Assembly (NCBI RefSeq): GCF_035594765.1
Contig: NC_085846.1
Location: 13,999,190 to 14,063,189, forward strand
Source: Anolis carolinensis
Lineage: Eukaryota
DNA length: 64,000 nt
Direction: 5' to 3'
Shown: in pieces, positions 1 to 64,000 of the stretch
Position numbering within the stretch: the first letter of the stretch is position 1
Layout of the letters: each line of letters starts with the position of its first letter
Notes under the pieces: generated by a model
What the model saw: only the letters and a program-made list of their open reading frames with translations
What the model was told of the DNA's origin: nothing
The model's database searches: none
Made by a program: the position numbers and the translations under genes

Positions 1-689
1 ACTATATTCCAGATGAAGAACCTGGCAAAACCACCTCTGAGTAACCTTCATATTAAATTTATGGGGAGTTAATAAACCAATAAGTGACACACAAAGAAAG
101 AAAAGCTGCCTCGGTGTCTCCAGAGGGCAGTAGTGGGCTTGAAACCAATGATTTGCAGTGACTAAACCCAAATTTTCATCAGCATCTGGAGTGAAGGAAG
201 TTTCAGCTGTTGGATTTTTGCCTTTCCTATAGCTTTATAAGTCTACATATCCAATCTAATTTCTGTGTGTTTGCGACACTAATGCCTGACAAAGAGATTG
301 CATTTGGGATGTAGGTGAATTGTATGTACTTCATACAATCCACCTTCACAAGAACCCTTTAAAATAGACAGAAATTAGTCTGTAGGTCTAGGATTACTTA
401 TCTTTTTTTATTTTTCTTGAGTGTGGAAGCAGTTTTCCCTCAATGGTATTTCATATCCTCTAATATTTCCTAGATGAAATGGGGATATGCGGCCAAGGAA
501 ATCGGACTCAGCCAGAAGGATGCTGCAGTCAAGTCTATTATTGGCATCTGTTCAGACGCTTGGTACTTTTGGGGAAATTACTATACATTAACTTTAATAT
601 ATAAATGAAAATATAAAAAGTCTTGATATATGTTTGTTTGTGCATATATATATATATATATATGGAGAGAGAGAGAGAGGGAGGGAGAG

Positions 690-1000
690 AGTCATCACGA
701 ACGGCAATCACTCGCAGCCAAGTATGATCATAAATGACAGTGAAGACCCATTTTGGATCTGCATGGTCTTGGACATAGATTTCCAGATAGAAGGCAGTCA
801 TGACAGGGGTTTGCTTGATGCGCCTTCCCCTTGGCATATTTCTCTCTTTCACCCTCCGTTCGTGCCTCTTCAAAATCCATAACACTGTTGATAACAGTTG
901 ACCACCACTTACAAAGCGTGAATGCCAGGGCTTCCTAGTTCTTGGTGTTTATTCCATATTTTTAAAGGTTAACTTCAAGTCCATCTTTAAAGAGTAAGAC
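690..1000 (-). mobile_element. Degenerate RTE-clade LINE 3' fragment
   Basis: Reverse complement resembles the 3' end of the RTE copy at ~43600-43930; boundaries approximate. Confidence 0.5.
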
Positions 1001-2998
1001 AAAGTTTAAGTACAATTGTGCTTGCAATATTCAATTATAGCTGGCTCCATAGAACCTAGAAAGAGGTACTATCGACAGAAATGCAAGATGGGTGATAACT
1101 ACCTTAGCAAATATAAAAGTACATGTAAAAAAGATATATGGAAATTGGTTGTAAGTATCGAATTACTATTTTCACCTGCAAGGAAGTAACTCAAAAGATT
1201 ATTGCATTTCTATTTTAATGCCCAGATTAAAATTTCAGTTTTTTCCAAAGTTATCCAAAGACATGACTTTTCCAAATACTTTCCTATATATTACAGTTCT
1301 CACACATTCCTCCTGCTGGATTATGCTGATGAAAGGATTTTTGAATTTTTAAACTAAAAGGTAACTTTTCCAGACTCTGTACTTGACTAACCGCCATGTA
1401 AACCCAGTCACAATCCTCTGACTAGCATTCACTTTGCTTCTTTTTGCCAACTTGTATTAAAAAAAGGAATTTTATATTGTCTGAGTTTCAGAAAAATCTT
1501 TAAACTTGGAAATGACTATTTGGAGGAAAATATGTTGTGGTTTCTATGCAGAAGTGAGTGTGATCTCCAAGTTTTTTTTTTCTGACGGGAAATTAAAGTT
1601 GAAGCACCCCTCCATCCCTTTGAACTGTGGAAAATTCCAGGAAAGTGAAATATATATTTATGCATGTGTATATATATCTGGTGGTTTTGTTTCTAAAGGA
1701 TTTCCAGTGAACCTCAACAGCAAAGCAGATCAAAGCCTTTAAGATGGCACCTTAAAGACTAACCAATTTATTGCAGTGTGAGTTTTTATAAGTGAGGAAT
1801 TACTTCATCTGGACCCTGAGGTTGCCGAGAAAGGTATTTCAGTCCAGATGGTTGTGTTGATCCTTTTACAACACAATTCACAAAGGAAAAGTATTAATAA
1901 ATGGCTCCAAGAAAAACAGCTGTGGCCAATAGAGGAGCCAGGGCAGCACAAAGATGGACAGGTTACTTTTTGGACTGGAACTTCTCAAATTTCCAGAAAG
2001 TTTAGCCAGTAGATTTTGGGAGTTGTAGTTAGGTAAAGTAATTGTCAAATCCTTGGAAATGCATCAGATCAAACTGTCTCTATGTATATGTACCTTATTT
2101 ACCTGGTGGCAAAACTGGCTGGGGGGATTCTGGAAACTGTAGTCCAAAATGTAATTTTCCCAGGCAATATTTCAATCAGCAGCCCACCAGATATTGTTGG
2201 ATTGTAGCCAGTAATGAGGAATGCTGGGATATGTAGTACGATAATGTGGAGAGTGCCAAACTATGGTTTAATATACTAACATCCCTTTTTTTACATGTTA
2301 GTATCTGATTAATACACGAATCAGTTCCTGAATGTGTGTAAGAGCAAAATATAGCTAAGGGTTGTATTTTTTTTTCATGAAACAACTAATAAGACTTCCA
2401 ATATGTCTTGAAACAGGCAAGTAATAATGTGAGATACAAGTGGCAGCAGGAGCAAAACTACTCCTATTTCCATGACAATGAAGCACAGCAATGTTGACAC
2501 AAAGAATATGTTGGAAATAGCAAGCTTCGCAAGCCTCCTATATTAGTTATTTGTTATGTATATATGTATATATTGGTATGATTTTTTTCCTTAACTCTAT
2601 GTTGTTTGAGATTGTGGGAGGGACTACAAATTATGCAACCAGATCAAGGACTACTACGACTGAGACTCCATTTTAGAAGTCAGTATAGTTGAGTATAGTA
2701 TGGAGTCAGTATGCATCAGTTAGTCAGTACAGTATATAGTTGAGTTGAGTATGCTGCAGAAGTCAGTCAGTATGCATTAGAAGTTAGTTAAGAACAGTAT
2801 GCATCAGAAGAGAGTGTTAATCTGTATGCAACAGAGAAGAGACTGAAACAATGCTTAAAGAACAAACTGTTTAAACTTTGAACCAATAAGCAATGTAATT
2901 GTATGCAGAATACATAAAGTTTTGTAAGTAAATCAACTATCTTAACTTTAAACAAAGTCTCTTGAGAGCATGATATATAAATAGAAGCAATATATTTA

Positions 2999-3071
2999 TA
3001 GATAGAAGCAATATATTTATTGGAAAGTAGATATTTTTGGGGCAACTGAAATAACACGTCTGAAGATCTTT

Positions 3072-3107
<36 letters not shown>

Positions 3108-3184
3108 ATATATCAGATCTTCAGACGTGTTATTTCAGTTGCCCCAAAAAATCTACTTTCCAATAAATATATTGCTTCTATCTA
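2999..3184. repeat. ~70-bp inverted repeat enclosing a (CA)n microsatellite
   Basis: 2999-3069 is the reverse complement of 3115-3184 apart from one indel; (CA)n at ~3075-3102; (TCTG)n follows. Confidence 0.85.
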
Positions 3185-3195
3185 TCATCTATCTA

Positions 3196-3236
<41 letters not shown>

Positions 3237-4431
3237 AATGCATTGGCATATCTTTGTTCCTAATACTTCAAAGAGAAAACCAGGGATATCAATCTAACAA
3301 CTGAGAAACCTAAATTGCCTTGCATGGATACTAGTGGATATTATTTTCCAGTACGGAGAAGATCGACTCAAGCGAGTTTTTAACTCTTCTCAGGAAGATC
3401 ATACTTTACAAAAAGGTTATGATTATTACAAATAGTGTGAATGCCAACTGATCTCCAAAAAGAGTCACGCTTCCAAATGGCTATGGAGATTCTGGCTTTC
3501 CAAACGGTTATAATCTCTAACAAGCCATGCTTTTCCAAAAGAATAATGGTGAAATCTTGACACAGCAATACGGTAATTGTCATGATCACTCACTCATGCC
3601 ATCGAACTATCAGCCCTGGCATAGAACCCATGGCCTTTGGCCAAAAGCTGCAAGGACATACGAAAGGGCCATGAAAGTCAATTGCCTCGAGGTGGGAGAA
3701 GGTGGGCTCTGGTATGTGGGAAAGGTGCCAGGACCTTTGGGTGATTTATGATGATGTAGCTTAGACCCTATATATATGGGCAGGATTGAAAGGTTCTTGC
3801 ATTTCGAACATTAAGTGTGTGGTAACTTTAGCTGCTGTGCGTCTTGGCATATTCTTTCCAGTGAAGGCTAAACCCATAGCAACACAGTTGGAGCAAAGAA
3901 TCCTGACAGTAATATACAGGAAAAGTATAAACTATGGATGAATATGTACATGACCATACATTGAACAAGATTTCCTTTTGAAGTCACATAAAGACGTAAA
4001 CAAGCAAGAAACACTTTTCAGAATGTAGCAGTTTATTACCAGTCTGTTTCTTTGTGGGGGGAAATACATTATATCCAACCAAGCAAATTATAACAATAAG
4101 AATACTAGCTTATTTATTTATATCTCTCTTTCCTCTCCTAAAGGAGACTCAAAGCAGCTTATAAATGCATGTAGAAACTAAGGCTGGGGAGTTACAATCA
4201 GAAACAATTTTGGATGGAAAGGTCCTGATTCTGGTTTTGTCTTCGGAAGAAAGTGCCTAATTTGCTGCAGATTTATAGAAAAGTTTTCATTTGTTCAGAA
4301 ATTTTAATCAAATGTTGAGAGTCAACACGGAGTAGTGGTCTGAGCATTGGATTTGACATTGGAGACCAGAGTTTGAATCCTTGCTCTGCCATGGAAACCA
4401 CTGGGTGACATAATGAAGAATACTTCATGAC

Positions 4432-4745
4432 TTGGTTACTGTGAGTTTTCCGGGCTGTCTGGCCATGTTCCAGAAGCATTCTCTCCTGACATTTCGCCCA
4501 CATCTATGGCAGGCATCCTCAGAGGTTGTGAGATCTGTTGGAAACTAAACAAGTGGGGTTTATATATCTGGAATGTCCAGGGTGGGAGAAATAACTCTTG
4601 TCTGTTTGAGGCAAGTGTGGATGTTGCAATTTGCCAGCTTGATTAGCATTGAAAAACCTTGCAGCTTCAAAGCCTGGCTGATTCTCTGCCTGGGGGGCTC
4701 CTTTGTTGGAAGGTGTTCGCTGGCCCTGATTGTGTCTTGTCTGGA
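4432..4745 (-). mobile_element. Penelope-like element (PLE) terminal fragment with hammerhead motif at 4481-4532
   Basis: Same sequence family as the GIY-YIG-linked copy at 50245-51430; minus strand CTGAGGA..stem..GAAATGTC. Confidence 0.8.
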
Positions 4746-5295
4746 CCTTCCATCTGTAAGCACTTGATCTTCAGGCTGACGTGTCTAACCATGTCTTTGT
4801 CCATAAAGATAATTGGCATGTTATAGTTTAGAGAAGGGCAAGCAGAAGGTTTGAATGTGTCGAAAGAGTCCAATATTTTGATCTTCAGCCGGTCATATTT
4901 CCAAGACAGCCACTGTCAAACAAAGACACAAACAAAAACTTGAGGTAGTTCAAATAACTCTTCTTGAATCTATAGCTCTAGGAATTCAAAATATGGTGTT
5001 TGGGAAGATTGGAACGTACGTAGACTTGCAATGATTCAAAGAGTTTCCTTCACATGATTTGTCTCCGGACAAGCCATTTGGTTTCTGCAGAATTAACAGT
5101 GAATAAAAAGAAGATGGAGCCGTGGAAAGGTATTAATTAAAATAAGGGGGAAAAGGAAGGACATGGTGTGAAGGAAATATTAGACAGGATGGCAAGGTTG
5201 GCACTACCATGAATGGATTGCAAAATCCCAAATGCACATTAGTAAGTCAATCCAAAGGTGCAATTATATAGGCCAAGCTGCTGTTGCCTATAGAA

Positions 5296-5480
5296 CAGAC
5301 ATGGGTCAACTTCGTCTCTCCAGGTGTTTTGGACTCCAACTCCCACAATTCCTAACAGCCTCAGGCCCTTTCCTTTTCCGCTTAAGCGGCTGAGGGGGAA
5401 AAGGAAGGGGCCTGAGGCTGTTAGGAATTGTGGGAGTTGGAGTCCAAAACATCTGGAAGGACCAAGTTGGCCCATGTCTG
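5296..5480. mobile_element. Palindromic hAT-like MITE (CAGRCATGGG TIR family)
   Basis: Long terminal inverted arms; homologous to 17498, 25785, 28882, 60010. Confidence 0.8.
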
Positions 5481-6227
5481 GGCTACAGCAAAAAGGAATA
5501 TATATACCTGCTTTTTCTGTAATTTTGTAACACTCAAACAAGGAATTTTATTTAATTTTTTATCCCCCAAAATTTAGAATTTAATTTTCCATGCTGTACA
5601 TTCCCCTCCTCAAAGGGAAAAAAACCCTTCACAAAACATCTTAAAATTAAATTAATACGAATGCAATTTAATTAAAAATTCTCCAATTTTTAACACAAAA
5701 GAAGATTTTAAAATCTCTTAGGAGTTTCATAAATATTGCTTTAAAAATGCTGGACTGGATTATCCTCTGATTATCTACATAAACTTTCTATACTTCCATC
5801 AATTTTCAATCCATTTATTCTAAGCCTAGCAAAAATCCTATAGTCAGCTAGAGTCCCGTAGAGTTCGATAGATCTAAAAATGACTCAATCTGGTTGCTAT
5901 GCGTAGTCTCTCTTTCCTATTATGACAGCCCTAATAAACCATTTGTTAATATTCTCTTACACTAAATGCAATTATAGTTACAGCGTAAGAGATAAAAAGG
6001 TATATATACATAGACACATTTTAGAATAGCTGTAAGTTAGCATATCTCCCTGCCACTCCTGTGTATTTTGTTCTTAAAATGATACCTTCTGCATTTTCTA
6101 GGCCTGATATCAAAGAAATAGATATTCAATTTTAGAAATTTATTTGTCCTGATTCAATTTTTTTTGTGCTGATAAGGAATTGTATTTAAATATGTATATT
6201 GAAATCTTCATAAACAGTAGACTCTCA

Positions 6228-6530
6228 GGGTTGCTGTGAATTTTCCAGGGTGTCTGGCCATGTTCCAGAAGCATTCTCTCCTGACATTTCAGCCTCATCT
6301 ATGGCAGGCATCCTCAGAGGTTGTGAGATGTATTGGAAACTAAGGAAGTGGGATTTATATATCTGGAAAAGCCTGTTTGAGGCAAGTGTGAATCCCTCCT
6401 AACAAAGAATTTCCCTAGGCAAGAAGCAGCCAGTCTTTGAAGCTACAAGATTATTCAGTGCTAATCAAGGTGGCCAACTGCAACACTCACACTTGCCTCA
6501 AACAGACAAGAGTATTTTCTCCCATCCTAG
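6228..6530 (-). mobile_element. PLE terminal fragment, partly inverted, degenerate hammerhead
   Basis: Homology to other PLE termini in window. Confidence 0.7.
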
Positions 6531-6651
6531 ACTGTGTGAGAAGGCCCTGAGAGTCTACTGTATCTTTTGTCTTGCAGCCCACCACCCTCACCACCCTCTT
6601 TTCTCTGTCCCTTCCACTACTTATCAAACTTCAGGACTTATGGATAGGGAA

Positions 6652-6917
6652 GGAGCCCCCGATGGCGTAGTGGACTAAAGCTTCGTGACTTGAAGGTTGG
6701 GTTGCTGACCTGAAAGCTGCCAGGTTCGATTCCCATCCGGGGAGAGTGCAGATGAGCTCCCTCTATCAGCTCCAGCTCCATGCAGGGACATGAGAGAAGC
6801 CTCCCACAAGGACGGTAAAACATCAAAACATCCAGGCGTCCCCTGGGCAACGTCCTTGCAGACGGCCAATTCTCTCACTCCAGAAGCAACTCAAGTTGCT
6901 CCTGACATGAAAAAAAA
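6652..6917 (+). mobile_element. tRNA-derived SINE (Anolis SINE2-like, Vingi-type tail)
   Basis: A/B boxes (TGGCGTAGTGG, GGTTCGATTCC), ends CCTGACATG-polyA, near-perfect TSD ATGGA(T/A)AGGGAAG. Confidence 0.8.
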
Positions 6918-7772
6918 TGGAAAGGGAAGCAGTAAAACCAAAATATTGCAATCTATGGCTTTCTGTACCTCTGCTATAGAATTTAGCAGACAACGGGGTT
7001 CTTCTGAGGAAAGAGTGGAAATACCCCATCGATAAAATACCAACCCTCTTCCATATACAAATTGTTTCTTTTTCCAGAAGCACGAGGAAACTGGACCGGA
7101 GAAAACCTTTTGTGGAAATTATTAAATTGCTCACCAGGATGACCCTGATGATAAGACAGTGGTGACTGGGAGAAATTAAACTAATTCTTAACTTTTGATC
7201 AGCAACAAAGACTATTTTAAACAAAATCTGTTTTTTAGGATTCAATTGGCTTTGCAGATGGTAGAGCCCAATCCATGCTAAAGCCATATAAAGGAGGCAA
7301 TGGTAACATATAAGGGATTGCTAAGGGAAGCAATCAGTTTGTAAATAAGTATATGTGTATTGCTTCACATATAAATGGCAATTCAGTTTTCAAATGCAGA
7401 AGTATTTCTGGTCACTTTCCTTTTTAAACTATGTTATTTACAACAGAGGGGCAGATTTTTGGTTGGGTTTTTGTCCCTGCTTCTCAAGAGTTGCAACACA
7501 GAAAATTGTGTAGCCTGAGACCTGTTGAAAATACTGCTTCCTTGTTTAATTCATTATTGCCCATTTCTAGTCATTGCAAATAATTTAAAATGATTTAGCA
7601 AATTAACAAATTGGTCCAGAAACAAATTGATATTCTTTACATTAGAATTTTGTACTTATATTTTTAATTTTAGCTAAGTCATTTTTTAAGGATCGATGTT
7701 CCCATGTTGTTGCTGATCAATTTCTAAGAAGCCCAAGAAATCAAGGATTCTGATGATGATGATAACAAGGTC

Positions 7773-7773
<1 letters not shown>

Positions 7774-7820
<47 letters not shown>

Positions 7821-7957
7821 CATTATGACACAGCAAACAAGATAGATATGCTGGATTTCATATCACAAAATCACAAGTTGAACACTTCCCAAGTGTCTAG
7901 GACTGTGTGATGTATTTTCGGATGATGTGTGCAGATCCCAGCAGGGTGACCTTTTGC
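7774..7957 (-). mobile_element. R4/Dong-clade LINE 3' end in (TAA)n
   Basis: Minus frame QKVTLLGSAHIIRKY resembles the R4-clade C-terminus; followed by (TAA)n tail; cut by gap. Confidence 0.6.
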
Positions 7958-8103
7958 NNNNNNNNNNNNNNNNNNNNNNNNNNNNNNNNNNNNNNNNNNN
8001 NNNNNNNNNNNNNNNNNNNNNNNNNNNNNNNNNNNNNNNNNNNNNNNNNNNNNNNNNNNNNNNNNNNNNNNNNNNNNNNNNNNNNNNNNNNNNNNNNNNN
8101 NNN
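7958..8103. other. Assembly gap (146 N)
   Basis: Run of N. Confidence 1.
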
Positions 8104-8280
8104 GAATTTGGAATTAGCAACACCCCGAAGGAGGTCCCTACCCTTGATGATAGTGATCCAAAGGAGTTCTGTATCCAATTTTTGCCCTCGACAATGTGCC
8201 TTAACCCACAATATGCAGCACACGGATCAATACCCATCCCAGACCCCTTACGCACCACCAATTCCTTACTTATTTTCTGC

Positions 8281-9291
8281 TCAGACATCTTCTCCACCTT
8301 CTCCTGGAGTCCTAGCTCTGCTTTGGAGACATCTCAGGGAAGGATGTGAAGTTCCCCGCTGGCGAGCGCGCAGGTACTCCCGGTAGTTGCGAGTTAATAA
8401 GGTGTAGAGGAAAGGGTTGATGCAGCTGTTGCCGTATGTCAAGCAGGTCACCAAGTGGTTGATGGAGATTTCTGTTTGGACTGGCAAACGGGCAGCCGAT
8501 GGGCAGTAAAGGGGCAGGAGCTGCCAGATCCAGAAGGGCAAATAGCAAGCCCAAAAGGCCAGGACAATGATGAGGATGAGGAGGAAGACACGGTTCTTGG
8601 GAGTGCGGCCCAAGCCACCATGGGTCTGCGACATCCAGTAAGTCCTTGCCAGGCGCCAGTAGAGGGACCCGATGACCACTCCGGGAGCCACGATGCTGGT
8701 ACTGAAAAGGATGCTCAAGTAGAGCCTGTACTGCTCCTCGCTCCAGGTTGGGGAGCAGAGACGCCGAACGATAGCTCCGTCCCCCACCGCACGCTCCTCT
8801 TGGTGGATCATCACCATCATGGGGAGCGTCAAGGCAAAGGACAGGAGCCAGATGGCCACAGCCAGGGGCCGGCGACATCTCCCAGCATGGCTCGCAGCCT
8901 GGAAGGGGTGCGCCACCGCGCTATAGCGTTCGCAGCTCATTAGGGTGAGCAAGAAGATGCTGGCGTGCATGGTGAGGAGGTCCAGGCTGAGCAGGATCCG
9001 GCAGCCCACCTCCCCAAAAGGCCAGTCCTTCACCAGCCCATTGTGGACAATGAAAGGAGCCGTGGAGAGATACAGCAGATCAGCTAGGGCCAGGTTGACC
9101 AAGTGGACGCGCAGCGAGGAGGCCGACGGGGAGGCCCGCACAATGGCCAAGGTGTAGAGGTTCCCAGCCACCCCCGTGGCACACATCAGGCTCAGCACGG
9201 CTCCTAGGGCTGCGGCCGATTCTGCACCCTCCGACAAAGAGGCATTGACTAAGGGCACCCATAGAGAAAGGTTGGTGGCTGATGGCTCCAT
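8281..9291 (-). CDS. Urotensin-II receptor family class A GPCR (UTS2R-like), single-exon CDS, 336 aa
   Basis: 7 TM; GN, LALADL, SLDLLTMHASIF..ERY, CYLPFW, TCLTYGNSCINPFLYTLLTRNYR match UTS2R family; first ATG at 9291 (ORF track start at 9312 is non-ATG); subtype not assignable. Confidence 0.9.
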   Translation of the reverse strand: MEPSATNLSLWVPLVNASLSEGAESAAALGAVLSLMCATGVAGNLYTLAIVRASPSASSLRVHLVNLALADLLYLSTAPFIVHNGLVKDWPFGEVGCRILLSLDLLTMHASIFLLTLMSCERYSAVAHPFQAASHAGRCRRPLAVAIWLLSFALTLPMMVMIHQEERAVGDGAIVRRLCSPTWSEEQYRLYLSILFSTSIVAPGVVIGSLYWRLARTYWMSQTHGGLGRTPKNRVFLLILIIVLAFWACYLPFWIWQLLPLYCPSAARLPVQTEISINHLVTCLTYGNSCINPFLYTLLTRNYREYLRARQRGTSHPSLRCLQSRARTPGEGGEDV

Positions 9292-10079
9292 AGGTCTTCT
9301 CAAGGGTAGCACATCAAGTACAATGTCCTGAGGTCCTTACTGAGCTGAGAAAGACTGACTAAAGAGATATGGTGTTGACTACTACCTTGTCCTGGTACCC
9401 AGGTCCACAGAAGAAGAAGAGAGAAAGAGAGATTGAGAGAGAGAACAGGGTCTTCAAGTTTGCTCATATAAAACAATATGGACGAGTGAGTGGAGAGTAC
9501 ATTCCCCTCACTATTGAGAAAGTACAATTCAAAGGCTCTCGCTAATCATTCAGTCTAATTAACAATTCCTTGACACTCAATCATTGCAAGGGAATTATTG
9601 TTGAGCTGCATGTCTGTCCAAGTCCCTACTCACCATTTAACCTGTTGCTCCGTCTCATTGTTTTCATTCACTCCAACTCATCTTGGTGACCTGGCTTGAG
9701 ATTGTAAATGACGATGACCTGGGCGTTTCCAATCTTCCTTGTGTCTCTTGTAATAGATGAAAAGGGTCACTGCTCCACATTGAACTCTAGAGGTCTTGCT
9801 TATTCTGTTTTCTTGTTCTTTTGCTCCATGTGTTTGAATCTGGTAACGGTGCAAAGAGGAGTCCAGTGTATATGCTTGCGAGCAAAGGATCTGCGTGTGT
9901 CTGTCTGGGACTGCAAATACTCTTCTCTCACATTCCTTGCACCCTGCTAGTGTTGGTATGTCGGGGTCGAACCATGGCCTGGCCCCTCTCAGGGAGCAAA
10001 GCTCTCAGCTCCTGTCCGCACAGAGGAACCTGTTTATCTCATCCCTGGGGTTGGGATTTTGACAGCGTGTCAGCTAAAG

Positions 10080-10140
10080 GGGCTACGGGGCGGGTGATGG
10101 GACAGCGCCCGGGGGTCCGATTGGTCCGGAGATTGGAACA
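10080..10140 (-). promoter_or_regulatory. Candidate promoter of the UTS2R-like gene
   Basis: Two CCAAT boxes on minus strand (ATTGG at ~10120, ~10132) and GGGGCGGG in a local CpG-rich patch ~0.8 kb upstream of ATG. Confidence 0.35.
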
Positions 10141-11294
10141 TTGTCGCCCCCCACTCCCCTCCTTTCTCCCCCCACCAACGTAACCCCAAGCAGACAGACA
10201 GTCCAAGTCTAGCACCCTGCTGGCATAACCATGCAGCTTTCCATGGAATTATGCCAACCGGGAGGGAGGAAAAATAACCAAGAGATACAAAGACAGAAGG
10301 AGACTGTACGGATCAATGGACAAAAGAAACTCATGCAAAAAAGCAGGCACTCATGAGAAAAAGAAAGACAGACAAAAAGAAAAGCATAGAGGCGAACAGA
10401 ATATAGTTGGTTCTTCTATAGACTTATCACAAGTTGTCATTTCTAGCCCTAATTCCAGAAGCAAATAGCGTAAACGTTCCCGATTTTATTCTTAACGGAG
10501 AGTGTACCTACTCACTTCAAGAGGCAAAGGGATGGAGATTCAGGATGGGCCTCCTTTGTCCTTGAGCTGAGGTGCATTCCATGTTTGTACCAACAATAAT
10601 GAAGACCAAATTGGCTCTGAACATGTGGCAAGAAAGTTGCCCTCGTTACTGAGCAAGTATAATCGAAGGACTTCAAGTCCCCATCCAGTTGAATCAGACG
10701 TTCATCAAAACCCAGATAGTTATTCAAAGGGAATTACTGTCTGAAACATAGACATGCAATGATAGAGTGCCCCTCCTTATAATAGGTAACATTTATTCAA
10801 CATACAGTATGCCTAACTGCTATATTTTATTTAGGAAGTTATTTTTCAGTGGGAAAATGGCCTGAGTTGAACATATCAAAAGGCTTCATTTAAAAGAGAA
10901 CCTACACAACTAACCACTATGGAATGTTGGGCTAGGAGTCTACTCAGCCATGGAAATTGTTTTGTTGACCTTGGGGAATCACACTCTCTCAGCCTCAGAG
11001 GAAGGCAATGGCAAAAACTCCCTGAACAAATCTTGCCATGAAAACCCCCTGAATCCTACTCCACCACCCAAACCATTACTACACACTGGACAGTTGTATA
11101 GGTTCTCTTTCCCTGTCTCAAAAATGACTTGAACTCACACACCAACAAATAAATAGAAGTTTTCTAGTCTGTCAGCTATCATTTATGTCTTACTAAATTT
11201 ATGTTGCTCTTGCCAAAGGCAGTGCTTCAAAAAGACCAATGAATGTGACTCATATAAGGGTGGAAATAATTATTCAGCTATCATCAGAAGGGCT

Positions 11295-11559
11295 GAGCCC
11301 CCTGTTGTACAATGGGTTAAACTCTTGTGCCGGCAGGACTGCTGACTGATGGGTCGGTGATTCGAATCCGGAGAGAACGGGTGAGCTCCTCTGTCAGCTC
11401 CAGCACCCCATGCAGAGACATGAGAGAAGCCACCCACAAAAATGGTAAAACATTAAAACATCCAGACATCCCTTGGGCAACATCCTTGCAGACGGCCAAT
11501 TCTTTCACACCAAAAGAGACTTACAGTTTCTCAAGTTGCTCCTGACACGGAAAAAAAAA
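11295..11559 (+). mobile_element. Anolis SINE2-like SINE
   Basis: Homologous to 6652; TSD ATCAGAAG(G/T)GCTG. Confidence 0.75.
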
Positions 11560-14500
11560 TCAGAAGTGCTGCTAAAATTGATACATTTGGGGGCTGAAAT
11601 ATGAAGCCACAGCATCTTCGCCTTTTTTCTCATCTCAGAGAGTGTGATGTATGTTGTGTCTTCTGGACACTATGGAAAGCTAATGGAGAGAAAATCGTTT
11701 TCTTGTGGTTTGTCTTCTGTTTTTGTTGTTTGTTTGTTTGTTGTTGCCTGCTCTTTAAATTGACAAAACCAAAGAGGTTCCTTTAGAACCTGGGTGTTTA
11801 TTATACTTCAGCATCATTTCTAATTTTTAAAAAATTGCAAAAGTTACTCTACTTTTTTAAAAAAAATTTTTAAAAAACCCTCTACTTTTAATCAGACATA
11901 GCAATTGTATGCCAAACCAAGTAAAATTACAATAGTTTTATGTTCAGTAATAAACAAAGTATCTTGCAATTTGTAAGTTAGTATTGCACTTTTCATTTTT
12001 TTCAAAAATTTCAATTTATTTCCCAGAGAAAGGAGGAGAGAACTTGCATTCCTCATCCTCAGCTTGAAAATTTCTAGAAATTTTACTTCTCTACCTAAGT
12101 GTATAAAATACAGAATAATATGTCCCTCCAGGTAAAATGATTCTAGTTTGTTTACAGTAGAAGTGGGGTAGGAATGGCATACATTGTCTGTATCATTCTC
12201 ACAATAACCCTGTGAGGTAGGTTACCTGGCTGGGAGATTCTGGGAATTGTAATTTAAAAGAGTAGTGTCTATGTCCTGGATCTGACTAAGAAAGAATGGT
12301 TTGTTCCATGGTCACCCAGTGAGTTTTGTGGCTCCTGTCTAACTTCAACAGTCTGACCATTACACCGCAATGGCATGGACTTTGCTAAGGATAATATGGG
12401 CAGATATTTGTCATGGAAAGTGTTGACTCATGCTTTGCTCCTAATTAGATTTTATATGGAAGTTTTGATGCCCAGCTCACAACTTGCTGCCTCCCAGACC
12501 CCGAAAAGACTTTGTGCAAGGAGTCCATTTACGTAGGGGAAAGAGACTGAACTTTTCCAACACTTCTGTTCTGAGTAATTTTCAGGAAAAGTCCCACTGA
12601 GATGAAAGTGATGGCAGCAGGACTCAAGGAAGCACTGAGTCCTTGCCCGCACAAACACTTATTTGCTGAACCTCCAGCTTTTGACACTCAATCTGGAAGT
12701 TCCCACACATAGCATTCATTCAGTGTCACCCCCCAAAGCATTGTGATCTCATGTCTCTGGCAAAGACATTATGCATTATTAGACTAGAAATGACAGTTAG
12801 CAATGCACACGTCACTTGGTTGTATGATGGAGACGTGTGCAATTCTTGTGCAAACTGGGGAGGAGCACCATCTGTCTTTGGTTAGCGTGCTTGTATAAGT
12901 TGTACTGAAACAGTATATCATTCAACTGTCTGCATTTGCCTTGAATGCACATGGATTGTAACACAAAGTCGGAAAAAGTGACCTTTCTGAATTGCATCTC
13001 TCAGAATCCCACAACCAGGTTGACCACTAGTTGTAGTTGTAGACCAAAGGTCTTTTCCAAGGCATCCTGTGCTAGGTTGTGTATTCACAAATATGCCAGA
13101 AACAGGGGCAAGCAGGAAAGGATTTGCGATATATTGGCATGGCTTTAATTCTCTTAACTTGCCGTATATGTTGAGATATTGAAAGTAGAGGGAGAAGGAT
13201 TGAGAGAGAAAGAGAAATTGGGATGAGTAGTAACTTGGGTTGCTAGAGTGAACACTAGGAAGGGTTCCTATATCTTCGCCGGTTGCATAGAAAATAAAAT
13301 TTCATAGGCATTGCTTCTAACCTGCTTGCATGACAAGCAACAGCCTCTGAAATTCCCCTTGCTACACAACCAATAAAGGTATAGCATCCCTCTCTAATCT
13401 GTTTTCTGTGTTTTGTGTCTTTATGTTGCCCATTGACTCTGAATTCCATATTTTAGCAAGGTGGTTTTGCCATGCCTTCCTCTGAAATGTAGCTTACAAC
13501 ACCTGATATTCACTGGCAGTCTCTCATCCCAGTATGAGCCGGGGCTGCCCCTTCTTAGCTTCCAAGATCAGACAGGATTTGGTGCCTCTTTCAGATACTC
13601 TTATCTTGCTCTTCATACACATTGATACCACGATCTGTCTCTATTGTCTCCCTGCCCTTAGAAATCCCCCTGGACAATATCTGCCTTCATATTCCCCCAC
13701 AAGCATTTTTGGCCAGTCACTGGCTTGATCCGAAAAGAGGTTATTCCTGGCTTGAATCGCTGTGGATTGTGCTGAGCAAAGGGGAGAATGTGGAGCGGGG
13801 AATCCTCGCCAGCTAACTAGACCCTTGGCCAAAGCAAACTTGGTTGGCGCTGCTGGGTTTGTCTAACCTTGTGACTCTCTGGTGTAAGGAGGGAGGGACG
13901 GGAACATCTCACACTGGCAAGGAGCCAGAAAGACCTTGTGAAGGAACGCTTGGGCCTCACGTAAGACTCAGCCAAAAAGAGACAAAGTCACAACGTTCAA
14001 ACTTGTGAAGATACAGAATAATGTGTCTGAACAGGAACAACATCTATCTCCCTGCTTACGACATCAATGCAACCTCCCTTGTATTTGCAAGGAATGAACA
14101 ACTGATGCAGAACCCATCGCTTTGTAGTTGATCTCAGGCACCTTCCACATATTTCATTGAGGTCTTTCAGATTGCACAATTTATACCACTATGATTCCAC
14201 TTTAACTGCAATGGCAACATCATGAGTATGGTCAATGTGGCAGGATTATGAATGAGGAACAACACAAGCTGGGTGAGGCTGCAGCAGTTTGTTTTTCCTT
14301 GAGTTTTCTGGGAAAGACAAGGTCCTATCCCCTCCTAACTTTTCTCTTCAATGAGTTAATTGAGTGCAAACAAGTAAGCTGAGGAATAAGGGGGAAAGGA
14401 AGATGAGGACAAAGAAATGGGGATATTTTTAAGCACCTGAAAAAGTGGGATGGCAAAGGATTAAATGGTATTGTGCCTGACAAATTAGGACAGTGGGGGA

Positions 14501-14589
14501 TATGTTATTCATCACATTTATTAAGATGTCAATTTACACTATGTAAAAAAATTGGAAAAGTTTCTGTTCCTGGTCTGAAAGTGTTATTT

Positions 14590-14755
14590 ATTTATCGTGT
14601 CAGAAGCAAATCGAGGGTACAAGTTGTAATGTATTTGAGAACACAAACAAAGTTTTAAAAAATCTTGGCATTATACTAAATGTCCTTTGACCAGTAGCTG
14701 GTCACTTGGAGTGCCTCTGGTGTTGCTATAAGAAGGTCCTCCATTGTGCATGTGA
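14590..14755 (-). mobile_element. Vingi-like LINE 3' fragment
   Basis: Homologous to 59043-59305; minus-strand end CTTCTGACACGATAAATAAA. Confidence 0.65.
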
Positions 14756-14848
14756 AATTTTCTCACACTTTCCAACAATCCATTTGATCACTCAATAATG
14801 TAGTATAGGAGGTCACAAGGAGAGAAGGCTAAGCTAGATCATTTGCCC

Positions 14849-14879
<31 letters not shown>

Positions 14880-15357
14880 GAGAAAGAATGAATCTGAGTA
14901 TTTGTTAGCTGAGGTGCGGGCCCTTTTGCGCTGCCCCACATCTGCTCCTGATCCCTCTCGGTTTATTTTTCTGCGAGATGCTGGCGCTGGTGTACAAACT
15001 AGGCATCAGTGGCCAGAAACTCCCTGCTGTCCTCGGGCTCCGATTTGGGACGCGACGGCCAAGGGAGGACGCAAGGAGTCATGCTCTCTGCTCTCCCAGT
15101 TTTATGCTTCCAAAAGGCGTCTGGCTACCAGGTGGGGAAAGACTGGACAAAATTATGGGGTAGGGAAAGGGATTAGGAGAGCATGCAAGGGGGAAAGAAA
15201 GCAGGAAAGCTATTCCTCTTCCTCTTTTCTATGTGCCATTCGCACCTTCTGTGGAGACAGATAGTGAAGACCCAAGTGCCACTGTAGTTTTGATGTCACT
15301 GGATGAAAAGAATTCACAAGGAGTGGTAGTAACTAGCAATAACGACTCCCCAGGAGA

Positions 15358-15621
15358 TTTCTTTTCATATCAGGAACGACTTGAGAAACTGCAAGTCTCT
15401 TCTGGTGTGAGAGAATTGGCTGTCTGCAAGGACGTTGCCCAGGGGATGCCCAGATGTTTTGATGTTTTAACATCCTTGTGGGAGCTTTCTTTCAAGTACC
15501 TGCATGGAAAGCTAGAGCTGACAGATGGGACCTCACCCCACTCCCCGGATTTGAACCACCAACCTTTCTGTCAGCAGTTCAGTCGGCACAAGGGTTTAAC
15601 CCACTGCGCTATCGGGGGCTC
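15358..15621 (-). mobile_element. Anolis SINE2-like SINE
   Basis: Reverse-complement homology to 6652; TSD CTCCCCAGGAGAT. Confidence 0.75.
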
Positions 15622-16069
15622 CTCCCCAGGAGATGAAACTGAAGTATTTCAACCCAATATCACATTATTATCTGCATTCTGGTCAAGAGGAATTATGGCA
15701 TATCCCTTAGCTTTCCAAACTCTGTGTTGCAACACGTTATTGTGTTGTTGTGTCGCGGAAACGTAATGGGAAATGACAAAAATCTTAGAAATGTGCTATT
15801 GTCTTACAAATCATACATTTTAAATATAATTTTAAATATAAATGAAAAGGTTTAATGGAATATGTTGTATCCCCATAAAATTCATTATTATGATTTATGT
15901 ATGTATCTGTATCTCTTATAAGGGTTTGGTTTAACCACCGGTTTGCTAATAAAACTGAATTACTGTGTCGCGAAATGACACACTAATGTGTAAAAAGTGT
16001 GCCAGTAATATGAAATGTTTAGAAAGCTCCGACTTAGCCAGTGGTGAGAAATCTGAATGAGTTCATGAA

Positions 16070-16286
16070 TTCACTTAAACATTAGGAAGAACTTCCTAAC
16101 TATAAGAGCTGTTCAGAAGTTGAACTCTCTGCCCTGGGGTGTGGTGGAGGCTCATTTTTGGAGGCTTTTAAGCAGGAGCTGGGTGGCCATCTGTCCAGGG
16201 TGCTTTGAATGCGATTTCCTGCTTCTTGGCAGGGGTTGGACTGGATGGCCCACGAGGTCTCTTCCAACTCTTTGATTCTATGATTC
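16070..16286 (+). mobile_element. CR1 LINE 3' fragment
   Basis: Ends in TTCCAACTC..(ATTCTATG)-type tail typical of CR1. Confidence 0.7.
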
Positions 16287-16434
16287 CCATTCTTAGACAC
16301 GAGTTTATAAAATCATGCATGATATGAAAGTCACCAGGCAGACATTTCCCCTTTCTATTCTCACTATTCCTATATTGTAGTGAAGTGCTCTAGCAGGTGA
16401 CTGACAGATAAGCGCAAGTTACATTTTTCTCATG

Positions 16435-16747
16435 TAGCCCCCGGTGGTGCAGTGAGTTAAACAGCTGAGCTGCTGAACTTGCTGACCGAAAGGTTGCCAG
16501 GTTCGAATCTGGGGAGCGGGGTGAGCTCCTGCTGTTAGCCCCAGCTTCTCCCAACCCAGCAGTTCGAAAACATGCAAATGTGAGTAGATTGATAGGTACC
16601 GTTCTAGTGGGAAGGTAACAGTGCTCTATGCAGTCATGCCGGCCACATGACCTTGGAGGTTTCTATGGACAATGCTGGCTCTTTGGCTTAGAAATGGAGA
16701 TGAGCACCAACCCCCAGACTCGGACATGGGGAAAATTTTTACCTTTA
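16435..16747 (+). mobile_element. Sauria SINE
   Basis: tRNA-like head, core GCAAATGTGAGTAGAT..GGTAC, ACCTTT tail. Confidence 0.8.
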
Positions 16748-17497
16748 CATACATTTTTCTCATGTTACCGATGTCATGGACAAAGAAAGGAGTCAGCTGA
16801 GGCTGATCTATCTGGCAAACCTGATCAACAAGGATTTAAACCCAAGCTTCTCCACAGAGTCCCCGGCTGGCTTCCAGTTTGGAAAACAATCCATTTAAAT
16901 GTGGCTGCACATGTGAGATACTTTGCATTAAGGCATGCAAATAAAATACGGGTAGGTCTTCCTTCCCCCTGTTTCCACTCCTTGTGTGCCCTTCCAGAAG
17001 AAGCTATCTCAAAAAAAAGCAAACAAAAACCAACCAGCAGGAATCAGAGACAGTAGTCAGAGGCCCGGGAGAAAACCTGGTTTCGGACAAAAATGTCTCT
17101 TGGCCGCCCTCCCCTGCGGTGCAAGGCCTTGGCCTCTCTCGCCAGTCTGTGAACATAAGAGGGATCTTTGTTCATGGGCAGAGTTTGTTTTGCCACCTGT
17201 GTGTGACAAGCGCTTTGAGGTGAAGCAGGGGGAGCCTGGAAGGAGGCTTCGAGTCCATCTTTCGGGGTGGGAAAGGGGAGATATTTGCTGACATGCAGAA
17301 GTGGGAATGAGGGGACGCCAAGTCCCGCTGCCAGATAGGGCCAGGCACCTCCTTGTGTTGTGTACTCAGAGGAATGGTGTGAGTGAGTATGGAAAGGGTG
17401 GAGGGAGAAGTGCTGTACATCTTTACAGGGAACTAAGGCTCACTGAAGACAATGGGGCTTACTCTATAATAGGCCTATAAAAGTCTAGAGGTTAGAG

Positions 17498-17672
17498 CAG
17501 GCATAGGCAAGCTTGGTCCCTCCAGGTGTTTTGGACTCCAACTCCCACCATTCCTAACAGCCTCAGGCCCCGCTTAAGCGGCTGAGGGGGAAAAGGAAGG
17601 GGCCTGAGGCTGTTAGGAATGGTGGGAGTTGGAGTCCAAAACACCTGGAGAGACCAAGCTTGCCCATGCCTG
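17498..17672. mobile_element. Palindromic hAT-like MITE
   Basis: TIR CAGGCAT..; 8-bp TSD GGTTAGAG/AGTTAGAG. Confidence 0.85.
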
Positions 17673-18274
17673 AGTTAGAGCAACCTAAACTGATGCTTTC
17701 TAGATGTGTTGGACTACAACTCCCTGGATGGGAGTGATTGTCAATAAAATTTCTGGCCTTTTTAAAAATCCCTGGGCAGGAAAATCTTGGGATTTGTAGC
17801 TTGGCGAGAAACAGAAAGACCTTGTAAAACTACAACTGCCAAGATTTCATAGCAGTTAAAGTAGTGCCAAACTGCACTAATTCTACAATGTAGATGCGTC
17901 TTGGGTCTGCTTTTTTGTCATATGTAATTAGAGCTCTGGATGTATCCTTTCCTGTAATTTCCCAAGCAAAGTATCACTGCTAAATGCAATTTGATCTACC
18001 GTATATACTCAAGTATAAGCTGAGTTTTTCAGCCCTTTTTTAGGACTGAAAAAGGCCCCTTTGGCTTATACTGGGGTGAGGGTCCTGGTTGGCTTAGATT
18101 CAGGTCGGCTTATATTCGAGTATATATGGTACATTTATTATTTTTCTCTATTATTATTGGTATTATTACATTTATTATTTTACTCTATATATTATTACTA
18201 GCTGTGCCCGGCCACGCATTGCTGTGGCGAACTATGGTGGTATGGGAAATAAAGTATTGAGGAATTGGTGGTAG

Positions 18275-18614
18275 TGAAGGTAAAGGGTAAAGGTTTTCCC
18301 CTGACATTAAGTCCAGTCATGTCTGACTCTGGGGGTTGGAGCTCATCTCCATTTCTAAGCCGAAGAGCTGGCATTGTCCGTAGACTCCTCCAAGGTCATG
18401 TGGGATGACTGCATGGAGCGGCGTTACCTTCCCGCCAGAGAAGTACCTATTGATCTACAAATCACTCTGACTCACATTTGCATGTTTTTGAACTTCTGGG
18501 TTGGCAGAAGCTGGGGCTAACAGTGCGGGCTCTCTCCGCTCCCCCAATTCAAACCTGTGGCCTTTCGGTCCAGAAGTTCAGCAGCTCAGCACTTTAACAC
18601 ACTGCGCCATCAGG
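18275..18614 (-). mobile_element. Sauria SINE inside Helitron
   Basis: Reverse-complement homology to 16435. Confidence 0.75.
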
Positions 18615-19117
18615 GAATATTATTTCCTAAAGGTTGTGAATATACAATATTTCTGATTGTTTTTTTTTGTCTGTTGGAGGCAAGTATGAATGCTGCAATT
18701 AGGAAAAGTGATTAGCATGTAATGGCCTTGCAGCTTTAAAGCCTGGCTGTTTCCTCCCTGAGTGAATTTTTTTGTTGGGAGGTATTAGCTGGCCCTGATT
18801 GTTTCCTGTCTGGAATTCTCTTGTTTTCAGAGTGGTGTTGTTTGCGATATTTTATGTGCTTCTACTGTCTGTGGCCCTGAGAAAACAAGAGGATTTGCCA
18901 GACTCTGATGATGGGAATACTTTGTTGGGAGGTGTTAGCTGGCCCTGATTGTTTCCTGTGTGGAATTCCCCTGTTTTCAGAGTGTTGCTCTTTATTTAGT
19001 GTTCTGATTGTAGAGATTGTATTGTTCTGTTTTATTATGCTACATTAATTTTTATATATTCTGATTTTAGTGTTTTTGAATACTTGGTTTGAATACGGTT
19101 TACAGCAACACAACAAC

Positions 19118-19164
<47 letters not shown>

Positions 19165-19509
19165 CTTTGGTAATACACAGTGCTTCACTCCCTTCTCAGC
19201 TTCCTTTCTGGAAGAATCCTTTCTTGGGAGGTGTTAGCTGGCCCTGATTGTTTCCTTTGTGGAATTTCCAATCTCCCTGCTTTCAGACTATTGGTCTTTA
19301 TTTACTGTCCTAGTTTTAGAGATTATATTGTTCTGCATTATTCTATCCCAGTAATTATTTCATATTAAAGTAGAATCTCACTTATCCAACATTCGCTTAT
19401 ACAATGTTCTGGATTATCCAACGCAGTCTGCCTTTTCATAATCAAGGTTTTTGTAGTCAGTGTTTTAAATTCATTGTGATATTTTAGTGTTAAATTTGTA
19501 AATACAGTA

Positions 19510-19832
19510 CAGTAGAGTCTCACTTATCCAACATAAAGGGGCTGGCAGAATGTTGGATAAGCGAATATGTTGGATAATAAGGAGGCATTAAGGAAAAGCC
19601 TATTAAACATCAAATTAGGTTATGATTTTACAAATGAAACACCAAAACATCATGTTAGACAACAAATTTGGCAGAAAAAATAGTTCAATACGCAGTAATG
19701 CTATGTAGTAATTACTGTATTTATGAATTTAGCACCAAAATATCACGATATATTGAAAACATTGACTCCAAAAATGTGTTGGATAATCCAGAATGTTGGA
19801 TAAGTTAGTGTTGGACATGTGAGACTCTACTG
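19510..19832. mobile_element. Tigger/pogo-like MITE (CAGTAGAGTCTC TIR) nested in an opposite-orientation copy (~19368-20030)
   Basis: TIRs and TA target duplication. Confidence 0.75.
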
Positions 19833-20746
19833 TAATTACTACATAGCATTACTGCGCATGGAACTACTTTTTCTGTCAAATTTGTTGTATAATATGATGT
19901 TTTGGTGCTTCATTTGTATAACAATTACCTAATTTGATGTTTAATCGGCTTTTCCTGAATCCCTTCTTATTATCCAACATATTCACTTATCCTGCTGGCC
20001 TGTTTATGTTGGATAAGTGAGACTGTACTGTATATTGATAATCTTATATTATCTGCTTAGAAATGGATTATATGAGGCCCCTTCTTCACAGCTGTATAAA
20101 ATGCACACTGAAGTGGATTATATGGTAGTGTGGAGTCAAGATAATCCAGTGCAAAGCAGATAATATAAGATTATAAATGGGTTATATAGCTGTGTGGAAG
20201 GGCCTTGAGTCTACACTGCCATATAATCCAGTGCAAATTAGATAATCTGTGGAAGAGGCCTAAGTGAGGCCTAAATCTGCCTGTCCCCTAGCTGAACCCT
20301 GGCTGTCCCTTGGCTGAGTTGGTTGCTAGGAGACCAAGTGGGCAGAGATTAGCCCTCTAAACTGGCAACAATTGGATAAAAACAATTATTGCTCTCCCTC
20401 TAATTAGGACTTTATTTTTCTTTTCTTTTTGTTGTATCAACCTAGAGGCGTGGATGATGGGTCGTGTTGTCAAATTTCGAGGTTGGGGGGGCCTGTAGTT
20501 TTGTTGTTTTGTGGGTTGCCGTGATGCCATCACTCATTTATATATATAGATTACATTTATTATTTTACTCTATTATTATTGTTACTTTTATATTTATTTT
20601 ACTTTATTTTTGTATTATGATTAATACATTTATTATTTCACTCTGATATTATTGTTACTGCGTTTATTATTTTACTCTATTTATTATTCCATGTATTATT
20701 TTCCTGTATTTATTATTATTATTACATTTATTATTTTACTCTATTA

Positions 20747-21069
20747 CAGTAGAGTCTCACATATACAAGCTAAATGGGCTGGCAGAACCTTGGATAAGCG
20801 ACTATTTTGGATAATAAGGAGGAATTAAGGAGAAGCCTATTAAACATCAAATTAGGTTATGATTTTACAAATTAAGCACCAAAACATCATGTTATACAAC
20901 AAATTTGACAGAAAAAGTAGTTCAATACGCAGTAATGTTATGTTATAATTACTGTATTTACAAATTTAGCACCAAAATATCATGATATATTGAAAACATT
21001 GACTACAAAAATGGCTTGGATAATCCAGAACCATGGATAAGCGAGTCTTGGATAAGTGAGACTCTACTG
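20747..21069. mobile_element. Tigger/pogo-like MITE
   Basis: TA^CAGTAGAGTCTCAC ... GAGACTCTACTG^TA. Confidence 0.8.
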
Positions 21070-22067
21070 TATTATTAAAAGGATACATAAGTACATTTAC
21101 ATTGAAGAAGATGAGAATAATGATTTAGTCAGAGTTGGACAGCCTTATCTTAAATTACAGTTTTATGTAAATATTCAGAAACATTTAACCTACTGATGCC
21201 TCAATTAATGTAAGTTTATTGGTATCTATTTTTATTTCTGAAATTTATCACTCTCGGCTTATACTTGAGTCAATTTTTTTTGTGGTAAAATTAGATGCTT
21301 CAGCTTATATTTGGGTCTGTTTATACTTGAGTATATACGGTACATACCTATATTCTTTATTTCCATTATTATATTTCAAGGGGTTGGGTCTCTGGACTTT
21401 GTCAACTCACGTTGCAAAAACAATCATTAAAATAAATATACACCTTTCCTGCATTTATAGTGGCTTAATATAGAATTGGAAGCCCTTGACTTTGACCTTT
21501 AGCATATCTCCAGGAAAACAGCAAACCGAATGGACTAACTGACTAGATACAATGCATCGAAGGAAAGGAAAATATAAGTGTTTGTTAAATCTTTGTTTTG
21601 ATCCCACAATTGGTTCTTTATTACCAGTCTCTCTCTTACCCTCCTCTACCCACTTTTCACCCTGCAAATACAAGGTCTGCATTTAATCATTACATGGGTG
21701 ACGATGATGACCAATTACTTTATAATTGCTTGTTTTATCACAGAGACTCAGACCAAGGGCTAAAGAGGAAGGGAAAGGGGGAAGGGGTTGGTTTCTTTTG
21801 TGGTAGCAAATTCCATGCCATGGATGGTGTCTCCAGGGAGCCTGATGGCACCTCAAGTACCTAAAGAACCCAGAAGGCCTCAGGAAGCTGTAATTGGGGC
21901 AGGTGGCAATAGCAGCCACATCCCAGTGAGAAATATGTGCTAATTGGGAAGTGACTAGTGATGCACTCAAGAGCAAAGGGTTACAAAGAAGGGCATGGAA
22001 GAAAGCGTGAAGGCAAAAACTACTGTCATTTGTGACAGTGGCAGGGAATGTGACCAGAAACCATAAT

Positions 22068-22360
22068 ACTATGTAACAAAATTTGGAAAAAATTCTGTTC
22101 CTGGTTTGAAAGTGTTATTTCTTGTTTAATTGTGCAGTACTTACTTTGAAAGTAGTTTCTATACTCCAGAAACTTCGTTTTGTGGCTGCTACAGACTCTG
22201 TTGAATTGGTTGAGACTAAATGAAATATCAAGTGAAAAACTATAACAAAATGTGCTGCAAGATGTCCTGCAAAAAGTTTTTGAAGTTTAATAAACTTTTT
22301 TATGTTTTTATGTTAGAACCAATTAGGAAATCACATTTATAACCCAGGAACAAAAATTAT
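22068..22360. mobile_element. DNA transposon fragment, possibly Chapaev-like
   Basis: ACTATGTAA start; homologous to ~14537-14590 and ~25118-25730; family assignment tentative. Confidence 0.45.
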
Positions 22361-23582
22361 GTTTTTGATAATGTAATTGAGGGTAGATTTGATCCATCAT
22401 CTTGAGAGGGAGGCTTTGTATTGAGTGTGTGGAAGCCCAAGAAAAAGCGGTTCTGAAAGCACTGTGATAGGAATTGTGTAAAGATAGCTTTAGGGCAGAA
22501 TCTGGAATAATAATAACAACAACAACAACAATAATAATACTTTATTCTTATATCCCACCCCATCTCCCCGAGGGGACTTGGGGCGGCTTACAAGGAGACC
22601 AAGCCCAACAGTGTAATAAAATATAACAGTAAAAACAAATCCAAACACAACAATAAATACATCCGAATAAAACATACAATAACAACAATTTAAAACATGT
22701 TCAGTGACCGGAGTGATTTATTTGATCCTTCAATCACTTTTTTGGATCATATCTGCCATAATCCCCAGTTGACCTTTGGCACTGAAGTTACTCTTTTGGA
22801 AAATCACACTTTTTTGGAGTCCAATAAGTAACTTTCCAAACCCTGGTTAGAATTGCCAACATTTTGTTCTTGGTTTGTTCATTTGCTGTCAATGACTGAA
22901 TTGGCATAGAGAAATGCATTCAAGGGAAGCTTCCTCCACCCTTATTTCCATTCCGAGGCCACAGTCTGAACAAACATGGTGCAGAAACCTGAGATCTGAG
23001 TGTAGTTCGTGTCAGGATGGGAAATCTGCTAGGAAACTGTGCATGCTGCCTTGAGTTCTATAAGGGATGAAAAATGGTTTATAATAAATACACAGGAAAA
23101 CTTTGATCCAATTGGAGAGGGAATTGGGCAGACTGGCAACTGGGCAGAAAGACCAGGACAGGGAGGAGTAAGGCAGCAATGGAGCGCAAATTGTTAGAAA
23201 TATATACAGCTCATTTCTTCTCAGAAATAAGCAACACTTAGCTCAATGGGACTTACTGACTGGTAAAAGCTTACAATGTTTTGCCCCTAATGGAGTGATG
23301 GAGGTCGCATGAGTCTTCAACTCTCAGGCTAGATGTACACTGCCACATAATAGAATTCAAATAATATAATCTGGATTCAGAAATGATTATATGGCAGTTT
23401 AGACAGGGCCTCAGATTCAGCTTTCAGCTTTCCTCATTATTCTCTGTGCTGGCTATGGCTGCTGGGAGTTGCAGTTCAAGAACACATCTATAGTTCTCTC
23501 TATGGCAAAGACCCTGGAGGGATACAATAGCCTTGCCATGGCATCTAGCATTTGTTGGATAAACTGGGGTTCTGTGGTGGTA

Positions 23583-23925
23583 CAGTAGAGTCTCACTTAT
23601 CCAACATGAAACGGGCCGGCAGAACGTTGGATAAGCGAAAATGTTGGATAATAAGGAGAGATTAAGGAAAACCCTATTAAACATCAGATTACATTATGTT
23701 TTTACAAATTAAACACCCAAACATCATGTTTTACAACAAATCAAGAGAAAAAGCAGTTCAATACACGGTATCGTCATGTAGTAATTACTGTATTTACGAA
23801 TTTAGCACCAAAACATCACAATGTATTGAAAACATTGACAACAAAAACACTGGCTACTAAAAGGCAGACTGCGTTGGATAATACAGAACGTTGGATAAAT
23901 GAAAGTTGGATCAGTGAGACTCTAT
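23583..23925. mobile_element. Tigger/pogo-like MITE
   Basis: Same TIR family. Confidence 0.75.
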
Positions 23926-24223
23926 GTAGTTCTGATTATCTCATTTTCTCAAATTTGTCGATAATGTCCTTCTTATGTACTTTGCATATGTTTATCTGTC
24001 TGTGCATTATAACTGTTCAACATAAGAAAAGCCAGATAGACTAGGAGGCTGGAGGATTCTGAGAGTTGTAGTCACAAATGTCCAAGGTCACACAACTCAA
24101 AGACAATGCTAGCTCGGCTCTGTTTTTAAAGGTTGTGTTTTCATGCCTCAAATTGTGTTTCATTTTGTTACATTTTGCTGCCTATTTGTTTTGTTGTTGG
24201 TCATTGATTGATATAGACATAGG

Positions 24224-24549
24224 TAAGGTAAAGGTTTTCCCCTGACGTTAAGTCCAGTCGTGACCGACTCTGGGGGCTGGTGCTCATCTCCATTTCTAAG
24301 CCGAAGAGCCGGCGTTGTCCGTAGACACCTCCAAGGTCATGTGGCCGGCATGACTGCATGGAGTGCCGTTACCTTCCTGCCGGAGCGGTACCTATTGATC
24401 TACTCACATTGGCATGTTTTCGAACTGCTAGGTTGGCAGGAGCAGGGGCTAACAGCGTGCTTTCATTCCGCTCCCGGGATTTGAACCTGGCACCTTTTGG
24501 TCCGCAAGTTCAGCAGCTCAGCGCTTTAACGCACTGTGCCACCAGGGGC
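24224..24549 (-). mobile_element. Sauria SINE
   Basis: Full-length-like, AAGGTAAAGGT tail on plus strand. Confidence 0.85.
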
Positions 24550-25204
24550 ACATAGATATAAATATATGCTGAATCTGATGGGAGTTGCAGTCCAACACAT
24601 CTGGAGGGCAACAAGTTGGAGAAGTGGAATATGGATGCCAACGTGGCAGATTCCCTTTATCTGATTCAGCCTCATCTTTACAAGAGCCAGCAACTAAAGA
24701 TACCAATAAATTCCAGACAGGATTTAACATCAGTCTTGGACAAGTTTGACTGCAGCGGATGTGATTTTCCTTAGCAGGGGTGGGAGTGGGGAGAGAACAA
24801 GAGAAAGCAAGGGGAGGGAGGGGCTTCTAAGCATCTTCAGCATCCTTTATCCTGTGCTGGGTACCAATCTCTGAACAGCCTGCCTTGGGGAAAGAGCTGG
24901 AAGAGGCAGATGAAAGAGTTTGTTGGAGGCAATAACATTACCAAGTATTGACAGCTTAACTTGGAAACCACCTTCTTAAACCTTCTTCTTCTAAGAACAG
25001 GTATGTGGGATTGGGAGCAGCTTTGGGAATGATATATCTTTAACTTGTTGCAATGCTGTCCTTTTTTTTATCTTAAGGGCTATTTTTGTGATGCGATCCC
25101 ATGTAAAATAAAGATTACACTATGTAAAAAAATTGATTTTTTTCCTGTCCCTGGTTTAAGAGTGTTATTTCCTGTTTAATTGTGCAGTACTTACTTTGAA
25201 AGTA

Positions 25205-25512
25205 CAGTAGAGTCTCGCTTATCCAACGTTCTGGATTATCCAACGCATTTTTGTAGTCAATGTTTTCAATATATCGTGATATTTTGGTGCTAAATTCGTA
25301 AATACAGTAATTACTACATTGCATTACTGCATATTAAACTACTTTTTCTGTCAAATTTGTTGTATAACATGATGTTTTGGTGCTTAATTTGTAAAATCAT
25401 AAATTAATTTGATGTTTAATAGGCTTTTCCTTAATGCCTCCTTATTATCCAACATATTCGCTTATCCAACGTTCTGCCGGCCCATTTATGTTGGATAAGT
25501 GAGACTCTACTG
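25205..25512. mobile_element. Tigger/pogo-like MITE inserted in the Chapaev-like element
   Basis: TIRs, TA TSD; host sequence resumes after it. Confidence 0.8.
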
Positions 25513-25784
25513 TAGTTGTTACAGTCCAGAAACTTTGTTTTTCTGCCTGCCACAAATTATGTTGAATTTGTTGAGACTGTATGAGATATTCATTGGAAAA
25601 CTAAAGCAAAATGTGCTGCAAGATGTCCTATATGCAGAAACAGAGTTTTGGCAGTTTAATACACCTTTTCCATGTTTTTATGATAGAACCAACTGAAATT
25701 CGTAACCCAGGAACAAAAATCGTGCATAGCGTTATGGGAAAATTCAATCTGTCAAGAATAAGGAATGAGGAGGATTAGATAGAC

Positions 25785-25918
25785 CAGGCATGGGCAAACT
25801 CTGCCCCTCCAGGTGTTTTGGACTTCAACTCCCACAATTCCTAACAGCCTACCGGCTGTTAGGAATTGTGGAAGTTGAAGTCCAAAACACCTGGAGGGGC
25901 GAAGTTTGCCCATGCCTG
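25785..25918. mobile_element. Palindromic hAT-like MITE (short form)
   Basis: CAGGCATGGGCAAACT ... AGTTTGCCCATGCCTG. Confidence 0.85.
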
Positions 25919-26303
25919 AGACAAACATTTGTTTTTATCTGGAAGTGTGGCTATGCTTTCTGAATTGCCACTCCCAGAATTCCTCAGACACCATGTGTGC
26001 TTCTGAGACTATTTGATGTGGAGGACTGGCAACTATCTTTTTAAATGTACCAGGGACTGGCGTTGTCCTTGTTCCTATTTGAACTACAGTTGTTACTTTC
26101 CTAGAAATCCATCAGGACAACACCAGTCCAGGAGCAACTGCTCCAAGTAGCACCATACAAAAAAAAATCCTGATTTTTTTCACTCCAAAAAATTAATTTC
26201 TTCCCCCAATCTATTTTTTTAAAAAACAGAGAGACAACCTGAGTAAAACCAAGTGACAACCACTCTGTACGGCAACCTGAATTGAACCCTCTGTGCCCCT
26301 TGA

Positions 26304-26519
<216 letters not shown>

Positions 26520-27049
26520 TAGGATGACCAAGACCACCAATTCTCCATACTCTAGATCTCTCTCCCTCTAGATCTCCTTCCTCTGAAGTGCCCAGCAGTG
26601 TCTACAAGTAGATCCAGAGCTCCCTGCTTAAGAATACTCCAGCCTTAGGAGCCACTGCTGGGCAAGCATGCAGGCTCACACCTCATCTTAGAACTAGTTG
26701 TTTATATAGGCTACTATGTAATTATTAATTAGCTATGGATTGTTAATAGGTATTTGTACTAGTTACTTTCTTTGTTATTTTCTAAATAACTTTCTAACTG
26801 CAACATGTTACATTGTATCTTTATAGTGAGAGTAAATGTTGCTGTTTATGGCATGAGAGGTAGTTAGACTGAGGTAGAGATTCTGGGGATTTTAGTCCAA
26901 AACACAGTTCTGAATGGCTGAATCTGTGGATTCAGAATCCATGAATACAGAGGGCTGGCTGTGTAAGCCAGCCCTTCTGTGCCCACCCATCGCCGAAAGG
27001 AGCACACTGTCAGATTTCAACATCTCAGAAGTAATATCACATCTATTAT

Positions 27050-27317
27050 GGAGCCCCCGGTGGCCTAGGGGATAAAAGCCTTGTGACTTGAAGGTTGGGT
27101 TGCTGACCTGAAGGCTGCCAGGTTCGAATCCCACCCGGGGAGAGCGTGGATGAGCTCCCTCTATCAGCTCCAGCTCCATGCGGGGACATGAGAGAAGCCT
27201 CCCATAAGGATGGTAAAACATCAAAACATCTGGGCATCCCCTAGGCAACGTCCTTGCAGACGGCCAATTCTCTCACTCCAGAAGCAACTCTGGTTGCTCC
27301 TGACACGAAAAAAAAAA
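27050..27317 (+). mobile_element. Anolis SINE2-like SINE in intron
   Basis: 12-bp TSD ATCACATCTATT (27036-27047, 27317-27328), polyA tail. Confidence 0.85.
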
Positions 27318-27530
27318 TCACATCTATTGCTATTTTGGGCAATTTTCAGTCTTTTCTGAGTTTCCCCCGTGGGAAAAGCTGCATTTGAATCTACTTTTGG
27401 GTGATTTGAAAGTGAAAAATAAAAAAGTTGCATAAAAACCAGTACTACCCCCAAGCCTAGAAGCTTTCAGGGTCACACTTTGGTGTACCAATAGTTACAT
27501 GCAGCCTTTTAGCCACCCTTTACTGGTATA

Positions 27531-27859
27531 CAGTAGAGTCTTGCTTCTCCAACCTTCGCTTATCCAACGTTCTGGATTATCCAATGTAGTCTGCCTCCCA
27601 CCCGGATCCACAGCTGTTGCATTTCGCCCCTCCCAGTGAGCGCCCGGTGCATGGAGAGGCCCGGTGCACGTTGCTGCCTAGAGAAACAAACAGCACATTG
27701 CTGCCTAGAAAAAACATGATGTTTTGGTGCTTAATTTGTAAAATCATAATGTAATTTGACGTTTAATAGGCTTTTACTTAATCCCTCCTTATTATTCAAC
27801 ATTTTTGCTTTTCCAATGTTCTGCCAGTTGGTTTATGTTGGATAAGCGAGACTCTACTG
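27531..27859. mobile_element. Tigger/pogo-like MITE variant in intron
   Basis: TIRs and TA flanks. Confidence 0.7.
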
Positions 27860-27940
27860 TAGTTTGAAAAGTCATACACTCTGATCCACGTTCAGAGAAC
27901 CTCCCCAGATCTTCTCTGTCCTCCTTCCTTTCTTCCTCAG

Positions 27941-28427
27941 GAGCTTTTCAGATATTGAAGCAGCTACTCACCGCTTAGCCTCCTCCATCCTTTCCCAGGA
28001 AGCGTGTGTCCCTCCTGCCGCAATCCAGCAAAGAAGCCCCTCTCGGCCCCCGATGGTCCGACTGCCCTCCGCTGTCAGTTCCTTCTCAGGCATCGCGGAG
28101 GCATTCGTGGCTCCCGACCCGAGTCCCAGCTGGGCCTTGTCTCTCGATGCTTTGACCTCTGAGCCAGATGAACTTTTCGAACCCATCACCAGAGAGTCCA
28201 GCCTTGCAGGGGTCAACAGCTGGGAGCCTCTCAATCTCTATCCTTCAGGAGGATCCAGTTTAGTGGGATGGACATCACAACCCCATGCAGAACCTGCCTC
28301 TTGTATGGAGCCAAATGCTGGTCCTTCAACTGCAGTTGAATGCCTCATCCCTGCCTTGGATTCAGAAGCTTTTGTGACTTCGGGCCATGACAGCTACTTT
28401 CCTTTGTGGGACCTGGAAAGTTGGTGA
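27941..28427 (+). CDS. C19orf85: C19orf85-like protein, coding exon 2 (joined product 229 aa)
   Basis: Polypyrimidine tract + CAG acceptor at 27940; phase matches exon 1 giving R-SFSDIEAATHRLASSILSQEA, in frame with ORF 28053-28427. Confidence 0.8.
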
Positions 28428-28881
28428 CTTCCCAAAAGAGTTGCCAGCTTGGGATTTTGAAGGCCCTTGGGTTCCTAGGCCAAAACCTGAGACCTAAAGA
28501 CAAGCCCCTAGTGATATTATTAAACATTGTCCATTAAGTACCAACAAACATCGCTGATGAGACCTTGTCATTCAAACATGCAGAGAAAGAAAGGGAGAGA
28601 ACAAATGTGCAAACACCTACACAACATTAAAAGCTCAACTTTAGTCAGTTGGCAAAAACTTGATGGCACAAAATGTTTGGACCAGGAGAGTAAGGATGGG
28701 GCCACCATGGGAAGGAGTTCTAGCCTGGAAGCAGCCACAAAAGAGGCCCTACTTCTTATTTTCCCACCAAATGAACCTTAGAAGGCTTTGGACCATGGTG
28801 ATGATCTCTCCAGAAGATGGAATGAGGGTCATAGGGACCTTATGATGTTGTTGAATGACAGCTTCCATTCAGCTTCTGGGA

Positions 28882-29015
28882 CAGGCATGGGCAAACTTCG
28901 GTCCTCCAGGTGTTTTGGACTTCAACTCCCACAATTCCTAACAGCCGGAAGGCTGTTAGGAATTGTGGGAGTTGAAGTCCAAAACACCTGGAGGACCGAA
29001 GTTTGCCCATGCCTG
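28882..29015. mobile_element. Perfectly palindromic MITE in probable 3' UTR
   Basis: 65-bp perfect arms, GGAA loop; AATAAA at ~29087 downstream. Confidence 0.85.
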
Positions 29016-30039
29016 TACTAGAAGCTGTAATTCTGGAGGGTGTCATATTTCTACTCCTGGTTTAATTACTGGCAATAAGTGCTTTAAATAAAAAAGGATG
29101 CTTATTTTGGCCTACTTTTTGCCTTGCACTCCAGCCAAATCCCTACGAAATTGAATTTTTCCCTTTCCTGTTGTATTATCTTTATTTATTGGTTCCTAGG
29201 GGGAAATGCAGAACTAACTTTGGTGAAGTAGTGGAAAGCAAGGTTCACAACATTAGAGTGCTCCTGCAACCGTTGTTTCCCAGACTTCCTTGTTCCTTGT
29301 TATTTTAGCTGTATTTCTTACAGCAGCTGAAGGGAAAGGGAGTTAATTTTCCCAGTGAAATTACAGTATTGTCAGCTATCCATGCTGCAATACAATTTGG
29401 ATGTGACATGTGAAATTGAAAGTGCAATTGAAATCTATTAACTTTACAAAAGACCTGCACCTGGTAGACACAAACCTAGCAAGAATTGGCTTATTGGGAT
29501 GGATATCACTGACTGTGTTTTTGGACTCTCCTTTCAAGTAATAGTTATGGGGAATTTCATGGTGAATGCTTGCATTTCAAAATTTACCACTATACTGCTT
29601 TCTAGTGCTGTTTCTTATGCATTCTTCCACATTTAACTCCCTTTCCCCTATCCCTGGTTTAGCTTCCCTATTCTTTTTCCATTTCTTCCTTCCTTGTGAT
29701 GTGTTCAGTGGTTTCTACAAGAATTAAACACACATACCGCTATCAATGGCTTTGATTTAACTGTAGAATGAATTCCTTCCTTGTCTCCGATATATATATA
29801 TGTTGCTGTTCAAGTGATTGATTTTTATTGACAATATTATTTAAATGTAAATTATATTATTGTCAGAGAAGAGCAGTAATATATTCTTGCCCCCCACTTT
29901 ATCTGAGAATGTGTACTCTTGATGTGACTATTAAATGGTTGTTTCTTGCTGCCACCTAGTGAACTGTGCCATTATTATCCAGCTACGGTATTAACAATAT
30001 TCCCTGATTCTTGTGTAGAGAAATAAATGCCTTGTAGGT

Positions 30040-30337
30040 AAGGTAGGTAAAGGTTTTCCACTGACATTAAATCTAGTAGTGTCGACTGGGGATTGGTGCT
30101 CATCTCCATTTCTAAGCTGAAGAGCCACCGTTGTCCATAGACACCTCCAAGGTCATGTGGCCAGCATGACTGCATGGAGTGCCATTATCTTTCCACCAGA
30201 GCAGTACTTTTTGATCTACTCACATTTTCGAACTGCTAGGTTGGCAGAAGCTGGGGCTAACAGCAGAAACTCATCCTGCTCCCCGGATTCAAACCTCTAT
30301 GTTCAGTAGCTCAGCAGTTTAGCCCACTGCACCACCA
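30040..30337 (-). mobile_element. Sauria SINE
   Basis: Homology to 24224. Confidence 0.75.
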
Positions 30338-30488
30338 GTAGTGTATATTAAAAGGCTCTTGATGGAGGTAGCTATCTATAATCCATTAAATGAGGACCAG
30401 GCCAGGTGACATCAAGGATAAAGGTCAGGTTTCACCTGATTTTAATGTATACAATTAATGTTCTCAAACTAGCGAACATCACATTCAC

Positions 30489-30617
30489 TAACTTGAGAAA
30501 GACAGAATAAAATCTCCTGACCTAAGTCTGTAAGGAATTGTTTTTACCAGGGATGACTCAGTAACTTGAGAAAGATGGAATAAGATCTCCTGACCTAAGT
30601 CTTTTTACTAGGGATGA
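30489..30617. repeat. Imperfect two-copy tandem duplication
   Basis: TAACTTGAGAAAGA..CTCCTGACCTAAGTCT..TTTTTAC..GGGATGAC occurs twice. Confidence 0.75.
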
Positions 30618-30944
30618 CCCACGACATTTTGTTGTCTGAAGCACTGAAAAATAACAGTAGTCCCAAGACAATGCTCTCTTCTCCCAATTTACACACAGAA
30701 GTGGAATTGAAGCAGCTCTACTTCATCAGTGAAAAGACAGGGATCTTCAAGAAGGGTTGGTAAAAGAATGCTGAATTCACTCTTTGAAGGATCTGTCCAA
30801 GCTGCTGAGCCAATTGTGATTATATGCTTTTGGCACCTTCGATGGTTCTTTTTGATATTCAGACTAAAATCTGAAGCCAATGGACTACGCCAGTGATATA
30901 GAAGCAACCTGCTACCACTGATTCACTGCTACTAAGAACAGCAG

Positions 30945-31190
30945 ATCATAGAATGATAGCATCAGATGGAAGAGACCCCAAGGGCCACTCAATCCAAACC
31001 CATCCTGCCATGTAGAAGCACTCAATCAAAGCACTCTCAATAGATGGCCATCCAGCCTCTGCTTAAAAACCTCCAGAAAACAATTACACCATGTTCTGAG
31101 GCGGCAGCATATTCCACTGAATATCAGGAAGTTCTTCCTGACATTTAGGTGCTATTTGAATCCATTGCTCCATGTTCCTGTCTAGAGCAA
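30945..31190 (-). mobile_element. CR1 3' fragment
   Basis: ATCATAGAAT start, homology to 16070 in reverse. Confidence 0.6.
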
Positions 31191-31641
31191 CACAACAACT
31201 ACAGCAATATAAAGTCAGATTATATTGTTGCTATTGTTGTGTGCATTCAAGTCATTTCCCATTGATGGAGATCTTAAAGTGAACCTATCATAGTATTTTA
31301 TGATCCTAAGGTTGGATCTACACTGCCCTATATCCCAGGATCCGATCTAAGATTATGTACTTTGAACTGGATTGTATGAGTCTACACTGCCAGATAATCT
31401 GGGATAAGCAGATATTTTGGGGTGAGATCCTGGGCTATAGGGCAGTGTGGGCTTTATTTAGCAGATATATCCCAGTACAAAACATACTGTAGGACCAGAA
31501 TAAACCTGCCTTCCAGAAAAGGGAAAGGGTTGGGTTGGGTTCAACTGCCAGATGAACTAGTGATGATGGATTCTCTGCATCACCTGAGGCAACCAACCAA
31601 AAGATAGAGTTGGTTTCAATGGTTTAAAGGGAGAGATCTAC

Positions 31642-32370
31642 TCCCCTGTTTAAGGAGCTCCACTGGCTACCGATTATTTTCCGGTCCCAATTCAAGGTGC
31701 AGGTTCTTACCTATAAAACCCTAAATGGTTTGGGACCCGCCTACCTTTGTGACCGCATCTCCCGCTATGAACCCACTCGTCCTCTTCGTTCATCCGGTAG
31801 GGCACTTCTTTCGCTCCCACCACCATCCCAGGCTCGGTTGGCGGGGACGAGGGAGCAGGCATTTTCTATTGTTGCTCCCCGGATCTGGAATTCCCTTCCG
31901 GAGGAGATCCGGCAAGCACCCACCCTGGCTTCCTTCAAAAAGCTGCTTAAAACCTGGCTCTTCCGCTGCGCCTTTGGATAACCGAGCCCATAGCTATAGT
32001 AGTTGCACAGGCCACCTCTTTGACTTGAAACACTGCACTTTATTCCTCTGCCCCAAAGCATATTAGAATATCACATTGCGTTTTAGTTCTAGTGGTCCCT
32101 CCAGGCCATCCTCTCCTCCATCCCAGTGGTCTTTTTTCCCCCTCTTTCTTTGCAGATTCATGTTATTTGAGTGATTATATTCCTTCTGCTTATGTGATTG
32201 TTTTAGTCAATTGTTATGTTTTGTTTTTGTTTCTAATTCTTATAGAGTTTTAAAGTGTTTTCAGTGTTTTATTGTACAATGTTTTATGCTGATTTTATAT
32301 TGGAAACCGCTCTGAGTCCCTTTCGGGAGAGAGGGCGGTATACAAATAAACTTTTACTTACTTACTTACT
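31642..32370 (+). mobile_element. L2 LINE 3' portion
   Basis: LHWLP..FKVQVLTYKTLNGLGPAYL..APRIWNSLP..FKKLLKTWLF; 3' end GGCGGTATACAAATAAA + (TTAC)n. Confidence 0.85.
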
Positions 32371-32409
32371 TTAAAGCAGCCCTGGATCCATTAGGTTGGG
32401 AGACAAATT

Positions 32410-34030
32410 AGCCAAAACAAAAAAATAGAAATTTGAACTGAGTCTGGTTTCCAAGAAACATATATGGAATTTCTTCCTTCAGGTCCACAATAGTTTGAGC
32501 TCTAACAGTCATCAATGTGATGACCGTGACCCCGGCTTTCAAATTGATTTGAACCCGCAGCGGAGAGTTCCACAGATCCATCACCAAAAGGAACGGAGCG
32601 GGACCGCAGCAGACTATTATTAAAAGATCTTTTTTCTTCACCTTCCCCTTCCCTGAACTATGTAACAAACCCCCCAATAAAAGTAGCATTTATTTTAACA
32701 GTAACACTTTCTATCTGGTTATTTTGTGTCTTTCTCTGACTCCTTCCTTTGCATGCAATTTCTCTCTCTCTCTCTCTCACTAACCCGTCCGATCTTTAAA
32801 CCCTGGCGGAGGCTTCGCCCGCCATAGGTTAATACGGTGGGCGATACAAATTGGCTCATATCTTTGATAAAGATTCCTAAGCCTTTCTAAGGCTCCTGAC
32901 TCAAGGACCACCAACGGAACCAAAATCGGTCCAGTTCTCGGCACCTCATCAGCTGACTGTCAAACGGAACCGACTGCTCCTTTCAAGCCAGACTGCTCTC
33001 TTCCAGCCTTATCCCGGACTTTCCTCTCCCCGCGACCCGCGGGATGGTTTTAGGAGATCCCTGGTCCCTTTCTGTGAACTGGGGATGGGGGATCGCTCTC
33101 CCGCTGGGGAGACATAGTTCTCCAAGGACCTTCACCCTCTCTACAGCTGCCAGGAGGGCGCCTGGTCGGGCGCCCTCCACGTTTCATTTACACCTTCATA
33201 ATTTTATGAATGAGAAGAACACCCTTCCCCGGACCTACCCCTGAACTTATGAAATCCTATACTTCCAAAGACTGCAACCCACATGTACCTCTTCCCCATG
33301 CTATTTCTATGAATTCCTTCCACCACAGATGAACTCTTTTCCCAATGTATCCGTGAATTTTCATATTCTATGTACCTGGACACCCTCATGAATCACTGTT
33401 GTATGAATTTCTAATCGTTGGGCTAACTTCATGAATTGTGAAATCATGCTGCTAAAACTCCACTTTTATGAATTTCCATATTGGGTTCCCCAGATGTTGT
33501 GAACTTCGTTCTTATCAAATGTTTTCAAATTGTTTATATCATTCATGATTCCCCTTTATGCAATGTAACCCACCTCTATGGATTCTCCCTTACTTCCTTG
33601 AAATCTATCTATCTGCCTATATGTATTTGTACTCTTTGGGATCCCCGGAAAATATGTACTTTTCCCAGCTGGGTTTATATTCCAACTTTATTTTATTTTT
33701 CATTTTATTTCATATAATTGCCAAGTCATGAAATCAAATAGGGAATATTTCGAACTCAACTTGAACCCCAGAACCTGCCCCATTTTCTATGACCCAGGCT
33801 TACCTTCCCAAAAACAAAAGGTTAATCCGCTGCCGCTTAACCCAATCAAATTCAGATTGCATGGACAATATAGGGCTTGAGTCGCTGAATTCGGAGTATT
33901 TGACCTAAAGGTGATTCGCCCTCAAGGCAAACATTGTCATATCTCCTTCAAAAGGAAATCCAGGACACCTCAGGAAGGCGCCCTGCTGAGCCCATCACCA
34001 CCCATCCCTACTTCCACCTCTGACACCCCA
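32410..34030 (+). mobile_element. Probable degenerate endogenous retrovirus remnant (LTR-like part, leader, gag matrix-like relic)
   Basis: AATAAA then U5-like end ..GATACA ~32848; broken frame EFGVFDLKVIR (~33885) resembles gammaretroviral matrix; no TSD or clear PBS. Confidence 0.35.
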
Positions 34031-34039
34031 AGGCATATC

Positions 34040-34580
34040 TGAAATCTGTGTACGTGACAGGAACCCTTGATTGCTGTCATTAATCCCTTTAGAATTCGGC
34101 CGGGCAGGAATTAATCAGATCCTTCCTGCTCAGTCACTTCATTGTTTCAATAACTCCCGCCTTCTCCTCTCTGATTGGCCCGAGTGGGGACAAAAAGCAG
34201 CTCCCTATTGGGCCAGCAGAGCAAGGCGGGAAACGAAAGCCCGCCTCGTTCAACACTCTAGCCTATCCGCGATCAGATGGGCAGGGGAGTGGGGCGGGAA
34301 ATTCAAGGGGCTGTCAGACTGAAACATTGTATAAATATGGCTTTATTTTGGTTATATGGTACCCTAGTAGACTGAATGATCACTACTAGAGTCCTTTTCA
34401 GCTGAATCGCTCAATAAAGACTCCTTGGCGGATTTTCCTTCAACTTTGGCGGACCTTCTTCATTTCGGCTTCAGGTTGTATAGCGGCTCATATTTTCCTA
34501 TTGGCTCCGCCAAGGTCCGTTCTCTCAGGACCGGATTGGGACCCTCCTTAAGGGCCCGATCCCCTAAAGCGCAGTCGACA
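34040..34580 (+). mobile_element. LTR-like segment
   Basis: TG start/CA end candidates, ATTGG x2, GGCGGGAAA x2, TATAAATA 34330, AATAAA 34413. Confidence 0.5.
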
Positions 34581-34604
34581 ACAAATGTACCCTTTAAAAA
34601 TATT

Positions 34605-35105
34605 TTTATCTGTATCAGATTACACAGAGAAGCCATTGAAATCCACAACCATGTGGACAGTTTCAATAGAAAAGAGGAAGCCACGAAATTGAACAAAATC
34701 AGGCTAACAGTATTTTTAAAAAGTCAAAAATCTGGACAGTAAATAAAGAACAACAATCTGAAAACAGGGTAATGCAAGACAGGACACAATAAGGGCCAGC
34801 TAACACCTCCCAACAAAGGATTCCCCCAGGTAGGAAGCAGCTAGGTTCTGAAGCTGCAGGGCTATTCAATGCTAAACGAGCTGGCCAATGGCAACATTCA
34901 CACTTGCCTCAAGCAGACAATAATTCTTTCTCCCACCCTGGGCATTCCACAGAGATCTTCCACTTGCCTAGACCTCACAACCTCTGACCACCTGCCATAG
35001 ATGTGGACAAAACGTCAGAAGAGAATGCTTCTGGAACATGGCCGTACAGCCTGGAAAATTCACAGCAACCCAGTGATTCTGGTCATGAAAGCCTTTCACA
35101 AGACA
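34605..35105 (+). mobile_element. PLE 3' fragment with degenerate hammerhead
   Basis: RLHREAIEIHNHVDSFNRKEE (GIY-YIG C-terminus) then terminal repeat and tail. Confidence 0.8.
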
Positions 35106-35129
35106 TTGTAAGAATGTCGAGGACTAGGG

Positions 35130-35305
35130 GAAGAGGGCGGAGCCACGGCTGGCGCGCGCCGAAACCTGCTCAAATGGACCAATCAGGGCGTTGCTCCGCG
35201 CAATAAATAATAAGAGAGGCTAGAGAAGGGGGCGGGGCTAAGATTGGCGCGCGCGGAACGAGCTTTGAATGGGCCAATCAGGGAGCCGATGTGTTCTTAT
35301 AAATA
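35130..35305 (+). promoter_or_regulatory. H1 promoter: duplicated GC box / GGCGCGCG / CCAAT / TATA module
   Basis: GGGCGG 35135 and ~35230; CCAATCAGGG 35179 and 35274; TATAAATA 35298. Confidence 0.8.
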
Positions 35306-35392
35306 CCAGGCGGCGCAGCGCTGAGCCCTCAAAATAAACTTGACACCGTGATTCATTCTCTTTGCAGGAGAAACTCATCTATTGTGACCGCC

Positions 35393-36052
35393 ATGTCCGA
35401 GACGGCTCCCGAGGCTCCGGCGGAGGCGGCTCCTGCGGCCCCCGCAGCGAAGAAGGCCAAGAAGGCGGCGCCGAAGGCCAAGAAGCCGCGCAAGGCCTCC
35501 TCGGGCCCGAGCGTGACGGAGCTGCTGACCGAGGCGGTGGCGGCGTCCAAGGAGCGCAGCGGGGTCTCGCTGGCCGCGCTCAAGAAGGCGCTCTCGGCCG
35601 CGGGCTACGACGTGGAGCGGAACAACAGCCGCCTCAAGCTGGGCCTCAAGAGCCTCGTGGCCAAGGGCACGCTGGTCCAGACCAAGGGCACCGGCGCCTC
35701 GGGCTCCTTCAAGCTCAACAAGAAGCCTCCCGGGGACAGCAAGGCGGCGGCCAAGAGGAAGGCGCCCGCCAAGAGGCCCAGCGCGGCCGCCAAGAGGCCG
35801 GCAGGGGGCGCCCGCAAGAGCCCCAAGAAGCCCAAGGCCGCCGCCGCCGCGCCCAGGAAGAAGAGCCCCAAGAAGACCAAGGCCGCGCCGGCCAGGAAGT
35901 CCAAGGCCGCCGCCAAGAAGCCCGCCAAGAGCCCCAAGAAGACCAAGGCCCCCAGCAAGCCCAAGCCGAAGGCCAAGAGCCCCAAAGCCAAGCCCAGGCC
36001 GGCCAAGAGCCCCAAGGCCAAGAAGACCAAGGCGGCGCCCAAGAGAAAGTGA
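35393..36052 (+). CDS. H1: Histone H1, replication-dependent, 219 aa
   Basis: MSETAP start, globular domain [21 protein letters not shown], Lys/Ala/Pro CTD with SPK motifs. Confidence 0.97.
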
Positions 36053-36081
36053 GCACACACACACCCCGCCGCCACCCCAAC

Positions 36082-36097
36082 GGCTCTTTTCAGAGCC
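36082..36097 (+). terminator. Histone 3' stem-loop (HDE AAAGAGCTG at ~36116)
   Basis: GGCTCTTTTCAGAGCC-ACCCA. Confidence 0.95.
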
Positions 36098-36915
36098 ACC
36101 CACACGCTCCACCCGAAAGAGCTGAGACACTCCCAAGTCCCAGGTGCAAATGGTGACGGAAGATGGCTCATCTGGTGTCCAAAACAAGACCTTTGTGTTT
36201 GGCTACTGAGCACAAAGAGCTTTTGTCATGTTTTGGACACCGGAAGGATTTTTGGCAATAGCCCATTTCCTAGAGAAGTAGTGTCTATCAGACCTCTGAA
36301 CAAACCTCAAGATTCTTGCTACAGATGCAGGCGAAACGCCAGGAAAGAATGCTACTGGAAGTCACAGTAACCCAGTGCCTGCATCCCTTGTTCAATATAG
36401 GCTGGATCGACACTGCCATATAATCCAGTTTCTAAATCCAGATTGTCTGGTTTTATCTGCTTTGAACTGGGTTATATGTTGTCTCCACACTGTCATACCA
36501 AGTTCAAAGCAGATCATTGGGATTCAGAAACTGGATGATACGGCAGTGTAGATGGGCCTTTAGATTCATAATTCCTCTTATATCAATTTATTTCCAAATG
36601 TTTGCTGAACCTTGGCGTGAGAAGGTGGAAAGTAAACAAAACCTATTGAAATCAAGTGATCGATAATCACGAGCCTGAACTCGGTACTTAATTTTCTTAA
36701 CTGACGTTAAGAGGGATTTAGTGACATTGCTTGAGCTGTCCTGGGAATCCTGTACATCGTAGTCCTACGATTTATTTATTTACTACATTTATATCCCGCC
36801 TTTCACACCCTGAAGGGGACTCAAGAGTGGCTTACAAATTGTATGTACATACAATATATTATTAGCACAGCACAATATTAGCATTATATATTACTGTATT
36901 GAACTATACTGCTAT

Positions 36916-37227
36916 AAAGGTAAAGGTTTCCCCTGGTGTTAAGTCCAGTCGTGTCTGACTCGGGGTTGGTGCTCATCTCCATTTCTAAGCCGAAGAGCCG
37001 ATGTTGTCTGTAGACATCTCCAAGGTCATGTAGCCGGCACGACTGCATAGAGCGCCGTTACCTTCCCGCCGGAGCGGTACCTATTGATCTACTCACATTG
37101 GCATGTTTTTGAACTGCTAGGTTGGCAGAAGCTGGAGCTAACAGCAGCCACTCACGCCACTCCCAGGGTTTGAACCTGTTACCTTTTGGTCTGCAAGTTC
37201 GGCAGCTCAGTGCTTTAACACACTTCG
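36916..37227 (-). mobile_element. Sauria SINE
   Basis: Homology to 24224. Confidence 0.8.
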
Positions 37228-37736
37228 CCTACTACTACTACTGCTATACTGTATTATTATTACTATTATTATTACTAATATTACATGTAATATATAATAA
37301 TTATATTGTATTATTAGTATTATATTGTATTACATCGTGTTATTAATATTATATGTATACGTATACATTATATTATTATATATTGGCCCCATAGCATCAG
37401 CTGGTGATGGAGGGAGGGGGCCTCCAACTGATGGCATAGGTGACAAGATGTCCAGCTGCATTAATTCTACAGGGACATGCATCCCTAATCTGATACTCAA
37501 GTGCTATGTCACGTTAGCCGAGTCAAGAAATTAACTATAGAAGTGCACTGTAGATGCACCCTAGGACCTGAGATCACGGTTCAAACGTTCATAGGACAAT
37601 GGGAAACACTGGGCAACATAGTATAGGTGTACTTGAAGGCACACAACAAGGATCTATTAACTGATTTCAATGTAGTAAAACCCAGACGCACCTTCAGACA
37701 CGGATTGGGTGTCCCAGCTCTTTTGGACGTTGTGCT

Positions 37737-37752
37737 GGCCCTGAAAAGAGCC
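37737..37752 (-). terminator. Histone 3' stem-loop of H3 copy 1
   Basis: GGCTCTTTTCAGGGCC on minus strand, then AGCAC, HDE AAAAGAGCTG. Confidence 0.9.
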
Positions 37753-37802
37753 TTTGGGTCGTTGTGAAAGGGGGGGGGGTGGAGCGGCATAACCTTGCGG
37801 TC

Positions 37803-39144
<1,342 letters not shown>

Positions 39145-39174
39145 GTTTAGGAAAGACATCTAAATCAACTCAAA

Positions 39175-39190
39175 GGCCCTTATCAGGGCC
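39175..39190 (+). terminator. Histone 3' stem-loop (variant loop TATC)
   Basis: GGCCCTTATCAGGGCC-GCCCA. Confidence 0.85.
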
Positions 39191-39307
39191 GCCCACACTT
39201 TCACCAAAAGAACTGAGGTTACTTAAGGAGGTGCCAGAAAAGATTTCTGAATTAATACAACTGAAGCTTTTATAGAATTTAGGGAAGATTGCAAGAAGTC
39301 TACATCT

Positions 39308-40415
39308 TGGGTTGCTGTGAGTTTTCTGGGCTGTATGGCCATGTTCTAGAAGCATTCTCTCCTGACGTTTTGACCACATCTATGGCAGGCATCCTCGAGT
39401 TGTGAGGTCTGTTGGAAACTAGGAAAGTGAGGTTTATATAAGTATCAAAGGTACAGGGTGGGTGAAAGAACTCTTGTCTGTTGGAGGCAAGTGTGGATGT
39501 TGCAGTTGGCCAGCTTGATTAGCATTGAATGGCCCTGCAGCTTCCTGCCTGGGGGAATCCTTTGTTGGGAGATGTTAACTGGCTCTGATTGTTTCCTGGT
39601 TTGATTGACGTACTTCAGTGCTTTGTAATCATAGCAGCTGTAGTTTGGGGAGGCACCAGCACTAGCAGAGAAGGCTTAAGACCTTAAAACTACAAGTTGC
39701 ACATTCAATTGCATTAAGCAATGGCAGTTTAAAGTGTCAAACTGCATTAATTCTACAGTGTAGGCACACCCCCAGAGTTTATTTATAAGGGTATATTTAT
39801 ATAGTTGGAGTCTAGTATGCTTCATTTAATCCTCTCAACCAGCCTCCATTGTCTTACCTTCCAGGCTCTTGCTTGGAACCGGTTTTTGGCTTTTTTAATG
39901 CTATTTTCTAAGTTCAGCCTGGTTTTTTTCTTCCTCATTCCTCACAAACTATTCCTCAATCTCTTCAAGACTGCTTTTAAGAGGAAACTGAAAAATGAAC
40001 AAAATTTGGCTGCCAGTATTTTTTAAAAAAACTCTAAAATCAGGACAGCAAATAAAGAACAACATCCAAAAATGGGAATTCCAAATAGGAAACAATCAGG
40101 GCCAGCTAACACCTTCCAAAAAAGTTTTAAGTTACTACATGGCCCCCCAGGCAGGAAGCAGCCAGGTTTTGAAGCTGCGATGCCATTCAATGTTAATCAA
40201 GCCGGCCAAACTGCAACATTCGCACTTGCCTCAAACAAAGAGTTCTTTCCCCCAACCTTCACTTTCCAGATATATTCCACAGATATATCAACCCCAATTG
40301 CCTAGTTTCAAACAGACCTCACAACCTCTGAGGATGCCTGCCATAGATGTGGGTGAAACATCAGCAGAGAATGCTGCTGGAACATGGCCATACAGCCTAG
40401 AAAGCTCACAGCAAT
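39308..40415. mobile_element. Two PLE terminal fragments in inverted orientation (39308-39598 minus, ~39994-40415 plus)
   Basis: Mutual reverse-complement homology; hammerhead-like motifs at ~39357 (degenerate) and 40318-40369. Confidence 0.75.
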
Positions 40416-41904
40416 CCACTCATTTTTGTTTAAATGCACCTATTCCCTGGAAAGTAAAGAAACTTGCAAAGATAAATGCGACTTTTATTCTAGCAACAGT
40501 CTTCAGCATCTTAGAAACCAAGACATATCTGTTGCTGTGTGCCTTCAAGTTATTTCCGAATATATGGCGATCCTAATATGACCTATCAAAGGATTTTCCA
40601 GGCAAGGTTTGTTCAGAAAGGATTTTTCTTTGCCTTCCCCTGAGACTGAGAGAGTGTGATTTGCTTAAAGTCACCCAATAGGTTTCTATGGGAAGTTGGG
40701 ATTTGAACCCCGCTCTCTGTTCCTAATCCAGCAATCAGACCGGTACACCATGATGCCCTTTAGTCAGCTAACACACTTGTGTAAAATCTATTATAATATA
40801 TATTACTATTATTTATTGTATAAAATCTATACCTTGATACCATGATGCAATTATTAGTCTTTAGCACTTGTTTTAAGATACTACATGGACCTTTCTTTTC
40901 TTTTCTTCTTTACTGCAGCAGACTAACACAGCTTCCATCTTTTAATTTGTGTTCCTAACAAAGTGCAAGTAGCAAATAAATGAGAAAGTAAATTTCTTTA
41001 AAACATATCAGTTGTGTGTTAATGGAAACTTTTTAACCACCATCACAAATTTCTGCTGCAAGAATCATATACTAAAGCAGGTCTGTAGCCCCATTAAAGA
41101 AAACATCATCGGTTACCTAGTTTTCCCTAAACAGCAGTAATGAAAGCCAATTGAAATACTGCAAAGTATTAGCAAAGTAAATTAATTTTGAGCACTACCT
41201 ATAGTACAAATAGGCCTCAGTTAGTGTAATGTTATTTAAGGATACAGAAACATTTGGAGTCCAGCAGATAGTTCTCCCTATGCATAGGATATAGAACAAC
41301 TTGTATCATGTTGCAATGTGCCTTCAAGTTAATTGTTTTATTCAATCTAACATATGACTTTCTTAGCAAGATTTATTCAGAGATTTGCTATTACCTACCT
41401 CTAAGATTAAATCTGGAAAATTAATGTAGTTTGACAACACTTGAATGCTATGCTATGAAATTATGACCACTGTAGTTTTACAAGGTCTTCTCTGCCAAAA
41501 GAGTGCTAGCACTTCACTAAACTAGAACTCCGAGGATTGTATGGCCTTGATCCATGTTAAAATGTTTTTAAACTGCCTTAATTCCTCAGTGCAGATGTAA
41601 ACTAAGTCTGACTCCAGCTTGTTGCAAGCTCCAGACAAGGTGTAGGGAGCATGTAACATACTAGGTCTCACGCTGTGATATTGCTTTAAACAAAAAAAAG
41701 TCGAAAGGAGAGTGGTTGCCATGAATATATAAAAAATATTTTCTAGTCTATAAATAAAGCCAAACAGTTATAGGGCGACGCTTATTGAGAAGCAGAAAGG
41801 GCGCCAAAATGCGAGAGAGGCCTGACGCTTCTTGATTGGTCAGTTTAAAATTCCATTCAACTCGTTCATTGGACAGGCTTCCAAGCGGCGAGAACACTGG
41901 ATGC

Positions 41905-42310
<406 letters not shown>

Positions 42311-42344
42311 AAGGCTTGTGCTGTGCTTCTCAACAAAACTCAAA

Positions 42345-42360
42345 GGCCCTTTTCAGGGCC
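42345..42360 (+). terminator. Histone 3' stem-loop
   Basis: GGCCCTTTTCAGGGCC-ACCAA, HDE AAAGAGCTG. Confidence 0.95.
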
Positions 42361-42764
42361 ACCAACTTCTGCAAGAAAAGAGCTGTCATGGGAGTTTCTT
42401 TCCTCATCACTTAAAAAAGAATCGTTTTGTGTGGATTGTTTCTTGTTTTGAAGAGTACAGGAGGATTAATTTAAGACTAGAAATTATAATGTACTATGGG
42501 AATGCCCATACATTGTGTACTGCAAGACTCCGCTTTCTCCCTTTGCTTTTAATAGTTGATAGCTATAGTATATTCAGGAACTGATGTTTTATCTTTTGTA
42601 GGAAGTCTTTTTATGTTTGCTTATTTCAAAATTGCTTTTAGAAAGAAATGGTCTACCCAGTTTGCCTCAAGGAATTACAAGATTCCTTAGTATGCTGATA
42701 GACCAATACAGCAATGTCTTTGAATACTAATTCAAGATAATAGTGTTGTGGGTTTTTTTCTCAA

Positions 42765-43932
42765 ATACAAGCAGGGATGTGTTATTGCCCCTACCTTATT
42801 TTCCATCTTCATCGTTATGATACTTCACCTTGTTGATGGGAAGCTTCCCACCAGAGTGGAAATCATCTATCAGACAGATGGCAAGCTTTTTAACCTCAGC
42901 AGACTGAAAGCCAAAACCAAGGTCACCACATCTATTATAGAACTCCAATATGCTGATGACAACGTAGTCTGCGCACTCAGAAGACCTAAAAGCCACTCTA
43001 AACACATTTGCAGAAGCATATGAGAAGTTTGGCCTCTCATTGAACATCAAGAAAATCAAAGTGCTCTTCCAACAGGCACCAGCTAATCCCTCTGCAATGC
43101 CAGGAATACAGCTTAATGGCGTCACATTAGAAAACGTTGACAATTTCCGCTACCTTGGCAGCCACCTCTCCACAAAAGCCAACCTTGACATTGAAATACA
43201 ACACCACCTGAGCTCTGCGAGTGCAGCATTTTTCCATATGAAGCAGAGTGTTTGATGATCGAGACATCCATAGAGATACCAAGGTGTTTGTTTACAAAGC
43301 CATTCCCCTCCCAACCCTGCTCTACGCCTGCGAAACGTGGACGGTCTACAGACATCACACCCAACTCCTGGAGCGTTTCCATCAGCGTTGCTTCAGAAAA
43401 ATCCTGCAAATCTCTTGGGAAGACAGGCGGACAAATGTCAGTGTGCTTGAGGAAGCAAAGACCACCAGCACTGAAGCGATGTTCCTATGCCATCAACTCT
43501 GCTGGGCTGGCCACATTGTCCGAATGCCCGATCACCGTCTCCCAAAGCAGCTACTCTACTCCGAACTCAAGAATTGGAAATGTAATGTTGGTGGGCAGGA
43601 AAAGAGATTTAAAGATGGGCTTAAAGCCAACCTTAAAAACTGTGGCGTAGACACTGAGAACTGGGAAGCCCTGGCCCTTGAGCGCTCTAACTGGTGGTCA
43701 GCTGTGACCAGCAGTGCTGCGGATTTAAGAGGCACGAATGGAGGGCTTAAGGGAGAAACGTGCCAAGAGGAAGGAGTATCAAGCCAACCCTGACCGAGAC
43801 CGCCTTCCACCTGGAAACTGATGTCCTCATTGCGGGAGAACATGCAGATCAACCACCTAAGAACCCACCCCCGAGACACCAGAGATGGAAAACCATCATC
43901 CTCAAATTACGTGGGATCGCCTAAGTAAGTAA
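42765..43932 (+). mobile_element. 5'-truncated RTE-clade LINE with frameshifted RT
   Basis: KQGCVIAPTLF, LQYADD, FRYLGS, LLYACETW, WAGHIVRM; (TAAG)n tail. Confidence 0.9.
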
Positions 43933-44673
43933 AGTACAACTGAAATTTGTATTGCACACCTTCAAGCTGTTTTGGACTTACACCATCTCTAAGACCACTT
44001 TAATATCCTGCTGGCACCAGATCATAGAAGCTCTGGTGAGTGCTTGAACATTAATCCTAGAGCTGGAAGAGACCAAAAGGATTTAGCCGCCAAAATTTAT
44101 TTTTTTCATGTGACTACAATTCCTTTAGTCCTTAGGAAATAAATGCCCAGCGAGTGAGAAATACTGAATTCAGTAGGAAAACAAGAACAGCCTCAGGCCC
44201 TTTCCTTTTCCCCCTCAGCCGCTTAAGGAAAAGGAAGGGGCCTGAGGCTGTGAGGAATTGTGGTTGTTGAAGTCCAAAACACCTGGAGGACCCAAGTTTG
44301 CCCATGCCTGGAGTAGCCCAACCCCATTCTGCCATGCAGAAAAATACAATCAAGCCACTCCCAACAGATGGCCATCCAGCCTCTGTTTAAAAACTTCCAG
44401 AGAAAGAGATTCCACTAGACTTTGAGTATTTGCAACGAAACCCAGGTACATCTACACTGTAGAATTGATGCAGTTTGGTGTCATTTTTACTGCCATGTCC
44501 AATGCTACAGATTCCCTGGAGTTTTAGTTTTATAAGGCCCTCAGTTCTCTGCCAAAAAGTGCTGGTGTCTTATTACCAGATTACAAATCCCCAGATCCCA
44601 TAGCCATCAGCCAGTGTTGGAGATAATCTTCTCAAGCCTCCTCAATTTGATGTTTGTCTGTTTTAAATTATGT

Positions 44674-45162
44674 TGTTATGTATCCCAAAGTATTTGTCTT
44701 ATTTGGTTTTGTGGTTGTGTTGTCTCTTTGTAATAAAGCAGTGGGAGGGGCTGCGGACCATGTGACTTGATCAGTGACCGTTTAGAATGTTCAGTTTTCA
44801 AAAGGGACGACAGTCTTTTGAGCCTTGAGTCAGCTTGAGTGCTGAAGCTAATGTTAGAAGCTAGGAACTGTTGAGGCTTGTGTTTGCTTTGAAAGTAAAC
44901 TCTTATTAAAGAGAACTGCATAGAGTAACATAGTTTATGAAGAAACAGTTAAAGTTTATAAGTTTAATAAACAAACTCTCTATAAATGTTTTGATGTTTA
45001 TCCTGACAAAAGAAATTTGCCTATATGCAAATTTGCCAAATGCATGAAATTATAAGTAAGCAAACATTGTTACTTGTATCTTTGCCGGCTTAAAGCAGCA
45101 AATAAATTCAAGGAACGCTCCTCTCAAACTCAGCTACCCCGACAGGATTTCTGATTCTAACA
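44674..45162 (+). mobile_element. Solo-LTR-like sequence
   Basis: TGTTA...TAACA termini, internal AATAAA; no TSD confirmed. Confidence 0.45.
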
Positions 45163-45194
45163 GGTTGTGATCCCTTCCACCCCAATAGCCAAGT

Positions 45195-45527
45195 AGAGCC
45201 CTCAGTGGCACAGAGAGTTAAACTGCTCAGCTGCTGAACTTGCTGACCGAAAGGTCGGCGGTTCCAATCCGGGGAGTTGGGTGAACCCCTGCTGTTAGCC
45301 CCAGCTTCTGCCAACCTAGCAGTTTGAAAACATGCAAATGTGAGTAGATCAATAGGTACCGCTCTGGCGGGAAGGTAACGGCACTCCATGTAGTCATGCT
45401 GGCCACATGACCTTGGAGGCATTTATGGACAACACTGGCTCTTTGGCTTAGAAATGGAGATGAGCATCAGCCCCCAGAGTCAGACACGACTAGACTTAAT
45501 GTCAGGGGAAAACCTTTATCTTTACCT
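45195..45527 (+). mobile_element. Sauria SINE
   Basis: Core and ACCTTT tail. Confidence 0.85.
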
Positions 45528-45725
45528 TACACCCAGAAGGCGATATTTCTGTGACTTGCCCTGGCTGGTTTCATTATCTTTGAGGCAGATGCAGCAGGAA
45601 AAGGCGATTAAGTCCCCATGCAACTGTATCACTTGTATTGTTTTAGTGGGGCATAAAGATAAAACTCCTTCCAGAAGAGGAACCTTTGCTTGGTTCAGAA
45701 TCTACTTGTGAGAAATGTATTCAAT

Positions 45726-45960
45726 GTGTTGTCGAAGGCTTTCATGGCCACAATCGCTACCTCAGGTTGCTGTGAGCTTTCCGGGCCGTATGGCCATATT
45801 CCAGAAGCATTCTCTCCTGACGTTTCACCCACATCTATGGCAGGCATCCTCAGAGGTTGTGAGGTCACACCTCTGGATGCCACCCATAGATGTGTCCGAA
45901 ACGTCAGGAGAGAATGTTTCTGGGACATGGCCATGCAGCTCAGAAAACTCACAGCAAACC
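45726..45960 (-). mobile_element. Short inverted-repeat PLE insertion
   Basis: Tail + terminal repeat + inverted decayed copy; 12-bp TSD AATG(T/A)ATTCAAT. Confidence 0.8.
45812..45863 (-). ncRNA. Minimal hammerhead ribozyme motif, core intact
   Basis: CCT-CTGAGGA-T-GCCTGC(catagat)GTGGGT-GAAACGTC-AGG. Confidence 0.65.
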
Positions 45961-46199
45961 AATGAATTCAATATTTTTTTTTCCACTCAAGGTTCCTGTA
46001 AACAGGGCTATGCCTTTAAATACTTCTGATTCCAGTATGCCCCTTGTGTTCTTTACCGTAAACTTCTAAATTCAAATTTCCTGGGTAGTATCTTTGCCAG
46101 AGAATGGAAGCAGCAGATGTCGTCAGGGAAGGCTGTTGCTAGGAGAGATAATCCCTCAGACCAGAGAACAAAGGCAGACCGTGGGCGGGGGGAGCACCA

Positions 46200-46325
46200 G
46201 TAACCAATGAGAAAGAGTTTAGCGTCAGTGAGCCAATCATGACAGAACGCGGGAAGTTCGAAAATCCCCAACGGTCGATTTGAGAAGTTCAGCCAATCAG
46301 GAAGAAGAGAAGCGGCTATAAATAC
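46200..46325 (+). promoter_or_regulatory. H3 promoter
   Basis: CCAAT at 46204, 46233, 46293; TATAAATA 46317. Confidence 0.8.
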
Positions 46326-46367
46326 CCAGCGCGGCCCGCAGATACTGTCAGTGTTGAAGTGAAGTGA

Positions 46368-46823
<456 letters not shown>

Positions 46824-46852
46824 AGACACCCCCGCTTTCACAACGACCCAAA

Positions 46853-46868
46853 GGCTCTTTTCAGAGCC
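46853..46868 (+). terminator. Histone 3' stem-loop
   Basis: GGCTCTTTTCAGAGCC-ACCCA. Confidence 0.95.
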
Positions 46869-47196
46869 ACCCAACTTTTCATTTTGAAAGGAGCTCGTTT
46901 TTGCTGCCATTTTTATCTACATCAAAGTTGGGCCCTTCGGGTGTTTTGTACTTTTAACTCCCACCATTCCTAACAGCCTCAGGTTTAAGGGGCTGAGGGG
47001 GGAAAGGAAAGGTCTTGAGGCTGTTAGGAATGATGGGGGTTAAAGTACAAAACACCCAAAGGGCCCAACTTTGCTTATGAGCCTGCAGGCCAGTTAAGGT
47101 TTTGTAAGGCACTCTTGAGTGCCCTCGTCAGAAAAGTAACAATTATCTAAAAATATATACTCTAACAAATAACCATGGTATGTATGTGTGTGTGTG

Positions 47197-47200
<4 letters not shown>

Positions 47201-47261
<61 letters not shown>
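47201..47261. repeat. (TA)n microsatellite
   Basis: About 30 TA units. Confidence 0.95.
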
Positions 47262-47263
<2 letters not shown>

Positions 47264-48032
47264 GATTTTGGTTCAGAACTGGCTTGCCTTTGTGCCTTTC
47301 TGAGGCTGAGTGTGACTCGGCCCTTCCACACAGCCATATAACCCACAAAATAAAGGCAGAAAATCCCACAATATCTGTTTTTTGGACTGGGTAATCTTGA
47401 GTCCACACTGCCATATATCCCAGTTCAAAGCAGATAATGTGGAATTTTATTCAGCTGTGTGGAAGGGGCCTCAGACTGGAATTTAGGTTTCCCAGAGGTA
47501 TCTAAATATCTACATGTACAAGTGTGTGTGTTTTTTAAAAAAAAAAATCTTAAGACTTGAAGGCTTTCATGGGCAGCATCACTGATTTACTGTGCTGTGA
47601 GTTTTCCTGGACCTTCCACAGATATATAAACCCACACTTGCATAGTTTTCCAACAGACCACACAACCTCTGGGGATGCCTGCCATAGATGGGCAAAACGT
47701 CAGGAGAGGATGCTTCTGGAACATGGCCAGACAGCCTAGAAAACTCACAGTAATCCTTAAGGTTCCTATGGTTTTCACTTACAGTAGTCTCACTTATCCA
47801 ACATAAACGGGCCAGCAGAATGTTGGGATAAGCGAATATGTTGTATAATAAGGAGGCATTAAGGAAAAGCCTATTAAACATCAAATTAGGCTATGATTTT
47901 ACAAATTAAACACCAAAACATGTTATACAACACATTTGACAGAAAAAGTAGTTCAATGTGCAGTAATGCTATGTAGGAATTACAGGGTTGTTGTATGTCT
48001 TTCGGGCTGTGTGGCCATGTTCCAGAAGCATT

Positions 48033-48084
48033 CTCTCCTGACGTTTCGCCCACATCTATGGCAGGCATCCTCAGAGGTTGTGAG
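48033..48084 (-). ncRNA. Minimal hammerhead ribozyme motif, intact
   Basis: Exact reverse complement of 48091-48142. Confidence 0.75.
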
Positions 48085-48090
48085 GTATAC

Positions 48091-48142
48091 CTCACAACCT
48101 CTGAGGATGCCTGCCATAGATGTGGGCGAAACGTCAGGAGAG
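48091..48142 (+). ncRNA. Minimal hammerhead ribozyme motif, intact (predicted cleavage 3' of C48135)
   Basis: Stem I CCT/AGG, core CTGAGGA 48101-48107, stem II GCCTGC/GTGGGC, GAAA 48128-48131, palindromic ACGT in place of stem III, GTC triplet. Confidence 0.75.
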
Positions 48143-48590
48143 AATGCTTCTGGAACATGGCCACACAGCCCGAAAGACATACAACAACCCTGTGATTCTG
48201 GCCATGAAAGCCTTCGACAACACATATGTAGGAATTACTGTATTTATGAATATAGCACCAAAATATCACGATATATTGAAAACATTGACTACAAAAATGT
48301 CTTGGATAATCCAGAACGTTTGGATAAGCGAGGGTTGGATAAGTGAGACTACTGTATTTATATACTGCCTTTCGCACCCTTGCGGGGGGGGGGGGACTCG
48401 AGGCGGTTTATATCTCAACCATGGCAGCCTTTTGAGTGGAGAAGAGCTGCACTGAAAAGGGGCGTGGAAACTCCCTGCTTTGGGGGTTTTTCAAAGAGGC
48501 TGTATGGGCATCTGCTGGGAGAGCTTTGATGGTGCCTCCCTGCATGGCCCTTGGAGGGTGTCTCAGCTCTTTCGGGTGGAGCGTGTGGGT

Positions 48591-48606
48591 GGCTCTGAAA
48601 AGAGCC
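48591..48606 (-). terminator. Histone 3' stem-loop
   Basis: GGCTCTTTTCAGAGCC on minus strand. Confidence 0.95.
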
Positions 48607-48635
48607 GTTGGGGTGGCGGCGGGGTGTGTGTGTGC

Positions 48636-49295
48636 TCACTTTCTCTTGGGCGCCGCCTTGGTCTTCTTGGCCTTGGGGCTCTTGGCCGGCCTGGGCTTGG
48701 CTTTGGGGCTCTTGGCCTTCGGCTTGGGCTTGCTGGGGGCCTTGGTCTTCTTGGGGCTCTTGGCGGGCTTCTTGGCGGCGGCCTTGGGCTTCCTGGGCGG
48801 CGCGGCCTTGGTCTTCTTGGGGCTCTTCTTCCTGGGCGCGGCGGCGGCGGCCTTGGGCTTCTTGGGGCTCTTGCGGGCGCCCCCTGCCGGCCTCTTGGCG
48901 GCCGCGCTGGGCCTCTTGGCGGGCGCCTTCCTCTTGGCCGCCGCCTTGCTGTCCCCGGGAGGCTTCTTGTTGAGCTTGAAGGAGCCCGAGGCGCCGGTGC
49001 CCTTGGTCTGGACCAGCGTGCCCTTGGCCACGAGACTCTTGAGGCCCAGCTTGAGGCGGCTGTTGTTCCGCTCCACGTCGTAGCCCGCGGCCGAGAGCGC
49101 CTTCTTGAGCGCGGCCAGCGAGACCCCGCTGCGCTCCTTGGACGCCGCCACCGCCTCGGTCAGCAGCTCCGTCACGCTCGGGCCCGAGGAGGCCTTGCGC
49201 GGCTTCTTGGCCTTCGGCGCCGCCTTCTTGGCCTTCTTCGCTGCGGGGGCCGCAGGAGCCGCCTCCGCCGGAGCCTCGGGAGCAGTCTCGGACAT
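48636..49295 (-). CDS. H1: Histone H1, 219 aa, near-identical to 35393 copy
   Basis: Differs by 2 aa (PARKSK vs PPRKPK). Confidence 0.97.
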
Positions 49296-49382
49296 GGCGG
49301 TCACAATAGATGAGTTTCTCCTGCAAAGAGAATGAATCACGGTGTCAAGTTTATTTTGAGGGCTCAGCGCTGCGCCGCCTGG

Positions 49383-49556
49383 TATTTATACCGACGGAGT
49401 AGCGCCCTGATTGGTCTATCCAAAGTATTTTTCCGCGCGCGCCAAGAGTAGCTCCGCCCCCTTCTCAGCCTCTACTATTATATACAGCGCGATGCGGCGC
49501 CCTGATTGGTCAATTTGAGCTGGTTTCAGTGCGTGCCAGTCATGGCTCCGCCCCTT
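49383..49556 (-). promoter_or_regulatory. H1 promoter, duplicated module
   Basis: Minus strand GGGGCGG-..-CCAATCAGGG-..TATA twice. Confidence 0.8.
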
Positions 49557-50244
49557 TCACGTTCCTTGACATTCGTACATTCTTTCTTCTTAAACTAAAG
49601 TCCAAAACACCCGCAGGGCTCAAGTTTTCCTATGCCTGATGCACCTAAAGACTTTAAAGAGGAACGTGGATGGACGGGGTTCTTTTTTTTTTCATCCTTT
49701 GTTCTCTGCTGCCACCTTGCGGCACGTTATGTTCGATGCAGCAACCTGTTTTACAGCTATACTAACAAAGACAGTAAATGTCTCCATACCGCACTGCGTA
49801 TATTAATTCGCCCTTTTAATAAAAGGCACCTTCTTGAGAGTTTTGATCCTCTGATAAGAAGATGTATTGTGCTCACACATTGATACTGACCACTGTGGAG
49901 ATCTAAATGACTAATATCACCTGCAGCCTTTTAAGAAGTTGAGGACAAGGGTGATGGTTGGCATCTTTCTTGGCCTTACATTTTCAAAACTATATAAATA
50001 TGTTTGGTTGCGCTCGACATCGCCTGAGGTCTTAATAAGTACTCGAATGGATTGATATCCCCAAATGTAAAGTTGTTGTTTGTCTTAAAGGCGCCGCCAC
50101 ATTTTTTTCTCTTCCCTTTCCGTTTTTTGAATTTGCCGCGCTTTGCAGTCTTTTGGCGGGTAAATAGAAGCCACGCCCCTTTCTTTGGCTTTCTTTGTTC
50201 TCTGCTGGCAATGGCGAGAAAAGAACTGAACATTACTCCATCTG

Positions 50245-51430
50245 GGGTTGCTGTGTTTTCTGGGATGTCTAGCTATGTTCCAGAAACATTCTCTCCAGAC
50301 GTTTCGCCCACATCTATGGCAGGCATCCTCAGAGGTTTGTGAGGTCTGTTGGAAACCAGGCAAGTGGGGTTTATACATCTGGAATGTCTAGGGCGGGAGA
50401 AAGAAGTCTTGTCTGTTTGAGGCAAGTCTGAATGTTGCAATTGGCCTCCTTGATTAGCATTTATTAGCCTTACAGCTTCAAAGCCTGACTACTTCCTGCT
50501 AGGGGGAATCCTTTGTTGGGAGGTGTTAGGTGATTGTTTCATGTCTAGAATTCCCGTTTTCAGAGTGTTGTTTTGAATTTACTGCCCTGATTCTGCAGTT
50601 TTTTAAATACTAGCATCCAGAATTTATTCATTTTCATGGCTTCCTCCTTTCTGTTGAAATTGTCCTCACGCTTGTGGATTTTAATTGCTTCTCTGTGTCG
50701 TCTGACGTAGTTGTGAGAGTCCAACATTTCCGTGTTCTCAAATAATATGTTGTGTCTAGGTTGGTTCATCAAGTGCTCTGCTAAGGCTGAATTAGTCTGC
50801 AGTGCCACACAGCCCTATATCCCAGAATATCAAGGCAGAAAATCCCACAATTTGTGAGGGTTATCTGAGTCCACACTCAGATAATGTGAGATTTTTTGCC
50901 TTGATATTCTGGGATATAGGGCTGTGTGAGTGCCTTTCATGTTCCTTGATATTTTTAGAGGGGAGGCAATGTTGTGTTTGGTGGTCCCTATTTAGACTTG
51001 TCCACAGCTGCATGGGATACGGTAGACTCCTGCAGAGGTGAGAGGATCATTTGTTGGAATTTCTTAGTGGGTCTGTAGATAGTTTGTAGGTTGTGTTTCT
51101 TCATCAGTTTCCCTATGCGGTCAGTGATTCCCTTTATGTATAGTTTCCTCCAGGCAGTAAGCAACTAGACCTTGAAGCTGAAAAACTATTCAGTTCTAAT
51201 CAAGGTGGCCAATTGAAACATTTGCCTCCAACAGACAAGAGTTCTTTCTCTCACCCTGGACATTATTCCACAGATATATAAACACTTGCCTAGTTTCCAA
51301 CAGACCTCACAACCTCTGAGAATGCCTGCCATAGATGTGGGCGAAACGTCAGGAGAGAATGCTTCTGGCCATACAGCCTGGAAAACTCACAGCAACCCAG
51401 TGATCAGTGATTCCGGCCATGAAAGCATTT
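50245..51430 (-). mobile_element. Penelope-like element remnant with GIY-YIG relic and inverted terminal repeat (51146-51430 plus); MITE inserted at ~50801-50935
   Basis: Minus frames YIKGITDRIGKLMKKH, GVYRIPCSCGQV*IG, SALAEH..REAIKIH..NFNR; hammerhead motifs at 50291-50343 (-) and 51306-51357 (+, core mutated). Confidence 0.85.
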
Positions 51431-51936
51431 ATCTATTTTCTGAACAAAATAGAATATAAATACTGAGGAGGAAATAACTTTAGAAAGGCTAAGAAAGTCC
51501 TGCTATTCTTTATGCAGCAACCAGAACCAGATACCTTTTTGAATGGATCTAAAAATGGCGGCAGTTTTTACTTTACCTCTGTAAGGGTGGATTCAGCACC
51601 TACACTGTAGAATTAGTGATTTGACAGTACTTTTAACTTCCATTGCTCTAGGCTTTGTGTTCAGAATATTTGTAATTTTAGGTCTTTAGCCTTAGCTGCT
51701 TTGGGTGTGTTTTTGGGTAATAATAAAGCAAACTGGTGAATCCCCAAGCAACAACTCGTGATTCCATACCATTAAGGTGGTGACACACTACATTATTTCC
51801 AGTGTAGATTCACCCAAGAAAATTTACAGATGTAGCATTAATTAAATGAACTCAAATTTTTAAAAGGAACACGAGTAATAAAACTGCATTGATACAAACG
51901 GCACGGACAACAGCTCTTTCTAAGGAAAAGGTGGGT

Positions 51937-51952
51937 GGCCCTGAAAAGGGCC
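51937..51952 (-). terminator. Histone 3' stem-loop
   Basis: GGCCCTTTTCAGGGCC-ACCCA on minus strand, HDE AAAGAGCTG. Confidence 0.95.
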
Positions 51953-51983
51953 TTTTGAGTTGTTTACAATAGAGGAAAGTATT

Positions 51984-52322
<339 letters not shown>

Positions 52323-52370
52323 TCAAAAGGAGAGCTCCGGAGAATGAATGTGAAGCCGCCGCAGCCGGGG

Positions 52371-52403
52371 TTTATATACTCTGATGTCGGACCAGAGTGG
52401 AAA
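52371..52403 (-). promoter_or_regulatory. H4 site II-like element (GGTCCG) + TATA
   Basis: Minus strand TTTCCACTCTGGTCCG..TATATAAA. Confidence 0.8.
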
Positions 52404-54467
52404 CAGGACAGGGAATGCCAGAGCTCCGCCTCCCCGCGGGCAGAAAAACGCCAGCGCGTTTTCACCAATCAGCGGGAAGGAGATTGTAAAAGGCAAACCA
52501 ATTAGAACTCGCAGACAGCTGTACAATCGGAGGCCAGGTGGGCTAAAAAAAGGCCAGGCTATTTCTATGGTGCCTTCGATTTGTGAAAAAGCTATGTATG
52601 GTTTTCAGGTTGAAAATTGTAATTGCGCCAAACGAGTAACACGCCGTTCCCAAGTTAGGAACAAAATAGAGTTTGTTTTGCTGTCTGTGCCCCTATTCAG
52701 GTTTCACTTCACTTTCCTTCTCTGTGGTAACTGGATTTTGGAAAATTTGGCTTGTTGTGGAAACAAGGATTGGTGGGAAAGTTTCAGTGGAGACACCTTT
52801 TCTCCATAATAAAGGAGTGAATTTCCCTTTCTAGGGGCAGATATCGCTCACTTCCAGTTGTCTCATTGGTGTAAAACAAAACAAAAGGAGGTTGGCACAG
52901 CACAAACCAGAAATCCCAGGGATCACTGACAGAAGGATTATGGGACCTGTATTTCAAAACGTGACTTCTCTGACTTACCCATAATCCACAAGTAGGCTCA
53001 GGCAATGGACATGTTATCTGGAGATGAAGGAAATCCTGAAGCTCTCTAACCAAGTACTCTAGTCCACTTTGGAAATTAAAAAAAAAAAAGTAGAGCCAGA
53101 GAATAATGCAGGCCTTTTCAAGTTGGTGAACTGCCGCTCCCAGCATTCTTCACCTTTGGCGACCTTTGCAAGCCTTCTGGAATTTGCCATTCACATATCA
53201 CACTAGTCCAGATGAGCTAGATCCATATAAAAACAACTGAGAAAGCAGGTAGGAAAAAGTGAAAATCCCTCCAGATTTGTTTTCTCCCCATTTTTTTTGC
53301 TGAAAGTATGAAGCTAATTTTATTATAATTCTAATGTATTTTGGCCCCTGCAAAAGTATTATTTTTAACAATCAGGGTGTGACTCAAAATTATTCAGGGA
53401 CATTAAGGTGGCTAATATCCATTTGTGTGGTAAAAGTTACTCTAATGCTGGCTAAAGGATTCTAGTCCAAGAAAAAGTTTCCATCTCAATACACAAACTA
53501 AGAAAATCCTTGTTAACTGAAGTGTTCTTTCCCACCAATAGATTTTACCCAAAGGTTTGAGAGATGAATCAAAAGCAAAAAGATTGTCCTCAGGCCCATT
53601 TGTTTTCCAACCCTGATCCTGAAGTCCTGGGATCCTGAAGATTTGTAACTTAAGGAGACGTCACAAAAAGGATAAAGATTTGTATAAAGGTTGCATTTGT
53701 TAGTAATATAAGTAAACATGCAAACTTAGACATAATCACTGGACTTTCAGTAGATATATAACATCCTACTATACTGAGGATGAGGCTTGCCATGCCATGC
53801 AACTTGTTTGCCTACTGTCCATATAATAAGCAAGCTTCAACAATTCCTATGCTCTCTTATTGAGCTAACGTGGTAAAGCTAAGATAGGGCTTTGAGAGAC
53901 CAGAGTTCAAACTTCTGCTCAGCCATGGAAATCCAATACATAACTTCAGTCACATCCAAAACCCACTAGTAAAGGCAAATCACACTCTGCCTAAGAGAAA
54001 AGCAATGCATACCTCTGGGGCTGGATCTACACTGCCATACAATCCAGTTTCTAAATTCAGATTACTGGCTTTGAATTGGATTATGTAAATTGAAATTGCC
54101 ATATAATCCAATTTGAAGTAGATAATCTGGATTCAGAAACTGGATTATATGGGAGTGTAGGTGGGGACTGTATAAATCTCACTAAGAAAACCCTACAACG
54201 CAGTTCCCATAAGTCAGCATTGATTTGAAGGAACGTAACAAGAACCTCCATAGGAATGTTTTGTATTTTTGAATCAGATTTGAATTGGACCACACTTGGA
54301 ATAGGCTGCACTTCGCCTGCATACTGAATTCATTTAATTATTGTATTGCCTATGCCCTCCCTTCTTTTTTTGCCTTGATCTCCAACCAAACAAAATACAG
54401 CAAATGAGTAGTAATTCCCCTTTAAACAACACATAGAGCCAACATATACCTGCTTTGATCCAAAATG

Positions 54468-54665
54468 ATAAGGGGTTAAAACCATGTGCCAGCTGAACTG
54501 CTGACCTGAAGGTTGCCAGTTCAAATGTGCAAGATGGGGTGACCACCTGTCAGTCAGCTCTAGCTTGCGGGAACAAAAGAGAAACCTCCCAGCAACACAT
54601 CCAGGCATCCCCTGGGCAACGTCTCTGTAATCCCATTCTCTCACACCAGAAGCCATCTGACAAAA
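54468..54665 (+). mobile_element. Degenerate SINE2-like copy
   Basis: Partial homology to 6652. Confidence 0.55.
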
Positions 54666-56673
54666 TAAAATAATAATAATAAATTTTTTTAACAAAACCC
54701 AAAGAGGATTGCCTGACACTGGTTTCATTTTCAGGATGTTATGACCTGCCGTGGGGCCAAAGGAAGCTGGTCCTGGGCTGCTGCAGCTTGACCAGCTCTG
54801 AAGTAGAAGTCGCCTTGAAATAAAGGACTGCTTCCCGAGGAGGCCATCTCACTATCTTACACATGGAGCTCTTATCAGTGTTAAAACTGCCTTGCTCTCT
54901 CTGGCACAGATGTGCATACATGCACAAACTCTTAGAAAAATACCCATCCAGAAGGCTTGCATTCCACGAAAGATAAGACACTGGAATTTGATCGGGAACA
55001 TATTTTATTAGATTACTTTCAAGGACCTACCTTAAAGGAACAAAACAAAGGTAGGGGAAGAGGAGTAACACTCAACTATTTGTCAGTAAATAATTCAAAA
55101 GGGGTGAGAGATCGTAGATCACTGTACTGGAATCTGAATTCATTCACAGATCATGTAGGAACCAATCTATCAAAGGCAACAAACCACAGTCAGGCCAAGG
55201 CTGAATTCACGTAATTCCTGTATTCCCTTCTCCTTTTCTTCTTCCTCTCTGGCCAAAAAATACAGCCAAGGGGCTGGCCTTTTTTTTGAAAATTGGAAAA
55301 CTGGCACCCAACCAGCATCTTAATTTTTCAGTTTTTTCCTGTTTGCTCTGTAGTTTAATTTAATGTAGTTTTTGGATTCAAAGGATCTAAATTTCTTCCT
55401 GACATGCTGCTATCTCCTGCATGACCTCTGAAATGTGAAAGACTGCTTTGAAACATGGACATATAAACCAAGGTCAGCCAAAAAACATTGTCTGCCCCTA
55501 GCCCTCATGTAGCTTAATAAAAAGGAGAAATGTATCCAGATATCCAATATCGTTTCAAACATATCTGCTCTTTACTGAAATATTATCACCTGACTTGTGG
55601 TCTCAGAATCTTGCAGATATTTTTTGTATTTCTTTGATTGGTTTTAACTGTGGAAGCAATCGTACTTCCACATATTATGGGATTTGTCTTATGGTGAATA
55701 GACATTAAGAGCTAGGTACTCAACAAAATATGTTGTTCTATGTTGTTAGCATTAATTATAAAACATTTTCAAGGACTGAAGCTGAACATCCAAGGAAATT
55801 CACCCCTTCAGCCTTTCAACAGTTTTTAGACACAGAGAAATGATTCAAAACAAATTTCTATTTCCTTGGCAAGTTAAAACCAAGGAAAATGGGGTCAGAA
55901 ACAGAAGCAAAACAATATCCTGCTATTAGGAAAAAATGTATTGCTTAATGGAGGTCCTCAATGCTTTAGACTATAATTCCCACAATTCCTATCTACTGGT
56001 CATACTAGGTGGGGGCAATTAGAGTTTGCAGGCCAAGACCTTCAGAAGACCAACATTTTCCCATTAGAGATTTTTGTTATTACAGAGACTGGGAAGTGCT
56101 GAAGGAGAGAGTAACCTGCGTCCCAGCTCAGCACTTCACTTGACAATGTCACCAGAGAACCTTATATCCTGTCTGAGAACTGGAAGAGCCACCTCCCATT
56201 CTGGGAACTACTGAGCACTGACAACTATCTGGGGCAAAATAATTTTAGCACCATTCCCAAGTAACTATGGAAGCAGCAGCTTTGACCAAGGGGTAAATGT
56301 TATGGGAATAGGTTCACTGTGCCTTTGGATATTACGAATCTAAAAAATCTCAATTTCTGATCTAAGCAAGCCTTCATTGCTGCCCCCAAGAGGTTATAAC
56401 TGCCAAGCATGTGCAACATACTCTATTTAACAGTAGTGGAGCAATAGTAAATAACATCAATAATACTTGTTTTCTCAATTCATTTTAAGATGGCAAGTCC
56501 TTGCCCTATAGTAACAGACCAGGGAAAAGGGTAAGGACAAGCAAAGTTCAATCACGCTTGCCAGAGTGACATTTCCAATGTAACCGATCACTTCCGCTGC
56601 CATTGCAGGTTGGAGGTAGAGGAAAACTGTGCTGATAGGGACTATAATTAGGCAGAGATGGGGGTTCCTTCCG

Positions 56674-58122
56674 TTAATCAATGCCACGGTGAAGCTTGAC
56701 GTGGCGGGAGAGGTTGCTCAAGGTGATGAAGCCTTTGTGGCAGACGGAACATTTGAAAGGACGGTCGCCACTGTGGAGCAGGCGGTGACGCTTTAAGTAG
56801 CACTCGTGCCGGAAAAATTTGCCGCATTCGGTGCACTGGTAGGGCTTCTCCCCAGTGTGCACCAAAACGTGGCGGTCCAGATCCCGGGGACTTCGGAAGT
56901 ATTTTTCACACTCACTGCATTTGTAAAGCTTCTTTCCGGGCCGAGAGGGGAATGTCCGAAGGTCCAGTTGGGGCAAAAGATGGCGTTCCAACTCGCTGCC
57001 CGGCCCTGGCATTGACGAAGGAGAGACGGCGTGGCTGAGCTGGTGCTCCTCCAAGATTTGCAAGTTCACAAAGGGTTGCCCGCAAATGCCGCATGTGAAG
57101 GAGGGCTCCCCTCCATGGGCAGTCAAGTGAGCGGCCAGAGTGTTGCCATTGGCAAAAAAGGTCCCGCAGTCGCACTGGTACAGTGTCTCTGGGGGGCTGG
57201 CGTCTGGAGGCCGGCAAGTCGGGCAACCACTGCTATGCTGTAGGACTTTCACCTCCTCCTGCTCTCCTTTTGGCTCTGCTTCCAGGCTCGGTGGTTCTGA
57301 CACCGTGTCACTCTGCTGGACTTTCTCGGAGCAAACTGGGCATGGCGGCGGCCTGCCCTTTACATGGGTGAGTTTGTGGCGTTCTAACAGAGAGGCAGCA
57401 TTGAAGTCCTTCTCACACTCTGGGCATTTGAAGGGCTTAATGTCAGTATGGGCCAGCCAATGGCGACGCAGCTCTGACGCCAACTGAAAGTGCCGCCCGC
57501 AGGCCCCGCATCCAAAGGGAGTGGCCCGTCCTCGCCCAGCACTGCAGAGGTGGCCAAGAGGGCTCTGCTCTTTGCCACAGGCCAGGCAGCGGGGCACGGG
57601 AGCTTGAGGGATTGCGGCCGCAGCAGAAGTGCGGTGTTGCCTCTTGAGATGGCGGCCTAAACTGCTGCGGGAGGAGAAGCGGAGCTCACAGACGGGGCAG
57701 CAGTACGGCTTCTCCCCAGTGTGCACCACCTGATGGTGGAGGAGCCCTGTTGAGTCGCGGAAACCTTTGGGACACATGGTGCAGCGGTAGGGGCGCTCCC
57801 CGGTGTGGCTCCGTATATGGTTCACCAGGTTAAAGGAATGCTTAAAGCTCTTGACACAGTGCGGGCACTGGAAAGGCTTCAGCTCTGTGTGCCGGGCAAA
57901 ATGCCGGCGCAAGTCTGAGCGATAGCGGAAACTTTTGTCACACTCAGAGCAGTGGAAAGGGGCCCGGGCACCCATCCCATTGTCTGTCAGGAGGGACGGG
58001 TCATCTTCTACATCTGAGTAGAGAACTGCACACCTTTCCATCGTTATTGTGGTAGTGCGAACAGCAGCTGAAGCATCAAGGGAGCACTGGCCTTCTGGCC
58101 ACACTTCACCACAATTCTCCAT
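56674..58122 (-). CDS. FIZ1: FLT3-interacting zinc finger protein 1, 482 aa, 11 C2H2 fingers
   Basis: PFHCSECDKSFRYRSDLRRHFARH..GFRDSTGLLHHQVVH..FSSRSSLGRHLKRQH matches FIZ1; 4+2+2+3 finger arrangement; splice acceptor ~16 nt upstream of ATG; exact start codon uncertain. Confidence 0.9.
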   Translation of the reverse strand: MENCGEVWPEGQCSLDASAAVRTTTITMERCAVLYSDVEDDPSLLTDNGMGARAPFHCSECDKSFRYRSDLRRHFARHTELKPFQCPHCVKSFKHSFNLVNHIRSHTGERPYRCTMCPKGFRDSTGLLHHQVVHTGEKPYCCPVCELRFSSRSSLGRHLKRQHRTSAAAAIPQAPVPRCLACGKEQSPLGHLCSAGRGRATPFGCGACGRHFQLASELRRHWLAHTDIKPFKCPECEKDFNAASLLERHKLTHVKGRPPPCPVCSEKVQQSDTVSEPPSLEAEPKGEQEEVKVLQHSSGCPTCRPPDASPPETLYQCDCGTFFANGNTLAAHLTAHGGEPSFTCGICGQPFVNLQILEEHQLSHAVSPSSMPGPGSELERHLLPQLDLRTFPSRPGKKLYKCSECEKYFRSPRDLDRHVLVHTGEKPYQCTECGKFFRHECYLKRHRLLHSGDRPFKCSVCHKGFITLSNLSRHVKLHRGID

Positions 58123-58264
58123 CTATGCAAGACTGCTTCTAGGGAGCAAAAAGGAAAAAGTGCATCAAGTCAGAGAGCAACATAAGAGGCCCAACTCCCC
58201 CGTATGACTCCTCCTCTCCCATACACATAGACACCACTGCACACATGCACACATAGAATAACAG

Positions 58265-58455
58265 AATTGTAGAATCATAGAGTAGGAAGAGACCACAAAA
58301 GCCACCCAGTCCAAACCCCTTCTGCCGTGCAGGGAAACCCAATCCAAGCCCTCCTGACACATAGTCATTCAACCTCTGCTTAAAAACCCCCAGAAAGACC
58401 CCATCATAATCTGAGACAGCATATTACACTACTGAACAGCTCTTATGGTCAGGAA
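58265..58455 (-). mobile_element. CR1 3' fragment
   Basis: AGAATCATAGA tail, homology to 30945. Confidence 0.6.
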
Positions 58456-59042
58456 TGTCAGAGTATTTGCAGCGCAGCAGTAGTTGGATGGAAGCAGTGG
58501 AACGCAGAACGAAGAGACACTTAGAGATGTTGGTAAAACTATTTACAAAGTTTTACTGTATGCAGCAGTAATCAACACAAACAGACTTGCAGACGGCAGA
58601 CGAACACAGGACTGTTCTGTTCTCCAACAGAACTTGACACGAACTCTAGGCAGACAGAACTCAACTGAATCATTATACACAAACACTTGTGTCTGGATAC
58701 TCCCTAGTTCCAGCCACACATCAAGGTCATCATAGCTTCTTAGCAATTAACTCTTTCCATATTATTGTGGAAATTATTGTACATTCTGGATGATGCAATC
58801 AGTTGCAATACAAGCATGGCACAAATTGCATTTAAACACTATCAATACACAAATCCCACATTAACATGTATGTCAACTAAGCCAGAGGACTTGAGGAATT
58901 CTCAAACCTTCTCAGTTCCATTAAATGACATGCAACAGATATAGGAAGGGATGTCAAAATCAGCACCCAGTGACTATGAGCACGACTGACGTCAAGAAAA
59001 CCCCAGCGTAGACTCATATAACACAACTTAGGTGCATTTTTT

Positions 59043-59305
59043 TTTATTTATCGTGTCAGAAGCGAATTGAGAATACAGCTACAATGTATAGAAAAACCAC
59101 AAACAAAGTTAAAAACTTGGCATTATACTCAATGTCCTTTGACCAGAAGCTGTCCACTTCAAGTGCCTCTGGTGTCGCTCTAAGAAGGTCCTCCATTGTG
59201 CATGTGGCGGGGCTCAGACCACATTGTAGTAAGTGGTCTGTGGTTTGCTCTTCTCCGCACTCACATATTGTGGTCTCCACTTTGTAGCCCCATTTCTTAA
59301 GGTTT
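59043..59305 (-). mobile_element. Vingi-like LINE 3' fragment
   Basis: CECGEEQTTDHLLQC zinc knuckle; CTTCTGACACGATAAA end. Confidence 0.75.
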
Positions 59306-60009
59306 AAGTTTAGCTGTGTTGCACCGCATTACATGAGTCTACACTGACCACATAATGCAGTTTCAAACATGGCAGCGTGGATAGGATCTCGGCCATTCAC
59401 AAAGACCGTTTTGGAGTGTTTGGGGTATTGGAATACCAGGTAAGGGATACTCAACCGTGTGTGAGAATATGTATATATACACACAAATACACATACACAC
59501 ATATACGGCCACATGTCATTCGCAATCATGGGACAAACCCACCCATTTACTGTCAAATGCTCTGTTTTGTTTATTTTGAATTGTTTTAGTCTATTGTTGT
59601 ATTTTACGGCACTGAATGTTTGCCTTATGCTGTGAACTGCCCTGAGTCTCCATGGGGAGATAGGACAGGATATAAGGAAAGTTTTACTTACTCAAGTTGA
59701 GCCTAAAGGTGTCATCTGTTTGGTCTCATTGTAGGGCGTCACCAGGGTTTAAGTGACATGGTTAGTTAGTTGTCCTTCGCCCCATCGATTCAACACACTC
59801 AGGATGCATCCACACTGTGGAGTTATTGCAGTTTGACACCGCTTTGACGGCTATGGCTCAATACTTTAGAAACCTGGGAGTTGTAGTTGGTTGAAGCACC
59901 AGTAGGGGTAGACTCAAGGCCTTCTAAAACTACAGCCTCCATGATTCCATAACACTGAGCTATGGCAGTTAAAAGCGGTGTCAAACTGCGTTAACTCTAC
60001 AGTGTGGAC

Positions 60010-60179
60010 CGGGTATGGGCCAACTTGGGCCCTCCGGGTGTTTTGGACCAACTCCCACCATTCCTAACAGCCTCAGGCCCCTTCCTTTCCCCCCTCAGCC
60101 GGTTAAGGGCCTGAGGCTGTTAGGAATGGTGGGAGTTGAAGTCCAAAACACCCGGGGGGCCCAAATTGGCCCATACCTG
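60010..60179. mobile_element. Palindromic hAT-like MITE
   Basis: Inverted arms, same family as 5296. Confidence 0.8.
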
Positions 60180-60247
60180 ATCTAAATGCTTGGCTTGTGT
60201 GGGTGGAACCACCAACCCGCCCTCCCCGCCCCCTCCCTGATACTCAC

Positions 60248-60620
60248 AACTTGTCCTGGGTCTCGCCATTGGAGGCAGAGGAGGGGGAGCCGAGCCTCTG
60301 CCACCCCCTCGGGAGACCCGGATGCAGGCCCCTCTGGCGCCTGGAGGCGCCCTCCGCCCTCCGCTCCGGCCCCCGAGGAAGTTAACAACAGGTCACCCCA
60401 GAGCCACCCCCAGCCCGCCTCCATCTTTTCTACGGGCAAAGAGTGGGGAGGTGCGCCAGCAGCCTCCGCTCCCGCCATCTTTACTCTGGGAAAGGGGAAA
60501 CGAGCGGCAGGAGCCGTGGTGCCGCCATCTTTACTGTGGGCACGTAAGGGAAGGGGGAGGAGCCACCTCCGGGCGCCATTTTTGGTGTGGGCAAAAGGGA
60601 GCCGGGAAAGGAGAAAGGAA
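60248..60620 (-). promoter_or_regulatory. CpG-island promoter / first exon of FIZ1
   Basis: GC/CpG-rich, four AANATGG(C/A)G YY1-type motifs on minus strand, donor GTT|GTGAGT at 60248/60247. Confidence 0.65.
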
Positions 60621-60794
60621 AAGGGAAGTAGCATCCTGTAATGAAAGGACAATGAAATTGACATCTCCGGCCCATCCTCTGTTCGGGTATCAACGTCAAC
60701 GTCTTAAATACAAAAAAATAGCTTCCTAAGATCTACATACAGTACTCGCAAGGAACCCCTCAGCTAGCAAGAGTCCAAAAGCGGCAGGCTAAAA

Positions 60795-61290
60795 CCTGGT
60801 GGCACAATGTGTTAAAGCGCTGAGCTGCTGAACTTGCGGACCAAAAGGTCCCAGGTTCAAATACCGGGAGCAGAATGAGTGCCCGCTGTTAACCCCAGCT
60901 CCTGCCAACCTAGCAGTTCGAAAACATGGCAAATGTGAGTATTATTATTATTATTACTTACAGTATTTATATTCTGCCCTTCTCACCCCGAAGGGGACTC
61001 AGGGCGGATCACATTACACATATAAGGCAAACATTCAATGCCTCAACATAGAACAAAGACAAACGGAGGCTCCGAGCTGGCCTCGAACTCATGACCTCTT
61101 GGTCAGAGTGATTTGTAGATCAATAGGTACCGCTCTGGCAGGAAGGTAACGGAGCTCCATGTGGTCATGCTGGCCACATGACCTTGGAGGTGTCTATGGA
61201 CGTCGGTTCTTCGGCTTAGAAATTGAGATGAGCACCAACCCCCAGAGTCGGTCACGACTGGACTTAACGTCAGGGGAAACCTTTACCTTT
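60795..61290 (+). mobile_element. Sauria SINE interrupted by a short antisense tRNA/L2-tail element (~60941-61116)
   Basis: SINE core split at GTGAGT|AGATCAATAGG. Confidence 0.7.
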
Positions 61291-61464
61291 ATCTTAAGAT
61301 CTACATACCCGCAAGGAGCCCCTCAGCTACATACAGTACTCGCAAGGAACCCCTCAGCTAGCAAGAGTCCAAAAGCGGCAGGCTAAAACCTGGACCCTCA
61401 ATCAGTGGCCGAGACCGGAGGAGAAACTCTCTCCTGGGCACACAGAAAACTGGGCGACTTGGAA

Positions 61465-61730
61465 GGCACGGAACAGATGCACTTTGGCACCACGAGATGC
61501 AAAGCCACCCTTAAGAAATGGAGCTACAAAGTGGAGTCCACGACATGCGAGTGTGGGGAAGCGCAAACCACAGACCACTTACTACAATGTGGTCTGAGCC
61601 CTGCCGTATGCAAAATGGAGGACCTTCTTCCAGTGACACCAGAGGCACTCAAACGACCAGCTTCTAGTCAAAGATATTGTAGTATAATGTCAAGTTTTTA
61701 ACTTTGTAGTTTTTTAATAGATTATAACTA
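61465..61730 (+). mobile_element. Vingi-like LINE 3' fragment
   Basis: KKWSYKVESTTCECGEAQTTDHLLQC. Confidence 0.7.
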
Positions 61731-63799
61731 TGGGTGTGTCTACATCGCAGAACGATTGCAGTTTGACACTATTTTAACTGCCATGACTCAATGCTGTGAA
61801 ATGCTGGGATTTGTAGTTTGTCAGAGAAGGCTAAATACCTTGTAAAATGTCAGCTTCCTTGATTCCATAGCCTTGAGCCATGGCACATAAAGTGGCGTCA
61901 AACTCTATTAACCCTGTAGAAATAATGCAGCTTGACACGAGTTTAACTGCATAGCTCAATGCAAAGGTATTGTGGGATTTGTACTTTGGTGAAACACCAA
62001 CACTCTTTGGCAGGGAACCCTATGAAACATGACTTCATAGCATTCAGTCATGGGTGTTAAAGTGGTGCCAAATTGCATTCATTCTGCAATGTAAATGCAT
62101 TCCTATACCTGCTCTTAAGGCAAAATAAACAACAGCCCTGTAAATATTTAAAGAGTGCATTCAGGTTACTCATGTCTTCTCTTTACCAGGCTGAACATAC
62201 CCAGCTTTCTCAACCTTTCCTCACACGTTTGGCTCAACATTACGAAAAGCTTTCTGACAAGGAAGAGCAGTTTGACAGTAGAAAATGGTACCTCGGATTG
62301 TGGTGGTCTCCTTCTTTCGTTTTTACGCAGAGGCTGAATGGCCATCTGTCAGGATGACCCTTGGGGTCTCTTCCAGTTCTATGACTCTTAACAGCCTTGC
62401 TACTCTTCTTTGAACCCACTCCAAGTTCTAGATATACTTCTTAAAATGAGACACCTGAATGCAGTACTCCAAATGCATTGACACAGAGTATACTGTGACG
62501 ATTACTCTTTTTTGGGAAACTATGTGTCTGCTAATGCAAGCCAAAACGTATGTGCCTTCTTTGCTGAAGCATCACTGCTGGATCATATTCTGCTTATTAT
62601 CTACAATTTGCTCATTCTGAGTCAAGAAATGACTGGGGAAAAAGAAGCAAGCCCACCCCCAAAGACATTAGGGACTTGGAGCAATTGCATCATGGGTAAT
62701 CTGGCTCTGGATATGTGCACTTTGAAATGGCGCTTGCTGCTGGTGTTCCTAGTTAAAATATTTTTATTCATATCAATTAACTTTAAAGGTGACAGCTCTA
62801 TATTGAAAGTAAACCCCAGCTGTAATCTCTGCACATACTCAAACAGAATTTTTCAAAGCCTTGTAGAAAGATAGGTATTTTTATTTTTATTACACATAAA
62901 AAATCTTGTACAGAGTAAGGAGAGTGAACAACTACAGTTCAGACACAGGGAACAGAATCAGAAGAGTTTGGACTAACATGCAGGACTTCATGAAAATATT
63001 GAGAACTTCAGGATTTAGTAATGACAATAAACATGTCGAATATATGTACTTTCCGACAGCTGTAACAGGTGATAACACAAAGTACACTTTCTGAAATTTC
63101 ATCTTCCACAAGAGTTGTGATCTCTTAACTGCTTCTCATCACCCTGCAGATGAGGGATTTTGGATCAAAGACTTAAGAGGCAACATTATGATCTGGTTAA
63201 ATATATCAGCTGAGAAATGTGGGGCTGAGGACCAACAACCTGAAAAATTTATGTACAAAATGAATACAAAATAAGACAGAAGTATAATTGTCTTCAGGGA
63301 GTCACTGTCTCCGTTTAGTAAAGTGTTCATTTCCCTTTGTAGCCTGGAGCTTCATCTTCAGAAACCTGTAACTAGTCTCCATGTCTGTACTCAGGAATGA
63401 TAATCTAGCCCAACCTTAACTGATGTAAAGTTGCTCCCCCCATTGCCAGCATCTTGTTCTAAGAAATAATATTTCCTCAAAATGCGAAAATTAACACAAA
63501 ATCAAGAGTTTAAGGGATTCAGTGACTGCATATGCTTTCCTATCTTAGGGAAAGCAGGCTCTTAGTGAGACCCTGAATATTTAGGCATTCCCAGACTATT
63601 TAAAAAGAAAAGCTTTAAGGGGAAATGTCAAATCCTCAATAGCCCAGAGGCACTAAAGAGTTAAATATAATTCCAGGTTAGAAAAGTTTTGTTCCCTCCA
63701 CCCTTTATTTATTGTGTCCTGTTTCAAAAGATTTGGTCCCTCGGTTTTTGTGAGAAATACTGCTGCAGTTTCTGCCACTCTCAGCCTGAGTCTTTTAAA

Positions 63800-64000
63800 G
63801 CAAGGATCCTCATATCTCATTACTGGCCAAGCCAGTAAATTCAGAAATGGATTAAGAAAGTTGAGGATTTCGGAAAATTAGCAGGTTTCAAACTAAATAC
63901 AGAGAAAACCAAAATACTAACAAAGAATATGACCAAGGATAGGGTCAAAGAATTAGAGGAAGAATCAAAATTGAGAACAGAGAAGAAGATTAAATACTTA
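63800..64000 (+). mobile_element. L1-like ORF2 fragment running off the window
   Basis: Frame FGKLAGFKLNTEKTKIL..KIKYL resembles the post-YADD RT segment. Confidence 0.55.

Follow-up and report, generated by a model that had tools for sequence, protein, structure and literature searches.

The histone spacer and its palindrome

Two histone genes converge on the locus described here, which belongs to a 64-kb stretch of Anolis carolinensis DNA that we analysed as a whole and refer to as the window. The H3 gene lies on the plus strand (46413-46893, with the CDS at 46413-46823 and the stem-loop at 46848-46893) and the H1 gene on the minus strand (48567-49295, with the CDS at 48636-49295 and the stem-loop at 48567-48611). 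Between them is a perfect palindrome of 212 bp, whose two arms (47982-48087 and 48088-48193) are exact reverse complements of 106 nt each, joined without a spacer. The first mismatch is met at 47981/48194, and a repeat finder stretches the arms to 111 nt at 99%. The initial annotation had reported both the perfect palindrome and its convergent setting, ~1.1 kb past the H3 stem-loop and ~0.4 kb past the H1 stem-loop, and these descriptions agree with our coordinates. The palindrome is by far the longest spacer-free one of the window. The next-longest structure is a perfect inverted repeat at 28881-29016, with 66-nt arms and a 4-nt spacer, which belongs to an unrelated hairpin repeat family with at least 8 copies in the window, one of them (46923-47074) just past the H3 stem-loop. 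The H3-H1 spacer also contains a (TG)n(TA)n microsatellite at 47179-47261.

The palindrome is followed on its right side by a tail of 31 nt (48194-48224, plus strand) and is enclosed by two copies of a 14-bp TSD, TATGTAGGAATTAC, at 47970-47983 and 48225-48238, so that the insert between the copies measures 241 bp; the last 2 nt of the left copy also fit the palindrome. The TSD contains AATT and the target is AT-rich. The insertion splits a host element at 47780-48356, which we assign to the MITEs of the Tc1/mariner-pogo type because it is flanked by TA on both sides and has perfect TIRs of 23 bp (CAGTAGTCTCACTTATCCAAC...). Taking out the insert together with one 14-mer copy joins the flanks into one continuous element of 333 bp, which aligns colinearly, at 88-92%, with three paralogues (19508-19838, 25214-25514 and 20744-21073). 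All three run through the 14-mer, which is present once in each, as in an empty site. The TSD together with these colinear empty-site paralogues thus identifies a real insertion. The host MITE family has at least 5 further copies in the window, and at least six copies of this MITE are clustered at 19366-27861 (~8 kb). A SINE-like repeat that adjoins the split MITE contains a run of 12 G at 48385-48396.

Identity of the insert

Poseidon_Ac, a PLE of the Penelope/Poseidon clade of Anolis carolinensis, is said to go back to work by Arkhipova in 2006. PAc, as the Poseidon element of this species is called, was characterised by Frangieh et al. (2024), who gave both the Repbase consensus and an RNA template (PMC11167929). 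When numbered from the A of the ATG of the PAc ORF (48107), positions 48088-48224 of the window correspond to nt -19 to +118 of the element. Arm and tail are identical to the published Repbase consensus at 135 of 137 positions, and both differences are in the tail, at 48197 and 48199 (TCTGG vs CCCGG). The arms are 100% identical to the RNA template tested in vitro (PMC11167929); these identities to consensus and template were judged block by block, by eye, without an aligner. The direct arm (48088-48193, plus strand) covers nt -19 to +87 and is identical throughout to consensus and template, and the one-sided tail covers nt +88 to +118, ending in the AC-rich RT initiation site. The inverted arm (47984-48087, minus strand) is tail-less and covers nt -19 to +85, or +87 when the 2 nt in common with the TSD are included. 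Translation from 48107 gives 39 codons, 38 of which match the published PAc N-terminus.

The insert holds only these first 39 codons of the ORF. It starts downstream of the TATA box and is promoter-less, and it is not an autonomous PLE, having neither an ORF for RT and GIY-YIG endonuclease (EN) nor a pLTR promoter. We consider it very probable that the palindrome is a young, dead-on-arrival 241-bp insertion of the Penelope-like retrotransposon Poseidon_Ac. This agrees with the initial annotation, which had read the locus as a young PLE insertion on the basis of its tail and TSD; the 31-nt tail, the 14-bp TSD and the single 14-mer of the paralogues all support that reading. Given the two differences in the tail, the source cannot have been an exact consensus copy. 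The absence of any difference over 106 bp sets a loose upper bound on the age of the insertion, and arm-to-arm gene conversion could preserve identity.

A phmmer search with the 39-aa N-terminus against 1.84 billion representative proteins did not recover the full RT/EN protein. It returned gene models with an exonised Poseidon ORF start (MPAIDVGETSGENASG...), among them caspase, prenyltransferase, homeobox and IFI6-like models; the matched public gene models (P0001, P0002, P0004, P0005 and P0011) include lizard ones. The 378 aa of the P0001 model consist of this unit repeated in tandem every 54 aa, an artefact that implies tandem arrays of ~162 nt somewhere. Since phmmer gave only exonised copies and one artefact, the link to the RT/EN ORF rests on the published consensus. 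At the locus itself, the palindrome opens long ORFs on both strands, of 163 aa (47886-48377, minus) and 136 aa (47936-48346, plus), which hold the same Poseidon N-terminal peptide and are liable to mislead gene prediction.

It is common in PLE insertions for an inverted, 5'-truncated copy to adjoin the 5' end and for just one end to bear a tail of 30-40 bp (Craig et al. 2021, PMC8557442). The inverted arm and the one-sided tail found here follow this generic layout, and the initial annotation was right to regard inverted termini as a typical PLE insertion product. The insertion differs from the generic layout in being an extreme minimal case, in which both copies end at the same element position and thereby form a spacer-free palindrome. 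In PAc, the tail (~nt 85-119, ~34 nt) lies between two RT start sites, the dominant of which is an AC-rich stem-loop at nt 111-118, and the protein prefers AT-rich targets with an ATT motif (PMC11167929). Compared with these published start sites, the right end of the insertion is at +118 and the left arm ends at +85/87, so that the outer end of the inverted arm coincides with the inner site. The insertion therefore has nt -19 to +118, the hammerhead, the tail span, the RT start sites and the AT-rich target in common with PAc, and differs from the full element in being a 241-bp fragment, arranged head-to-head rather than as a tandem pLTR-ORF-pLTR, with no RT/EN coding capacity and no promoter. 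Element, arrangement and ribozyme motif are all known already; what is added here is that both ends map to published RT start sites and the centre to a predicted transcription start.

The hammerhead motifs

For minimal hammerheads (min-HHRs), we used a descriptor of our own built on published criteria, which demands both catalytic boxes, an optional nucleotide after A9, a G10.1-C11.1 pair, a helix II of at least 4 bp, a complementary 15.2-16.2 pair, U16.1, H17 and a helix I of at least 3 bp. In the 64 kb it matched the two arms and one old copy (4522, minus strand), and it had 0 matches in 200 shuffles. The plus-strand match is a minimal type-I motif at 48098-48138, with C3 at 48101, C17 at 48135 and a predicted cut between 48135 and 48136; A9, the following U and G10.1 form the ATG at 48107-48109, which is the start codon. 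The mirror motif on the minus strand lies at 48037-48077, with C3 at 48074 and C17 at 48040. The motif is made up of helix I (CCU/AGG), CUGAGGA, the extra U at 48108, a helix II of 6 bp, GAAA, ACGU and C17. Helix II includes two G-U pairs, and its G48109-C48127 pair is G10.1-C11.1. Both catalytic boxes are present (CUGAGGA, which fits CUGANGA, and GAAA) and H17 is C, not G. The emergent min-HHR features listed by Cervera & de la Pena, namely the nucleotide between 9 and 10.1, the G10.1-C11.1 pair, the palindromic 15.2-16.2 and the long helix II, are all found as well. Helix I has only 3 contiguous pairs, compared with a criterion of 4-5 bp, with a CUC/GAG pairing possible beyond an internal loop. 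In the MFE fold of the monomer, UGAGG of the core pairs with CCUCA on the 5' side instead.

The Rfam covariance models for hammerheads (types I, II, III, HH9 and HH10) gave no match at the gathering score in the window, and none at E<=10 with either 1 kb or a single arm. Such a result is to be expected of a monomer that lacks helix III. Matches to Rfam miRNA-precursor models were sub-threshold and simply reflect the hairpin, and a miRNA reading was rejected. The hammerhead search that the initial annotation had proposed thus had a divided outcome, in that our descriptor finds both arms and the Rfam models find neither. The descriptor bears out, at the level of sequence, the earlier claim of a minimal PLE hammerhead whose helix III is reduced to the palindromic ACGU.

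The same annotation had also spoken of an intact ribozyme on each strand. The motifs are placed as it stated, and there is one on each strand because the element's own published motif was duplicated by inversion. To judge from the published work, however, "intact ribozyme" overstates their function. The identical PAc RNA cleaves only when PAc protein is added; either C3G or G8C abolishes this cleavage, and the double mutant restores it (PMC11167929). The ORF of PAc begins at stem II, with C3 and G8 ahead of the ATG and the cut 26 nt past the start codon, a layout that the motif at this locus shares, and anole RNA-seq showed no cleaved hammerhead ends (PMC11167929). Single min-HHRs are inactive and dimers weak (Cervera & de la Pena 2014, PMC4209133), and a transcript of this locus contains one sense and one antisense hammerhead and therefore no intramolecular sense dimer. 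Dual min-HHR motifs on opposite strands, 100-700 bp apart, have already been described (Cervera & de la Pena 2014, PMC4209133); unlike these, the two motifs of the Poseidon_Ac palindrome are perfectly complementary and 0 bp apart at their 5' ends. Nor is the insert a metazoan retrozyme, in which direct repeats of the same polarity each hold a hammerhead and permit a circular RNA to be excised; its two hammerheads are of opposite polarity.

Other copies of the family in the window

A BLAST search with arm and tail against the window revealed at least 12 copies of the family, at 80-94% identity. Most of them extend 200-360 nt upstream through the conserved TATA-box region. A search for longer copies within the window found none beyond ~360 nt upstream, which indicates that the window contains no RT/EN coding region of the family. 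The 3' ends of the copies fall into two classes, at query position 102-104 (tail-less) or 127-137 (tailed), and all window copies end near +83 to +85 or +109 to +118. The old copies have lost the hammerhead core, as at 47657-47757, where the box reads CUGGGGA and G12 is mutated to A.

An older head-to-head insertion of 240 bp with the same architecture lies at 45726-45965, ~450 bp upstream of the H3 start codon, and has a TSD of ~11 bp (ATGwATTCAAT). Its tailed arm (45725-45865, minus strand) meets a plus-strand arm (45865-45960) that ends near +85. The arms have diverged and the centre is short of a few bases; it lies within ~5 nt of the same element position. In a third, also older, head-to-head pair (47559-47757), the junction is asymmetric: an inverted tail piece (47559 to ~47612) is joined to a direct copy of ~-50 to +85 with a mutated hammerhead core, and the outer ends lie at both RT start sites. 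Two further pairs of family copies, at 39309-40419 and 50245-51440, have their 5' ends facing each other across several hundred bases, and no convincing TSD was found at either. Duplication of the histone repeat unit may have made these two pairs paralogous.

Origin of the palindrome

The position of the centre can be compared with the promoter of the element. The arms begin at -19; as the central AT is self-complementary, -20 may equally be taken as their start. In the pLTR consensus, the TATA box, TATATATT, begins 31 nt upstream of the A in CCATACC; this A is position -20, CCATACC fits the initiator consensus YYANWYY, and the TATA box is kept in older copies. From these motifs, we infer that the centre of the palindrome (-20/-19) is the predicted +1 and hence the 5' end of the PAc mRNA. 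A defined 5' end is supported by the independent insertion at 45726-45965, in which the centre and the outer ends match.

PAc protein is predicted to be a dimer, and in vitro it cuts both strands of the target and extends them (PMC11167929). We propose a sequence of steps, each of which we rate as somewhat more probable than an even call. The PAc mRNA would start at ~-20, where the TATA box and Inr of the pLTR predict the +1, and PAc protein would nick both target strands 14 bp apart. RT would then be primed at two internal sites, at +118 on the bottom strand and at ~+85 on the top strand, and both cDNAs would run off the RNA 5' end after 105-137 nt. Their identical 3' ends (...GGTAT) would join via the self-complementary AT, each being completed on the other. 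Priming at ~+85 on the top strand may be aided by a microhomology of 8 nt: GGAATTAC at the left TSD agrees at 7 of 8 nt with the reverse complement of element nt +85 to +92, and at the +85 site 8 positions of this target 3' end can be paired to the RNA, two of them as wobble pairs. The microhomology at the left junction would also fit ordinary 5'-junction repair. The two-strand priming model reproduces the GAGGT-AT-ACCTC centre, the one-sided tail and the 14-bp TSD. We infer the head-to-head joining step, and dual-strand priming is known from in vitro work only.

The 5' inversions of LINE-1 arise by twin priming, in which both target strands prime cDNA and give rise to an inverted segment. The proposed mechanism resembles twin priming in these respects. 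It differs in that the LINE-1 cDNAs cover different parts of the RNA and give an inversion rather than a palindrome, whereas the Poseidon_Ac cDNAs would cover the same template segment and begin at internal start sites specified by the element. We regard it as an evenly balanced proposition that the insertions of ~240 bp (47984-48224 and 45726-45965) are the in vivo signature of symmetric two-strand TPRT by a dimeric PAc complex.

A palindrome without spacer, with its tail on one side and a TSD, would also result if a single cDNA, primed at +118, read to the RNA 5' end, turned back and used its own strand as template for ~105 nt before being joined to the second target end, and self-priming by reverse transcriptase is well established. 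But such snap-back predicts arbitrary stops, whereas the short arm ends at +85/87, exactly at the inner published RT start, and the same holds for the insertions of 45865 and 47559. PAc is moreover reported to extend both strands (PMC11167929), and we find this origin unlikely. Folding back from the internal CCUCA/UGAGG hairpin was rejected, as it would leave a spacer of 7 nt. The unit of ~240 bp might instead be a non-autonomous mobile family, with a palindromic master that PAc mobilises in trans; two insertions built alike (240-241 bp) and no more than 2.5 kb apart would fit this, as would the tail variant TCTGG, which departs from the autonomous consensus. This explanation is more doubtful still, given that the arms are 100% identical to the autonomous element, that the unit lacks a TATA box and hence a promoter of its own, and that a perfect hairpin RNA would be a poor RT template. 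Both ends of the insertion also lie on RT start sites, as expected of products made anew each time. Two-strand priming accounts for short arms that end at an RT start better than snap-back or a palindromic master does.

Spacer-free perfect palindromes can also come from chimeric long reads, and assemblies are known to have difficulty with PLE structures (Craig et al. 2021, PMC8557442). An assembly fold-back is nevertheless scarcely credible here: the insert has an exact 14-bp TSD and divides a single MITE between its two flanks, the tail is asymmetric, the older and diverged insertion at 45726-45965 has the same architecture, and there is no assembly gap nearby, the only N run of the window being at 7958-8103. 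A functional reading would have read-through transcripts from the histone genes form dsRNA across the palindrome, which would gate the ribozyme or feed ADAR/Dicer and yield, for example, small RNAs against Poseidon. The initial annotation had argued that read-through from either gene yields the same RNA, which is correct, since by symmetry a transcript of either strand contains the same 212 nt. It had further proposed that a 106-bp dsRNA locks the ribozyme. The arms would indeed pair, the 281-nt RNA across the palindrome folding into a full hairpin at -245 kcal/mol (z = -33), but pairing is no evidence of a regulatory lock: such an energy results from any perfect palindrome and is therefore no sign of selection. 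In favour of read-through dsRNA are this thermodynamically overwhelming hairpin and the stretch from the H1 stem-loop to the palindrome, which has no AATAAA/ATTAAA hexamer; inverted-repeat transposon copies are, in addition, known sources of small RNAs in other animals. Against it, three such hexamers lie between the H3 stem-loop and the palindrome, and histone 3' processing is normally efficient. The ribozyme also needs PAc protein and probably a second sense copy (PMC11167929, PMC4209133). We therefore hold this reading to be very improbable. With at least 12 copies of the family in the window, the position of the palindrome between H3 and H1 looks incidental, and no function is indicated.

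Implications

For histone biology the insertion is of little import: it adds another neutral transposon fragment to an intergenic spacer. Perfect palindromes of this kind are in general prone to cruciform extrusion and fragility, and the 212-bp palindrome may be a potential fragile or cruciform-forming site as well as a trap for assemblers and gene predictors. As regards PLEs, an unmutated copy whose outer ends lie on RT starts mapped in vitro and whose centre lies on the predicted transcription start is a clean natural example in support of two-strand priming. If true, two-strand priming would account for the inverted repeats and one-sided tails of PLEs, which have long been a puzzle, and also for the abundance of their abortive mini-copies.
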